This document shows positions 1 through 64,000 of a DNA stretch of 64,000 nt, piece after piece (positions within the stretch are counted from its first letter, which is position 1; each line of letters begins with the position of its first letter). A program made the translations under genes and the position numbers. The DNA lies in contig JASGJN010000023.1 in NCBI GenBank assembly GCA_049840735.1, forward strand, positions 145,472-209,471, read 5' to 3'. The notes below the pieces were generated by a model that worked only from the letters and a program-made list of their open reading frames with translations, ran no database searches and was not told the origin of the DNA. Source of the DNA: Anaeromyxobacter sp. Lineage in GTDB: Bacteria; Myxococcota; Myxococcia; Myxococcales; Anaeromyxobacteraceae.

Positions 1-348
1 CTCCACCGCCTCGGCGCCGCTGTTGAGCAGGACGGTCTTCTTCGGCGCGTCGCCGGGCGGCAGCGCGTTGAGGCGCGCCGCGACGTCCACGTAGGGCGCG
101 TACATGGCCACGTGGAAGCAGGCGTGGAGCAGCTTCTCCGCCTGCGCCTTCACCGCCTCGACCACCTTGGGGTGGGCGTGGCCGACGTTGTCCACGCCGA
201 TGCCGCCCGCGAAGTCGATCAGCTCGCGGCCGTCGAGGTCCACCATCACGGCGCCGCGAGCCTCCCGGATCACGGTCCGGTGGACGTTGCCGACGCCGCG
301 CGGGACGTGGCGGTCGCGGAGGGCGAGGTACTCCGCCTGCGTGGACAT
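1..348 (-). CDS. gabT: 4-aminobutyrate aminotransferase (class III PLP aminotransferase), 5' part; runs off window
   Basis: Manual minus-strand translation from ATG 348: MSTQAEYLALRDRHVPRGVGNV...LIDFAGGIGVDNVGHAHPKVV...LLNSGAEAVE, typical GabT N-terminus; gabD nearby. Confidence 0.9.
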   Translation of the reverse strand, partial: MSTQAEYLALRDRHVPRGVGNVHRTVIREARGAVMVDLDGRELIDFAGGIGVDNVGHAHPKVVEAVKAQAEKLLHACFHVAMYAPYVDVAARLNALPPGDAPKKTVLLNSGAEAVE

Positions 349-432
349 GGTGCGTGTGGCTCCCTGGCGGCTCGACCCGGCGGGGCCGGCCGACCTGCGT
401 TCACCCTGCGTGGATGACTTCGCGGGAAGGAG

Positions 433-448
433 AGCACCCGGCGTGCCA
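433..448 (-). promoter_or_regulatory. sigma54 -24/-12 promoter for gabT
   Basis: Minus strand TGGCACGCCGGGTGCT = TGGCAC with GG-N10-GC spacing, about 85 bp upstream of gabT ATG, beside a sigma54 activator gene. Confidence 0.75.
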
Positions 449-546
449 AGCGAGGCCGCTCGGGGCCGCTCCCCCCGCGGAGCGCGCGGCGGAGCCGAAA
501 CCCGCGCCGTCCCTGGGGGTGGCCCCCGGGGCCTGCCGTGGCGGCG

Positions 547-579
547 ATGCAGGATTGCCTGCCTCATGCCGATGTGCAT
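547..579. promoter_or_regulatory. Putative enhancer (UAS) pair ATGC-N6-GC(A/C)T
   Basis: ATGCAGGATTGCCT (547-560) and ATGCCGATGTGCAT (566-579); same palindrome recurs at 2216-2229 upstream of gabD. Confidence 0.55.
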
Positions 580-588
580 AGCTGCGCC

Positions 589-2088
<1,500 letters not shown>

Positions 2089-2090
2089 CA

Positions 2091-2121
2091 CCGTTCGTGC
2101 CGGCGAAGCCGGCACGAACCG
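2091..2121. repeat. Perfect hairpin with the CCGTTCGTG terminus shared with a dispersed palindromic repeat; may also act as terminator
   Basis: GTTCGTGCCGGC-GAA-GCCGGCACGAAC immediately after stop codon. Confidence 0.6.
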
Positions 2122-2215
2122 CCTCTGGTCCTGGCCCCGGCTTCGCTCGGAACGGGCCGGGGCCCGGTTCGCAGGCAGCCCCTGCCTGCGCACGGTCCGG
2201 CTTCACCTTCCGGCG

Positions 2216-2229
2216 ATGCAGGCGGGCAT
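2216..2229. promoter_or_regulatory. Putative enhancer site upstream of gabD
   Basis: ATGCAGGCGGGCAT palindrome, preceded by the same CGGCG as the 547 site; 100 bp upstream of sigma54 promoter. Confidence 0.55.
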
Positions 2230-2315
2230 GAGGTGCCCCGGGCAGGGCGCGCAGCGGCGGTCGCCGGCGCCGCTGCGCTCCGTCCGGACGCGGGCTTGGA
2301 GCGCTAGACGGCTCG

Positions 2316-2331
2316 TGGCACGGTTCTGGCT
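2316..2331 (+). promoter_or_regulatory. sigma54 -24/-12 promoter for gabD
   Basis: TGGCACGGTTCTGGCT, GG-N10-GC, 50 bp upstream of ATG 2381. Confidence 0.75.
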
Positions 2332-2380
2332 CTTCCCCGACCCAGCTCCAGAGCCCGCGCCCGGCGCGAGAGGATCGACG

Positions 2381-3853
2381 ATGCCCGCCCCTGTTCCGCT
2401 GAAGGACGACTTCCTGCTCCGCCAGCGCGCCTACCTGCGCGGCGCGTGGACAGAGGCGGACGACGGCCGGACCATCCCCGTCACCAACCCGGCCAGCGGC
2501 GAGGTGATCGGCACCGTGCCGCGCATGGGCGCCGCCGAGACCCGCCGCGCCATCGAGGCGGCCGAGGACGCGCTGCCCGGCTGGCGGTCGCGCACCGCCA
2601 GGGAGCGCGCCGCCGTCCTGCGCCGCTGGTTCGAGCTGGTGATGCAGAACCAGGAGGACCTGGCCACCCTCATGACCGCCGAGCAGGGAAAGCCCATGAC
2701 CGAGTCGCGCGGCGAGATCGCCTACGCGGCCTCCTACCTCGAGTGGTTCTCCGAGGAGGGGAAGCGGGTCTACGGCGACACCATCCCCGGCCACCAGGCC
2801 GACAAGCGCATCCTGGTGCTGAAGGAGCCGGTGGGCGTGGTGGCCGCCATCACCCCCTGGAACTTCCCCGCCGCCATGATCACCCGCAAGGCCGCCGCGG
2901 CCCTGGCCGCCGGCTGCACCGTGGTGGTGAAGCCCGCCACCGCCACCCCCTTCTCCGCGCTGGCGCTGGCCGAGCTGGGCGAGCGCGCCGGCCTGCCGCC
3001 GGGCGCGCTCAACGTGGTCACCGGCGACTCCGGCCCCATCGGCCGCGAGCTGACCTCCCACCCGGCCGTGCGCAAGCTCTCCTTCACCGGCTCCACCGAG
3101 GTGGGCAAGCAGCTGATGGCCCAGTGCGCCGGCACCATGAAGAAGGTCTCGATGGAGCTGGGCGGCAACGCGCCCTTCCTGGTCTTCGACGACGCCGACG
3201 TGGACGCGGCCGTGGTGGGCGCGCTGGCCTCCAAGTACCGCAACAGCGGCCAGACCTGCGTCTGCACCAACCGCTTCCTGGTGCAGGCCGGGATCCACGA
3301 CGCCTTCGCGCGCAAGCTGGCCGAGGCGGTGGGCAAGCTGAAGGTGGGCGACGGGCTGCAGGCCGGGACGCAGCAGGGGCCGCTCATCGACGAGGCGGCG
3401 GTGAAGAAGGTGGAGGAGCACCTGGCCGACGCGCTGCGGAAGGGCGGCAAGGTGCTGGCCGGCGGCGCGCGCCACGCGCTGGGCGGGACCTTCTTCCAGC
3501 CCACGGTGATCGTGGGCGCCACGCCGGAGATGGCGCTGGCGCGGGAGGAGACCTTCGGCCCGGTGGCCCCGCTGTTCCGCTTCGAGACCGAGGCCGAGGC
3601 CATCCAGCTGGCCAACGACACCGAGTTCGGCCTGGCCGCCTACTGCTACACCCGCGACCTGGCGCGGGCCTGGCGCGTCTCCGAGGCGCTCGAGTACGGC
3701 ATGGTGGGGCTCAACACCGGCCTCATCTCCACCGAGGTGGCGCCCTTCGGCGGCGTGAAGGAGTCCGGCGTCGGCCGCGAGGGGTCGAAGTACGGCATCG
3801 AGGACTACCTGGTGGTGAAGTACGTCTGCATCGGGGGGATCGGGCCGGCCTGA
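2381..3853 (+). CDS. gabD: NAD(P)-dependent succinate-semialdehyde dehydrogenase
   Basis: AAITPWNFP, SFTGSTEVGK, MELGGNAP, NSGQTCVC, EETFGPV, PFGGVKESG motifs; GAGG RBS before ATG 2381. Confidence 0.93.
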   Translation: MPAPVPLKDDFLLRQRAYLRGAWTEADDGRTIPVTNPASGEVIGTVPRMGAAETRRAIEAAEDALPGWRSRTARERAAVLRRWFELVMQNQEDLATLMTAEQGKPMTESRGEIAYAASYLEWFSEEGKRVYGDTIPGHQADKRILVLKEPVGVVAAITPWNFPAAMITRKAAAALAAGCTVVVKPATATPFSALALAELGERAGLPPGALNVVTGDSGPIGRELTSHPAVRKLSFTGSTEVGKQLMAQCAGTMKKVSMELGGNAPFLVFDDADVDAAVVGALASKYRNSGQTCVCTNRFLVQAGIHDAFARKLAEAVGKLKVGDGLQAGTQQGPLIDEAAVKKVEEHLADALRKGGKVLAGGARHALGGTFFQPTVIVGATPEMALAREETFGPVAPLFRFETEAEAIQLANDTEFGLAAYCYTRDLARAWRVSEALEYGMVGLNTGLISTEVAPFGGVKESGVGREGSKYGIEDYLVVKYVCIGGIGPA

Positions 3854-4005
3854 GCGGGCCGCGGGCGCAAGGCCTCGGGTGAGGCGCCGCTCCGGCGGCC
3901 CATCGGGAGCCGCCCTGCGCCTCGCCCCCGAAACTTCACCTGACCGGCGCAGCGGCGTCGCGCGTCCAGGGCACAACTCCTCCGCACCGAACGGAGGACC
4001 TCCCC

Positions 4006-4497
4006 TTGCCCCACGCGCTGGTCGCGCTCGCGCTGCTGCTGTCATCCCCGCCCGCCGGCCCCTCGGCGGACCCCGCCCGGCTCGAGCTGGCGCGGCTCCA
4101 CGTCCAGACGCCCGCCGGTCCCCGCCTGTCACCCGAGGTCGAGGCGCTGCGCGGCCGGCGCGTGCGCGTGGCCGGCTACATGGCGCGCATGGAGGACCCG
4201 CCCCGCGGCGCGCTCTACCTGACGCTCGCGCCCATCGAGGCCGAGGAGGGCGGCGCCGGCACCGGCGATCTCCCGCCCGGCGCGCTGCGGGTCGAGCTCC
4301 CCGCGCTCGCCGGCGAGGAGGTGCCCTGGGTGCCGGACGTGATCGAGGCCGTCGGCACGCTCGAGGTGGGCCGCGCCGAGGACCCCGGCGGCCGCGTCTC
4401 CTTCCTCCGCGTGGTGGTCGACGCCGCGCCCTCCCAGCCTGCCGCCTCGTCCGAGGCGGATCACCCCAGCCGTCCGCAGAAGGAGAACAACCCTTGA
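4006..4497 (+). CDS. Exported hypothetical protein (possible OB-fold, DUF3299-like)
   Basis: Signal-peptide-like N-terminus, LRGRRVRVAGYM motif, GGAGG RBS; stop overlaps TTG start of phosphatase. Confidence 0.6.
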   Translation: MPHALVALALLLSSPPAGPSADPARLELARLHVQTPAGPRLSPEVEALRGRRVRVAGYMARMEDPPRGALYLTLAPIEAEEGGAGTGDLPPGALRVELPALAGEEVPWVPDVIEAVGTLEVGRAEDPGGRVSFLRVVVDAAPSQPAASSEADHPSRPQKENNP

Positions 4498-6495
4498 GAA
4501 CGACCCGCCTGCTCGCCCTCCTCGCCCTGCTCGCCCCGGCCCTCGCGGCGCGGGCCGAGGTGAGCGAGGTCCGCCTGATGCCCCCCAGCGGCGCGCGCTT
4601 CCTCCCCGGCCAGCGCTTCGACGTCCGCGTCGAGGGCAGGAGCCTCTCCTCGTCGCCGGCCTACGCCGCCAGCCTCACCGTCGACGGGCGCCCCGTCGCC
4701 TTCACCTCCGCGGCCGATCCCGTGACCACCGACGGGATCACGGCCAAGGGCTACGGCGGGTTCGACGTCCGCGCCTTCACCCTCCGCCGCCCGGGCAAGC
4801 ACGTCCTCAGCGCCACCTTCACCGACGGCGCCGGCGCGCCCGTCACCGTGACCTCGGAGATCGAGGTGGTGCGCATCGGCAGCGGCCAGGGCGTGAAGAA
4901 CGTGATCATCTTCCTCGGCGACGGCATGGGCGCCGCGCACCGCACCGCGGCGCGCATCGTGAGCAAGGGCGTGACCGCCGGCGATCCGGACGGCTGGCTC
5001 CACATGGACGGCATGCCCGGGACCGGGCTGGTCTCCACCTCCTCGCTCAACAGCATCGTCACCGACTCCGCCCCGGGCATGGCCTGCTACAGCACCGGCA
5101 ACCACGCCCAGAATGGCCAGGAGGGCGTCTTCCCGGCCCAGGTGACCAGCCCGTTCCTAGCGCCGCGGGTGGAGTACCTGGGCGCCTACCTGCACCGGAC
5201 CCAGGGCAAGGCGCTGGGCATCGTCTCCACGGCCGACCTCGAGGACGCCACGCCGGCCGCCAACGCCGTCTACACCGCCAACCGCGGCGCCGGGACCGGC
5301 ATCGTGGACCAGTACCTGGACGAGTCCGACGCGGGCGACAGCGGCCAGTTCGGCAGCGGCCTGCGCGTGCTCCTGGGCGGCGGCCGCCGCTGGTTCGTCC
5401 CCTCGAACGCGGCCAACCCGTACTCCTCGCGCGCCACCGGCTCCGACTACGGCCCGCTCCCCGCCGACCTCGTGGCCGGGTGGGGCCTCCCGGCCGCCGC
5501 CGCCGGCAAGGTGGACGTGGAGCGCGACCTGGTGGGCGACTTCCAGGCCGCCGGCTTCACCTACGCGGCCGACAAGGCCGGGCTCGACGCCGCGCTGGCC
5601 GGCCGGCCGCGCCGGCTGCTGGGGCTCTTCGCCTGGGGCAACATGAACGTGGCCCTGGACAAGATCGACGCCCGCCGCGCCCGCGCCGGGGTGGCCGGCG
5701 CCAGCGACCAGGTGGTGCAGGACCACCAGGCGCCGGATCAGCCCATGCTCGACGAGCTGACCAGCGCCGCCCTGACCGTGCTGGACCGCAGCCGCCGCGG
5801 CTTCGTGCTGATGGTGGAGGGCGCGCACATCGACAAGCAGTCGCACAACATGGACGCGGAGCGGGCCATCGGCGACGTGATCGAGCTCGACCGGGCCATC
5901 GGCGTCGGCCTGGAGTACGCGAGGCGCGAGGGGAACACGCTGGTGCTGGTGACGGCGGACCACGAGTGCTCCGGCTTCTCGCTCATCGGCGCGCTCTCCG
6001 GCCAGTCGGTGGCGCAGCTCCGCGGCCTGCCCTCCGACGCCGCGGCGCTCGATCCCGCCGTGGCTCCGCTGCGGCAGGCGGCGGTGGGGACCTACGACAG
6101 CGCCAGGTTCCCGCGCTACAGCGCGCAGGGCGACGGCTACCCCGCCTCCTACGACGTCGACGGCAAGCTGCTGGTCGGCTTCGGCGCCGGCGGCGACCGG
6201 TTCGAGAGCTGGCTGACGCCCGGCAGGCCCAGCCGCGAGAGCCTGACGCCCTCGAGGCTCGCCTCCGAGCTCGGCGCGAAGGGCTACGCGAGCAGCCCGG
6301 TGGCGCGCGCGGACAAGGCCGGCGGGTTCTTCATCCGCGGCCAGGCCGTGGGGCGGGAGCAGGCGGTCCACACCGCCACCGACGTGCCGCTCTCCGCCTA
6401 CGCGAGGAACCCGTTCGCCTGGCTTCCCTTCGTCGGCGTGCAGCGCAACACCGACGTCTTCTTCAAGAATCGCGCAGGTGGTCGGGGACGATTAG
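4494..6495 (+). CDS. phoA: Alkaline phosphatase (PhoA family) with N-terminal Ig-like extension; +1 frameshift at about 6468
   Basis: KNVIIFLGDGMG, VTDSA, DATPA, LMVEGAHIDKQSH, VTADHE, HTATDVP; deleting one A in GAATC gives ...FFKIAQVVGDD* at 6495. Confidence 0.85.
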
Positions 6496-6697
6496 CCGGC
6501 TGCGCCACGGGCTGCGCCCCGCCCCGCCCCGCGGTGGCGGGGCGCACCTGCTTCAGCGCCGGTAGGTGCATGCAGTCGCGGCGGCGCGGATGTGCGACGC
6601 GGCCGCCGCGATATCCCTGCCAGCAGCGACTTTCCAGCGGTCCCCCGCTCCCGGCAGCCGACCGACCAAGGGTAGACTCGGCGGGCGAGGGTAGACC

Positions 6698-9600
6698 GTG
6701 GCTCGTCCAGCGAAGGGCAAGACCCCGAGGTCCAGGACCGCGGGCGCGAAGGCTTCCGGCTCCGATCGGCGGCGGGCGATCCGCTTCGCGGTCTGGCTGC
6801 GCGTGGACTACGCCGCCGAGGGCCGGCGGACCTTCAACTACTCGTCCAACCTGAGCCCGGTGGGCGTCCACCTGCGCGGCGCCACCCGCCTCGAGCTGGG
6901 CCAGGAGCTGCCCATCGAGCTGCGCCTCAAGACCGAGAAGGAGCCGGTGCAGCTGCAGGCCGTGGTGCGCCACGTGGTGGGCGGCGCCCAGGCCGGCGCC
7001 GGGCTGGAGTTCCTGCCCGGCCAGCCCGAGGCCATCGCCGCGGTCCGCCGCTTCCTGCAGGAGGAGGTGGTCGCGAAGCTGGAGGTGGGCCTCTCGCGCT
7101 CGCTGGCCAACGCGGCCAACGTCGAGCTGCTGGGCGCCTACTACGTCGAGACCGGGCGGGGCGACGAGGCGGTGGAGCTGTACCGGGGCGGCCTCGAGGC
7201 CACCCCCACCGCGCTGCCGCTGTACGAGGGGCTGTGCCGGCTGCTGGCGGTCCAGGCCCGGGGCGGCGGGGCGGGCGCCGCCGCGCTGGAGGAGCTGGAG
7301 GCGCGGCTGGCCCAGGGCGCCGAGGCGGGCGAGAGCCCGGTGCTGGAGGACCTGCAGCGCCAGGCGGCCGACCTGCGCCGCACGCAGGAGCGGCGCCGGC
7401 GCGAGGAGGCGCAGCGCGAGGCCGAGCAGCGCAAGCGGGAGGAGAAGGAGAAGGAGGACAAGCTCCGCGCCGCGCTGGCGAAGGAGGCGCAGGCCCAGCT
7501 GGAGAAGGAGCTGGCCGCCCGCCGGCGCGAGCAGGACAAGGAGCTGGAGGCCCGGGCCAGGGAGGCGGAGAAGGAGCTGGCCGAGGAGCGCCGCGGGCTC
7601 AAGGCCGAGCGGGCCGCGCTGGCCACCCTGGGCGAGGGGCTGAAGGAGCAGGAGGAGAAGCTCGGGCGCCAGGGCCAGAAGCTGGGGCAGCGCGCCGCCA
7701 AGCTGGACGAGGAGCGGCAGGCGCTGCTGGCCGACGTGGAGGCCCAGCGGGCGGTGCTGCGCGAGAAGGAGAAGGCGGTGGCCGGCCGCCTGGCCGGGAT
7801 CGCCGGCGAGGAGGAGGCCGCGGCCGAGCGGGTCAAGGCGCGGCAGCGCGAGCTGGCGGCGGAGGAGAAGGAGCTGGCGCGCCAGCAGGCGGCGCTGGGC
7901 GAGGCCGAGAGGCTGGTGGCGGCGCTGGAGAAGGCCCGCGGGGACGCGGCGCAGCTCCGCCGCGAGCTGAAGGACTCCGCGACCGAGCGCGAGCAGCGCG
8001 AGGCGGCGCTGCGGGCGCAGGAGAAGGCGGCGGCGCAGGCGGCGCGGGCGCTGGAGGAGGCGCAGTCGGCCCGGGCGGCGCTCGAGGCCAGGCTGGAGAA
8101 GCTGCGCGAGGACCTGCAGGCCATCCGGCGCGAGGCGGCGCGCGCGGCGGAGCGCCAGGCGGAGCTGGAGCGCGAGGGCGCGGCGCTGCGGGCCGAGCTG
8201 GAGCGGCGCGAGGCGCGCGACGCGGAGGCGGCCGCGGCCGCCGCCGCCGTGGAGGCGACGCGCGAGCAGCTGGTGACGCAGGGCGAGCGGCTGGCCGAGC
8301 TGGCGCGGGCGGTGGACGCGGAGCGGGCCACCTTCGCCGCGCAGCGCGAGGAGCTGGCGCGGCTGCGGTCGGCGCTGGACGGCGACGGCGAGCGGCTGGC
8401 GGGCGACCGCCGGGAGCTCGAGGCCGGACGCGAGGCGCTGGCGCGGCTCCGCGCCGAGGTGGAGGCCGGGGCGACCCGCCTGGCGGAGGCGGAGCAGCGC
8501 CACGCCGGGGAGCACGCCGCCCTGGAGGAGGCGCGGCTGGGGCTGGAGACGGCGCAGGCCGAGCTGCAGGGCCGGGCCGAGGTCCAGGCCGAGGCGCGCC
8601 AGGCGCTGTTCGACGGCGAGCTGCGGCTCGCCGACGCCCGGGCGGCGCTGGCGGCCGGCGAGCAGCGGCTGGGCGAGGAGCGCGCGGCCCTGGAGGCGGC
8701 GCGGGCCGAGCTGGACGGCGCGCGCGCGGCGCTGGAGGCGCAGGCGCGGGGCGCGGCGGAGGCGCGCGAGGCGCTGGTCGCGGAGCGGGCCGCGCTCGAC
8801 GCTGCGCGGGCCGGGCTGGACGGGACGCGCGAGGACCTGGAGGCCCGGCGCGCCGGGCTGGACGCGGCGCGCGGCGAGCTGGAGGCGCGCGGCCAGGCGC
8901 TGGCGGACGCCGAGGGGGCGCAGCGCGAGGCCGCCGGGCAGCTGGCGCGCGAGCGCGAGGAGCTGCAGGCGGCGCAGGCGCGGCTGGAGGCCGCGCGGGC
9001 CGAGCTGGAGGCGCGCGCGCAGGGCGTGGCCGGCACCGAGCGGTCGCTGGCCCAGGAGCAGGAGGCGCTGGCGTCGGCGCGGCAGGAGATCGAGGCGCTG
9101 CGCGGCGAGGTGGCCGACGGCGAGCGCACCCTGGCCGCCGAGCACGAGGCGCTGGCCTCGGCGCGGGCGGAGATCGAGGGGCTGCGGCGGGACGTGGCCG
9201 CGGCCGAGCGGAGCCTGGCCGACGAGCGCAAGGCGCTGGCCATCGCGCAGGTGGAGCTGGAGGCGCGCGCGCAGGGGCTGGGCGGCACCGAGCGGAGCCT
9301 GGCCGAGGAGCGCCACGCGCTGGCGCTGGGACGCGCCGAGCAGGAGTCGCGCGAGGGGACCATCCGGGCCACCGCGCAGGCGCTGGCGGAGGAGCGGGGC
9401 GCGCTGGAGGCGGCCCGGGCCGAGCTGGAGGGCCACCGGCAGGCGGCGGCCGCGGCGGCCTGGCAGCTGGCCGACGAGCGCGAGGTCCTGGCCGGGCAGC
9501 GGACCGCGCTCGAGGCCCGGGCCGAGGCGGTGGCCGAGGCGGAGCGGGCGCTGGCCGGCGAGCGCGAGGCGCTCGAGGCGGAGCGGTCCACCACCGCCGA

Positions 9601-11200
9601 GGCCCAGCGCGCCGCGGCCGACGCGCAGGGGCAGGCCGCGGCCGAGGCGGAGCGCCGGCTGGCGGAGGACCGCGCGCTGCTGGAGGCGGACCGGATCGCC
9701 GCGGCCGAGGCGCGCGCGGCGGTGGAGCGGGAGCGGGCCGCCCTGGCGCAGGAGCGCGAGGCGATGGCGGCCGAGCGCGACGCGGTGCGAGGCGAGCTGG
9801 ACGCCCAGGCCGCGGCGCTGGCCGAGGCGGAGCGCCAGGCCGGCGAGGCCGGGCGCCGGGCCGCGGAGGAGCGGCAGGCGCTGGAGGCCGCGCGCGCCGA
9901 GGGCGAGGTGCGCGCCGCCGGGCTGACCGGCGCAGAGCGGAGCCTCACCCAGGAGCGCGACGCGCTGGCGGCGGTCCGCGCCGCGCTCGACGCGCGCGCC
10001 GGCGAGCTCTCCGCGGCGGCGCAGGCCGCGGCGGCGGATCGCGAGGCGACCGCGACCGCGCGGGCGGAGGCCGAGGGCCGGGCCCAGGCGCTGGCCGCGG
10101 CCGAGAAGAGCCTGGTGGACGAGCGGGCGGCGCTGGCGGCCGGGTACGTGCAGCTGGAGACGCGGACCCAGGCGCTGGCGGCGGTCGAGAGCAGCCTGGA
10201 CGAGGAGCGGGCGGCGCTGCAGCAGGCCCGCGCCGAGCTGGACGCGCAGCGGCACGAGGCGGCCGAGGCCCAGCGGCAGCTGGCGGAGGCCCGGGCGGCG
10301 CTGGACGCGGCCCGGGCCGCGCTGGAGGGTGAGCAGCGCGAGGGCGCGAGCGCCAGCCGGGCGCTGGCGGACGAGCGCGGCGCGCTGGCCCGCGACCGCG
10401 CCGAGCTGGAGGCCCGGGTGCAGGCGCTGGCCGCCGCGGAGCGCGGCGTGGCCGAGGCGGGCGAGCGGCTGGCGCGGGAGCGCGCCGCGCACGAGTCGCG
10501 CGCGGCCGACACCACCGCCATGGAGCAGCTCCTGGCCGAGGAGCGCGAGCTCCTGACCAGCGCGCGGGCCGAGCTGGACGCGCGGACGACCGGGCTGGCC
10601 GCCTCCGAGCAGGCGCTGGCCGAGGCGCAGCAGGCGCTGGAGGCGCGCCGGGCCGGGCTGGAGGCGGCCCGCGCTGCGCCGGCGGTGCTGGCCGCGGTGG
10701 CGCAGGCCGTGGAGGCGGGCGCTGAGGGCGAGGTGGCGGCGGCGCCGGAGCCGGAGCCGCAGCCCAAGCCGGAGCAGCCTGCCGCCGCCGAGGCGGCGCC
10801 GGCCGCACAGGCCGAGGTCGCCGCGGCGCCGCAGCCCGAGCCCGAGCGGCCGGTGGTCGCCGAGGTGGCGCCCGCCGTCGAGCCGAAGCCCGAGCCGGCC
10901 GCGCCGGCCGAGGCAGCGGTGGTCGCGCCGGAGTCCGAGGAGGACGAGGCCATCGTCACCGCCGCGGACTTCGACTCCGTCGAGGACGACGCCGCCGACG
11001 AGGAGGAGGCAATCGTCTCGACCGCCGACTTCGAGGTGGAGGACGAGTCCACCGAGGAGGAGGAGGCGGTGGTGGCCTTCGACTCGATCGAGGAGGAACC
11101 CGCCGGCGGGCTGGCCGGCGCGGAGGCGCCGACCGCGGCGCTGCTCGAGGGCAGCGAGGTGGCCGGATCGGCCGCGCAGGGCACGCGCCCGCCGGTCTAG
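6698..11200 (+). CDS. PilZ-domain, TPR-like, very long coiled-coil protein with acidic tail (1500 aa)
   Basis: RRRAIR (RxxxR) and NLSPVG (NxSxxG) PilZ motifs; over 1000 aa E/A/R/L heptads; P/E/A linker and D/E-rich C-terminus; GC3-rich codon pattern in this frame. Confidence 0.8.
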   Translation: MARPAKGKTPRSRTAGAKASGSDRRRAIRFAVWLRVDYAAEGRRTFNYSSNLSPVGVHLRGATRLELGQELPIELRLKTEKEPVQLQAVVRHVVGGAQAGAGLEFLPGQPEAIAAVRRFLQEEVVAKLEVGLSRSLANAANVELLGAYYVETGRGDEAVELYRGGLEATPTALPLYEGLCRLLAVQARGGGAGAAALEELEARLAQGAEAGESPVLEDLQRQAADLRRTQERRRREEAQREAEQRKREEKEKEDKLRAALAKEAQAQLEKELAARRREQDKELEARAREAEKELAEERRGLKAERAALATLGEGLKEQEEKLGRQGQKLGQRAAKLDEERQALLADVEAQRAVLREKEKAVAGRLAGIAGEEEAAAERVKARQRELAAEEKELARQQAALGEAERLVAALEKARGDAAQLRRELKDSATEREQREAALRAQEKAAAQAARALEEAQSARAALEARLEKLREDLQAIRREAARAAERQAELEREGAALRAELERREARDAEAAAAAAAVEATREQLVTQGERLAELARAVDAERATFAAQREELARLRSALDGDGERLAGDRRELEAGREALARLRAEVEAGATRLAEAEQRHAGEHAALEEARLGLETAQAELQGRAEVQAEARQALFDGELRLADARAALAAGEQRLGEERAALEAARAELDGARAALEAQARGAAEAREALVAERAALDAARAGLDGTREDLEARRAGLDAARGELEARGQALADAEGAQREAAGQLAREREELQAAQARLEAARAELEARAQGVAGTERSLAQEQEALASARQEIEALRGEVADGERTLAAEHEALASARAEIEGLRRDVAAAERSLADERKALAIAQVELEARAQGLGGTERSLAEERHALALGRAEQESREGTIRATAQALAEERGALEAARAELEGHRQAAAAAAWQLADEREVLAGQRTALEARAEAVAEAERALAGEREALEAERSTTAEAQRAAADAQGQAAAEAERRLAEDRALLEADRIAAAEARAAVERERAALAQEREAMAAERDAVRGELDAQAAALAEAERQAGEAGRRAAEERQALEAARAEGEVRAAGLTGAERSLTQERDALAAVRAALDARAGELSAAAQAAAADREATATARAEAEGRAQALAAAEKSLVDERAALAAGYVQLETRTQALAAVESSLDEERAALQQARAELDAQRHEAAEAQRQLAEARAALDAARAALEGEQREGASASRALADERGALARDRAELEARVQALAAAERGVAEAGERLARERAAHESRAADTTAMEQLLAEERELLTSARAELDARTTGLAASEQALAEAQQALEARRAGLEAARAAPAVLAAVAQAVEAGAEGEVAAAPEPEPQPKPEQPAAAEAAPAAQAEVAAAPQPEPERPVVAEVAPAVEPKPEPAAPAEAAVVAPESEEDEAIVTAADFDSVEDDAADEEEAIVSTADFEVEDESTEEEEAVVAFDSIEEEPAGGLAGAEAPTAALLEGSEVAGSAAQGTRPPV

Positions 11201-11730
11201 CTCGGCGGCGCCGCTCCGGGCGGGCCCTGCGCCGGAAGCAGGACGTCGTCCTGGTGAGCCGCGGCGCGGCGCGCCGCTGACACCTTTGGTGAAGAGGGGC
11301 GGTGGAGGGCTGCGCGGGCGCGGTCCGGCGCACGCGAATGGGCGGGCGCGGAGGTCGCACCGCCTCCATGAGAGGGCTCTCAGGGTTGGGTCGCTTGCCC
11401 CAGCGCGTGGTGCGATCGCCTTCGACTTTGCGTGGAATCGCAGCCCGGACCGACAGCAACCGCGCGTCCGTGTTGGCCGGCAACCCCGCACAGGCACGGC
11501 AAGAACCGGTCCGGGTCGGCCTCCGCAGGCGCCCCTGCGCCTCGCTCCGAACCCGCGGTGGGTAAAAAGTAAGAGCACCGGACCAATTGCGCCCGGTCAC
11601 GGCGTGGTCTGCGCTCCCGCGCGCATCATGCGACCCGCAAGGACGCGCCGATCCTCGACGGCGCGCGCCCGGGGGAGCGGGAGGGGCCCGCACTCCAGAG
11701 TCACAGGCAGGGTCGAGGGAGGGCAGTCCA

Positions 11731-14460
11731 ATGACATCTTCGCGTTCACTGTCGCTTCTCGCTGCGCTCGCCGCGTGCGTGCTGGCCGGCTGCTCCGGCT
11801 CTGACGGCGCGATCGGCCCGACCGGCCCGACCGGTCCCACCGGTCCGTCCGGCAACGACGCCTCCGCGTACGGCACGCTGGTCGGCACCGTCACCGACAC
11901 GTTCGGCAACGACGTGGCCGGCGCGACCGTCTCGTACCTGGTCGGGACCGACAAGGTCTCCGCCACCACCGACGCCAACGGCGCCTACTCCATCGACCTG
12001 GCGCCCGGCTCGCGCACCCTGACCTGGGCCGCCACCGGCTACGCCGCCTACGCGCAGGCCGTCGAGGCCGCGCCGACCCAGACCGTCACACTCGACGTGC
12101 GGCTCAACCCGGCCAACGGCGCGCGCGCGGTGGTGATCGCCGCCCGCACCGACACCACCTCGCCGGTGGTCCCGGGCACGACCGTGACCCTGAACGCGAA
12201 CCTGGTCGCCTTCGACCCGGACCTGCAGGACCAGGCCGTCACCTACCAGTGGACCGTGCTCTCCGGCCCGCCCGTCACCTTCAACGACGCCACCGCCAAG
12301 TCCCCGACGGCCACGCTGGCCGACCGGGCCTCCTTCAAGAACCGCGCGGTCGAGCTGGCGGTCCCGCACCTGAAGCTCTCGCCGGACGAGCCGGCCCTGA
12401 ACCAGGACCGCTACCAGGTGGTGCCCTTCTCCTACGAGCAGGCGCTCACCTTCGCCCCGCTGACCAAGTTCAAGGTCGTGGCCACCGTCGGCGGCAAGTC
12501 CTTCAGCAGCACGGTCAGCGTCAACGTCACCGGCATCCCGGTGGTCCCGACCACCGGCCTCGCCAACGTGCCCATCAACGCCCCGGTGGTGCTGCAGGGG
12601 CAGTTCCCGTTCAAGACCGACGAGGGCGAGTACGTGTGGCCGCTCCGCACCGACTACGCCTGGACCGTCACCGGCCCGGGCGGCGAGGTGACCCTGAACG
12701 ACCCGAACGGCCCGTTCCCCGACTTCACCCCGGCGACCGCGGGTGACTACGTCGTCTCCGAGGGCGGCAGCGTGGTCCTGACCGTCCACGCCGGCACCTA
12801 CGACGGCATCATGGCCGGCCCGGGCGCGGTGGTGAGCACCTGCGGCGCCTGCCACAGCGGCGTCAGCGTGCCCAACCCGTTCCCGGAGTGGCTCGAGACC
12901 GGGCACAAGGAGGTCATGTTCGCCGGCATCATGGAGCCGCTGCCGGACGGCCACTACGCCAAGACCTGCACGCCCTGCCACACGGTCGGCAACGGCCGGA
13001 CCGGCTCGGGCGGCTTCGCCGACGCGATGGCCTCGGAGAACCCGGACTTCGCCTCGCTGCAGGGTGACCTGAACGCCGAGGAGCACTTCTTCGCCCGCTA
13101 CCCGGCCTCCGGCCGCCTGGCCGGCGTCCAGTGCGAGAACTGCCACGGCCCGCAGATGGGCAACGAGGAGCACGCGAACGGCAACATCTGGACCGACGCC
13201 GAGACCTCGCGCATCACCTACTCCGCGAGCGTGTGCGCCACCTGCCACGCCCGCGCGCCGAAGCACGGCCGCTACACGCAGTGGATCACCAGCTCGCACG
13301 CCAACAAGGCCACGGTGACGTTCAACTCCAACGAGGAGACGGGCGCGCTGTCCAACTCCTGCGCCTGCTGCCACAGCGCCCAGGGCTTCGCCGGCTACCG
13401 GTCCATCCTGCCCACCGCGAACGGCGACCGCTCGCTGACCCCGCTGCCGGCCGGGCTGAACATCTACAACGCGCAGCCCATCACCTGCCAGACCTGCCAC
13501 AACTCGCACCACGAGGGTGACCTGTCGGTCGCCGAGTCCGAGAACCTGGCCACCGTCGGCCCGACCGAGGGCGCCACCTACATGCTGCCGTCCGGCTTCG
13601 CCGCCACCGGCGTGGGCAAGGGCGCGCTCTGCATCGCCTGCCACAACTCGCGCCAGGGCATCAACGGCGGCAAGCCCTACCTGCACGAGGACGGCGACGT
13701 GAAGTTCGGCACGCTGGCCAGCTACGGCGCGCCGCACGAGGCCGCGCAGGGCGACGTGCTGATGGGCCGCAACGCCTACTGGCTCGGCGCCGCGACCTAC
13801 AACAGCCCGGCCACCCGCTCGAAGCACTCGTACATCACCGACACCTGCGTGACCTGCCACATGGAGCTGACGACGCTCGACCTCTCCGTCGCCGAGGAGG
13901 GCCAGACCCGTCACGACTTCAAGGCCACGCCGGACGTCTGCAACAAGTGCCACGGCGAGTACTCCACCGAGTCCGTGCAGGCGGCCTTCGCGCCGCGGCT
14001 GGCGCAGGTCAAGGCGGCCGTGGGCCAGGCCATCCTCCGCCTGAAGTACAACGACGCCATCCCGGCCGGCACCACCGCCGTCCTGGTGGCCAACCGCCAG
14101 GGCCAGGTGGACGTGACCGACGCCACCGGCACGCACCGCTGGTTCCTCAGCAACCGCGCCAACAACGACGCGTTCCTGGTGGACCCGAACACCGGTGAGC
14201 TGGTCTCCGGCTGCGTCGGCACCGAGACGCTGGCCACCTGCACCGGCTTCCTGGCCGGCGCGCCCGGCGTGGCCGCCATCGGCAGCAGCGCCACCCAGGA
14301 CGCCACCGTGTCCGCCACGGGCGTGAACGGCGTGGTCGCCAAGGCGCTCTGGAACACCGTGCTGGTGCAGGACGACGCGTCGAAGGGCGTCCACAACCCG
14401 TCCTTCTCGTTCGAGGTGATGGACCAGACCCTGGTCCACATCGCCAGCTTCACGAAGTAG
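11731..14460 (+). CDS. Nonaheme c-type cytochrome lipoprotein with carboxypeptidase-regulatory/Ig-like N-terminal domains
   Basis: Lipobox LAGC, GPT repeats, nine CxxCH (CGACH, CTPCH, CENCH, CATCH, CACCH, CQTCH, CIACH, CVTCH, CNKCH), C-terminal GVHNP; GGAGG RBS. Confidence 0.9.
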   Translation: MTSSRSLSLLAALAACVLAGCSGSDGAIGPTGPTGPTGPSGNDASAYGTLVGTVTDTFGNDVAGATVSYLVGTDKVSATTDANGAYSIDLAPGSRTLTWAATGYAAYAQAVEAAPTQTVTLDVRLNPANGARAVVIAARTDTTSPVVPGTTVTLNANLVAFDPDLQDQAVTYQWTVLSGPPVTFNDATAKSPTATLADRASFKNRAVELAVPHLKLSPDEPALNQDRYQVVPFSYEQALTFAPLTKFKVVATVGGKSFSSTVSVNVTGIPVVPTTGLANVPINAPVVLQGQFPFKTDEGEYVWPLRTDYAWTVTGPGGEVTLNDPNGPFPDFTPATAGDYVVSEGGSVVLTVHAGTYDGIMAGPGAVVSTCGACHSGVSVPNPFPEWLETGHKEVMFAGIMEPLPDGHYAKTCTPCHTVGNGRTGSGGFADAMASENPDFASLQGDLNAEEHFFARYPASGRLAGVQCENCHGPQMGNEEHANGNIWTDAETSRITYSASVCATCHARAPKHGRYTQWITSSHANKATVTFNSNEETGALSNSCACCHSAQGFAGYRSILPTANGDRSLTPLPAGLNIYNAQPITCQTCHNSHHEGDLSVAESENLATVGPTEGATYMLPSGFAATGVGKGALCIACHNSRQGINGGKPYLHEDGDVKFGTLASYGAPHEAAQGDVLMGRNAYWLGAATYNSPATRSKHSYITDTCVTCHMELTTLDLSVAEEGQTRHDFKATPDVCNKCHGEYSTESVQAAFAPRLAQVKAAVGQAILRLKYNDAIPAGTTAVLVANRQGQVDVTDATGTHRWFLSNRANNDAFLVDPNTGELVSGCVGTETLATCTGFLAGAPGVAAIGSSATQDATVSATGVNGVVAKALWNTVLVQDDASKGVHNPSFSFEVMDQTLVHIASFTK

Positions 14461-14499
14461 CCCGGTCTGCTCCGCCTCCGGGCGGAGCCCGAGCGGTCG

Positions 14500-14537
14500 G
14501 CCGGCGGGTCCTCCGGGGCCCGCCGGCTTCGTCTTTC
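14500..14537 (+). terminator. Rho-independent terminator
   Basis: GCCGGCGGGTCC-TCCG-GGGCCCGCCGGC stem followed by TTCGTCTTT, after cytochrome stop. Confidence 0.7.
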
Positions 14538-14705
14538 GCTCGTCGCGCGGCCCGGGCGACGCTGTGGGGCCGGCGCGGTGCGGTGCGGAGCGGTGGCGGC
14601 GCTGTGGGTGCCGGGGCGCCGACCCAGCGAAAAGATCGCCGCGCTTGCACCTGATCAACCCAAGCGGGGCCGTGCCGTGCGAGACTGCTCACGTCTGGTG
14701 AACCC

Positions 14706-14994
14706 GTGAAAACCGTCCTCGCCCTGCTCCCGCTGCTGCTCCTCCCAGGCTGCGATCGCTCCCAGGACCGCGCGCTGGGCGCGTGCAAGTCGGAGATCGC
14801 CCGTCACCTGGTCAACCCCGCGAGCGCGGAGTACAGCGACGTCTCGCTCGAGCCGGTGGCCACCGCCGCGGGCCAGCGCTGGGTGGTGCTGGTGAAGGTC
14901 AGCGCCACCACCGGCGCCGGCTCCAGCGAGACCACGCGCCTGCGCTGCGCGGTGGACGAGACGTTCCAGGTGACCGAATCTCGGGGAGCGCTGA
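14706..14994 (+). CDS. Small hypothetical lipoprotein (frameshift at about 14977)
   Basis: MKTVLALLPLLLLPGC lipobox; GAATC to GATC correction gives ...VTDLGER* ending at 14994 and removes overlap with the convergent gene. Confidence 0.6.
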
Positions 14995-15000
14995 GGGCGC

Positions 15001-16405
<1,405 letters not shown>

Positions 16406-16420
16406 GGCGTCTCAGCCTCC

Positions 16421-16460
16421 TGAAACATCCCGTTGCGGCATGGTGAAACATTTCGTCGCG
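16421..16460. promoter_or_regulatory. Tandem putative enhancer sites TGAAACAT-N2-CGT(T/C)GCG
   Basis: TGAAACATCCCGTTGCG (16421-16437) and TGAAACATTTCGTCGCG (16444-16460), 23-bp period, between the activator and the otr operon. Confidence 0.6.
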
Positions 16461-16512
16461 TAGCGCAACGTCTCCGGGCTGCAACCGCCTGGGATCACTG
16501 ACGCCGCTGTCC

Positions 16513-16528
16513 GGGCACGCGGCACGCA
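16513..16528 (+). promoter_or_regulatory. Putative sigma54 promoter of the otr operon
   Basis: GGGCACGCGGCACGCA, GG-N10-GC with GGCAC core. Confidence 0.55.
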
Positions 16529-16591
16529 AAGGAGGTTTGCGAGAAACGCGCCGCTTCACGCGGCGCCCCCGGTGAAAGGGCGGAAGCGCCG

Positions 16592-18025
16592 ATGGATGCC
16601 CCCAAGAAGAGTCCCTGGTTCCTGGCGCTCGCGGTGGGAGCCGTGGCAGTGGGCGCGGCCGCCGTCGCGCTGGCCACGCGCCCGGCGCCGCCGCCTCCGC
16701 TGCGCCACGCCGCCGGCTGGACCAGGCCCATCCGGCCGCACTTCGACCACACGCCGGTGATCCCCGCTTCCTTCGAGAGCCCGCAGGCGGTCACCCGCGC
16801 CTGCCTCGGCTGCCACCCGGATGCCGCCGCGGTGATGAAGACCGCGCACTGGCGCTGGCTGGGGGACGAGGTCGAGATCCCCGGCCGCCCCGGGAAGAAG
16901 CTGCGGGTCGGCAAGGCCAACCTGCTCAACAACTTCTGCATCGCGGCGCGCGGCAACGAGAGGTCGTGCACCAAGTGCCACATCGGCTACGGCTGGGCCG
17001 ACGACAGCTTCGACTTCTCGAAGGCCGAGAACATCGACTGCCTGGTCTGCCACGAGCAGACCGGGACCTACGCCAAGGGCCCCTACGGCCTGCCCACCCC
17101 GGAGACCGACCTGGTGGCCGCGGCGCGGTCGGTGGCCACGCCGACCCGCGAAGCCTGCCTGGGCTGCCACGCCTTCGGCGGCGGCGGGCAGGGCGTGAAG
17201 CACGGCGACCTCGACTCCTCCCTGGCCCACCCGCAGGAGCAGGAGGACGTGCACCTCGGCCGGCTCGGCTTCCTGTGCGTGGACTGCCACCAGGCGCCGG
17301 GCCACCAGCTGCGCGGCCGGGCCTTCTCGGTGAGCGTCGAGGACGCGCACGGCGTGGCCTGCACCGACTGCCACACCACGCCGGAGCACCGCGACGAGCG
17401 GCTCGAGGCGCACCTGTCGGCGGTGGCCTGCCAGACCTGCCACATCCCCAGCTTCGCCTCGAAGGTGCCCACCAAGGCCACCTGGGACTGGAGCAAGGCC
17501 GGCGACGGCACGCGCCCGGACGACGCGCACACCTACCTCAGGATCAAGGGCGAGTTCACCTACGAGCTGGACGCGCGGCCGGACTACGGCTGGTTCAACG
17601 GGACGGTGGGGCGCTACCTGCTGGGCGACCGGATCGACCCGCGGCAGGTGACGGTGCTCAACCCGCCGCAGGGCTCGATCGGCGACCGCACCGCCCGCAT
17701 CTGGCCCTTCAAGGTCCACCACGCGAAGCAGCCCTACGATGCGGGCCACGACTACCTGTTCCCGCCCGTCACCGGCGGCCCGGGCGGCTACTGGACCACC
17801 TTCGACTGGGACAGCGCCTTCCGCCTGGGCGAGAAGGCCAGCGGCCTCCCCTACAGCGGCCAGTACGGCTTCGCGCCCACCGACATGTACTGGCCCCTCT
17901 CGCACATGGTCGCGCCCAAGGAGCGCGCCCTCGGCTGCAACGACTGCCACGGCGCCCAGGGCCGCATGGACTGGAAGGCGCTCGGCTACGCAGGGGATCC
18001 CATCCAGAACGGAGGCCGCCGGTGA
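16592..18025 (+). CDS. otr: Octaheme c-type cytochrome, tetrathionate reductase (Otr) family
   Basis: Eight CxxCH; GK...NNFCI...SCTKCHIGYGW signature; KHGDLDSSL; N-terminal membrane anchor/signal. Confidence 0.88.
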   Translation: MDAPKKSPWFLALAVGAVAVGAAAVALATRPAPPPPLRHAAGWTRPIRPHFDHTPVIPASFESPQAVTRACLGCHPDAAAVMKTAHWRWLGDEVEIPGRPGKKLRVGKANLLNNFCIAARGNERSCTKCHIGYGWADDSFDFSKAENIDCLVCHEQTGTYAKGPYGLPTPETDLVAAARSVATPTREACLGCHAFGGGGQGVKHGDLDSSLAHPQEQEDVHLGRLGFLCVDCHQAPGHQLRGRAFSVSVEDAHGVACTDCHTTPEHRDERLEAHLSAVACQTCHIPSFASKVPTKATWDWSKAGDGTRPDDAHTYLRIKGEFTYELDARPDYGWFNGTVGRYLLGDRIDPRQVTVLNPPQGSIGDRTARIWPFKVHHAKQPYDAGHDYLFPPVTGGPGGYWTTFDWDSAFRLGEKASGLPYSGQYGFAPTDMYWPLSHMVAPKERALGCNDCHGAQGRMDWKALGYAGDPIQNGGRR

Positions 18026-20278
18026 GCTGGTCCTTCCCCGCGCGTCCCGCGCTCGCCCTCGCCCTGCTGGTCGCCGCCGCCCCCGCGGCGGCCCAGCAGG
18101 CGGTGAACCCCATCCACCCCGCCTTCCGGCCGCTGGACGCGGCCGGCAAGCCCACCGCCGACGGCGCGCAGGTCTCGCTGGAGAAGACCTGCGGCGCCTG
18201 CCACGACGCCGCCTGGATCGGCCAGCACACCGGGCACGCCGCCGCCGCCGGACGCCCCGCCGCCACCTGCGCCCAGTGCCACCTGGACGGCGGCCAGCTC
18301 CTGGTCACCCCGGCGTCGCTGGAAGCCGACGGCCGGCTCCGCCGCGAGGCCATCCGCATCGGCGCGCCCCGCGCCCAGGGCTGCGCCCGCTGCCACGGCC
18401 TGCTGACCGACGGCCGCGCCCCGGTGGCGCTCCCGCCGGACCTGGCCGCGCCGGCGGCGGGGCGGAGCTACCGGCTCACGCTGGGCGAGGGGGCCATCCT
18501 CTCGCCGGAGCGGATGTCGGCCTCGTTCCTGGCGCTGGAGGGCAAGGCGACCCTGGACGCGCCCTGGGACGTGCACGCCGCCAAGCTGGTGGACTGCACC
18601 GCCTGCCACTTCGCCGGCAACGACCCGGCCCGCACCGACCCCAAGCAGCCGCGGCTCCAGTACCTCACCGCCGACCCGCGGCGCCTCTCCCGCGCCGAGT
18701 TCCTGGTGCGGCCCGACCACCGGCTGGGCAAGGCCGGCTGCCGCTCCTGCCATGACGCGCAGCAGGCCCACGCCTTCCTGCCCTACCGCGCGCGGCACCT
18801 GGAGGTGCTGGCCTGCGAGGCCTGCCACCTGGCCTCGCCGCGCGCCCCGGTGCTGGAGCAGGTGGACGCGACCGTGGCCGGCCGCGACGGCGCGCCCGTG
18901 CTCCGCTTCCGCAACCTGGCGGTCCGACCCGGCGAGCCGCTGGGCGCCGCCACCGTCCGTCCCTTCCAGCCGCTCCTGGCGGAGCGGGCCGAGCCGGACG
19001 GCGCGCGCCGGCTGGCGCCGGTGAACCTGATCACCCGCTACCGCTGGGTGGCCGGCCCGGAGCGCGCCGAGGTGCCGTTCGAGCGGGTGGCGGCCGCGCT
19101 GGTCGAGGGAGGCGCCTGGCGCCGCGAGGCGCTGGCCGCGCTGGACGCCGACCACGACGGCGACCTCTCCGCGGGCGAGCTCCTGCTGGACACGGCGGAG
19201 GAGGTGGCCTTCGTGGCCGGCGCGCTGCGCGGCGCGGGGCTGCAGGATCCGGCCATCGCCGGCGACCTGCAAATCCTCCCTCTGGTCCACGGCGTCTCCA
19301 CCCGCGACCAGGCGCTGCGCGCCTGCGGCGCCTGCCACGGTCCCGAGTCGCGCCTCACCGCGCCGTTCACCGTGGCCTCGGTCCTGCCCGGCGGCGTCCC
19401 GCCGGCCCCGCCAACGGCGGCGCCGTGACCTTGGCCGGCACCGTGGCCCCTTCCGCCGGCGGCGGGCTCTCGCTGCTGCGCCAGGCCGGGGTCGCACCGC
19501 GTGGGCTGCACGTGCTCGGCCACTCTCGCGAGGGGATCACCAACACCCTGGGGTTCGTGATCTTCCTGCTCACGCTGGGCGGCGTCTCGGCGCATGGCCT
19601 GCTGCGGTGGGCGCTGCGCCGCCGCCAGGGCCACGCCCCGGTGGCGGAGCGCGACGAGTACGCGTTCGGCCGCTACGAGCGGCTCTGGCACTGGACCATG
19701 GCCCTCTCCGGCGCCGTGCTGATCGCCACCGGCCTGGTCATCCACGGCGGGGCGGGCGGCGGGCTGCCGGCGGCGGTGGCGCTGCACAACGCCTTCGCCG
19801 TGGTGCTGATGGCCAACGCCTTCCTGGCCCTCTTCCACCACCTGGCCACGGCCGCCATCCGCACCTTCATCCCGTCCCCCACCGGTCTCCTGGCCCGCAT
19901 CGCCCAGCACCTCGACTACCAGGCGCGGGGCATCTTCCGCGGCGCCGCCCACCCGGAGAACGCCCCCGGGCACAAGCTCAACCCGCTGCAGCAGCTGACG
20001 TACCTGGGGCTCCTCAACGTGCTCTTCCCGCTCCAAATCGCGACCGGCCTCTTGCTCTGGGCCGCCGGGCACTGGCCCCCGGTCGCGGCCGCGATCGGCG
20101 GGCTGGCGGTGATCGCGCCATCCACGACCTGGGCGCCTGGCTCTTCCTCACCTTCTTCGTGCTGCACGTCTACCTCGTCACCACCGGTCGGACGCCGACC
20201 GAGCACCTCACCTGGATGATCACCGGCTGGCGCCGCGCGCCGGATCGCGGGGAAGGCGCGCCGCAGGAGCGGAGCTGA
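18022..20278 (+). CDS. Heptaheme cytochrome c plus cytochrome b (hydrogenase/formate dehydrogenase b-type) membrane domain; probably one fused gene with frameshifts at about 19412-19425 and 20119
   Basis: Signal peptide, seven CxxCH, EF-hand-like DADHDGDLSAGE; then YERLWHW, LHNAF, KLNPLQQLTY, IHDLGAW...LHVYL His-bearing helices. Could alternatively be two genes (GTGA overlap at 19425). Confidence 0.75.
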
Positions 20279-20280
20279 TC

Positions 20281-20800
20281 ATGGCCAAGGAACCGCGTCC
20301 CTACCTGAACCCGTACCTCGCCGGCGCGCTGCTCGGCGTGGTGCTCTTCCTCAGCTTCTACGTGACCGGCGGCGGGCTCGGCGCCTCCTCCGCGCTCAGC
20401 CACGTCGAGGCGGCGGTGGTCGACCTGTTCGCCCCGGCGCACGTCGAATCGCACCGCCTACCTGGCCGAGATGGCCGGCGGCAGCCGCAACCCGTGGAAC
20501 CACCAAGGCGTCTGGATGCTGCTGGGCACCGTGCTGGGCGGAATCGCCTCCGGGGTCCTCAACCGGCGCTTCAGGCTGGAGTTCCGCAAGGGCCCGAACG
20601 TCAGCACCGGCACGCGGGTGGTCTTCGCGCTGCTGGGCGGCGCCATCATGGGCTACGGCGCGCGGCTGGCCCGCGGGTGCACTTCCGGCCAGGCGCTCTC
20701 CGGCGGCGCGGTGCTCTCGGTCGGCAGCTGGGCCTTCGCGCTGGCGGTCTTCGCCGGCGCCTACGCGCTGGCGTACACCGTCCGCCGGCTCTGGAACTAG
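20281..20800 (+). CDS. YeeE/YedE family sulfur-compound transporter subunit (frameshift at about 20447)
   Basis: PYLNPYLAG N-terminus, GARLARGCTSGQALSG conserved Cys motif; GAATC to GATC joins the halves. Confidence 0.82.
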
Positions 20801-20814
20801 GGAGGGCGATCACC

Positions 20815-22127
20815 ATGGCACCGTTCGCGCTCACCCCCGGCACCCTCGGCTACGTCCTCGCCTTCCTGGCCATCGGCCTCGGCTTCGGGTTCGTGCTGGA
20901 GCTGGCCGGCTTCGGCGACACCCGCAAGCTGGCGGCGCAGTTCTACTTCAAGGACCTCACCATCCTGAAGGTCATGTTCACCGGCATCGTGGTGGCCGCG
21001 GTGCTGCTCGCCGCCGCCACCTCGCTGGGCCTGCTCGACCTGGGCCGCGTCTGGATCAACCCCACCTACCTGTGGCCCGGGATCGTGGGCGGCCTGATCA
21101 TGGGCGTGGGGTTCATCCTTGGCGGCTCTGCCCCGGCACCTCGGTCGTGGCGGCCGCGACGCTCAGGCGTCGACGGCATGCTCTTCCTGCTCGGCGTGCT
21201 GGTGGGCGTGGGCGCGTCGGCGAGACGGTGGGCCGCTTCGAGCCCTTCTACCTCTCCTCGTACATGGGCCGCTTCACGCTGCCAGAGCTGTTGGGGCTGC
21301 CGCTGGGGGTCACGCTGGTGCTGGTGGTCGCCATGGCCCTGTTCATGTTCTGGGGCGGTGAGCTGCTCGAGCAGCGCCACGGCCAGGGCAGGCCCTGGGC
21401 GGAGATCCGCCTGGCGCCGGCCCGGTCCGGCAAGGCGCTGGCGGCGGGCGCGCTCCTCCTGGCCGCCGCGGCCGTGGCCGCAAACGGCCAGCCCACCCCG
21501 CAGCAGGTGTTCGCCCGGCTCGGCCCGGCCGCGCAGGCGGAGCTCGAGTCCCGCGCCGTGGTGGTGGATCCGGCGGAGGTGGTGGCGCTGCGGAAGGACC
21601 TGACGGTGCAGGTGGTGGTGCTCGACCTGCGGGACGAGCACCAGTTCCTCCTGTTCCACGTCGGCGGCGCGCGGCGGGTGGGGCCGGAGCAGCTCCTGGC
21701 CCCGGGCACCGTGAAGCAGCTCCTCGACCAGCCCGCCTCGACGGTGACCTTCCTGGTCGGCACCGGCGAGGCCCAGGCGCTGGAGGCGTGGAAGGGGCTC
21801 AAGGGGCTGGGCGTGCCCAACCTTTACGTGATCGAGGGCGGCATGAACGGCTGGCTGGAGCGGTACGCCGTGCCCACCTGCGTGGCGGCGCCGTCCACCG
21901 CGGCCGCCGCCGGCGCCTCCGACGTGCCCCGCTGGCAGTTCGCCCACGCGACCGGCGACCAGCTCCCCGCCTCCTGGCCCGAGCTGTCGCGCTCCGGCGC
22001 GTTCCGCACCCCCTGCGGCGAGCCCATCGCCCAGGGCGGCCACGAGGGGATCACCTGGCCCGAGCACGCCTTCACGAAGAAGGTGAAGCTGCAGACGAGG
22101 ACGGTGGTGAAGGGCGGGTGCGGGTGA
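20815..22127 (+). CDS. YeeE/YedE family subunit fused to rhodanese-like domain with C-terminal GGCG (several frameshifts at about 21125-21220)
   Basis: GFGFVLELAGFG, GG(F)CPGT Cys motif, VVLDLRDEHQFLLFHVGGA and LYVIEGGMNGW rhodanese motifs, ends KKVKLQTRTVVKGGCG*. Confidence 0.8.
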
Positions 22128-22207
22128 CTGTTCGGGCTGGCGCAGCCGGCCCAGAACCGCTTCTGGCGCTGGCCACGGCCACGTGGGCAGCGGCGCAGGG
22201 TCGTCGT

Positions 22208-22282
22208 CCGTTCGTGATGAGCGTAGGGCCGGCGCCGAGCCGGCTCATCCGGGGGGCCGGCCCGGAGTCGAATCACGAACGG
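22208..22282. repeat. Palindromic REP-like element
   Basis: CCGTTCGTGAT-GAGCGTAG-GGCCGG...CCGGCC-CGGAGTCGA-ATCACGAACGG; homologous to reverse complement of 27348-27405. Confidence 0.75.
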
Positions 22283-22367
22283 GGGCGCGTCAAGCAGCCG
22301 GATCACGGGGCGGATCAGGGCCCAGAGCGCGCTGGCGCCGGCTGGCGCTGTGTGCCAGGTTGTGCCC

Positions 22368-23474
22368 GTGGAACCCACCGCCAAGCCCCCGTCCCAGCCG
22401 CAGAACGCCGCCCAGGACCACGCCAGCGAGTTCGCGCGGCTCGTCGAGCTGCTGCGCAAGGGCCAGCTCGAGCCCCCTCCCTCCAGCGAGGCGCTGGGGC
22501 CGCTCCAGCAGGGCGACGTGGAGCCCTGGCCGGCGCCCGGCTCCGCGCGCGCCCTGGAGCTATTCGGCTCGGCCGCGAGGCCTTCGCGCGCGGCGAGGTG
22601 GCCAGCCTGGTGCTGGCCGGCGGCGCAGGCACGCGCTTCGGCGGCGCGGTGAAGGCGCTGGTCCCGGTCAGCGGTGACCGCACCTTCCTCGACTACAAGC
22701 TGGCCGACGCGCGCCAGGCGGGCGCCGCCGGCGGCCGCCCGGTGCCGGTCGCGATCATGACCTCGCCGCTCACGCACGCCGGGATCGCCGCGCACGTGCA
22801 GGGGCTGCCCGACGTCCACCTCTTCGAGCAGCGGATGCTCCCCCGGCTGACGCCCGAGCTGGAGATCTTCCGTGGCGCGGACGGCCAGCCCTCGCTGGCG
22901 CCGTCGGGCCACGGCGACGTGCTGCGCGCGCTGCGCGCCAGCGGCGTGGGCGAGGCGCTGCGGCGCCGGGGCGTGCGCCTGCTCTACTTCACCAACGTGG
23001 ACAACCTCGCCGCCAGCCTGGACCCGCTGGTGATCGGCGCGCACCTGGCGCTGGGCAAGGCCATGATGGTCGAGGTGACGGCCCGCCGCCGCGCCGACGG
23101 CGGCCTCGACACCGGCGCCGCGCCGGTGCGGGTGAAGGGGCACGTGCAGCTGGTGGAGCACGTGGAGAAGGAGCGCCACCCGCTCATCTCCACCAACGAC
23201 ATCACCTTCGAGCTGGCGCGCCTGCTGGATCAGGAGATTCGGGCTGCCCTGGCGCGTGGCGCGCAAGGAGGTGGAGGGCCGCCCGGCGCTCCAGCTCGAG
23301 CAGGTCACCGGCGAGGTGACGGGCGTGCTGGGCGCGGACGGGAGGCCGGTCCTCCCCAGCGCCTACCTCGAGGTGCCGCGCGAGGACCTGGCCACCACGC
23401 GGTTCGAGCCGGTCAAGGCGCGCGAGGACCTGCCGCGCACGCAGGCGCTGCTGCGGGCGCGCCAGGCGCTGTGA
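22368..23474 (+). CDS. UDPGP-family nucleotidyltransferase (UTP-glucose-1-phosphate uridylyltransferase-like); frameshifts at about 22562 and 23238
   Basis: LAGGAGTRFG..KAL, IMTS, FEQ, PSGHGD, NVDNL, LQLEQ, RFEPVK motifs across three joined frames. Confidence 0.8.
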
Positions 23475-23491
23475 GCGGGGCGACCACGACC

Positions 23492-23881
23492 ATGATCTAC
23501 GACGCAGACACGGCCCCCGACGCCCAGGCCTGGGCCGCCGCGGGCGACACCGAGCGGCTGGCCGCGGTGGAGGCCCACCACCGCACGCTGACCTCGCCCC
23601 ACCCGAAGCAGCCCCGCCCGCGCCTGCACGCCGCCATCCACATGGTGGTGGAGACCCAGGCCGCCACCGGCGAGCCGCCCCAGGTCGCCCGCGCGCTGGA
23701 GCGGCTCGTGGCGGGCGGCCTCTCCCGCCACGAGGCGGTCCACGCGGTGGGCATGCTGGTCGCGAACGTGATGTCGGCCTCGATGGAGGGGCGCGCGTAC
23801 GAGCCTGCCGTCTACGCCCGCGAGCTGGACGAGCTGACCGCGGAGCGCTGGCGGTCGCTGGCGCAGGAGCAGGGCGGCTGA
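23492..23881 (+). CDS. Hypothetical protein (DUF1841-like)
   Basis: LHAAIHMVVETQ...RHEAVHA His-rich helical motif; 3' part of ORF 21788..23881. Confidence 0.6.
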   Translation: MIYDADTAPDAQAWAAAGDTERLAAVEAHHRTLTSPHPKQPRPRLHAAIHMVVETQAATGEPPQVARALERLVAGGLSRHEAVHAVGMLVANVMSASMEGRAYEPAVYARELDELTAERWRSLAQEQGG

Positions 23882-23939
23882 GGGGTGGCGGCGGCGCAGG
23901 CGGTTGCCCGATCGCCCGCGTCGCGCTAACACGCTGGCC

Positions 23940-24320
23940 ATGGTCCGACTCCTCCTCGTCTGCGCAGGTGGCGCGCTGGGCAGCGGGCTGCGCTGGCTGA
24001 CCGTCAGCTGGGCCGCCGCCACCTGGGGCGCGAGCTTCCCGCGGGGCACGTTGATCGTGAACCTGGCCGGCTCGTTCCTGCTGGCGGTGCTCATGACCGT
24101 GGCGCTGGCCGGGCGCGCCGTCTCCGACGACGTGCGGATCTTCCTCGCCGCCGGCGTGCTGGGCGGGTTCACCACCTACTCCTCGTTCAACTGGGAGACG
24201 CTGGCCCTGCTGGACGACGGCCGGCCGGGGCTGGCAGCGCTCAACCTGGTGCTGACGATGATGGGCCGCCTGCTGATGGGGCTGGCCGGGGCCTACCTGG
24301 CGCGGCGCTGGGTGGGCTGA
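23940..24320 (+). CDS. crcB: Fluoride efflux channel (Fluc/CrcB)
   Basis: GGALGSGLRW, FPRGTLIVNLAGSF, GVLGGFTTYSSF. Confidence 0.93.
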   Translation: MVRLLLVCAGGALGSGLRWLTVSWAAATWGASFPRGTLIVNLAGSFLLAVLMTVALAGRAVSDDVRIFLAAGVLGGFTTYSSFNWETLALLDDGRPGLAALNLVLTMMGRLLMGLAGAYLARRWVG

Positions 24321-24479
24321 AGCCCGCGCGCCGACCCCATCGCCGGACGCGTCGACCCGCCCGCCGGGCGTGCGGGCGATCCGCCCGCCTGCAGGCAGGA
24401 CGCACGCATGGTGTAACGCCCAGCCCCGATGCGCACGTTCGAGCCAGGACGGGGCCCAGTGCGGGCGAGGAGGCGTGCG

Positions 24480-25352
24480 ATGCTGGGGAAGACGGCAGCG
24501 GCGGTGCTGGCGGTGCTGGCGGCGGGCGGGGCGCGGGCGGAGGACGCGGCAGCGCCGCAGGGAACCAGTCCGGCCTTCGAGCAGGCCTGCGTGGACCTGC
24601 TCCACGGGCGCGTACCGCCCGGCGGCGCGCAGGCCATCTCCACGCTCCGGAAGGCGTGCGACGGGCTGATGGACGCACGCACGGCCGAGCGCGCCGAGGC
24701 GGAGGCTCGGGCCCAGGCGCAGCGCGAGGTGGCCGCGGCGCAGGCGAGCTCGGGCACGGGCGGTGCCACGCCGGACCCGGGGAGCGCGACCGCGGCGCCG
24801 GGGCAGGGCGCTGACGTCGCGTCGGCGTTCGGGACGGCCACCAAGGAGCTGACCGGACCGGGCCGCGGCCAGGCCCTGGGCCTGAGGGCCAGGGGGCCGG
24901 TGAGCTACACGCTCACCAGCAACGCCGTCGGCTGGTTCAACGGCCTGGGCGCGAACGCCGAGCTGGTCGGCTCGCTGACGCCCAAGCTCTCCTGGGTGGG
25001 CGGCCTGCGCTACTCCAGCACCGACGCCACCAACGGCACGGCCAGCACCTTCGGGATGGAGGCCGGCGCCGACTACTTCCTCTACGGCAAGCACAACGAG
25101 GGCTTCCGCGTCGGCCCGCGCCTCGAGCTGGCGGCGGGCCGTGAGTCGTTCGAGGGCTCCACCACCTTCGCCTGGATGGGCGCGTCCGGGGAGGTGGGCT
25201 ACAACTTCATCGCCACCAACGGCCTCACCGGGCTCCTGGCGGTCGGCCTGGGCGGGCGGATTGCCGGGGACGAGCGCGAGAACTTCTCCAGCTTCACCAG
25301 CGGTGGAGACTTCGGACCCTACCTCAAGGCCGGCCTGGGCTACAGCTGGTGA
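24480..25352 (+). CDS. Exported protein with C-terminal outer-membrane beta-barrel-like domain
   Basis: Signal peptide, alternating beta strands, C-terminal LGYSW aromatic signature; GGAGG RBS. Confidence 0.7.
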   Translation: MLGKTAAAVLAVLAAGGARAEDAAAPQGTSPAFEQACVDLLHGRVPPGGAQAISTLRKACDGLMDARTAERAEAEARAQAQREVAAAQASSGTGGATPDPGSATAAPGQGADVASAFGTATKELTGPGRGQALGLRARGPVSYTLTSNAVGWFNGLGANAELVGSLTPKLSWVGGLRYSSTDATNGTASTFGMEAGADYFLYGKHNEGFRVGPRLELAAGRESFEGSTTFAWMGASGEVGYNFIATNGLTGLLAVGLGGRIAGDERENFSSFTSGGDFGPYLKAGLGYSW

Positions 25353-25954
25353 TCGAGCCCGAGGCGGGCGGCGTCCTCGGGCGTGTCGGCGTCCTCGAGG
25401 CACCGCCCCTCCGGATCCACCGCGCGCCACTCTTCCTCCTCGAGGACGCGGGCCGGCAGGGCCGCCACCAGCGCGCGCAGCGACGGCGTCCCCTCGCGCA
25501 GCGCCGCCTCGACGGCCGGCAGCGCCGCGCGCGCCCAGAGCGCGTGCAGCGGCTGCAGCCGGCCGGCCCAGCGCACCACCACCACCTGCGCGCCCTCGTG
25601 CCGCGCTGCGGCGAGCGCGCGGATGGACGCCTCGGCGAGGAACGGCATGTCGCACGCGGCGGTGAAGACCCAGGGCGTCCGCGCCGCATGCAGCGCCGCG
25701 TGCAGGCCCCCCGGCGCGCCGCGTCCCGGGAGCTGGTCCGGGATGATCGGAACCCCCAGGTGGCGGTACGGCGCCGGATCATCCGCGACCATGAAAACGC
25801 TGTCGAACAGCGCCTCCATCAGCTGGATTGCGCCGGCGGCGATGGGGCGCCCCTCCCTCTGCAGCAGCCCCTTGGGGACGCCGCCCAGGCGTGAACCCCG
25901 GCCGCCGGCGAGCAGCGCCCCGCTGATGTCGGTGAGTGCGGGAAGCGGTCGCAC
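25340..25954 (-). CDS. mobA: Molybdenum cofactor guanylyltransferase
   Basis: LLAGGRGSRLGG.PKG, ACDMPF, QPLHALW, DTPED. Confidence 0.88.
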   Translation of the reverse strand: MRPLPALTDISGALLAGGRGSRLGGVPKGLLQREGRPIAAGAIQLMEALFDSVFMVADDPAPYRHLGVPIIPDQLPGRGAPGGLHAALHAARTPWVFTAACDMPFLAEASIRALAAARHEGAQVVVVRWAGRLQPLHALWARAALPAVEAALREGTPSLRALVAALPARVLEEEEWRAVDPEGRCLEDADTPEDAARLGLDHQL

Positions 25955-26039
25955 CGGCGCAATCTAGCGCACCCTGCGCTGTTCGCGCGCCGGGCGATAG
26001 TGGAGCGCCCGGGGCCTTTCGGGTTAAAAGGTGCCCCCC

Positions 26040-26375
26040 ATGACCCCGGAACAGCGCCTGGCGGCGTTCCAGAAGATCGTCGAGCAGAAGCCAGACGATC
26101 CCTTCGCGCGCTACTCGCTCGCGATGGCGCTGCGCGGGGCGGCGCGGGCCGAGGAAGCGGTCGTGCAGTTCCGCGAGCTGGCCCGCCGTGCGCCGGACTA
26201 CGTGCCCACCTACCTGATGCTGGGCCAGGCGCTGGAGGGGCTGGGCCGCGACGTCGAGGCGGCCGCGGCCTACGAGGACGGGATCGCCTGCGCGGCCCGC
26301 AAGCAGGACGGACACGCCCGGAGCGAGCTGGCTGGCGCCCTGGAGGCGGTCCGCGCCAGAGGAGCATCACGATGA
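26040..26375 (+). CDS. Tetratricopeptide repeat protein
   Basis: PDDPFARYSLA...PDYVPTYLMLGQAL TPR pattern; ATGA overlap with fabI. Confidence 0.8.
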   Translation: MTPEQRLAAFQKIVEQKPDDPFARYSLAMALRGAARAEEAVVQFRELARRAPDYVPTYLMLGQALEGLGRDVEAAAAYEDGIACAARKQDGHARSELAGALEAVRARGASR

Positions 26376-27205
26376 GCAACGAGACCGAGACCACCGAAGC
26401 CACCTCTCCCATCCCGGCGCTGGGCGGCCTGCTCAAGGGCAAGCGCGCGCTCGTCACCGGCGTCGCCAACGAGCGCTCGATCGCCTGGGCCATCGCCGAG
26501 GCCTTCCACCGCGAGGGGGCCGAGCTGGCCTTCACCTACCCCGGCGAGGCCATGGGCAAGCGCGTCCGCCCGCTGGTCGAGCCGATGCGCCCGGCGGCCG
26601 TGATCGACTGCGACGTGGGCAAGGACGAGGACATCGACCGGACCGTGGCCGAGCTCCGCAAGGTCTGGGACCGGGTGGACATCCTCATCCACTCCATCGG
26701 CTTCGCGCCCCGCAACGCGCTGGACGGCCGCTTCCACGAGGTGACCACCCGCGAGGCGTGGCAGATCACCATGGACATCTCGGCCTACTCGCTGATCGGC
26801 CTGACCCGCGCGTTCAAGCCGCTCATGCCGGCCGGCGCCAACGTCCTCTCGCTCTCGTACTACGGGGCCGAGAAGGTGGTCCGGAACTACAACGTGATGG
26901 GCGTGGCCAAGGCGGCGCTGGAGTGCTCCACCCGCTACCTGGCCGACGACCTGGGCCAGGACGGCATCCGCGTCAACGCCATCAGCGCCGGCCCGATCAA
27001 GACCCTGGCCGCCGCCGGCATCAAGGGCATGCGGACCATGCTGGCCGAGAACGCCGAGCGCACGCCGCTGCGCCGCAACATCGAGCAGGACGACGTGGCC
27101 CGGGGCGCGCTGTACCTGTGCTCCGACCTGGGCCGGAACGTCACCGGCGAGGTGCTCCACGTGGACGCCGGGCAGAACGTGCTGGGCGTCGTTTCGATGG
27201 GGTGA
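26372..27205 (+). CDS. fabI: Enoyl-ACP reductase
   Basis: GVANERSIAW, HSIGFA, ISAYSL, YNVMGVAKAALE, NAISAGPIKTLAA. Confidence 0.95.
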   Translation: MSNETETTEATSPIPALGGLLKGKRALVTGVANERSIAWAIAEAFHREGAELAFTYPGEAMGKRVRPLVEPMRPAAVIDCDVGKDEDIDRTVAELRKVWDRVDILIHSIGFAPRNALDGRFHEVTTREAWQITMDISAYSLIGLTRAFKPLMPAGANVLSLSYYGAEKVVRNYNVMGVAKAALECSTRYLADDLGQDGIRVNAISAGPIKTLAAAGIKGMRTMLAENAERTPLRRNIEQDDVARGALYLCSDLGRNVTGEVLHVDAGQNVLGVVSMG

Positions 27206-27216
27206 GTGGCGAGCTC

Positions 27217-27451
27217 CACTGGCGAGCCGCGAAGCGGCGAGCCCTTGGAATCACCGGCCCGCTCGGATCCCATCCAGGATCCAGCGGGCCGTTTCACTGG
27301 CGAGCCGCGATGCGGCGAGCCCTGGGATCCACCGGCCCACCCGGATCCCGTTCATCCTTCGACTCCGCGGCCCGGTTCCCGGGCCGCTACGCTCAGGACG
27401 AACGGAGCGCCGCCCGGTTCCCGGGCCGCTACGCCAGGACGAACGGAGCGC
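27217..27451. repeat. Mosaic cluster of palindromic repeats (A, A, B, partial B) between convergent genes
   Basis: A: CACTGGCGAGCCGCGAWGCGGCGAGCCCT...GGATCCC at 27217-27271 and 27295-27349; B: CCGTTCATCCTTCGACTCC...CTACGCTCAGGACGAACGG at 27348-27405 and partial copy at 27412-27451. Confidence 0.85.
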
Positions 27452-27465
27452 GGCCCCCGCGCGCC

Positions 27466-28131
27466 TCACAGCCCCCGCCCCGCCACGCGGGCCCGCGCCC
27501 CCTCGCCGACGTAGGGGTTCGACCGCCGCTCATCCCCGAGCAGCGCGGAGGGCCCGTGCCCCGGGTGGAAGCGCACGTCGTCGCCGAGCGGGAACAGCAC
27601 CTCGCGGATGGACCGGAGCAGCGCCGCGGCGTCCCCGCCCAGCAGGTCGGTGCGGCCCACCGAGCCGGCGAAGAGCGTGTCGCCCACGAAGAGGTCCTTC
27701 GAGCCCGGGAAGAAGACGGCGCAGCCGCCCGGCGTGTGGCCGGGGACGTGCAGGATGCGGGCCTCGTGATCACCCACGGTGAAGGTCTCGCCGTGCCCGT
27801 GGCGGTGGGCCACCGCGGGCGCCTTGGCCGGGGGGAAGCCGAACATGGCCGCCTGCTGGGGCAGGATGTCGAGCCAGTACTGGTCCGCCTGGTGGAGCTG
27901 CACCGGCGCGCCGGTGGCCTCGCTGGCCTCCGCGGCGCCGGACACGTGGTCCACGTGGCCATGCGTCAGCACGATGCGGGTGACCTTGAAGCCGCCCGGC
28001 TCGCACAGCGCCAGGACCCGCGGGATCTCGGCCCCTGGGTCGATCAGGACGGCCTCGCCGGTCCGGTCGCAACCGGCCAGCCAGGCGTTCATCGCGAACG
28101 GCCCCACCACCACGTGCCGCACCACCAGCAT
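27466..28131 (-). CDS. MBL-fold metallo-hydrolase (glyoxalase II/YcbL-like)
   Basis: THGHVDH, PGHTPG, GDTLFAGSVGRTDL, PGHG. Confidence 0.9.
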   Translation of the reverse strand: MLVVRHVVVGPFAMNAWLAGCDRTGEAVLIDPGAEIPRVLALCEPGGFKVTRIVLTHGHVDHVSGAAEASEATGAPVQLHQADQYWLDILPQQAAMFGFPPAKAPAVAHRHGHGETFTVGDHEARILHVPGHTPGGCAVFFPGSKDLFVGDTLFAGSVGRTDLLGGDAAALLRSIREVLFPLGDDVRFHPGHGPSALLGDERRSNPYVGEGARARVAGRGL

Positions 28132-28143
28132 CTGCGCGCTCCT

Positions 28144-28178
28144 GGGAAACGAAGACGCCCCCGTCCCCGGGGGCGTCT
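28144..28178 (-). terminator. Rho-independent terminator after Fe-S carrier gene
   Basis: Minus strand AGACGCCCCCG-GGGA-CGGGGGCGTCT then TCGTTT. Confidence 0.6.
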
Positions 28179-28231
28179 GGGTGCAGGTCCGGGGATCACC
28201 CCCGGCCCGCGACGGTCGGCGAAGGTGAGGC

Positions 28232-28612
28232 TCAGGCCTGGAACGACGAGCCGCAGCCGCAGGTGCTCTTGGCGTTCGGGTTGTTGAACTTGAACCCGGC
28301 CCCCTGCAGCCCGACCACGTAGTCCACCGTGACGCCCTGCAGGTACATGGCGCTCATCGGGTCCACGAAGAGCTTGATGCCGTCCTGGTCGAGCGTGAGG
28401 TCGTCGGCGCCCGGCTCCTTGTCGAAGTCCATCGAGTACTGGAACCCCGAGCAGCCGCCGCCCATCACGCCGATGCGGATGCCGTAGCCCTCGAGCCCCT
28501 CTGCCTTGATGGCTTCCTTCACCATCTCGACGGCCTTGGCCGTGAGGACGACGGGGTTGGTGTTGCCCGCGTCGGCGACGGGGGCGGCGGGGGCGACCGT
28601 GGTGGCGTCCAT
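28232..28612 (-). CDS. A-type iron-sulfur cluster carrier (IscA/ErpA/HesB family)
   Basis: GGGCSGFQY, FNNPNAKSTCGCGSSF; GGAG RBS. Confidence 0.93.
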   Translation of the reverse strand: MDATTVAPAAPVADAGNTNPVVLTAKAVEMVKEAIKAEGLEGYGIRIGVMGGGCSGFQYSMDFDKEPGADDLTLDQDGIKLFVDPMSAMYLQGVTVDYVVGLQGAGFKFNNPNAKSTCGCGSSFQA

Positions 28613-28668
28613 GTGTCTGTGTTCTCCATCCGGGGCCGCTCGCCGGCCCGCTTTGACGTTGCTCAAGG

Positions 28669-28697
28669 AGTCTAACAGCCGACCCTGGCCGGTTCAA
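28669..28697 (-). promoter_or_regulatory. sigma70-type promoter
   Basis: TTGAAC-N17-TAGACT upstream of the Fe-S carrier gene. Confidence 0.55.
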
Positions 28698-28731
28698 CGC
28701 GACCCGCCTGCGGCGTCCGGGGGGCCCGGAC

Positions 28732-29442
28732 TCACGCACCCCCGCGACCTGACAGGTGTCTTCCGCCGTCCACGGGCAGCACCGCCCCCGTGACGAACGG
28801 CGCAGCGGCCAGGTACCGCACCGCGGCGGCAACGTCCTCCGGCGTGCCGGCGCGCCCCAGCGGGATGCGCCGGGCCAGCTCGCGGCGCTGGGCGCCGGTG
28901 TAGGTCTCCGGCCACAGGACCGTCCCCGGGGCCACGGCGTTCACGCGCACGGCGGGCGCGAGGTCGAGCGCCAGCACCTCGGTCAGCCGGACCAGCGCGG
29001 CCTTGGAGGCGCAGTAGGCGGCGTAGCCCTTCCACGGCACCAGGCCCCCGCCCACGTCGGCGATGTTGACGACCGCGCCGCGGCTGCGGCGGAGCAGGGG
29101 CGCCAGCGCCCGGATCAGCAGCAGCGGCGCGCGGGCGTTGAGCGTCAGCTGCTGGTCCCAGGCCGCGGCGTCGGTCGCCTCCAGCGGCGCGGCGGCGAAG
29201 CCGGCCGCGCTGTTGACCAGCAGGTCGAGCCGGTCGAACCGCTCGCGGAAGGCGGCCGCCAGCCGGGCCGGGCCGTCGGCCGCGGCCAGGTCGGCCTGCA
29301 GCGCGGCGGTGAAGCCGCGGGGCCGGTGCGTGTGGTAGTGGGCCGCCACCGTCCAGCCGTCGCGGGCCAGGCCGCGGGCGATGGCCTCGCCCACCCGCAC
29401 GCCGGCGCCGGTGACCAGCGCGATGCGCCGCCGTGACGCCAC
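28732..29442 (-). CDS. Short-chain dehydrogenase (pteridine reductase-like)
   Basis: [33 protein letters not shown]. Confidence 0.88.
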
Positions 29443-30001
29443 TCAGCGCTCCCGCTGCGGATCCCAGCCCACCTCGGCGTGCTTCGCGCGGTGGTTGGCG
29501 ACCCGCGCGGCCACGAAGAGGAAGTCCGAGAGCCGGTTGAGGTAGGCGATCACCGCCGGCGCCACCTCCACCTCGGCCGCCAGCGCCACCACCCGCCGCT
29601 CCGCCCGCCGGCACACGCAGCGGGCCAGGTGCAGCGCGGCGCCGGTGCGCGTGCCGCCCGGCAGGATGAACTGGCGCAGCGCCGGCAGCTCGGCCTCCCA
29701 GGCGTCGATGGCCGCCTCCAGCCGCTCCGCCCAGCGCGGCTCGACCGCCGGGATGGCGGAGCGCGCCTTGGCGCCGTGGGGCGTGGCCAGCTCGGCGCCG
29801 ACGCAGAAGAGCTCGTCCTGGATGCGGACCAGCTGCGCGTCGATTCTCGGGGTCCTCCACCTGCGCCCGCACCACGCCCAGCGCGGCGTTCAGCTCGTCC
29901 ACCTCGCCGTAGGCGTCCACCCGGTGATCGCTCTTGCGGACCCGCGGCCCCCCGAACAGGCCCGTTTCCCCGGCGTCGCCCGTCTTCGTGTAGATCTTCA
30001 C
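29443..30001 (-). CDS. ATP:cob(I)alamin adenosyltransferase, PduO type (frameshift at about 29844)
   Basis: [51 protein letters not shown] after one-base correction. Confidence 0.88.
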
Positions 30002-30056
30002 GGCGCCGTGCCTATCAGGGGGGCCGCGGGGCTGCAACGTCGTCGACGAGGGACAC

Positions 30057-31397
30057 ATGGAGCCCATGGACGCGGAGGCGCTGGTAGAGCTCGGCAAGTC
30101 GGCGGCAGCGCTGGCCTGGGCCGGCGGGATGACCGTCCTGCGGCCGGATGGCGCGGTGGTGCCCATCCCCCTCGTGGCCGAACCGGAGACGCCCACGCGC
30201 GAGGCGCTGGCCGGCGCCGCCGCCGAGGCCGAGCTGATCCTCTCCGGCGCGGTGAAGCTGGCGCGCGCGCTGCTCGCCTCGGGCGACGCGCGCGACCGGG
30301 CCGCGCTGGAGGAGCCGTTCAGCGGCCTCGAGCGCGAGGCCATGCAGCGGCTCTTCGTCGAGGCGCCGCTGCCGGCCATGGTGGCCCGGGTGGACTACCT
30401 CATCCCTGCCGAGGGCGGCGGGCCGCGGGCGCTGGAGCTGAACGCCACCATCCCGGCCATGCCCGCCTACGCCGACCTGGCCGCCTTCTCCTGGATCCGC
30501 GCCGCGGCGCGGGCCCAGGGGCGCTCGCCGCGCCAGGTCGAGGCGCTGGTGGCCGCCTGCGGCAGCCACATGGAGCGGCTGCGGGAGGCGCTGGTGGCCT
30601 TCTACCGGCTGCGCGGCGGCACGGCCGCGCGGCCGTCCATCGCGGTGGTGGCGCGCCGGGGCGACGCGCAGATCGGCGAGCTGCGGCGGCTGGTGGAGCA
30701 CTTCCGGCAGATGGGTCACGCGGCGGAGAGCCTGGTCCCCGAGACCTGCGAGCCGGAGCGCTGGGACATCCTCTACCGCCACGTCTGGGCCCACCGCGTG
30801 GAGCCGGCCGCGCCCTTCGCCCGGGCCCTGCGGGCGCCGGGCCGGTTCGTGCTGGCCAACCCGGTCAACGGCCTGCTGGAGGCCAAGGCGCTCTTCGCGC
30901 GCCTCTCCGAGTGCGCCGAGGACGCGGCGCTGGCGGAGCGCGCCGGGCTGGACGCGGCCGAGCGCGGCGCGGCGGCGCGGCTGCCCTGGACGCGCCGGCT
31001 CACCGAGGCCCACGCCGGGCGGGCGCTGGCCGAGCCGGCCCGCTGGGTGCTGAAGCGGAGCTGGGACTACGGCGGCAAGAGCGTGCACCTGGGGGCCGAG
31101 ACCGCGCCGGAGGCCTGGCCCGACGTGGTGAAGGCCGCCCTGGCCGACGGGCGCGGCGGCGGCTTCGTGATGCAGGAGCGGATCTTCGCGGCCCGCCGCC
31201 CGGCCACCCGCATCGCGCCGGAGGGCGTCAGCCGCGGCGAGTTCTACCGCGACCTCTCCACCTACTGCGGCCTGGGCCCGTCGCGGCCGTCCGGCTCGGT
31301 GGTGCGCGCCGCCGCCTCGCCCATCGTCAACATCCTGGGGGGCGGCGGCCTGGCGCCGGTGATCCCCGCGGACCTCTACCGGGAGCTGGTGGGGTGA
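30057..31397 (+). CDS. ATP-grasp-like ligase (glutathione synthetase/circularly permuted ATP-grasp-like)
   Basis: [39 protein letters not shown]. Confidence 0.65.
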
Positions 31398-31426
31398 TGG
31401 CGCGAGCCTGAGCGCCGCGGAGCGGG

Positions 31427-33898
31427 TCAGGCCACGGCCGCGAGCACGGTCTCGACCAGCTGATCGTGGGTGTACGGCTTGTCGAGGACGTAGACCAGCG
31501 GCTCGGCGCACAGGGCCTCGAGCTCGGCGCCGGCGCGGTGGCCCGAGGACACGACGATGGGCAGGCGCCCGGCGCCGGAGCGCAGCGCCGTCACCACCTC
31601 GCGGCAGGTCATCTCCGGCATCATCGCGTCCACGATGGCCAGGTCCAGGTCCGGGCGGGCGGCGTGGCGCAGCACGTCGGCCCGGCTGCCGTCCGACTCG
31701 TGCACCTGGTGGCCGGCCCGGCGCAGCAGCGCCGAGGCCGAGCGCCGCACGGCCGGCTCGTCGTCCACGATCAGCACGCGCAGCGCCCGCCGGGCGGCCG
31801 GGACCCCGGCGCGCGCGCCGGACGAGGCCTGGACCGCGCCCGCGACCGGCGGGAGGTAGAGCGTGATGGTCGTCCCCCGCCCGGCCGCGCTCTCCACCGC
31901 CACGGCGCCGTGGTGCGCCTTGACGGTGCCGTAGACCTCGGCCAGGCCCAGCCCCGTCCCCTTGCCCAGCGGCTTGGTGGTGAAGAACGGCTCGAACAGG
32001 TGGGCCCGGATCTCCTCGCTCAGCCCGACGCCGGTGTCGGTCACCGAGAGCGCCACGCACGGGCCCGGCGGGACCCCCAGCGCGCCGGCCCGCTCCGCCC
32101 CGAGCGTCACCGCGGCGGTCGAAAGCGTGAGCGTCCCGCCCTCCGGCATGGCGTCGCGCGCGTTGAGCCCCAGGTTGAGCACGGCCGCGTAGAGCCGGTC
32201 GGGATCGCCGGCGACCAGGGCGCCGCCCGCGGCGCCGTGGCGGGCGCGGACGGCGATGCGCTTGTCGATGCTCCGCATCAGCAGCGCCACCACGTCGTCC
32301 ACGACGTGGTCCAGGTCGACGCTGACCGCGGCGGAGGGCTGCTTGCGGGCGAAGGCCAGCAGCTGGCGCGTCAGCCCCGCGGAGCGCCGCGCGGCCTCGC
32401 GCACGGTCTCCAGGGCGGCGCGCACCTCGGCGTCCCCCTGCACCGTCTCGGCCAGGTAGTCGGCGCTCCCGAGGATGGCGGTGAGCTGGTTGTTGAAGTC
32501 GTGCGCCACGCCGCCGGCGACCCGCCCGATGGCCTCCAGCTTCTCCGACTGGCGGAGCCGCTCCTCCATCTCGCGCCGCTCCGTCACGTCGCGCCCCACG
32601 CCGACAATCGCCACCACCGCGCCGGCCTCGTCCAGCACGGCGTTGTCCGACCAGGCCAGGAAGCGCCAGCCCTCGGCGGTGAGCGCGCGCTGCTCCAGGT
32701 ACGCCGAGTAGGGAGGTCGGAGCAGCGCCTCCATGGCCCGCGCGGTGGGCTCGCGATCGTCCTCGTGGACCAGGGGCAGGAACTGGTGGCCCAGCAGCTC
32801 GGCCTCCGACTTGCCGAAGGTCCGGCAGTAGCTGGGGCTCACGAAGAGGAACCGGCCCACCAGGTCGACCTTCACCACCAGGTCGGTCTGGGTCTCGACC
32901 AGCAGGCGGTACTTCTCCTGGCTGCGGCGGAGCGCGTCCGCCGCGCGCTGGCGGTCCTCGACGGTGCTGGCCAGGAACAGGCCGGTCACGATCAGCACGA
33001 AGCAGAAGACCTGCGCCTCGGCGGCGGCCAGTCCCGGCTCGGCGGTGGTGAGGATGAAGGAGCCCTGGCCCGCGGCCGTGGCGGTGAGCGCCACGAACGC
33101 GATCAGCGCGCCGATGCTGGTGGCGCCACGGACCCCCGAGCGCAGCGCCGCCCAGACCAGCGGCGGCAGCAGCAGGAACTCGAAGGGGACGGGCCCGCCG
33201 GCGGGCCCCACGAAGATGAGCCAGGCGATCCCCAGCGTGCCGGCCACCATGCCCGCCAGCTCCGCCCGCCGGCGCCGGGGAAGGCCGGGCTGGCGCGGCC
33301 CGGTGAAGGCCATCACCGCCGAGCCGACCGTGAGCATGCCCAGGCCCGAGCCCGCCCACACGTGGCCCCACAGCGGCAGGAGCGGGGCGGTGAGCAGCCG
33401 GTGGAGCACGGCGCCGGCGAGCAGCGCGCACAGCCCGCTGGTGAGGAGCGGCCCGGCCAGCAGCATCACCAGGACGTCGCGCGCCTGGGAGAGCCGGGGG
33501 CGCCCGCCGCACAGCCGGCGGACGAGCCCCGCGGCCAGCGAGGGCTCCAGGGCGTTGAGGAGCGCGAAGGCGATCACCAGCAGCGGCGGCTGGCCGGCCA
33601 GGACGTTGGAGACGGCGATGGGGACGCCGGCGGCGAGCAGGATCACCGGCCAGCGGCGCGGCTCGCGCATGACCAGCGCGCCGAACACCAGCCCGGCGGC
33701 GGGCCAGAAGAGGGCCACGCTGCCGCCTCCCGGCGTGAGCCGGAGCCCGACGCGGCAGAGCGCGAAGTTCGCGACCGAGAAGGCCGTCAGCGCCGCGACG
33801 GTGCGCGCGGCGGACGGGAGCCGCTCCCAGGCCTGGCGCCAGGCGGGCGTGTGGGCGGGTGCTGCGGCGCCGGGCGTGGACGAGGGAGCCATGGCCAT
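31427..33898 (-). CDS. MASE1-PAS hybrid histidine kinase with receiver domain
   Basis: LFWPAAG membrane domain, [32 protein letters not shown]-terminal REC; 3' part of ORF 31427..37111. Confidence 0.9.
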
Positions 33899-34080
33899 CG
33901 AGCTCCGACGACCATACCCGGCGTCACGCTGCGCGGAACAGCCCCGAACCCGGGGGCGCGCACACGCGCCCACAGCCGGAGACGGACGGTGGGTCCTGGC
34001 CGGGCGCCGCCGGGCCGGACCATGGGTCAGGGCTGCGGTGCCGGCGGCCTCACCCGACCACGCGCCGAGGTTCGCTCCAC

Positions 34081-34983
34081 TCACCCACGCCCGGCGCGCG
34101 CCCGCAGCACCTCGCGCGCCACCGCGAGCAGCCGCGCCACCAGGACGGTCGGGCCGTCCGGGCGGTGCAGGGCCAGCAGCCGGGTGGTGGGGGCCGGCGC
34201 CGCCAGCGGTCGGAAGACCACGCCGGCCAGCCGCAGCGCGGCCGCGGAGGCCGGGGCCAGCGTCACGCCCACCCGCGCTGCCACCAGGGTGAGCGCCGTG
34301 GACAGCTCCTGGACCTCCTGCGCCACCGGCGGTCGGAACCCGGCCGCGCGCGGCTCGGCCTGCAGCACGTCCAGCCAGTTCGGCCGCGGCCGGCGCGGGT
34401 AGAAGACGAACGGCTCGGCGGCGAGGGAGGCCAGCGGCACCGTCCGGCGGCGGGCCAGCGGGTGGCCGTGCGGCAGCGCCGCCAGGATGGGCTCCTCCGC
34501 CAGCAGCGTGGCGGTCACGTCCTCGGTGACCGGCGGGCGGCCGATGCCCACCTGGATCCGGCCGCTGGCCAGCGCCTCCAGCTGCTCGGCGGTGGAGAGC
34601 TCCACCAGCGTCAGCTCCACGCCCGGGTGGCGCTGCCGGAAGATGCGGTAGAGCCGCGGGACGAGCGCGTAGGTGGCCGAGGCCACGAACCCCACCGCCA
34701 GCGCGCCCGACTCCCCCTGCGCCACCCGCCGCGCCTCGCGCGCGGCCTGCTCTAGGCGGTCCAGCACGGCGCGCGCGCCGGGCGCGAAGGCCCGCCCGGC
34801 CGCGGTCAGGGCCACCCGCCGGCGCGTGCGGGCGAAGAGCTCGAACCCGAGCTGCGCCTCCAGCTGCTTGATCTGCTGGCTGAGCGGCGGCTGGGACATG
34901 CGGAGCCGCTCGGCGGCGCGGCGGAAGTGGAGCTCCTCGGCCACGGCCAGGAAGTAGCGGAGGTGGCGCAGCTCGAGATCCAT
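34081..34983 (-). CDS. LysR-family transcriptional regulator
   Basis: [34 protein letters not shown]; alternative start 34989. Confidence 0.93.
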
Positions 34984-35016
34984 ACGCATAGGATATCAAA
35001 CAAGACGAATGATATA
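34982..35016. promoter_or_regulatory. LysR binding region in divergent promoter
   Basis: ATA-N9-TAT (T-N11-A box, 34982-34996) and ATATCA-N11-TGATAT in a conspicuously AT-rich patch. Confidence 0.65.
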
Positions 35017-35053
35017 TTGGACGTCCCAGGGCGCCGCGACGCATCCTCCCCCC

Positions 35054-36340
35054 ATGCCCAGCGCTGCTCGCCAGGCCCGGGACGTCCCCACCTCGGCCCT
35101 GCCGCCCCTGGCCGGCCGCTCCCCGCGGCCCGCCGCGCCGGCGCCGGCCTCGCCGCCGCCGCTGGCGCTCCTGGCCCTGGGGCTGGCCGGGCTCTGCGCC
35201 TTCCTCAACGTCTACGCCACCCAGCCGCTGCTGCCGCTCCTGCAGGCGGTGTTCGGCGTCTCCAAGGCCGCCGCGGCGCTGACCGTGAGCGCGCCCAGCG
35301 TGGCGGTGGCGCTGGTGGCGCCGTTCGCGGGCGCGCTGGCGGATCGGCTGGGGCGCAAGCGCGTGATGGTGGGGGCGCTCTTCGCGCTCTCGGTGCCCAC
35401 GCTGCTCGCCGCCACCGCCGGCAGCGTCCCGGCGCTGGTGGCCTGGCGGTTCCTGCAGGGCCTGACGGTGCCGGGCGTGTACGCGGTGGGCATCGCCTAC
35501 GCCGCCTCGGAGTGGCAGGGGGCCGGCGTGGGGAAGGCCATGGCGGCGCTGGTCACCGGCAACGTGGTGGGCGGGTTCCTGGGGCGGACCCTCTCCGGCC
35601 TGGCGGCGGAGCGGTGGGGCTGGCCGGCCGCCTTCCTGGCGCTGGGCCTGCTCACGCTGGCGGGCGCCGCGGCCTGCGCGCGGCTCCTGCCAGCCCCGGC
35701 CCGCGCCCCCGCCCGCCGGCTGGCGCCGCTGGCCGCGTTCGCCGGGCTGGCGCGGCGGCTGCCGGAGCGCCGGCTGCGCTCGACGCTGGCGGTGGGGTTC
35801 GCGGTGCTGCTCACCCAGACCGCGACCTTCACCTACGTCACCTTCCACCTGGCCGGCCCGCACTTCCAGCTCGGCACCGCCGCGCTGAGCGGCATCTTCG
35901 CCGTCTACCTGGCCGGCGCGGCGGTCACGCCGCCGGCGGGGGCGCTCATCGACCGGCTGGGGCCGCGCGCCGTGCTGGTGGCCAGCGCCGGGGTGGGGCT
36001 CGCGGGGAGCGCGCTCCTGCTGGCGCCGGCGCTCCCTGCCGTGCTGGGCGGGCTCACGCTGGTCTGCACCGCCAACTTCGCGGCGCAGGCTGCCGCCACC
36101 ACCTTCCTGCCCACCGCCGCGCCGCCCGAGCTGCGGTCCGTCGCCAGCGGGCTCTACCTGTCCTGCTACTACCTGGGCGGCGCCGTGGGCGGCGTGCTCC
36201 CGGCGCTGGCCTGGCGGGCCGGGGGCTGGACCGCCTGCGTGGCGCTGGTGGCGCTGGTGCAGGCGGCCGCGGCGGCGGTGGCGCTGCGCGGGTGGAGGGC
36301 GCCGCGCGTGACCGGGGTGCGGGTCGTGGAGCTGGGCTAG
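35054..36340 (+). CDS. MFS transporter (YnfM-like)
   Basis: [24 protein letters not shown], about 12 hydrophobic segments, [10 protein letters not shown]. Confidence 0.9.
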
Positions 36341-37111
36341 CCGGCGTGCGCGGCCGACGCCAGCTCCTCGGCGGGCACCGCGCGCAGGATCCGGAAGTCG
36401 AGGATGGACGGGATCGCCGGCGCCACGTCGATGGGGCGCTGGCTGTGGTCGGTGTCGAGGTCGATCACCCGCGCCTGCGGCCAGGCGCGGGCGTAGCCGT
36501 TGGCGTGGGCCGGCTCGTTGTCGAAGGCGGCCACCACCCGTCCCAGCCCGTCGATGGCCCCGCAGGCCTGGTCCTTCCAGGCGTCGTCGGTCAGCTCGGG
36601 CGTGGGCTTGAGCAGCAGGTGGGCGCGGCGGCCGTCGGGGTAGGGGAAGCCGTGGCGGGTGAGGACGTCGCGCGTGCCCACCTCCATCCGCGGCGGCCGG
36701 CCGGTCACGTAGGCCACCTGCGCCCCGCTGGCGGCCACCAGGGTCACGAACTCCGGCGCGCCCGGCAGCGGCACGTCGTGGCGGCAGTAGATGGTCGTGT
36801 AGAACCAGTCGCTCCAGAAGCGGCGCGCCGGCCCGCGGTGCGCGGCGATCTGCTCGGCCGTCAGCCCGGCGTTGGCCAGGGCCACCTCCAGCGACCAGCC
36901 CTGCCAGTGCTCCGGCCGCGCCTCCAGCAGCGCCGGCACCCCCGCCAGCCGGCCGTAGTCCTGGAGGATCCGGGCCTGCCGCGGGCGGTTGTCGAGCAGC
37001 GTGGAGTCGAGAATCGAAGACCACCACGCCGGAGCGGCCCGCGCCCCGGGCCCGGGTCAGGATGTCGAGGAGCAGGCTGGCCTGTTCGGATGGGCGGGCG
37101 CGGCGGTGCAC
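36337..37111 (-). CDS. HAD-superfamily hydrolase (frameshift at about 37012)
   Basis: Corrected [13 protein letters not shown] motif I, YVTGR, LLKP, FDNEP. Confidence 0.8.
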
Positions 37112-37229
37112 ACCTGTGGGTTAAGGCGGGGCGAGCCGCGCGGAAACGCCCGTTCCGGGATTTCGCGCCCCGGGTCCGCGGTACACGTCCCGGGGGACCC
37201 GCGCCTTGGGGACCCGGGGCTTCTCGGGT

Positions 37230-38213
37230 ATGTTGAAGGGCCCCGTGGCCGAGCGCTCCAAGATCCTGGTCGTCGACGACTCGCGCACCCAGCTCGACTG
37301 GCTGGTGGCCGTGCTCGAGCGCGAGGGGTTCGACGTGCGGACCGCCATGGACGGCAAGGACGCCATCCGCAAGGTGCGCGCCGAGCCGCCGGACCTGGTG
37401 CTGCTGGACATGATCCTGCCCGACATGGACGGGCTGGAGGTCCTCCGCATCATCAAGGCGCGCCCCGACGACCAGTTCATCCCGGTGATCATCCTGTCGG
37501 TGAAGTCCGACCTGGACTCGAAGGTCACCGGCCTGCGCATCGGCGCCGACGACTTCCTGGCCAAGCCCTTCGCGGAGGCGGAGATCCTGGCCCGCTGCGC
37601 GGCCATGCTGCGCATCAAGGTGCTGCAGGACCAGCTCCGGCTCACGCAGCAGAAGCTGACCGAGCAGGCCACCACCGACGAGCTCACCAGCCTCAAGAAC
37701 CGGCGCGCCTTCGACGAGCGGCTCAACGAGGAGTTCCGGCGCGCCCAGCGCTACGCCGACCCCGTGTCGCTCATCATGGTGGACCTCGACCACTTCAAGC
37801 AGGTGAACGACCGGTTCGGCCACCCGTTCGGCGACGTGGTGCTGCGCGGCGCGGCCGAGCAGATCCGGGCCTCCACCCGCGACCCGGACATCTGCGCCCG
37901 CTACGGCGGCGAGGAGTTCGCCGTCATCCTGCCCAAGACGCACCTCTCCGGCGCGCTGGCGGTGGCGGAGCGGATCTGGAAGGCGCTGGGGGCGCGCGAG
38001 TTCCCGCTGCCGCCGGCCGCCCCGGGCGCGCCCGGGCTGCTCAAGGTCACGGCGTCGATCGGGATCGCCTTCTACCCGTCGAAGGACATCACCTCGCCCG
38101 AGCTCCTGCTGCGCTTCGCCGACGAGGCGCTGTACCAGGCCAAGCGGGCCGGCCGGAACACCATCTGCCTCTACCAGGCGCAGGCCTACCGGTACGAGGC
38201 GGACGAGCGGTAG
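37230..38213 (+). CDS. Response-regulator diguanylate cyclase (REC-GGDEF)
   Basis: ILVVDDS/LLDMILP receiver; DLDHFKQVND, RDPD I-site, RYGGEEF. Confidence 0.92.
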   Translation: MLKGPVAERSKILVVDDSRTQLDWLVAVLEREGFDVRTAMDGKDAIRKVRAEPPDLVLLDMILPDMDGLEVLRIIKARPDDQFIPVIILSVKSDLDSKVTGLRIGADDFLAKPFAEAEILARCAAMLRIKVLQDQLRLTQQKLTEQATTDELTSLKNRRAFDERLNEEFRRAQRYADPVSLIMVDLDHFKQVNDRFGHPFGDVVLRGAAEQIRASTRDPDICARYGGEEFAVILPKTHLSGALAVAERIWKALGAREFPLPPAAPGAPGLLKVTASIGIAFYPSKDITSPELLLRFADEALYQAKRAGRNTICLYQAQAYRYEADER

Positions 38214-38483
38214 GCGGTCCTCCTCCCGGTCGTCCCTCGGCTCCGCCGAGCCCCGCCGAAGGGCCCAGGCTGACCTGTCGCCTGCTCCCCCGCCCGGCTC
38301 ACCGTCTCTCCCTCCCTGGACTGCGACGCTCGTCCGCAGGGGCCCTCGCACGGGGTCCGGGAGGGTGCTAGAACACCCGGAGCGGATGGGCACCCGGCCC
38401 CTGGGTCGGGCAACCCGCTGGAAAGACGGGCCCCCGGGTCCTCCCGGACTGGATCGCACCATGCACATGCGGGGGCCGCCGGC

Positions 38484-40029
<1,546 letters not shown>

Positions 40030-40059
40030 GCTGCTGTTTCAGGAAGGAGACGAAGCACC

Positions 40060-41534
<1,475 letters not shown>

Positions 41535-41554
41535 CCTGGGAGCCTCCGGAGCAC

Positions 41555-41594
41555 ACGGGCCGGTCCGCTCGAGGCGGGCCGGCCCGTTCTCGTT
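41555..41594 (+). terminator. Rho-independent terminator
   Basis: ACGGGCCGGTCCGC-TCGAG-GCGGGCCGGCCCGT followed by TCTCGTT. Confidence 0.6.
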
Positions 41595-41658
41595 GGTGCC
41601 GGCCATGGCTCGTGCGGGGTGCGTTGCGGATCCGCCGGGCTGCGGTTATACCTCTAGT

Positions 41659-41897
41659 ATGAAAACGGCCATCTCCCTCCCGGACGCGATCTTTCGCGAA
41701 GCCGAGCGGCTCGCGAAGCGGCTCAAGAAGTCGCGGAGCGAGCTCTACAAGGAGGCGGTGGCGGAGTACGTCGCACGCCACGAGCCGGAAGCGGTCACGG
41801 AGGCGCTGGACCGGGTGGCGAAGCAGCTCGATACCCGAATCGGACGCGTTCGCCGCCGCCGCTGCGCGCCGCTCGCTGGAGCGCTCCGAGTGGGTGA
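41659..41897 (+). CDS. Ribbon-helix-helix antitoxin (MazE/ChpI-like); frameshift at about 41838, 3' end uncertain
   Basis: MKTAISLPDAIFREAERLAKRLKKSRSELY; directly upstream of toxin; ATAC-N5-GTAT palindrome at start. Confidence 0.8.
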
Positions 41898-42235
41898 TCG
41901 CCCAGGGTGACGTCTGCTGGGCCGACCTCCCGGACCCGGTGGGCTCCGGGCCGGGGTTCCGGAGGCCGGTCCTGGTCGTCCAGGGGGACGCCTTCAACCG
42001 GAGCCGGGTGGCAACGGTCGTCTGCGTGCCGCTCACGAGCAATCTCAAGTGGTCCGAGGCTCCCGGAAACGTGGAGCTTCCAGCCAGGAGCACGGGGCTG
42101 TCGAAGGACTCGGTGGCGAACGTTTCCCGAATCGTCACCCTCGACCGGGAAGTCCTCACGGAGCGGGTGGGGCGGGTCTCGAGGAAGCAGCTCGAGCTGG
42201 TGTTCGCTGGGCTCGACCTCGTCATGGGGCGGTGA
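41894..42235 (+). CDS. mazF: MazF/PemK-family endoribonuclease toxin
   Basis: GDVCWADL.DPVGS.PG.RRPVLVVQ.D.FN, VPLTSN, TGL.KDSV. Confidence 0.9.
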   Translation: MIAQGDVCWADLPDPVGSGPGFRRPVLVVQGDAFNRSRVATVVCVPLTSNLKWSEAPGNVELPARSTGLSKDSVANVSRIVTLDREVLTERVGRVSRKQLELVFAGLDLVMGR

Positions 42236-42350
42236 GGATGGGGAGGGCGCGGTCCGGTGCAGCACCTCCTTGCGACGAGGCGGCGCGCTGTCGGGCCGCG
42301 GGGGATGCGAAGCCGTTGCCGCCGAGAACGGTCCCGTCTACCCTGGGTCA

Positions 42351-42968
42351 ATGGTCCAGGAGTTCTCGCCGTCCACCAAGCGTGTCATCCGGTTGGTCTT
42401 GGTCCTCACCCTGGTCGCAGGTCTCGCCATGCTCGGGGTCGCGGCGCGCACGCCGGCCGCGCCCATCGCGCTCTGGGTGTTTGGAGGACTGGGCGTGGTG
42501 CTCGGGGGAGGTTTCGTCGTCCAGTGGATCCGCTTCAGGATCCGCTTCCCGACGCCCGAGGCGCGGGAGGCCGAGAAGCAGCGGTTCCGGGACGCCAACC
42601 GCCCCAAGGTCGAACGGCTCGAGCGCTACCTCCTGGCCTTGCGCGCGGTGGACGACAAGCGGGCCATCCTCGGGGCAGGCTTCGAGTCGACGGCGATCGT
42701 CACGTTGATGGCGGACGCGGAGTCGAACGCCGAGTTCCCGGCCCTCGTCTACCTCGAGCTGTCCGTCGCCGGCCAGGAGGGCGCCCGCTACACCGTGCGG
42801 ACGGGCGAGTACCTGACCCCGGCGTCGGTGGGGGCCGTCGCGCCGGGGCGGGAGCTGGTGGTGAAGGTCGATCCGCAGGACCCCGCGCGCGTCGCGGTGG
42901 ACTGGGCTGCCTCGCTCCGCCTGCGCGAGCCCGCCGCGGGGCAGGTGTCGTGCCCGCTGCCGGGGTGA
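42351..42968 (+). CDS. Hypothetical membrane protein (2 TM plus beta-rich domain)
   Basis: Two hydrophobic segments, C-terminal PGRELVVKVDPQDP..VAVDW motif. Confidence 0.6.
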   Translation: MVQEFSPSTKRVIRLVLVLTLVAGLAMLGVAARTPAAPIALWVFGGLGVVLGGGFVVQWIRFRIRFPTPEAREAEKQRFRDANRPKVERLERYLLALRAVDDKRAILGAGFESTAIVTLMADAESNAEFPALVYLELSVAGQEGARYTVRTGEYLTPASVGAVAPGRELVVKVDPQDPARVAVDWAASLRLREPAAGQVSCPLPG

Positions 42969-42991
42969 AGGAAGCTGGAGCGTCCGTTCGA

Positions 42992-43771
42992 TCAGAACAG
43001 CGTGTCCGCCAGCTTGGCCGACCCGGTGGCCTTCTCTGTGGTGAGCCGGAGCAGCAGGGCGTCCGCCTGCCAGACCTCGGCGGCGCGGGGGAACCAGTCG
43101 CCGCCGGTGGGCGCGCCCCAGCCCAGGAAGCGCGTGTCGAGCAGCGCGCCGCCTTCCGTGGCCACGAGGCGCATGGGCTGGCCGGCCAGCTTCTCGGTCT
43201 TCTCGATGAAGGCCAGCGGGTGCGGCTCCTTCTCGCGGCCGCCCAGCACCCAGGCCAGCTTGCCGTCGAAGCGGCCCAGCGTGACGTCCGCCACCCTCAC
43301 CCCGCGCCGGCCCAGGGCCGCGGCGTAGGTGCCCGAGGCGTCGCCCGCGGTGGAGGTCGCGAGGAAGGTGCAGGCGGCGCGGAGCAGCGCCGTGGCGGCT
43401 GGGATGCCGTCCAGGCCGCCCTTGGCGGAGAGCTTGCCGTCGCGCAGCGAGACGAAGGGGCGGTCCGCCTCGGCCACGCCCGGCGGCGCCAGCTCCAGCC
43501 GGCAGCGGCCGGGGACCTTCATGAGGAAGCGGGCCGGGACGCTCACCGTCCCGGCCGGCGTGCGCGTCAGCGTGGAGGGGAGCTTCTCCGCCGCGGCGCC
43601 CTGCGCCTCCAGCGTGCCGTTCACCTCCAGCACCTCCACGCCGGCGGCGGCGCGCCGCTCGCCCATGGCCTTCAGGATCGTCGAGGCGGGCGGGATGTAG
43701 GCCAGCGCGGGGGGCGCGGCCAGGAGCGCGGCGGCGAGGGAGAGGCGGCGCAGGGTGCGGGAAGGGCTCAT
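42992..43771 (-). CDS. Exported hypothetical protein (possibly LolA-like fold)
   Basis: Signal peptide ending ALA, MKVPGRCRLE, WFPR motifs; fold call tentative. Confidence 0.65.
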   Translation of the reverse strand: MSPSRTLRRLSLAAALLAAPPALAYIPPASTILKAMGERRAAAGVEVLEVNGTLEAQGAAAEKLPSTLTRTPAGTVSVPARFLMKVPGRCRLELAPPGVAEADRPFVSLRDGKLSAKGGLDGIPAATALLRAACTFLATSTAGDASGTYAAALGRRGVRVADVTLGRFDGKLAWVLGGREKEPHPLAFIEKTEKLAGQPMRLVATEGGALLDTRFLGWGAPTGGDWFPRAAEVWQADALLLRLTTEKATGSAKLADTLF

Positions 43772-43894
43772 GGGAGCGCCAGCCTAGCCGCGGGGGCCAG
43801 GGCTGCAAAGCGATTCGACCGGGTCCCCGGCCCGGCGCTCCCGCGCCGGGTCGCCTTCCTTGCCCGGGGGGCAGGCGGCCCGTATCCTCGCGAG

Positions 43895-44779
43895 GTGCGC
43901 ACCCTCCTGACCTGCCTGCTCGCAGGCCTGCTGCTCCCGGCCGCGGCGCTGGCCGCCGACGTCGTCCCGCCGCCCCTCGGCATCCCGGAGCTCAACGGGC
44001 CCCGCAGCCTGGCCCTGTCCGCCAGCGTGGGCCTGGCCGGCGGGCTGGAGTCGCTGGCGTCCAACCCCGGCGCCCTGGCCGCGCGGCGGCGCTACGTCGG
44101 GAGCGCGCTCTACCTGAGCGACCTGCGTCCCACGCCCACCGGCGGCGAGGACCCCGACGGCCAGTACTTCGGCGGCGGCGTGCTCGACTCCGTCTCCACG
44201 CCCATGGCCGTGGGGGTGAACTACCTCCGCGCGCAGCAGGGGATCTACGAGGGGAACATCTACGCCATGGGGTTCGCCCTGCCGATGGCGAACCAGCTCT
44301 ACGTGGGCGTGGGCGGGCGTTACCTCCAGCTCGACGGGCCGGAGAAGATCCGCAACTGGACCGCCGACGCCGGCGCGTTCTGGCAGGTCACGCAGCACGT
44401 CACGCTGGGCGGCGCCGCCTACAACGTGCTCTCCACCTACCACGACGCCACCACCCCGCGCGGCTACGGCGCCGGCCTCACCGTCGGCTCCGAGCAGTTC
44501 ATCCAGCTCACCGGCGACTGGCGCTCGCAGGAGCTGGACGACGGCACGCACAACCAGCTCGGCGGCGGCCTGGAGCTCCTGCTCGGCAACGCCTACGTGT
44601 TCCGCGGCGGTTACCGCCACGACGACGTCGGCCCCGCGCCCACCCAGCAGTTCTGGTCGGCCGGCGTCGGCTTCGTGACCCAGGCGTTCGCGCTCGACGC
44701 CGGCTACCGGCAGAGCCTCGACGTCTCCGCCGCGAAGACCTTCACGGTGCAGCTGCGCGGGTTCCTCCCGAACGAGTAG
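43895..44779 (+). CDS. Outer-membrane beta-barrel protein
   Basis: Signal peptide, GPRSLAL..., SNPGAL, alternating aromatic beta strands; 3' part of ORF 42257..44779. Confidence 0.7.
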   Translation: MRTLLTCLLAGLLLPAAALAADVVPPPLGIPELNGPRSLALSASVGLAGGLESLASNPGALAARRRYVGSALYLSDLRPTPTGGEDPDGQYFGGGVLDSVSTPMAVGVNYLRAQQGIYEGNIYAMGFALPMANQLYVGVGGRYLQLDGPEKIRNWTADAGAFWQVTQHVTLGGAAYNVLSTYHDATTPRGYGAGLTVGSEQFIQLTGDWRSQELDDGTHNQLGGGLELLLGNAYVFRGGYRHDDVGPAPTQQFWSAGVGFVTQAFALDAGYRQSLDVSAAKTFTVQLRGFLPNE

Positions 44780-45598
44780 CTAGCGCCGCTCCAGGCTCGG
44801 GAACACCACCGCCGCGCCCGTGGCGGCGTTCTCGCCGCGCCACACCGGGATGCCCCACACCTGCTGCACCCGCTCGGCGGTGAGCACCTCCCCCGGCGCG
44901 CCCTCGGCCACCACCTGGCCGTCGGCCATCACCACCACGCGGTCGCAGGCGGCCGCGGCCAGGTTCAGGTCGTGCAGCACCGCCAGCACGCACAGGCCGC
45001 CGCGCGCCGCCACCTGGGCCATGCGCATGGCCGCCACCTGGTGGCCCAGGTCGAGGAAGGCGGTGGGCTCGTCCAGCAGCAGCACCCGCGGCTCCTGCGC
45101 CAGGGCGCGGGCGAAGAAGACGCGGCGCCGCTCGCCGCCCGAGAGCGCGTCCAGCCTGCGGTCGGCCAGGTGGGCCAGGTCGCAGGCCTGGAGCGCCCCC
45201 TGCACCGCCCCCAGGTCGAGCCGGTCGGGCACCGCCAGCAGCCCCTGGTGCGGGGCCCGACCCATCATCACCGCCTCACGGACGGTGAACGGCCAGGAGA
45301 CCCGCGGCTCCTGCGGCACCAGCGCCAGCACCTGGGCCACGGTGCGGCGCGAGGTGTGCGCCGGGTCGAGGCCGGCCAGGCGGACCGTGCCGGCCGAGGG
45401 CGCCAGCAGGCCGGCCACCAGCCGGATCAGCGTGGACTTGCCGGCGCCGTTGGGGCCCAAGAGCCCCACGAACTCGCCGGCCCGCGCGGTGAGGGAGGCC
45501 TCGCGCAGCGCGTGGGTGGCGCCGTAGCGGAAGGAGGCCCCCTGCACCGAGACGATGGGGTCGGGCCAGGGCGGGCCGGGCAGCCGGTGCGGGCTCAC
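44780..45598 (-). CDS. ABC transporter ATP-binding protein (cobalamin/Fe-siderophore family, BtuD-like)
   Basis: GPNGAGKST, LSGGERRR, LLLDEPT, VLHDLN. Confidence 0.9.
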   Translation of the reverse strand: MSPHRLPGPPWPDPIVSVQGASFRYGATHALREASLTARAGEFVGLLGPNGAGKSTLIRLVAGLLAPSAGTVRLAGLDPAHTSRRTVAQVLALVPQEPRVSWPFTVREAVMMGRAPHQGLLAVPDRLDLGAVQGALQACDLAHLADRRLDALSGGERRRVFFARALAQEPRVLLLDEPTAFLDLGHQVAAMRMAQVAARGGLCVLAVLHDLNLAAAACDRVVVMADGQVVAEGAPGEVLTAERVQQVWGIPVWRGENAATGAAVVFPSLERR

Positions 45599-46638
45599 GC
45601 GCTCCCCTCCGCGTCCGGCCGGGCCGTGCGGCGCAGCAGCCAGAGGAAGAACGGGCCGCCCAGGAAGGCGGTCACCGCGCCCACCGGCGGCTCGGTGCCG
45701 AGCGGCAGGAAGAGCAGCCGGGCCACGGCGTCGGCCAGCACCAGGAAGGCGGCGCCGAAGAGGGCCGAGGCGGGCACCAGCAGCCGGTGGTCCGGGCCCA
45801 CCACGCGCCGCACCAGGTGCGGCACGATCAGGCCCACGAAGCCCACCATGCCGGCCAGCGCCACCGCCGCGCCGGTGGCGGCGCTGGCGGCGAAGAAGAC
45901 CCAGGCGCGCGCCCGGCGCACGTCCAGCCCCAGCGAGGCGGCCTCCTCCTCGCCCAGCGTGAGCAGGTTGAGCTGCGCCGAGAGGAGCGTGAGCGCGCCG
46001 GCCGAGAGCCCCACCAGCACCGCGCCGGCGGCCAGGGTCCCCGGCGTCTCGTAGCCCACCACCCCCAGCAGCCAGTAGGTGAGCCGGGCCGCCTGCTCCG
46101 GCGGGGCCAGCATCCGCAGCAGCGTGATCACGCCGGCGGCGAAGGCGTTGAAGACGATGCCGACCAGCAGCGCCGCCTCCGGCACCAGCCGGCCGGCGAT
46201 GCGCCCCAGGCCGAAGACCAGGCCCGTCGAGGCCACGGCGCCCACCACCGCGCCCAGCGCCACCGGGGGGGCCGAGCCCAGCACCGCGCCGGCGCCGCCG
46301 GCCAGCGTGGCCAGCCCGGCCGCGGCCACCAGCACCATCGCTCCGCCCAGCGCGGCGCCGCCCGAGACCCCCAGCACGAACGGCTCGGCCAGCGGGTTGC
46401 GCAGGAGCGCCTGCAGCGCCGTCCCGGCGGCGGAGAGCGCGCAGCCGACCAGCGCGGCCAGCACCGCCCGCGGCAGGCGCAGCCCCCAGAGGATGGCCGC
46501 GTCCGGATCGACGCCGCGGAACGCCGCGGCCAGCGAGATGGGCTGCGGGCCGAGCGCGCAGGAGATGGCCAGCGCCACCGCCACCGCGGCGAGGCCGGCG
46601 GCCACCGCCAGGGCCAGGCGCGTCCGCCGGAACCTCAC
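45595..46638 (-). CDS. ABC transporter permease (FecCD/BtuC family)
   Basis: LRLPRA, LLRNPLAEPFVLGVSGGA, LGEEEAASLG, GFVGLIVPH, GGPFFLWLL. Confidence 0.9.
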   Translation of the reverse strand: MRFRRTRLALAVAAGLAAVAVALAISCALGPQPISLAAAFRGVDPDAAILWGLRLPRAVLAALVGCALSAAGTALQALLRNPLAEPFVLGVSGGAALGGAMVLVAAAGLATLAGGAGAVLGSAPPVALGAVVGAVASTGLVFGLGRIAGRLVPEAALLVGIVFNAFAAGVITLLRMLAPPEQAARLTYWLLGVVGYETPGTLAAGAVLVGLSAGALTLLSAQLNLLTLGEEEAASLGLDVRRARAWVFFAASAATGAAVALAGMVGFVGLIVPHLVRRVVGPDHRLLVPASALFGAAFLVLADAVARLLFLPLGTEPPVGAVTAFLGGPFFLWLLRRTARPDAEGSA

Positions 46639-47606
46639 CGCTTCGCCTCCGGGTGGAGCGCCTCGAAGAGCGGCTCGAGCGCGCGGATCATGCGCGGCCC
46701 GGGCCGCAGCAGGTCGTCGCTGCGCAGCTGGATCAGGTGGCCGCGCCGGATCGCCGGGATGGCGGAGAGCCGCTTGATCCCTTCCTTCGGCTCGCGCGCC
46801 GCGCCGTCCACCACCACGTCCGGCGAGGCCGCCACCGCGGCCTCCAGCGGGTAGACCGGCCAGGGGCGGCTGCCGCCCACCACGTTGCTGCACCCGGCGA
46901 TGCGCAAGAGCTCGTCCGGGAAGGACCGGGGCCCGGCCACCACCAGCGGCTCGCGCCCCACCACGAAGAGCACCCGCTTCGACGGCAGCCCGCGGGCGCG
47001 GGTGCGCACCCGCTCCACCGCCGCCGCCAGCTCCCCGGAGAGCTTCTTCCCGGCCTCGGGCGCGCCCAGCGCCTCGCCGATGACCCGCGGCGTGGCCAGC
47101 ACGTCGGCGATGGTCACGACGTCCAGCGCCACCACCGGGAACGGGCGGGAGGAGGCGGCGGAGAGCTGGGCCAGCCGGCGCACCGCCGGCAGGGCCGCGC
47201 CGTCGGTGATCCAGAGGACCATGTCCGGCTCGAGGCCGAGGATCACCTCCGGGTTGGGATCGATGAAGCCGCCCACGCGAGGCAGCCTGGCCACCTCGGG
47301 CGCGTCGTCGAGCGTGGTCACGCCCACCAGCCGGTCCCCCAGCCCCAGGGCCAGCACCACGTCGGTGAGGCTGGGGGCCAGGACGACCACCCGCTTCGGC
47401 GGCGAGGTCGGGTGCGGGCCGGCCCAGAGCGGGCCGCCCTCGGCCAGCGACTTGCCGGTCGGGGCGAGCACGTCCGCGCCGGCCGGCCCCGCCGCGGCGA
47501 GCGCGGCGGCGAGGCAGGCCAGGGCGATGGCGCGTAGCAGGGGTGGGGCCCCGACGTCCTTCGGCAGGCTCAGGACGGCGGGGCGGGGGTGCAACCCCCG
47601 CTTCAT
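46635..47606 (-). CDS. Periplasmic cobalamin-binding protein (BtuF-like)
   Basis: RVVVLAPSLTD, VGGFIDPNPE.I..L.PD, LLRPGPR; ATGA overlap with upstream gene. Confidence 0.85.
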   Translation of the reverse strand: MKRGLHPRPAVLSLPKDVGAPPLLRAIALACLAAALAAAGPAGADVLAPTGKSLAEGGPLWAGPHPTSPPKRVVVLAPSLTDVVLALGLGDRLVGVTTLDDAPEVARLPRVGGFIDPNPEVILGLEPDMVLWITDGAALPAVRRLAQLSAASSRPFPVVALDVVTIADVLATPRVIGEALGAPEAGKKLSGELAAAVERVRTRARGLPSKRVLFVVGREPLVVAGPRSFPDELLRIAGCSNVVGGSRPWPVYPLEAAVAASPDVVVDGAAREPKEGIKRLSAIPAIRRGHLIQLRSDDLLRPGPRMIRALEPLFEALHPEAKR

Positions 47607-49219
47607 TGACAGGCGATGTCCGAGGCCCAGGCGAACCAGGCAGTGGGGCATACGGTGACGGGGTCCTCCGCGGTGCGGGTCGTCAGGTCGAACCGGAGCA
47701 CCGCGCCGGACGCCTGGTCGGTGACGTACCCCATGCCGCCGCAGATGGCCAGGGCTCCCGGCGCGATCGCGGACGCATCGACCGGGGTCCCCAGCGCCGG
47801 CTGGGCGGCGCCCAGATCCACGGAGACGATCCGGTTCGGGGCCAGCTCGGGGAAGGACATGGAGGCGCAGGCCACCCAGCCGGTCTGGTCGTCGATGGCC
47901 AGGCTGCCCGGGTTGCGGCAGTCGGTGCCCAGGTCCACCACGCTGACCGCGTCGCCCGCGGCGGAGTCGATCACCGCCAGCTTCCCGTTGCCGGCCGGCT
48001 TGAGGTAGCCGGCGAAGCCGCCGCCCAGGTCGGCGTAGGCCAGGTTGGAGAGCGTGACGTAGACCTTGCTGCCGCGGACCGCCACCGCCTGCGGGAAGGG
48101 GTAGGCCGGCTCCTCGGCGGTGGAGTCGGCGGTGCCGGGCACGCCCAGCAGGTCGATGGTGCCGCTCACCTCGCCGCAGCGCAGCCGGCAGGCGCCCTCG
48201 CGGCAGGTGCGGCCGTCGTCGCAGCTGCTGCCCTCGCCGCAGGCGGGCGGGGCGGCGTCGGCGACGCAGGCCGGCAGGCCGGAGAGGTCCACCTTGGCCA
48301 CCGCCTGCCCGGAGACGGTGGACTGGCCGCTGAAGCCGTTGGGGCCGTCGCCGTAGAGCGCCACGTAGGCGGTGGAGCCGACCACGGCCAGGCCGTGCGG
48401 GTTGGGCGCGCGCGGCGGATCCAGCTCGACGCCGGGCAGGGCGATCTCGTCCAGCACCTGGCCGCGCGCGTCGAGCACCACCAGCGTGCCCTGGCCGGCG
48501 TTGGAGACCAGCACCGCGTTGGCGTAGGTCGTGACCGCCTCGGCGTCGTCGCCGGCGAGCACGGTCAGGTCGGTGGGCAGCCGGTCGTCGAGCGGGATCA
48601 CGCCCAGGCCGGCGGGGTAGCCGTTGCCGGTGTAGAGCATGTCGGCCGACGCGGCCAGCACGGTGGGGCTGCCGCGGGCCAGCCGCGGCTCGCCGGCCGG
48701 GCTGAGGTCGGCGGTGACCGGCCGGACGTCGCCGGTGGCGTAGCAGGCCACCTGGATGTCGGCGGCGCAGGCGCCGTCGCGGCAGGCCTGGCCCACGGCG
48801 CAGGCGTGGCCGCAGGCGCCGCAGTGGAGCCGGTCGCTGGTGGTGTCCACGCAGGCGCCGCTGCAGGCGCTGGTGCCCTCCGGGCAGCTGCCGGTGCAGG
48901 AGGTGGCGTCACCGTCGGTGTAGCAGAGCGCGGCCTCGCCGCCGCAGGCGGTGTCGCAGTCGCCGCAGTGGGCCGGGTCGCGGGCCAGGTCGGTGCAGAC
49001 GCCGTCGCAGGTGGCGACGCCCGGGGCGCAGCCGCAGCTGCCGGCGCTGCACACGCCCAGCGCGCCGCAGCCGTTGCCGCAGGCGCCGCAGTTGTCGGCG
49101 CTGGTGAGGAGCGACACGCAGCGACCGCCGCAGTCCACCTCGCCCTGCGGGCAGGTGAGCTTGTTCTCGCAGCCGGCGGCGACGAGCAGGAGGGCGGGGA
49201 GGAGCAGCTTGAGTCTCAT
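47603..49219 (-). CDS. Cys-rich lipoprotein with probable C-terminal beta-propeller
   Basis: Lipobox VAAGC; three repeats (NCGACG, HCGDCD, HCGACG); YVAL/VYVT/GYVT-type blades. Confidence 0.8.
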   Translation of the reverse strand: MRLKLLLPALLLVAAGCENKLTCPQGEVDCGGRCVSLLTSADNCGACGNGCGALGVCSAGSCGCAPGVATCDGVCTDLARDPAHCGDCDTACGGEAALCYTDGDATSCTGSCPEGTSACSGACVDTTSDRLHCGACGHACAVGQACRDGACAADIQVACYATGDVRPVTADLSPAGEPRLARGSPTVLAASADMLYTGNGYPAGLGVIPLDDRLPTDLTVLAGDDAEAVTTYANAVLVSNAGQGTLVVLDARGQVLDEIALPGVELDPPRAPNPHGLAVVGSTAYVALYGDGPNGFSGQSTVSGQAVAKVDLSGLPACVADAAPPACGEGSSCDDGRTCREGACRLRCGEVSGTIDLLGVPGTADSTAEEPAYPFPQAVAVRGSKVYVTLSNLAYADLGGGFAGYLKPAGNGKLAVIDSAAGDAVSVVDLGTDCRNPGSLAIDDQTGWVACASMSFPELAPNRIVSVDLGAAQPALGTPVDASAIAPGALAICGGMGYVTDQASGAVLRFDLTTRTAEDPVTVCPTAWFAWASDIACQ

Positions 49220-49233
49220 GGGGTGAGGCCTCG

Positions 49234-51273
49234 TCACGGAGCGGGCGCGGGCGGAGGCCCGGCCTGGGTGGAGCCCACGCGGAGCGACAGGAGCGCCGTC
49301 CGCCCGGGGAGGGGATTGCCGAAGCCGTCCTGCAGGGAGCGGTCGTCGGTGAGGTTGTCCACCTGCAGGTGGACGGAGAGGCGGGGCCGGTCGAGCACGC
49401 GCCAGGAGACGCCGGCCCCGAAGGTGGTCTGGTCCGGCACCGGCGCCTCGTTCCGCTCGTCGCGGTACTGGTCGCGCACCCAGCGCCCTTCGGCGTGCGC
49501 CTCGAAGCGGCCGGGCGTGACGGCCGCGCGCAGCAGCAGCGCGTGGCGCGGCCTGCGCGGCAGGGCGTTGCCCACCACGTCGATGGGCCCCTCCAGCACC
49601 TCGCTGTGCAGGAAGGTGTAGGCGGCGGAGAGGGTCAGGTCGGCCAGCCGCCGGACCTCGGCCGAGGCCGCCTCCAGCTCCACGCCGGCCGTGAGCGTCG
49701 CGGCGGTGTTGAACGGCTTCCAGCTGTCGGCGCTGGCCGGCTCGTAGGTGATGGTGTCGTCCTCGCGCAGCGCGAAGGCGCCGGCGGAGAGGAGCCCCAG
49801 CGCGCCGTCGTGCACCAGGGCGGCGTCGGCGCCCAGCCCGGAGGCCGGCCGCAGGTCCGGGTTGGGCTGCAGGCCGCCCTGCTCCAGGTAGAGCTCGGCG
49901 AAGCTGGGCACGCGGAAGGTGCGGCTGGCGCTGGCGCGCAGGGTCAGGTCCAGGGGCAGCTGCAGCGCGGCCCCCAGCGTGGCCGACCAGCCGGCGTACG
50001 GGCCGGTCCGCTCGAAGCGCAGGGCCGGCGCGAGCCGGAGCGGCCGCGCCACCCGCCAGTCCTCGGAGAGCGAGGCGGCGAAGGTGCCGCGCGAGCGGGT
50101 GCCGCCCAGCGAGGTGCCGCGGTAGCCTTCGCCCTCTCCGGAGGCGATCAAGGCCAGCGTGCCGCCGGCGTGGACCAGGTCGCCCTCCAGCTGCAGCCCG
50201 GCCGCCCCGCCGCGCTGCTCGGTGGGGTCCTCGGAGCCGTGCTGCACGTCGAGCAGGTCGGCGCGCGCGTGGAGCCGGCCCGAGAGCGTCAGCGCGTCGG
50301 CGGGGCTCCCGGAGAGGCGCACCATCCCCAGCAGCCGGCCGTCGTCCTGCCAGGCCTGCGGGGTCGGGTGGGTCACCGTCCCGGCCAGCTCGCGGTGGCC
50401 GCCCGAGGCCTGCAGCAGCGTGTCGAGCCGCAGCGGGCCGGCCGGGCCGCCCAGCTTGAGGAGCACGCCGCCGCGGAGGGCGCCGTTGTTCTGGCGGGTC
50501 CGCTCCTGGTGGACGTCGCCGACGTCGTAGGCGTAGGGGAACTCGCCGCTGGTCCCCTCCGCGGTGGCGCTGGCCAGCGCCGCGTAGCCGCCCAGCCGGG
50601 TGGAGCCGTCCACCGAGGCGGACCAGGTGGCCATGGTGCCGCCGGCCAGCTCGGCCGCGATGGCGTCGCCGGCCGGCGGCCGCGTCACCACGTTGACCGC
50701 GCCGCCCACCGCGCCGGCCCCGAAGGCGGCGCCGGCCGGGCCGCGGACCACCTCCAGCCGCGAGATCCAGCCGCGCGGGATGGTGGAGAGGTCCACCGTG
50801 CCGCCCACGCCGCCCAGCGGCAGGCCGTCCACCAGCACCTTCACGCTGTCCGCCGAGACGCCGCGGATGGCCACCGTGGAGGCCTGCCCGCGGGTGCCGA
50901 AGCGCTGCACCTCCACGCCGGGGGCGTGGACCAGCAGCGATCCCACGTCGCGCAGCTCGCCCTGGAACGTGTCGGCCTCGACCACGGTGGTGGCGGAGGC
51001 GGGGGCCTCGGCCACCTCGCCCCGCGGCGTGCGCACCACCGCCTCGTCCATCGTGAAGGAGGGGGCGTCGGGGGCGGGCTGCTCGGGCGCCGGATGGGCT
51101 GGCGCCGGCGCGCCCGCAGGCTGCGCAGGGGCCTGGGCGGGAGGCTGGGTGGGCGCAGCGCCGGCCTCCTGCGCGAGGGCAGGTCCGCCGGGCAGCAGCA
51201 GCGACGCGAGGGCCCAGGCGCGGACGGCGCGCGGGCGCCCGCTCGGGAGGAGCGTGGCGAAGCACGAGGCCAA
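49234..51273 (-). CDS. btuB: TonB-dependent receptor (BtuB-like)
   Basis: Plug IRG...VLVDG, LEVVRGP..A.FG.GAVGGAVN; FRVPSFAELY, NPDLRP, VDNLTD, PLPGR; downstream of cobalamin riboswitch; TTG start inferred from RBS. Confidence 0.82.
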   Translation of the reverse strand: MASCFATLLPSGRPRAVRAWALASLLLPGGPALAQEAGAAPTQPPAQAPAQPAGAPAPAHPAPEQPAPDAPSFTMDEAVVRTPRGEVAEAPASATTVVEADTFQGELRDVGSLLVHAPGVEVQRFGTRGQASTVAIRGVSADSVKVLVDGLPLGGVGGTVDLSTIPRGWISRLEVVRGPAGAAFGAGAVGGAVNVVTRPPAGDAIAAELAGGTMATWSASVDGSTRLGGYAALASATAEGTSGEFPYAYDVGDVHQERTRQNNGALRGGVLLKLGGPAGPLRLDTLLQASGGHRELAGTVTHPTPQAWQDDGRLLGMVRLSGSPADALTLSGRLHARADLLDVQHGSEDPTEQRGGAAGLQLEGDLVHAGGTLALIASGEGEGYRGTSLGGTRSRGTFAASLSEDWRVARPLRLAPALRFERTGPYAGWSATLGAALQLPLDLTLRASASRTFRVPSFAELYLEQGGLQPNPDLRPASGLGADAALVHDGALGLLSAGAFALREDDTITYEPASADSWKPFNTAATLTAGVELEAASAEVRRLADLTLSAAYTFLHSEVLEGPIDVVGNALPRRPRHALLLRAAVTPGRFEAHAEGRWVRDQYRDERNEAPVPDQTTFGAGVSWRVLDRPRLSVHLQVDNLTDDRSLQDGFGNPLPGRTALLSLRVGSTQAGPPPAPAP

Positions 51274-51361
51274 GTCTCCGGGTCTCCTTCGGACCCGAGA
51301 ACTCCGTGCCGCGAACCATTCGCGGCGTGTCGCTGGCCGCCGGCAGACGCTGCCGGGCTGG

Positions 51362-51546
51362 GAGGGAGGTCTCCTGGCTTCCGGGGCCGCGGGCTGCTTC
51401 GCTCCGCTCGCCGCCCTCCACCTTCCCGCCGCGTTGCTCCGCGGCAGTGGTGACATCGCTGAGGGCGACTTCATCCCCGGCTACAGTGGCGGGACCGCGC
51501 CGGATTTGGACCGGCTTCCCTGTTCCTCCTGGCCGAACGACGAGGC
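51362..51546 (-). ncRNA. Cobalamin (AdoCbl) riboswitch
   Basis: Minus strand AGGGAAGCCGGTCCAAATCCGGCGCGGTCCCGCCACTGT...GGGAAGG...AAGCCAGGAGACCT (B12 box). Confidence 0.93.
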
Positions 51547-51547
51547 T

Positions 51548-51577
51548 CAACTAGCGTCCCCGCCGAGGAGGTGTCAA
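51548..51577 (-). promoter_or_regulatory. sigma70-type promoter of btu operon
   Basis: TTGACA-N18-TAGTTG immediately upstream of riboswitch. Confidence 0.55.
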
Positions 51578-51696
51578 GGCGCGTCGGAGCGCGCCCCGGC
51601 CGCGGGGCCGAAAAGGGCCGTGCCCGCCCAAGCTTGCGTTCGCCCAGGCCGGGGGCCGCCCCCCGCCCGTGGGCCACGGGCGGGAGGCAGCCGCGG

Positions 51697-52020
51697 TCAG
51701 CGCGAGGCCTGCGCCGACGCCGGAGCGCTGGCGGGCGGACTGGCCACCACCACGCTGGCCCGCACCTTGTTGAGCCAGGACGGGCCGATCCCCTTCACCA
51801 CCAGCACGTCCTCGACCTTCTTGAACGGCGCCTTGGAGCGCGCCGCCACGATGGCCTGGGCCCGCTTCTCGCCCACCCCGGGCAGGCGCATGAGCTCGGT
51901 CACGCCCGCCCGGTTCAGGTCGATCCGCTCGCCGGCCCCGAGCGGCTTCTTGGCCGCCAGCGCCGGCGTGGTGGCGAGCAGCAGCCCGGCCAGGACCAGC
52001 CACCGGATCGCGCGCCTCAC
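51697..52020 (-). CDS. comEA: ComEA-family helix-hairpin-helix DNA-binding protein
   Basis: Signal peptide, IDLNRA...L..LPGVGEKRAQAIV..R...F..VEDV..VKGIG. Confidence 0.88.
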   Translation of the reverse strand: MRRAIRWLVLAGLLLATTPALAAKKPLGAGERIDLNRAGVTELMRLPGVGEKRAQAIVAARSKAPFKKVEDVLVVKGIGPSWLNKVRASVVVASPPASAPASAQASR

Positions 52021-52286
52021 GGCCGCACCTCCAGCGTCTCCAGCTCCCGGCGGAGCGGGCCGTTGCCGTTCGCCCGCCCCTCGGTGCCCAGCGGCCGCTC
52101 GCGCTCCTCCCGCACCTGCAGCTTGTTGGTGCCGATGGGCAGCGCGTCCAGCAGCAGCGTGGTGCTGCCGTCGCGGTTCGGGAACGCCACCCCGATCTTG
52201 GGCCAGAACTTCTTCTCGCCGTCCTTGCTCTCGGGGATGGCGAACACCGCCAGCCGGCGGCCGCCCCCTCCGCTCATCTCGCTCAT
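52017..52286 (-). CDS. Small conserved-looking hypothetical protein
   Basis: KKFWPKIGVAFPNRDGSTTLLLDALP; AGGAGAG RBS; GTGA coupling to comEA. Confidence 0.75.
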   Translation of the reverse strand: MSEMSGGGGRRLAVFAIPESKDGEKKFWPKIGVAFPNRDGSTTLLLDALPIGTNKLQVREERERPLGTEGRANGNGPLRRELETLEVRP

Positions 52287-52331
52287 GGTCTCTCTCCTGG
52301 CGCCGCGACGCGCGGCGACCGCCCGGGAGAG

Positions 52332-52347
52332 AGCACGCCGCGTGCCG
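52332..52347 (-). promoter_or_regulatory. Putative sigma54 promoter
   Basis: Minus strand CGGCACGCGGCGTGCT, GG-N10-GC, 45 bp upstream of ATG 52286. Confidence 0.6.
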
Positions 52348-52448
52348 CCGCCAAGCGCGCGGGATCACGAGGGGTGGCGGCGAGGCGTGGTCCGCGCGGC
52401 GGCCGCACGGTCCGCCGCGCGGACCAGCGGCCCAGGGTGGCGCGCGGA

Positions 52449-53274
52449 TCATCCGTGGAGCGCGAGCGCGTCCAGCTCTCCCCGCAGCCAGCGGGCAGTC
52501 TCCAGGAAGGAGGGGCCGTCGTGGATCAGGTTCCGGCCGCGGTCCACCGTGGAGAGGACCGTGCGCGGGGCGAAGGCGCGATCCCAGCCGCGCTCCCGGA
52601 GCAGCGCCGCGGGATCGACCGGGAACTCCGGCTCCTGGAACACCACCACCACCTCCGGACGAGCCCGCGCGGTGGCCTCCAGAATCGAGCGGGAGGTAGC
52701 CCTCCGGGTCGGCCGCGCCCAGGGGCGCGCCGCCGGCCAGCTCCAGCAGGTCGTGCACGAAGCTGCGCCCGCCGGGCCGGCGCGGGTGGCGCCCGAACCA
52801 GAGCTCGGCGTAGAGGCGCGGCCGGCGCGGCGGCGCCGAGGCCAGGAGCGCGGCGCAGCCGGCCTCGAGGCGGCCGCAGAGGGCCCGCGCGGCCTCGAGC
52901 CGCCCGGTGAGCGCGCCCAGCGCGACCAGGTTCTCGAGGATGCCGAAGCGGCTCTGCGGCACCGGCAGCAGGTAGGCGGGCAGCCCGGCCTCGGCGAGCC
53001 GCCGGGCCAGCGGGAGCTGCACACCATCGGTGACGACCACCAGGTCCGGCCGGGCCGCGCGGATGACGTCCGGGTCGGCCTGGACGTAGTCGCCCACCAC
53101 GGGCGCGGAGAGCCCCTCCACGTAGCGGGCGCAGTAGGGCGAGACGCCCACCACCGCCTCGCCCGCGCCGAAGGCGAAGAGCGCCTCGGTGGCGGACGAG
53201 ACCAGGCTCACCACCCGCCGCGCCGGCCCGGCCAGCTCCAGCGTCGTGCCGAGGACGGGGCAGCGGACGCGCAT
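52449..53274 (-). CDS. Helical-backbone metal/cobalamin-binding protein, no evident signal peptide (frameshift at about 52683)
   Basis: RRVVSLVSSATEALF, VVGVSPYC, RPDLV, HDGPSF. Confidence 0.8.
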
Positions 53275-53588
53275 CAGTTGGCCACGCCGCCGGTGGGGAA
53301 GTGCGGCGCGTCCCCCAGGTCCACCTCGCCGAAGCGCGCCTCGTAGCGCTCCAGGTTCTCCTCGATGGCGTGGAGCAGCCGCTTCATGTGCTTGGGCGTG
53401 GTGATCACGCGCGCGCGCACCGTGGCCTTGGGCGCCTGCGGCTGCACGTAGATCAGGTCGAGCGTGAACTCGGTGTCGGTGTGGTTCACCATCGCCATGT
53501 TGACGAAGGCCCCCTGCGCGGTGGCGGGGTCGAGCTCGATCTGCAGCTGGATCGGGTGTGGCGGCTGGCCGCCGGGCTTGTCGGACAT
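53274..53588 (-). CDS. DUF3467-like protein
   Basis: AQGAFVNMAMVNHTDTEFTLD, RARVITTPKHMKRLL..IEEN..YE.RFGE. Confidence 0.8.
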   Translation of the reverse strand: MSDKPGGQPPHPIQLQIELDPATAQGAFVNMAMVNHTDTEFTLDLIYVQPQAPKATVRARVITTPKHMKRLLHAIEENLERYEARFGEVDLGDAPHFPTGGVAN

Positions 53589-53691
53589 GCCCTGCCAATA
53601 GCACCGTTCGTCGGGATCGCCTACGGATCCCCGCGCAGGGAGGCGCCGGGTGAGGGTGGCCTCCCTAAGCTGCGCGCTGGGGTTCCGTCCG

Positions 53692-55068
53692 ATGCCGCCC
53701 GATCGTCCCGTCGAGGAGGAGCGCCGCGTGAGCGGCGAGGGCAGCGGCGCTGCGGAGCGCATGCGCCGGGCCGCGCTCGCCGGCGACGCGCGGACGGCCG
53801 ATCGGATCGAGCGGCTGCACGCGGTGGCCGCGGCGTTGCAGGCGGCGGTCTCCCCGCGCGACGTGGCCGGCGTGCTTGCGGCGCGCGGTGCCTGCCTGCC
53901 CGGCGTGGCCAGCTGCGCGGTGGCGCTGGCGGAGCACGCGCGCGAGTGGCCGCGGGTGACGGCGCTGCGGGGCGCGGCGGCCGCGCCGGGCGGCGTGGTG
54001 GTGGGCGAGCCGGTGGAGGCGCCGGCGCTGCTGCAGGCGCTGCGCGAGCGCCGGCTGCGCTACCTCTCCGCCGCCGACGGCTGGGACGCGCTCCAGGCGG
54101 AGGCGGCCGCCTGGGGCTTCTCGGAGGGGGCCACGCGCGGCCTGGTGGAGCTGCCGCTGGTGGCGGGGGACCAGGTGCTGGGCGCGCTGGCGCTGGCCTT
54201 CGTCGCGCCCGAGCGGATGGACGAGCCCACCCGGACCTTCCTCGACGCCTTCGCCGATCAGGGGGCCATCGCGCTGGAGCGGGCCTCGCTCTACGAGGCC
54301 GAGCGCGCCGCGCGGCTGGAGGCGCAGCACGCGGCCGAGGTCGCACGCAGGGCCATCGAGCTCCAGGAGCGGCTGGTGGCGGTGGTGGGGCACGATCTGC
54401 GCACGCCGCTCTCCGCCATCCGGCTGGCCACGGGCCTGCTCCTGCAGCGGGGTGGCCTCACCCCTTCGCAGGCGAGGGTGCTGGAGCGGCTGGGGGTGAG
54501 CGCTGCGCGGATGACCGCCATCATCCGGGATCTGCTCGACTTCACCCGGCTGCGGAACGAGGGCGGCATCCCGGTGGCCCGGCAGGTCACCGACCTGGCC
54601 GAGCTGGCCCGGCGAGCGGTGCTGGAGCTGGCCGCGGTCCACGCCGATCGTGAGATCGCCCTGCTGAGCGACGGGCCGGCGCTGGTCCACGGGGATCCGG
54701 AGCGGCTCACCCAGGTGCTCTCGAACCTGGTGGGGAACGCGCTGCAATATGGCCCGCGCGGGACGCCGGTGGAGGTGCGGGTGTCAGGCGCGGAGCGGTC
54801 GGTCTGGCTGGAGGTGCACAACCTGGGCCCGGCCATCCCGCCCGACGCGCTGCCGGACATCTTCGAGCCGTTCCGTCGGGGGGTGCAGGGGGCCGACCCC
54901 AGCGGCAGCCTGGGGCTGGGGCTCTTCATCGTCCGCGAGCTGGTGCACGCACACGCCGGCGAGGTGGAGGTGACCTCGTCCCCCGGGGCCGGGACGACGT
55001 TCACGGTCCGTCTTCCCCGGCCACGCCCCCCCGCGGTCCCGACGGGGCAGCCGGCTACTCAGGGTTGA
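53692..55068 (+). CDS. GAF-domain sensor histidine kinase
   Basis: LPL...VLGALAL GAF, GHDLRTPL, NLVGNALQY, HNLGP, LGLGLFIV. Confidence 0.88.
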   Translation: MPPDRPVEEERRVSGEGSGAAERMRRAALAGDARTADRIERLHAVAAALQAAVSPRDVAGVLAARGACLPGVASCAVALAEHAREWPRVTALRGAAAAPGGVVVGEPVEAPALLQALRERRLRYLSAADGWDALQAEAAAWGFSEGATRGLVELPLVAGDQVLGALALAFVAPERMDEPTRTFLDAFADQGAIALERASLYEAERAARLEAQHAAEVARRAIELQERLVAVVGHDLRTPLSAIRLATGLLLQRGGLTPSQARVLERLGVSAARMTAIIRDLLDFTRLRNEGGIPVARQVTDLAELARRAVLELAAVHADREIALLSDGPALVHGDPERLTQVLSNLVGNALQYGPRGTPVEVRVSGAERSVWLEVHNLGPAIPPDALPDIFEPFRRGVQGADPSGSLGLGLFIVRELVHAHAGEVEVTSSPGAGTTFTVRLPRPRPPAVPTGQPATQG

Positions 55069-55099
55069 TTCGCTTCCCGGAGAGGGGTAACCGATTCGC

Positions 55100-56035
55100 G
55101 TGCCCGCGCGCCAGCCACCCCCTGGCCGGCCGGCCTCGAAGGCCGGGAAGCGCCGCGCCCCCCCGGGCGTGGCGCACGGCGGCGAGGTCGACCTGCCCGG
55201 CGGTCCCGACGCGGTGCTGCTCCTCCACGGCCTGACCGGCTCCACCTTCGAGCTGTACCCGCTCGTCGAGCGGTTCGCCGCGGCCGGGTACCGGGTGCTC
55301 GCGCCGGTGATGGCCGGCCACGGCGGCCCGCCGGCGGACCTGCTGGGCCTGCGGTGGACGGAGTGGGTGGCGAAGGCGGAGCGCGATCTGGCCAGGCTGG
55401 AGGGCGCCCGCCGGACCTTCGTGGTGGGCAGCTCGATGGGCGCGCTGGTGGCCTGCGCCCTGGCCCACGATCACCCGGCCCGCGTGGACGGGCTGGTGCT
55501 CCAGGCTCCCGCGCTGGAGCTGGCCTGGCCGGGGCGGCTGGCCGCCTGGCTGGGGCGGCTGGCGCCGCTGCGCGGGGTGGTGGTCCCCAAGGCCTCCGGC
55601 GCGGACGTGCGCGACCCGGAGATGCGCCAGCGCAACCCGTGCCTGCCCGGCGTCCCGCTCACGGCGGTGGCGCAGCTGGCGGAGCTGGCGGCCCACGTGG
55701 ACCGGCAGCTGCCTGGCATCGCCGCCCCCGCCCTGGTGCTGGCGGGCGGTCGCGATCACACCGTCACCCTGGCCGGCGCCCGGCGCCTGGCCCGGCGCAT
55801 CGGGAGCGGCCCGGCCGAGCTGCGCGTGCTGGGCGAGAGCTTCCACCTGGTCGGCATCGACGTGGAGCGGGCGCGCTGCGTCGAGGACACCTTCACCTTC
55901 CTGGAGGGGCTGCCGGTCCCCGGCCGCCGCCCGGCCCCGGCTCGCCGGGCCGCCCGCCTCCCCGCGCCTCCGGGCCGCCGCCCCCGCCCCCAAAGCCGCA
56001 CCAAGTCCCGCAGTGCATCCCGACGACGGAGGTAG
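55100..56035 (+). CDS. Alpha/beta hydrolase (carboxylesterase/monoacylglycerol lipase-like)
   Basis: LLLHGLTGS, GSSMG nucleophile, GRDHTV, SFHLV; start uncertain. Confidence 0.85.
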   Translation: MPARQPPPGRPASKAGKRRAPPGVAHGGEVDLPGGPDAVLLLHGLTGSTFELYPLVERFAAAGYRVLAPVMAGHGGPPADLLGLRWTEWVAKAERDLARLEGARRTFVVGSSMGALVACALAHDHPARVDGLVLQAPALELAWPGRLAAWLGRLAPLRGVVVPKASGADVRDPEMRQRNPCLPGVPLTAVAQLAELAAHVDRQLPGIAAPALVLAGGRDHTVTLAGARRLARRIGSGPAELRVLGESFHLVGIDVERARCVEDTFTFLEGLPVPGRRPAPARRAARLPAPPGRRPRPQSRTKSRSASRRRR

Positions 56036-56041
56036 ACCGCC

Positions 56042-57521
56042 GTGGCCTCGCACGTGCTCGCCATCGATCAGGGGACCACCGGCACCACCGTGCTGGTCGT
56101 CGACAAGCGCCTCGCCGTCCGCGCCAAGGTGAACCAGGAGTTCCGGCAGAGCTTCCCGCGGCCGGGCTGGGTCGAGCACGATCTGGACGACATCTGGAAC
56201 TCGACCATGGCCACGCTGCAGCGGGCGCTGCGGCAGGCCGGGATCAAGGGGCGGGACATCGCCGCCATCGGCATCACGAACCAGCGCGAGACCGTCGGCG
56301 CCTGGGACCGGCGCACCTCGCGCCCGCTCCACCGCGCCATCGTCTGGCAGGACCGGCGCACCACCGAGGCCTGCGCGCGGTTCAAGGCGGACGGGCACGA
56401 GGCGCGGGTGCGCGAGAAGACCGGGCTGGTGCTGGACCCGTACTTCTCGGCCACCAAGATGGCCTGGCTGCTGGAGAACGTGAAGGGGCTGCGCGAGAAG
56501 GCCGACGCCGGCGCGGCGGTCTTCGGCACGGTGGACACCTGGCTGGCCTGGAAGCTGACCGGCGGGGCGGCGCACGTCACCGACGTCTCCAACGCCAGCC
56601 GCACGCTGCTCATGGACCTGCGCACGCGCCAGTGGGATCCGGAGCTGCTGGCGCTCTTCGGCGTGCCGCGCTCGGCGCTGCCGGAGATCCGCGCGTCCTC
56701 CGAGGTCTACGGCGCCACCCGCGACATCAAGGGGCTGCCGGACGACATCCCGGTGTGTGGCATCGCCGGCGACCAGCAGGCGGCGCTCTTCGGCCAGGCC
56801 TGCTTCCAGCCGGGCGAGGCCAAGTGCACCTACGGCACCGGCGCCTTCCTGCTCCAGAACGTGGGCGCGGAGCCGGTGGCCTCCTCGCGCGGGCTGCTCA
56901 CCACGGTGGCCTGGACCGTGGGCAACGAGACCTCCTACGCGCTGGAGGGGGCGTCGTTCATCGCCGGCGCGGCGGTGCAGTGGCTGCGCGACGGGCTCAA
57001 GCTCATCAAGAGCGCCGCCGACGTGGAGGCGCTGGCCAGGGAGGTGAAGTCCTCCGGGGACGTGGTGGTGGTGCCGGCGCTGGCCGGGCTGGGCGCGCCC
57101 CACTGGCGGCCGGAGGCGCGCGGGCTGATCCGCGGGCTGGACCGCGGCACCACCGCGGCCCACCTGGCGCGCGCCACGCTGGAGGGGATCGCCTTCCTGA
57201 TCTTCGACCTGGCCGAGGCCATGCGCGCCGAGGCCAACCAGGCCTTCCCGGCCTTCAAGGTGGACGGCGGCGCCTCGCAGAACGACCTCCTGATGCAGTT
57301 CCAGGCCGACCTGCTGGGCGTGCCGGTGGTGCGCCCGCGGATGGTCGAGACCACCGCCTTCGGCGCCGCCTTCCTGGCCGGGCTGGCGGCCGGCGTCTGG
57401 AAGGACCGCGAGGAGAATCCGCAAGGCGTGGAAGGTGGGGAAGCAGTTCGAGCCGCGCATGAAGCCGACCGAGCGCGAGGCCTTCCTGGCCAAGTGGCGG
57501 CGGGCCATCCAGGCGGCCTGA
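56042..57521 (+). CDS. glpK: Glycerol kinase (frameshift at about 57416)
   Basis: [49 protein letters not shown]; corrected end ...KWRRAIQAA* at 57521. Confidence 0.93.
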
Positions 57522-57586
57522 GCCACGGGCCGGCGCTGCGGCGAAGCGGGCGTTGCGGGGAGGCGGAGCGGCCGTATATCCGGTGG

Positions 57587-58186
57587 ATGGTCACGCCCGC
57601 CGATCCCCTGCCCATCGTCCTCATGCTGCCCGGCCTGGGCGGCTCCGGTCCCGCCCACTGGCAGTCGCGCTGGGAGGCGCGCCAGCCCGGCCGCGTCCGC
57701 GTGGAGCAGGCCGACTGGGACGCACCGGCGCTGGAGGACTGGGCGCGCGCCCTCGAGGCCGCCGTCCGCGCGCACCTGCGGGTGGTGCTGGTCGCCCACA
57801 GCCTGGCCTGCCAGCTGGTGGCCCACTGGGCCCGGAGCGGCGCGGTGGAGCGCGTCGCGGCGGCGCTGCTGGTCTCGCCGCCAGACGTGGAGCGGGCCGA
57901 TCTGCCGGCGGCGGTCCGGCCCTTCGCGCCCATCCCGCGCGAGCGGCTCCCCTTCCGCAGCTGGGTGGTGGCGAGCAGCGACGACCCCTACTCCAGCCCC
58001 GAGCGCACGCGCGCCATGGCGGAGGGCTGGGGCGCCCGCCTCATCGAGGCTGGGCCGCTGGGCCACATCAACACCGACTCCGGCCACGGCGACTGGCGGG
58101 ACGGCGAGGCGCTGCTCGACGCCATCGTGGCGTGCGCGGGGCGCCGGTCCGCTCCGGAGCCGTCCGGGTTGCCCCGGGCCGGCTGA
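57587..58186 (+). CDS. RBBP9/YdeN-family alpha/beta hydrolase, copy 1
   Basis: [37 protein letters not shown]. Confidence 0.88.
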
Positions 58187-58231
58187 GCGCGCTCCGGGCA
58201 TGCGGGAGAGGTGGATTGCGGGCCGGCGGCG

Positions 58232-58249
58232 CATCCGTTATGACGGATG
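58232..58249. promoter_or_regulatory. Palindromic operator
   Basis: CATCCGTTATGACGGATG; core is exact reverse complement of site at 58924-58939. Confidence 0.7.
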
Positions 58250-58250
58250 A

Positions 58251-58901
58251 ATGGAAAACGCCACGGATGGCGAGGCGGGCGACCTCCAGCGGCACGATCA
58301 GGGCCCGCGGCCCCCGCCCACGGTGCTCATCCTCCCCGGGCTGGGCGGCTCCGGCCCGCAGCACTGGCAATCCCGCTGGCAGGCCCGGCACCCGGAGTTC
58401 GTCCGGGTGGAGCAGGCCAGCTGGGCCGAGCCGCGGCTGGAGGAGTGGGCCCAGGCGCTGGAGCGCGAGGTGCGCCGGCACCAGCGGGTGGTCCTGGTGG
58501 CGCACAGCCTGGCGTGCCAGCTGGTCGCGCACTGGGCGCGGGCCGGCTCGGTCGGGCGCGTGGCCTCGGCGCTGCTGGTGGCGCCGGCGGACGTCGAGCG
58601 CCCCGGGGCTTCTGCCGAGGTCCGCTCGTTCGCGCCCCTGGCGCGCGAGCGGCTGCCGTTCCGGACGTGGATCGTGGCGAGCAGCGACGACCCGCACGCG
58701 ACGGTGGCGCGCTCGCTCGTCATGGCGGAGGCCTGGGGCGCCCGGCTCATCGAGGCGGGGCCGCTCGGCCACATCAACACCGCCTCCGGCCACGGCGAGT
58801 GGCCCGACGGCGAAGCGTTCCTGGCCGCCATCCTGCGCTGCGGCGCGGGGGCGCGGGCGCGGAGCGAGGCGGACCCCGGGGCGCTGGCCCATCCGCTTTG
58901 A
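58251..58901 (+). CDS. RBBP9/YdeN-family alpha/beta hydrolase, copy 2
   Basis: [38 protein letters not shown]. Confidence 0.88.
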   Translation: MENATDGEAGDLQRHDQGPRPPPTVLILPGLGGSGPQHWQSRWQARHPEFVRVEQASWAEPRLEEWAQALEREVRRHQRVVLVAHSLACQLVAHWARAGSVGRVASALLVAPADVERPGASAEVRSFAPLARERLPFRTWIVASSDDPHATVARSLVMAEAWGARLIEAGPLGHINTASGHGEWPDGEAFLAAILRCGAGARARSEADPGALAHPL

Positions 58902-58913
58902 CGGACAAGTCGG

Positions 58914-58942
58914 TTGACATGACGTCCGTCATAACGGACACT
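58914..58942 (+). promoter_or_regulatory. sigma70-type promoter with palindromic operator in spacer
   Basis: TTGACA-N17-GACACT enclosing GTCCGTCATAACGGAC (58924-58939). Confidence 0.7.
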
Positions 58943-59028
58943 CCCTCGTGCCGTCTGGAGACGCCCATGTCCCATCCGCTGGTCCGTCTGGCCCCCTTCC
59001 TCGTCCTCCCCACCGCCGGGAGCCGGCC

Positions 59029-59676
59029 GTGAGCCGCCGCCGCGCCACCGTCGCCCGGGCCCAGCCCGCGCCCGGCCCGGCCGTCCAGCCGGCTCCAGCC
59101 GCCCCGCCGGCCCCGGATCTCACCCCGGTGCTGGGCCAGAACCTGCGCCGCCTGCGCACCCGGCGCGGCCTCTCGCTGGAGCGGCTGGCGGAGCGGTCGG
59201 GCGTGTCCCGGGCCATGCTCTCGCAGATCGAGCTGGGGCACTCCACGCCCACCATCAACGTGCTCTGGAAGATCTCCACCGCGCTGGAGGTGCCCTTCGC
59301 CGCGCTCATCTCGCAGGGCAAGCAGGAGGCGGTGGCGGTGCTGCCGGCCAGCCGGTCGAAGCTGCTGACCAGCCACGACGGCGGGTTCTCCTCGCGCGCC
59401 CTCTTCCCGTTCGAGGGGCCGCGCCGGGTGGAGTTCTACGAGCTACGGCTGCAGCCGGGGGCGCGGGAGGACGCGGAGGCGCACGCGCCGGGCACGGTCG
59501 AGAACCTGGTGGTGGGGGCGGGCGCGGTCGAGATCACCGTCGAGGCCGGGTCGGCCCGGCTCGAGCGCGGCGACGCCATCCTGTTCCACGCGGACGTTCC
59601 GCACGCCTACCGCAACCCGGGCGCTGCCCCGGCCGTCATGTACCTGGTGATGACGTACGCGGAGGCGGTGGGGTAG
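59029..59676 (+). CDS. XRE-family HTH regulator with cupin domain (SutR/PuuR-like)
   Basis: LGQNLRRLR..RGLSLE.LA..SGVSRAMLSQIE, HAPGTVE, F.ADVPHAYRN. Confidence 0.9.
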   Translation: MSRRRATVARAQPAPGPAVQPAPAAPPAPDLTPVLGQNLRRLRTRRGLSLERLAERSGVSRAMLSQIELGHSTPTINVLWKISTALEVPFAALISQGKQEAVAVLPASRSKLLTSHDGGFSSRALFPFEGPRRVEFYELRLQPGAREDAEAHAPGTVENLVVGAGAVEITVEAGSARLERGDAILFHADVPHAYRNPGAAPAVMYLVMTYAEAVG

Positions 59677-59713
59677 CCCGGCCGCCGGCGGGCCCTGCCG
59701 GCGCACGAGTCCC

Positions 59714-60853
59714 TCAGCGCGTCAGCGCCTCGTGCGCCTTCTCCAGCAGCTCGGGGATGGCCAGCTCCTGCGGGCACATGGTCTCGCAGTGGCCGCACTG
59801 GTTGCACTGGTCGGCGCCGTGGCCGCTGCCGAGCTGGAAGGTGCGGTAGGCCCAGGCTGCGCCCTTCGCGTCCTCGAACATGGCGGCCGAGTTCCAGTGG
59901 GCGAAGATGTCCGGCACGGCCACGCCGCTGGGGCAGGGCTGGCAGTAGCCGCAGGTGGTGCAGTCCACCGCCATCCGCGCGCGGTAGAAGGCGGTGGCGG
60001 CCTCGACGGCCGCGAGCTCGGCGGCGGTGAGCGGCGCGGCCTCGGCGGCGCTGGCCACGTTCTCGCGCAGCTCCTCCAGCTGGCCCATGCCGGACAGGAC
60101 CGTCACCACGCCCGGCTGGCTCCAGACCCAGCGCAGCGCCCAGCTGGCGGGGGACCAGGGGCGGCCGGCCTGCGCCAGCCGCTGCACCACCTCCGGCGGC
60201 GCCTTGGCCAGCGCGCCGCCGCGGAGCGGCTCCATCACCACCACGCCGACGCGGCGCTGGGCGGCGTAGGCCAGCCCGGCCAGTCCGGCCTGGTAGTCGG
60301 TGTCGAGGTAGTTGAGCTGGATCTGGGTGAAGGCCCAGTCGTAGGCGTCGATGATCTCCTTGAAGTCGCGGTAGGCGCCGTGGAAGGAGAAGCCCAGGTG
60401 GCGGATGCGCCCGTCCTTCCGGGCGCGCTCCAGCGCCGGGATGGCCTTCTTGCGGACCGCCTTCCAGCGCGCGCCGTCGAGCGCGTGGAGCAGGTAGAAG
60501 TCCACGTGGTCGGTCTCGAGCCGCCGCAGCTGCTCCTCCAGGATCCGCTCGGCGTCGGCGGCGGACTGCACCTCCCACACCGGGCACTTGGTGGCCAGCT
60601 GCACCTTCTCGCGCCAGCCGCCGCGCAGCGCCCGCCCCAGGAACGGCTCGGACTGGCCGCCGTGGTAGACCCAGGCCGTGTCGAGGTAGTTCACGCCGGC
60701 CTCGATGGCGGCGTGCACAAGCCCCGCGGCCCTGGCCTCGTCGATGGCGGCCGGCTTGCCCGGCTCGCCGGGCAGGGTGGGCAGGCGCATGGCGCCGAGT
60801 CCGAGCGTCGAGAGCTGCAGGGAGGGGATCTTCGGGAAGGAGCGGCGCTGCAT
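59714..60853 (-). CDS. Aldo/keto reductase with C-terminal 4Fe-4S domain
   Basis: LGLGAMRLP, DTAWVY, LATK, YLLH, GFSFH, MEPLRGG, CTTCGYCQPCP and CNQCGHCETMCP. Confidence 0.92.
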   Translation of the reverse strand: MQRRSFPKIPSLQLSTLGLGAMRLPTLPGEPGKPAAIDEARAAGLVHAAIEAGVNYLDTAWVYHGGQSEPFLGRALRGGWREKVQLATKCPVWEVQSAADAERILEEQLRRLETDHVDFYLLHALDGARWKAVRKKAIPALERARKDGRIRHLGFSFHGAYRDFKEIIDAYDWAFTQIQLNYLDTDYQAGLAGLAYAAQRRVGVVVMEPLRGGALAKAPPEVVQRLAQAGRPWSPASWALRWVWSQPGVVTVLSGMGQLEELRENVASAAEAAPLTAAELAAVEAATAFYRARMAVDCTTCGYCQPCPSGVAVPDIFAHWNSAAMFEDAKGAAWAYRTFQLGSGHGADQCNQCGHCETMCPQELAIPELLEKAHEALTR

Positions 60854-60929
60854 CGCCCGCGCAGCCTACCCGATCACTGCCCCCCGGCGCACGTCCGCCT
60901 GGTGGGCGGGCATGCGCCGGGGCAAACGT

Positions 60930-63897
60930 TCACTTCTTGCCGTTCACGGTGACCACGCCCACCGGCTCCAGGTCGCGCGGGCTGTCCAGGCGCAGCGTCA
61001 GCACCTGGCGCTTCTCGTCCGGCCGGCCCCAGTTCGTGTAGACCGTGGCCACCAGCGTGGCCGGGCCCACCAGCGTCTGGGCGCGCGAGCCGTAGTAGTG
61101 GACCTTGACCGCGTAGTCGCCCGGCACGGCCTGCCGGACCAGGTACTCCTCCGGCCCGTAGCCCTGGGTGACGTCGTGGGAGACCAGCCCGCCCATCCGC
61201 GTCTCGCGGTGGCCGTAGTAGGCGTGCTCGCCGGTGGGCTCCTCCAGGTGCAGGTCCACGTCGGTCTGATCCACGTCCCAGGAGAGCGAGACGCGCAGGT
61301 CGAGCGTGAGCAGCCTGCGCAGGCGCGGGTCCACCGGCGCGGCGGACGCCACCTGCTTCCAGCCGCGGCGCTCGGCGCGGGCCAGGATCCGGTTCAGCTC
61401 CATGAGCGAGACCAGCTCCAGGTCCGGCGCCCGTTCCCAGCTGCGCCGCCCCACCTCCCACAGCAGCGCCACCGCGCGCGCGGCGTCGGCCGGCTGGCTC
61501 GCGGCCTCGGCCCGGTCGGCCAGCACCAGCGCCAGGTCGCGGCGCGACTGCGGCTCCTCCGGGCGCAGCCGCTGGACCTTCTCCAGCGTCCGCGCCGCCA
61601 GCTCCAGCTCCCCGGCCTCGGCCAGCCGCCAGGCCATGACGCGCAGGAGCGCGGCGTCGTCCAGCCGGAGCTCGGCCAGGTTGGAGAGGACGCGGATGCC
61701 CAGCGCGCGCTGGCCGCTGCGCAGGAACCAGCCGGCGCAGTCCAGGTAGAAGCCGGGGCCGGCGTGCCTCGCCCGCTCCGCCAGGTAGGCGGCGTAGGCC
61801 TGCCCCGGCGCGGCGCCCTTGAGCGCGGCCAGGTACGGCACCTGGGGGTCCCAGGGCTGGATGGCGATGCTGGCGTCGGCGCCGGGCTCCTCGGCCTTGG
61901 CCTTCTGCATGGGCGCGGCGGCAGCAGGCGCGGGCGGGGGCGGGGAGCGCCGGAGCACGCCGCCCACCTGGCCTTCGCCGCTGGCGTAGTCCATCTCCTC
62001 GCGGGCCTCGGCCGGCGCCGCCAGCCGCGCGCGCTTCCGCTCCTCGTCCTGCCAGCGCCAGCCGGGCGGCACGACGTGGGGCTGCTCCCACCAGGCCACC
62101 CGCGCCTTCCAGGCGCTCACGACGGCCTCGAGCTGCGCCTTCTCGTCGGCGCGGCGGCGGACATCGCGCTCCGAGATCGCGGCCAGGTAGGCCTGGCGGA
62201 GCGCCGGGCGCGAGGCGGCCGGCTCCACGCCGTGCTCGAGGTGCTGCTGCAGGTCCTCCAGCACCAGGATGGAGGTGCCGGCGGTCACCAGCCCGAAGCG
62301 CCGCCCCAGCGCCAGCAGCGCGTCGGCGTTCCGGTCCGCGAAGAGCCCCAACGCCTCGGCCTGGCCCTGGGCCCAGGCCACCGCGACGGGGCCGGGGCGG
62401 CCCTCCGGCGGCCGGGCGGCGTCGGCGGCGCGCACCCTCACCACCCGGCGCTCCACCTCCGCGCCACCCACCGTGAACACCAGCGTCAGCTGCGCCTCGG
62501 GCGCGAGCAGCCGGCCGGTGACGTTCACCCAGCGCGGAATCCGGCCCGGGGCGCAGCTGCAGGTCGGCGGCGGCCCCGGCCGGCTCGGCCAGGACCTGGG
62601 CCAGGCGCGCCGTGGCGGCGGGGCGGGTCAGCGTCGCGGCGGCGGCCGCGGGCGGCGTGGCCAGCAGGTCCAGGGGGGCGCCGCCCGAGGAGGCGGAGAG
62701 GTGGCGAAGCAGGGCGCGATCGGCCTCGGTGGCGCCGGTGGCGGTCACCACCGGCACGTCGCCGGCGGCGGGCAGCGCCTCGCCCAGCGTAGAGAGGCCG
62801 TCGCTCACCACGATCCAGAGCGCGTCGTCCGGGTGGGGCAGCGCAGCGCGGCGCAGGTCGAGCGTGGCCAGGGCGGTGCCGCCGTCGGCCGGCGTGGCGC
62901 GGAGCGCGGCCAGGAGCCCGGCCCGGTCCCCGGCGGCGAAGGACCGCGCCGGCTCGGGCCGGTCGCGGAAGACCACCAGGTCCACCGCGGCGCGGGGCCA
63001 GGCGGTGAGCAGCGCGTCGAGGAAAGCCAGCTCGCGCGCGGTGGCGGCGGCGTCCCGGCTGCCGGAGGCGTCCCAGGCCAGCGCCAGGCGCTTCGGGGCG
63101 GCCGCGACGGCGGCCTGCGGCGCCTGCGGGGCGCGCTCCGACAGCGAGAGGAAGGTCCCCTGGCCGCCCTGCTCCAGCGCCAGCCAGCGGGGCGGCAGCC
63201 GCGGCAGGTTCACCAGCAGGTCGCGCGCGGCCGGGGCCTCCTCCAGCCGCTGCTCCGCCACCCAGCGATCGCCGGCCTGGGCCAGCGCCAGGTTGCCGAA
63301 CCCGCCCACCGCCACCGGCGCGACCGGCGCGCGGATCACCTCGACCCGCAGCGCCACCTCGGGCAGCGGCTGGCGGTAGGGGAGGGGCAGGTGGTAGGCG
63401 GCCTCGTCACCCTGGGTGACGAGCGGGGAGATCCAGCGCAGCCGGACGGTGCGCGTGCCGCGGGCGGGGATGGGGTAGACGCGGGCGCGGTAGACGTTGC
63501 CCCGCACCTGCTCCACCAGCCCGGGGTCGACGCCCTTGCGGATCTCGGCCTCCAAAACGACCCGCGCCTTCTCGCGGGACACCACCGCCCCGTCCACCAG
63601 CTGGCCGTCCACGTCGAGCGCGAAGCCGGACACGGCGGCGCCGTCCGGCAGCGGGAACTCCAGCTCGCCCTCCAGCACCCGCGGGTTGGGGTTCGCGAAG
63701 GTGAGGGTCTGGGTGGTCTCGGCGGTGAAGCCCTCGATGACCACCCGCACGTCCAGCGCCCGCAGCGCCACCGGCTGCTCGGCGGCGCGGACGGCCAGGC
63801 GCGGCGGGGCCAGCACCTGGGCGGTCGCGGCGCAGGGCAGGGCGAGGAGGACGGGCAGCAGCAGGGTGAGGCGGGCCAGCTGGGCGAGGCGGGTCAT
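60930..63897 (-). CDS. Exported VIT-domain / vWA-like / TPR / DUF2135-like protein (frameshift at about 62538)
   Basis: FANPNPRVLEGELEFPLPDGA VIT; WDASGS and SDG vWA-like; DLRVSLSWD...DVDLHL.EP, GYGPEEY C-terminus; GATTC to GATC joins ORFs 60874..63966 and 60930..62528. Confidence 0.82.
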
Positions 63898-64000
63898 CGG
63901 GTCCCTCGGGGCGCGGTGGTCATGCGGGGTGGAACGCACGGCCGGGGAAGAGGATCTCACAGGCAAGGGTCTCGGGCCTCGGGCTTCAGGCCCCAGGAAA

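Follow-up and report, generated by a model that had tools for sequence, protein, structure and literature searches.

In the thiosulfate uptake system composed of YeeE (TsuA) and YeeD (TsuB), the channel protein of Spirochaeta thermophila has its N-terminus outside and is made of two inverted halves joined by helix 7, where C293 lies outside and C22 and C91 lie towards the cytoplasm (PMC7449682), and YeeD is described as a cytoplasmic TusA-like protein (PMC11073785). A shorter version is represented by PmpA and PmpB, for which a heterodimer has been proposed, and short YeeE pairs of this kind are reported to import zero-valent sulfur (PMC11582611).

The octaheme protein Otr carries the annotation of tetrathionate reductase in many genomes. 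In vitro, it works best with nitrite and hydroxylamine, and deletion of otr in Shewanella ANA-3 had no effect on tetrathionate use and gave a hint of sulfite reduction; this 2026 study states that a physiological function of Otr was never established and assigns it no role in tetrathionate respiration (PMC12949373). In sediment microcosms, otr transcripts were up 36-fold by day 8 after tetrathionate (PMC8528874), a rise that supports a link with sulfur. YeeE or rhodanese genes in the vicinity of Psr or Otr are noted in genome papers, and the text available from these contains no analysis of a protein tail (PMC12142623, PMC13490349, PMC5317091, PMC12545173).

In the stretch of Anaeromyxobacter sp. 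DNA considered here (64,000 nucleotides of contig JASGJN010000023.1, hereafter the window), an otr operon ends with half a YeeE channel extended by a rhodanese-like domain and a C-terminal Gly-Gly-Cys-Gly tail. This tail is real, widespread and apparently undescribed, no account of it having been found in the main text of the open-access papers searched. The reading favoured here, with a probability of about 0.58, is that sulfane sulfur travels on the tip of the tail, with the outer mouth of the YeeE pair at one end of the route and, at the other, a quinone-linked enzyme that breaks or makes an S-S bond.

The otr operon and its split YeeE channel

The genes are arranged on the forward strand in the order otr, multiheme cytochrome c/b, yeeE-A and yeeE-B/arm, with overlapping or near-touching junctions. 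Otr (16592..18025, +; 477 aa) has an intact frame and an N-terminal export or anchor segment; as an octaheme protein scoring 529 bits against TIGR04315 (cut-off 375) and aligning to PDB 1SP3 with an E-value of 1.4e-134, it belongs to the family. Its stop is overlapped by the start of a gene for a multiheme cytochrome c fused to a PhsC-like cytochrome b (18022..20278, +; profile matches), which has seven CxxCH motifs in relatives, carries two single-base indels here (~19414 and 20121) and is the likely quinol link. YeeE half A (20281..20800, +) corresponds to the C-terminal half of a full YeeE (PF04143 positions 223-309), with one indel at ~20449 and its Cys in ARGCTSG (codon 20678-20680), a residue kept in 79 of 82 aligned rows; a paralogue of it matches positions 232-326 of the TsuA profile. 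YeeE half B (20815..21488, +; PF04143) comprises the N-terminal half and two further helices, with three indels and its Cys in GGFCPGT (codon 21129-21131); a relative matches positions 3-97 of the TsuA profile and a relative's model aligns to the YeeE structures 8J4C/6LEP with a Z-score of 9.

By both profile and fold, these proteins belong to YeeE/YedE (PF04143). A full-length YeeE/TsuA is one chain with nine helices and C22, C91 and C293; here, two genes contribute one Cys each, there is no C22 equivalent, and TsuA models score far under their cut-off. Adjacent half genes with one Cys each and matches to the N- and C-terminal halves are the features of a PmpA/PmpB-type split. As such, the fusion to a YeeE transporter reported in the initial annotation needs amending: a YeeE part is indeed fused to the arm, but it is the N-terminal half only, the other half being the gene upstream. 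Halves A and B are predicted to form one channel with two Cys, equivalent to C293 and C91 of S. thermophila.

Upstream and divergent from otr lies a gene for a sigma-54-dependent activator (14998..16405, -; PF00158), frameshifted here and kept upstream of otr in close relatives, which would be linked to the operon. A strict sigma-54 promoter pattern was found upstream of otr in none of 12 relatives, nor in the window. Two copies of TGAAACAT stand between the activator gene and otr (16420-16455) and are possible binding sites of the activator. Near the activator gene, positions 11731-14460 encode a large predicted lipoprotein multiheme cytochrome with a collagen-like repeat and Ig/PKD-like domains. 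ArsR regulators found upstream in 20 loci have at most one or two Cys and, by eye, no clear sensor-type pair. Elsewhere in this genome there are two TusA genes; the operon itself showed no TusA-like gene cluster.

The copy in the window is interrupted. Comparison with three relatives located single-base indels near 21127, 21168 and 21201-21210 in the yeeE-B/arm gene (ATG 20815), which does not read through here and is one open frame of ~440 aa in relatives; in all, the operon has six such indels in ~4.1 kb, one inside the GGFCPG motif. Between 15000 and 30100, unrelated genes (the activator, UDP-glucose pyrophosphorylase and a cobalamin adenosyltransferase-like gene) also appear to change frame and, because they are operon-unrelated neighbours, the six indels are read as probable assembly errors. 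That this copy is a decaying pseudo-operon from which nothing is made is unlikely, and would in any case concern this copy only and be compatible with the main explanation. The density of indels and the one in the GGFCPG motif speak for decay, as does a survey of other contigs (50 of 99 queries covered) in which only one of nine distinct gene matches changes frame; against it, no in-frame stop substitutions were seen, neither otr nor the arm domain is interrupted and both retain 57-79% identity with close relatives, and frame changes in the sigma-54 activator and other unrelated neighbours are what is expected of a poorly polished stretch.

Wherever the flanks sufficed, homologous loci contained yeeE-A (78/78), the cytochrome c/b (74/74) and otr (59/59). 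Among 301 genomes of Myxococcota, half B lies at most 6 kb from 39 of the 44 Otr matches of at least 500 bits, a count in which kin are not independent, and near none of the seven Otr matches at 392-440 bits. In more distant relatives (80 metagenome loci, flanks often short), the neighbours included a PhsA/PsrA-like molybdenum enzyme in 17, a 4Fe-4S subunit in 19, NrfD in 29 and otr in 12; the partner of the YeeE/arm module is thus not always Otr, Psr/Phs-type enzymes taking this place in distant relatives. At L204 (G537:C15), L002 and L011, Otr-type and Psr-type operons adjoin within the same genome, and each operon has a YeeE pair and an arm to itself. Two further loci (L194:3696-5777 and L195:724-2598) present the variant order otr, yeeE-A, yeeE-B/arm ending in AGLCS, and then a gene for a 9-heme cytochrome c/b.

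The Cys-less rhodanese, the terminal tail and its TGA-coded forms

Following half B, residues 167-263 of the open reading frame 21072-22127 match Pfam Rhodanese with an E-value of 4e-8 (domain at 21570..21860, +), and the predicted model of a relative matches rhodanese folds with a Z-score of 11; a Foldseek search gave no match at an E-value of 0.001. As first annotated, this rhodanese-like domain is Cys-less: it has the fold of an active sulfurtransferase, but in place of the catalytic Cys at the start of the active-site loop, which reads TFLVGTGE, there is a Gly (21759-21761). Across 52 aligned relatives, the catalytic position is S in 33, G in 18 and A in one, and none has a Cys in the loop; in a wider alignment, three of 95 do. 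The two further Cys also given by the initial annotation are in the linker (21879..22016, +), namely in VPTC (21879) and RTPC (22014); on alignment, they are specific to a clade, being present in all 120 close homologues among the matches listed, whereas the first of them occurs in only 23 of 82 rows of a cross-phylum alignment and is missing from most Chloroflexota. The pair likely makes a structural disulfide. A role of these Cys in a relay was rejected because they are restricted to one clade.

The side of the membrane on which the tail lies was assessed from the helix count, the charges and naturally split forms. In the model of a homologue (P0002, pLDDT 91), six membrane helices precede the rhodanese; with a start outside, the rhodanese and tail are therefore placed outside. 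Lys and Arg average 3.9 and 4.8 in the loops after helices 1 and 5, and about one or fewer in the other loops. Half B ends early in 32 of the 80 metagenome loci; the next gene is complete in 23 of these and cut in nine, and 22 of the 23 code for a protein with a hydrophobic run followed by a rhodanese and, at its C-terminus, GC(G), the 23rd encoding an ExtH lipoprotein ending in SGC. In such separate arm genes, the charge before the hydrophobic run exceeds the charge after it in 24 of 27. The tail is consequently predicted to face the periplasm, on the same side as Otr. The tail Cys was also considered as a substitute for the missing C22 of YeeE and ruled out, C22 being on the cytoplasmic side and the tail predicted outside.

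The C-terminus of the protein in the window is KKVKLQTRTVVKGGCG, i.e., a basic tail (22077..22127, +; KKVKLQ...KGGCG) delimited by conservation and models, whose last residues KGGCG, with the invariant Cys at codon 22119-22121, directly precede the stop TGA (22125-22127), which bears out the GGCG ending noted initially. Among 3569 coding-like ORF ends of this genome, picked with a crude codon filter, a GGC(G) end occurs once, in this very protein, and a GC(x) end six times. GGCG is the C-terminal end in 120/120 close homologues among the matches listed, and in 77 of 80 genome loci spanning Myxococcota, Chloroflexota, Spirochaetota, Gammaproteobacteria and others, the remaining three being two contig-end cuts and one GSGCG. 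At the level of 50%-identity representatives among the matches listed, 91 of 150 are full-length (370-480 aa), and 85 of these 91 have a Gly-Cys or Leu-Cys at most four residues from the end, with the variants GGCG, EGC, RGC, GGC and LCS among representatives; the other six look frameshifted or fused. The linkers of these representatives change wholly, sharing only richness in Pro, Ala and Lys. The invariance of the tail Cys in alignment A2 is not independent, because its rows were hand-picked.

Both in the model of a full-length relative and in that of the arm domain, the tail is ordered up to about KLQ and the confidence falls over the last ~8 residues. Because the arm-domain-only model retains the same ordered segment, this order is independent of the channel. 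The full-length model, in which half A is absent and the last residues have a pLDDT of ~58, aligns to YeeE over model residues 13-438 and could thereby place the tail near the channel, a reading discounted on account of the missing half and this low confidence. The free part of the arm is accordingly short in these models, ~8 residues, which counts against a swinging carrier.

Among 30 loci fetched after the search of 301 Myxococcota genomes, one (L164) has an in-frame TGA both at the half-B Cys (44-46) and at the tail Cys (980-982), and protein P0191 shows truncation at both of these points; another locus (L041) has an in-frame TGA at the half-B Cys (9292-9294). All three distinct TGA sites are followed by a hairpin fitting the spacing of the published bacterial SECIS consensus (PMC13188914), with a stem of 6-7 pairs and a G-led loop ~20 nt downstream, as compared with 26/158 and 10/120 of Cys-coded sites; on their own, such SECIS-like hairpins are not significantly stable (z 0.4 to -1.6). 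A selB gene is present in 5/5 genomes tested, Cys-coding ones included. From these codons, it is likely that L164 and L041 encode selenocysteine, with GG[FY]UPG and GGUG as candidate forms. An error would hardly place TGA codons at precisely both invariant Cys, and their occurrence there points to reactive residues. In the passage available from a selenoprotein catalogue, YeeE is given with GUxSG only; if right, a terminal GGUG form would be added. The conservation of the terminal Cys on which the initial annotation depended is, in sum, near-invariant across phyla, with a TGA-coded version in one selB-bearing genome; neither this result nor the predicted side of the membrane refutes the initial reading.

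Gly-Cys tips on other scaffolds

Variation is also found in what carries the tip. Two half-B proteins, P0219 and L129, have the Cys tail and no rhodanese; P0266 has, instead of the arm, tandem rhodaneses with an active-site Cys. In L197:1300-4484 and L198, yeeE-A is accompanied by a short yeeE-B without rhodanese, a secreted 101-aa protein ending in KKAGGC, a divergent octaheme scoring 167 bits against TIGR04315, i.e., below the cut-off, and an ArsR gene encoding several Cys. Homologues of the 101-aa protein have a GC or GCS end in 120/120 of the matches listed, and the protein resembles ExtJ weakly (E 1e-4). ExtJ proteins themselves (NF040942; L206-L221) are small and secreted, and an E/Q-GC end is present in 16/16 of those over the cut-off with loci fetched, which suggests that they may be soluble carriers of the ext sulfur-respiration cluster; the portions available of the literature searched (PMC5877670, PMC13510729) make no mention of the Gly-Cys tips of ext proteins. 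In L151:4068-12289, yeeE-A, yeeE-B, ExtH (ending in SGC), the ExtI porin, an ExtJ-like protein (8084-8452), a PsrA-like enzyme, a 4Fe-4S protein and a cytochrome b are encoded in one operon, and the YeeE pair is therefore tied to the ext system.

Among 401 gammaproteobacterial genomes, 20 of the 37 otr matches were examined; YeeE halves occur in none of these 20 loci, and in 15 of them the stretch fetched contains no clear Gly-Cys-tipped arm gene. Directly upstream of otr, four of the 20 have a gene for a DUF302 protein with a Gly-rich end, GGC or SGC (L237:4138-4740, L238:5319-5897, L243:8727-9323 and L245:8615-9211), a thioredoxin-like gene following the cytochrome b. In L255:5484-9784, a triple rhodanese, an otr fused to a cytochrome b-like tail, soxY (PF13501 over the cut-off) and a soxZ-like gene form a tight run; a divergent soxY (soxY-S3) with soxZ is likewise described adjoining otr in lucinid symbionts (PMC11237559).

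What these sequences appear to conserve is an exported terminal Cys rather than its scaffold. A tentative extension, possible though with the odds against it, is that Otr and many Psr/Phs enzymes, and perhaps also the ext system of Geobacter, have protein-bound sulfur as their substrate and are served by a convergent, so far unrecognised class of exported Gly-Cys-tipped carriers; members of this class would be the YeeE-tethered dead rhodanese, the free rhodanese-arm, ExtJ, the ExtH tail, DUF302-GGC and SoxY, sometimes with a Sec tip. If true, Sox-like carrier chemistry would operate in the reductive direction in many anaerobic phyla, and the poor use of free tetrathionate by purified Otr would be explained.

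Proposed function of the arm and comparison with known systems

In the sulfur-carrier reading, the terminal Cys would bind sulfane sulfur as a persulfide or thiosulfonate, forming a third, mobile Cys outside the two-Cys channel, and the arm, mounted on the dead rhodanese as spacer and docking base, would move back and forth from channel mouth to octaheme enzyme in the way that SoxY serves the Sox enzymes. Polysulfide, tetrathionate or channel-delivered sulfur may load the arm; electrons from menaquinol would reach Otr by way of cytochrome b and then the multiheme c domain, and this enzyme would cleave the arm-bound S-S bond with release of sulfide or thiosulfate. We infer the adduct, the contact and this reductive direction, which is favoured over the reverse, i.e., sulfide oxidised onto the arm and then imported. 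Against a carrier, Otr does not need the module, given 0/20 gammaproteobacterial loci and 0/7 lower-scoring Otr genes of Myxococcota; its best in vitro substrates are nitrite and hydroxylamine, and its deletion left tetrathionate use unaffected (PMC12949373); and the genome (94% complete) contains no DsrA, PhsA or SoxY over the cut-off.

Large thioredoxin reductases have a terminal redox arm, and the tail could by analogy be an electron shuttle, engaging the periplasm-side Cys of half A in a short-lived mixed disulfide and being re-reduced by Otr or Psr, so that the channel Cys are kept reduced or electrons are passed across the membrane. TGA-coding of both a channel Cys and the tail Cys in one gene is expected of thiol-exchange partners, half A always accompanies the module (78/78), and P0219 and L129 retain the Cys tail without the rhodanese. 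Nevertheless, the arm has a single Cys and no vicinal pair, Gly-Cys-tipped proteins flank otr with no YeeE nearby, and a true SoxY, a proven sulfur carrier, occupies the same slot in L255; a shuttle is thus rather unlikely.

The fixed order with otr in 59/59 loci and the translational coupling with it render quite improbable another proposal, namely that the arm serves the channel only, capturing sulfane sulfur or thiosulfate for import as an outside counterpart of YeeD, and that Otr is merely co-regulated and acts on free nitrite, hydroxylamine or sulfite. The in vitro and genetic record of Otr (PMC12949373), the many otr loci without any arm and the reported import of zero-valent sulfur by short YeeE pairs (PMC11582611) would fit this proposal. 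Against it, arms also occur next to otr on four scaffolds that are unrelated to each other, whether or not YeeE is present. A module for handling selenium, tellurium or some thiophilic metal(loid), in which an oxyanion would be bound for reduction at the Cys or Sec tip, is very improbable. YedE-type proteins do transport selenium, and ExtH, ExtI and ExtJ, with a tip of this kind or a place in the neighbourhood, were tied to selenite and tellurite reduction (PMC5877670). Yet the partners of the module are Otr and PhsA/PsrA-like enzymes, and elemental sulfur respiration is now reported to require the multiheme selenoenzyme of the ext cluster (PMC13510729).

Returning to the sulfur carrier, a tethered carrier Cys in the otr operon would open the natural substrate of Otr to direct testing with one residue and one substrate, a persulfidated peptide of the tail. 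Should this reading be right, carrier chemistry of the SoxY type would not be confined to sulfur oxidisers and would extend to respiratory sulfur enzymes of Myxococcota, Chloroflexota, Spirochaetota and others, and ExtJ and one DUF302 group, both uncharacterised, would gain a function.

Compared with known systems, the Otr of the window is of the same family as that of Shewanella oneidensis (PDB 1SP3), over the TIGR04315 cut-off, whereas gammaproteobacterial otr loci pair the enzyme with a plain cytochrome b and have no YeeE module (0/20). Wolinella Sud is a periplasmic sulfur transferase. Both Sud and the Geobacter extHIJKL cluster resemble the window in having small or rhodanese-type exported proteins next to sulfur reductases, but their rhodaneses have the active-site Cys, which that of the window has lost, its only conserved outside Cys being at the tip.

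As for the channel, the YeeE-YeeD system (PDB 6LEO, 8J4C) shares with the window the YeeE fold, the C91 and C293 equivalents and a fusable Cys-bearing partner domain; it differs in that the channel of the window is encoded by two genes in swapped order, has no C22 equivalent and has its partner Cys predicted outside. Like PmpA/PmpB, the window has two half-channels with one Cys each but, compared with those proteins of ~130 aa and four helices, its half B adds two helices, the rhodanese-like domain and the arm. On sequence grounds, the system belongs with the split YeeE proteins of PmpAB type, to which it adds an extension, and is not a TsuA-YeeD system.

Finally, the arm shares with SoxY (SoxYZ, PF13501), which adjoins otr in L255 and in lucinid symbionts, a terminal Gly-Gly-Cys-Gly on a flexible arm, whose Cys is the carrier in SoxY, and, by prediction only, a periplasmic location. 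Pfam gives only Rhodanese for the protein, no NCBIfam SoxY model matches up to an E-value of 1, and BLASTP against the SoxY of L255 gives an E-value of 0.81, in agreement with the initial view of a convergent, SoxY-like arm. The accompanying statement that sox genes are absent holds for SoxY, the one sox gene that the genome search covered, the neighbours being otr, the cytochrome c/b and yeeE-A rather than a SoxZ partner or sox cluster. Unlike SoxY, the arm protein has a rhodanese fold without sequence similarity to SoxY, is tethered to a channel half and pairs with quinone-linked reductase-type enzymes; that the protein, although not a member of the SoxY family, would work like one is largely supported.
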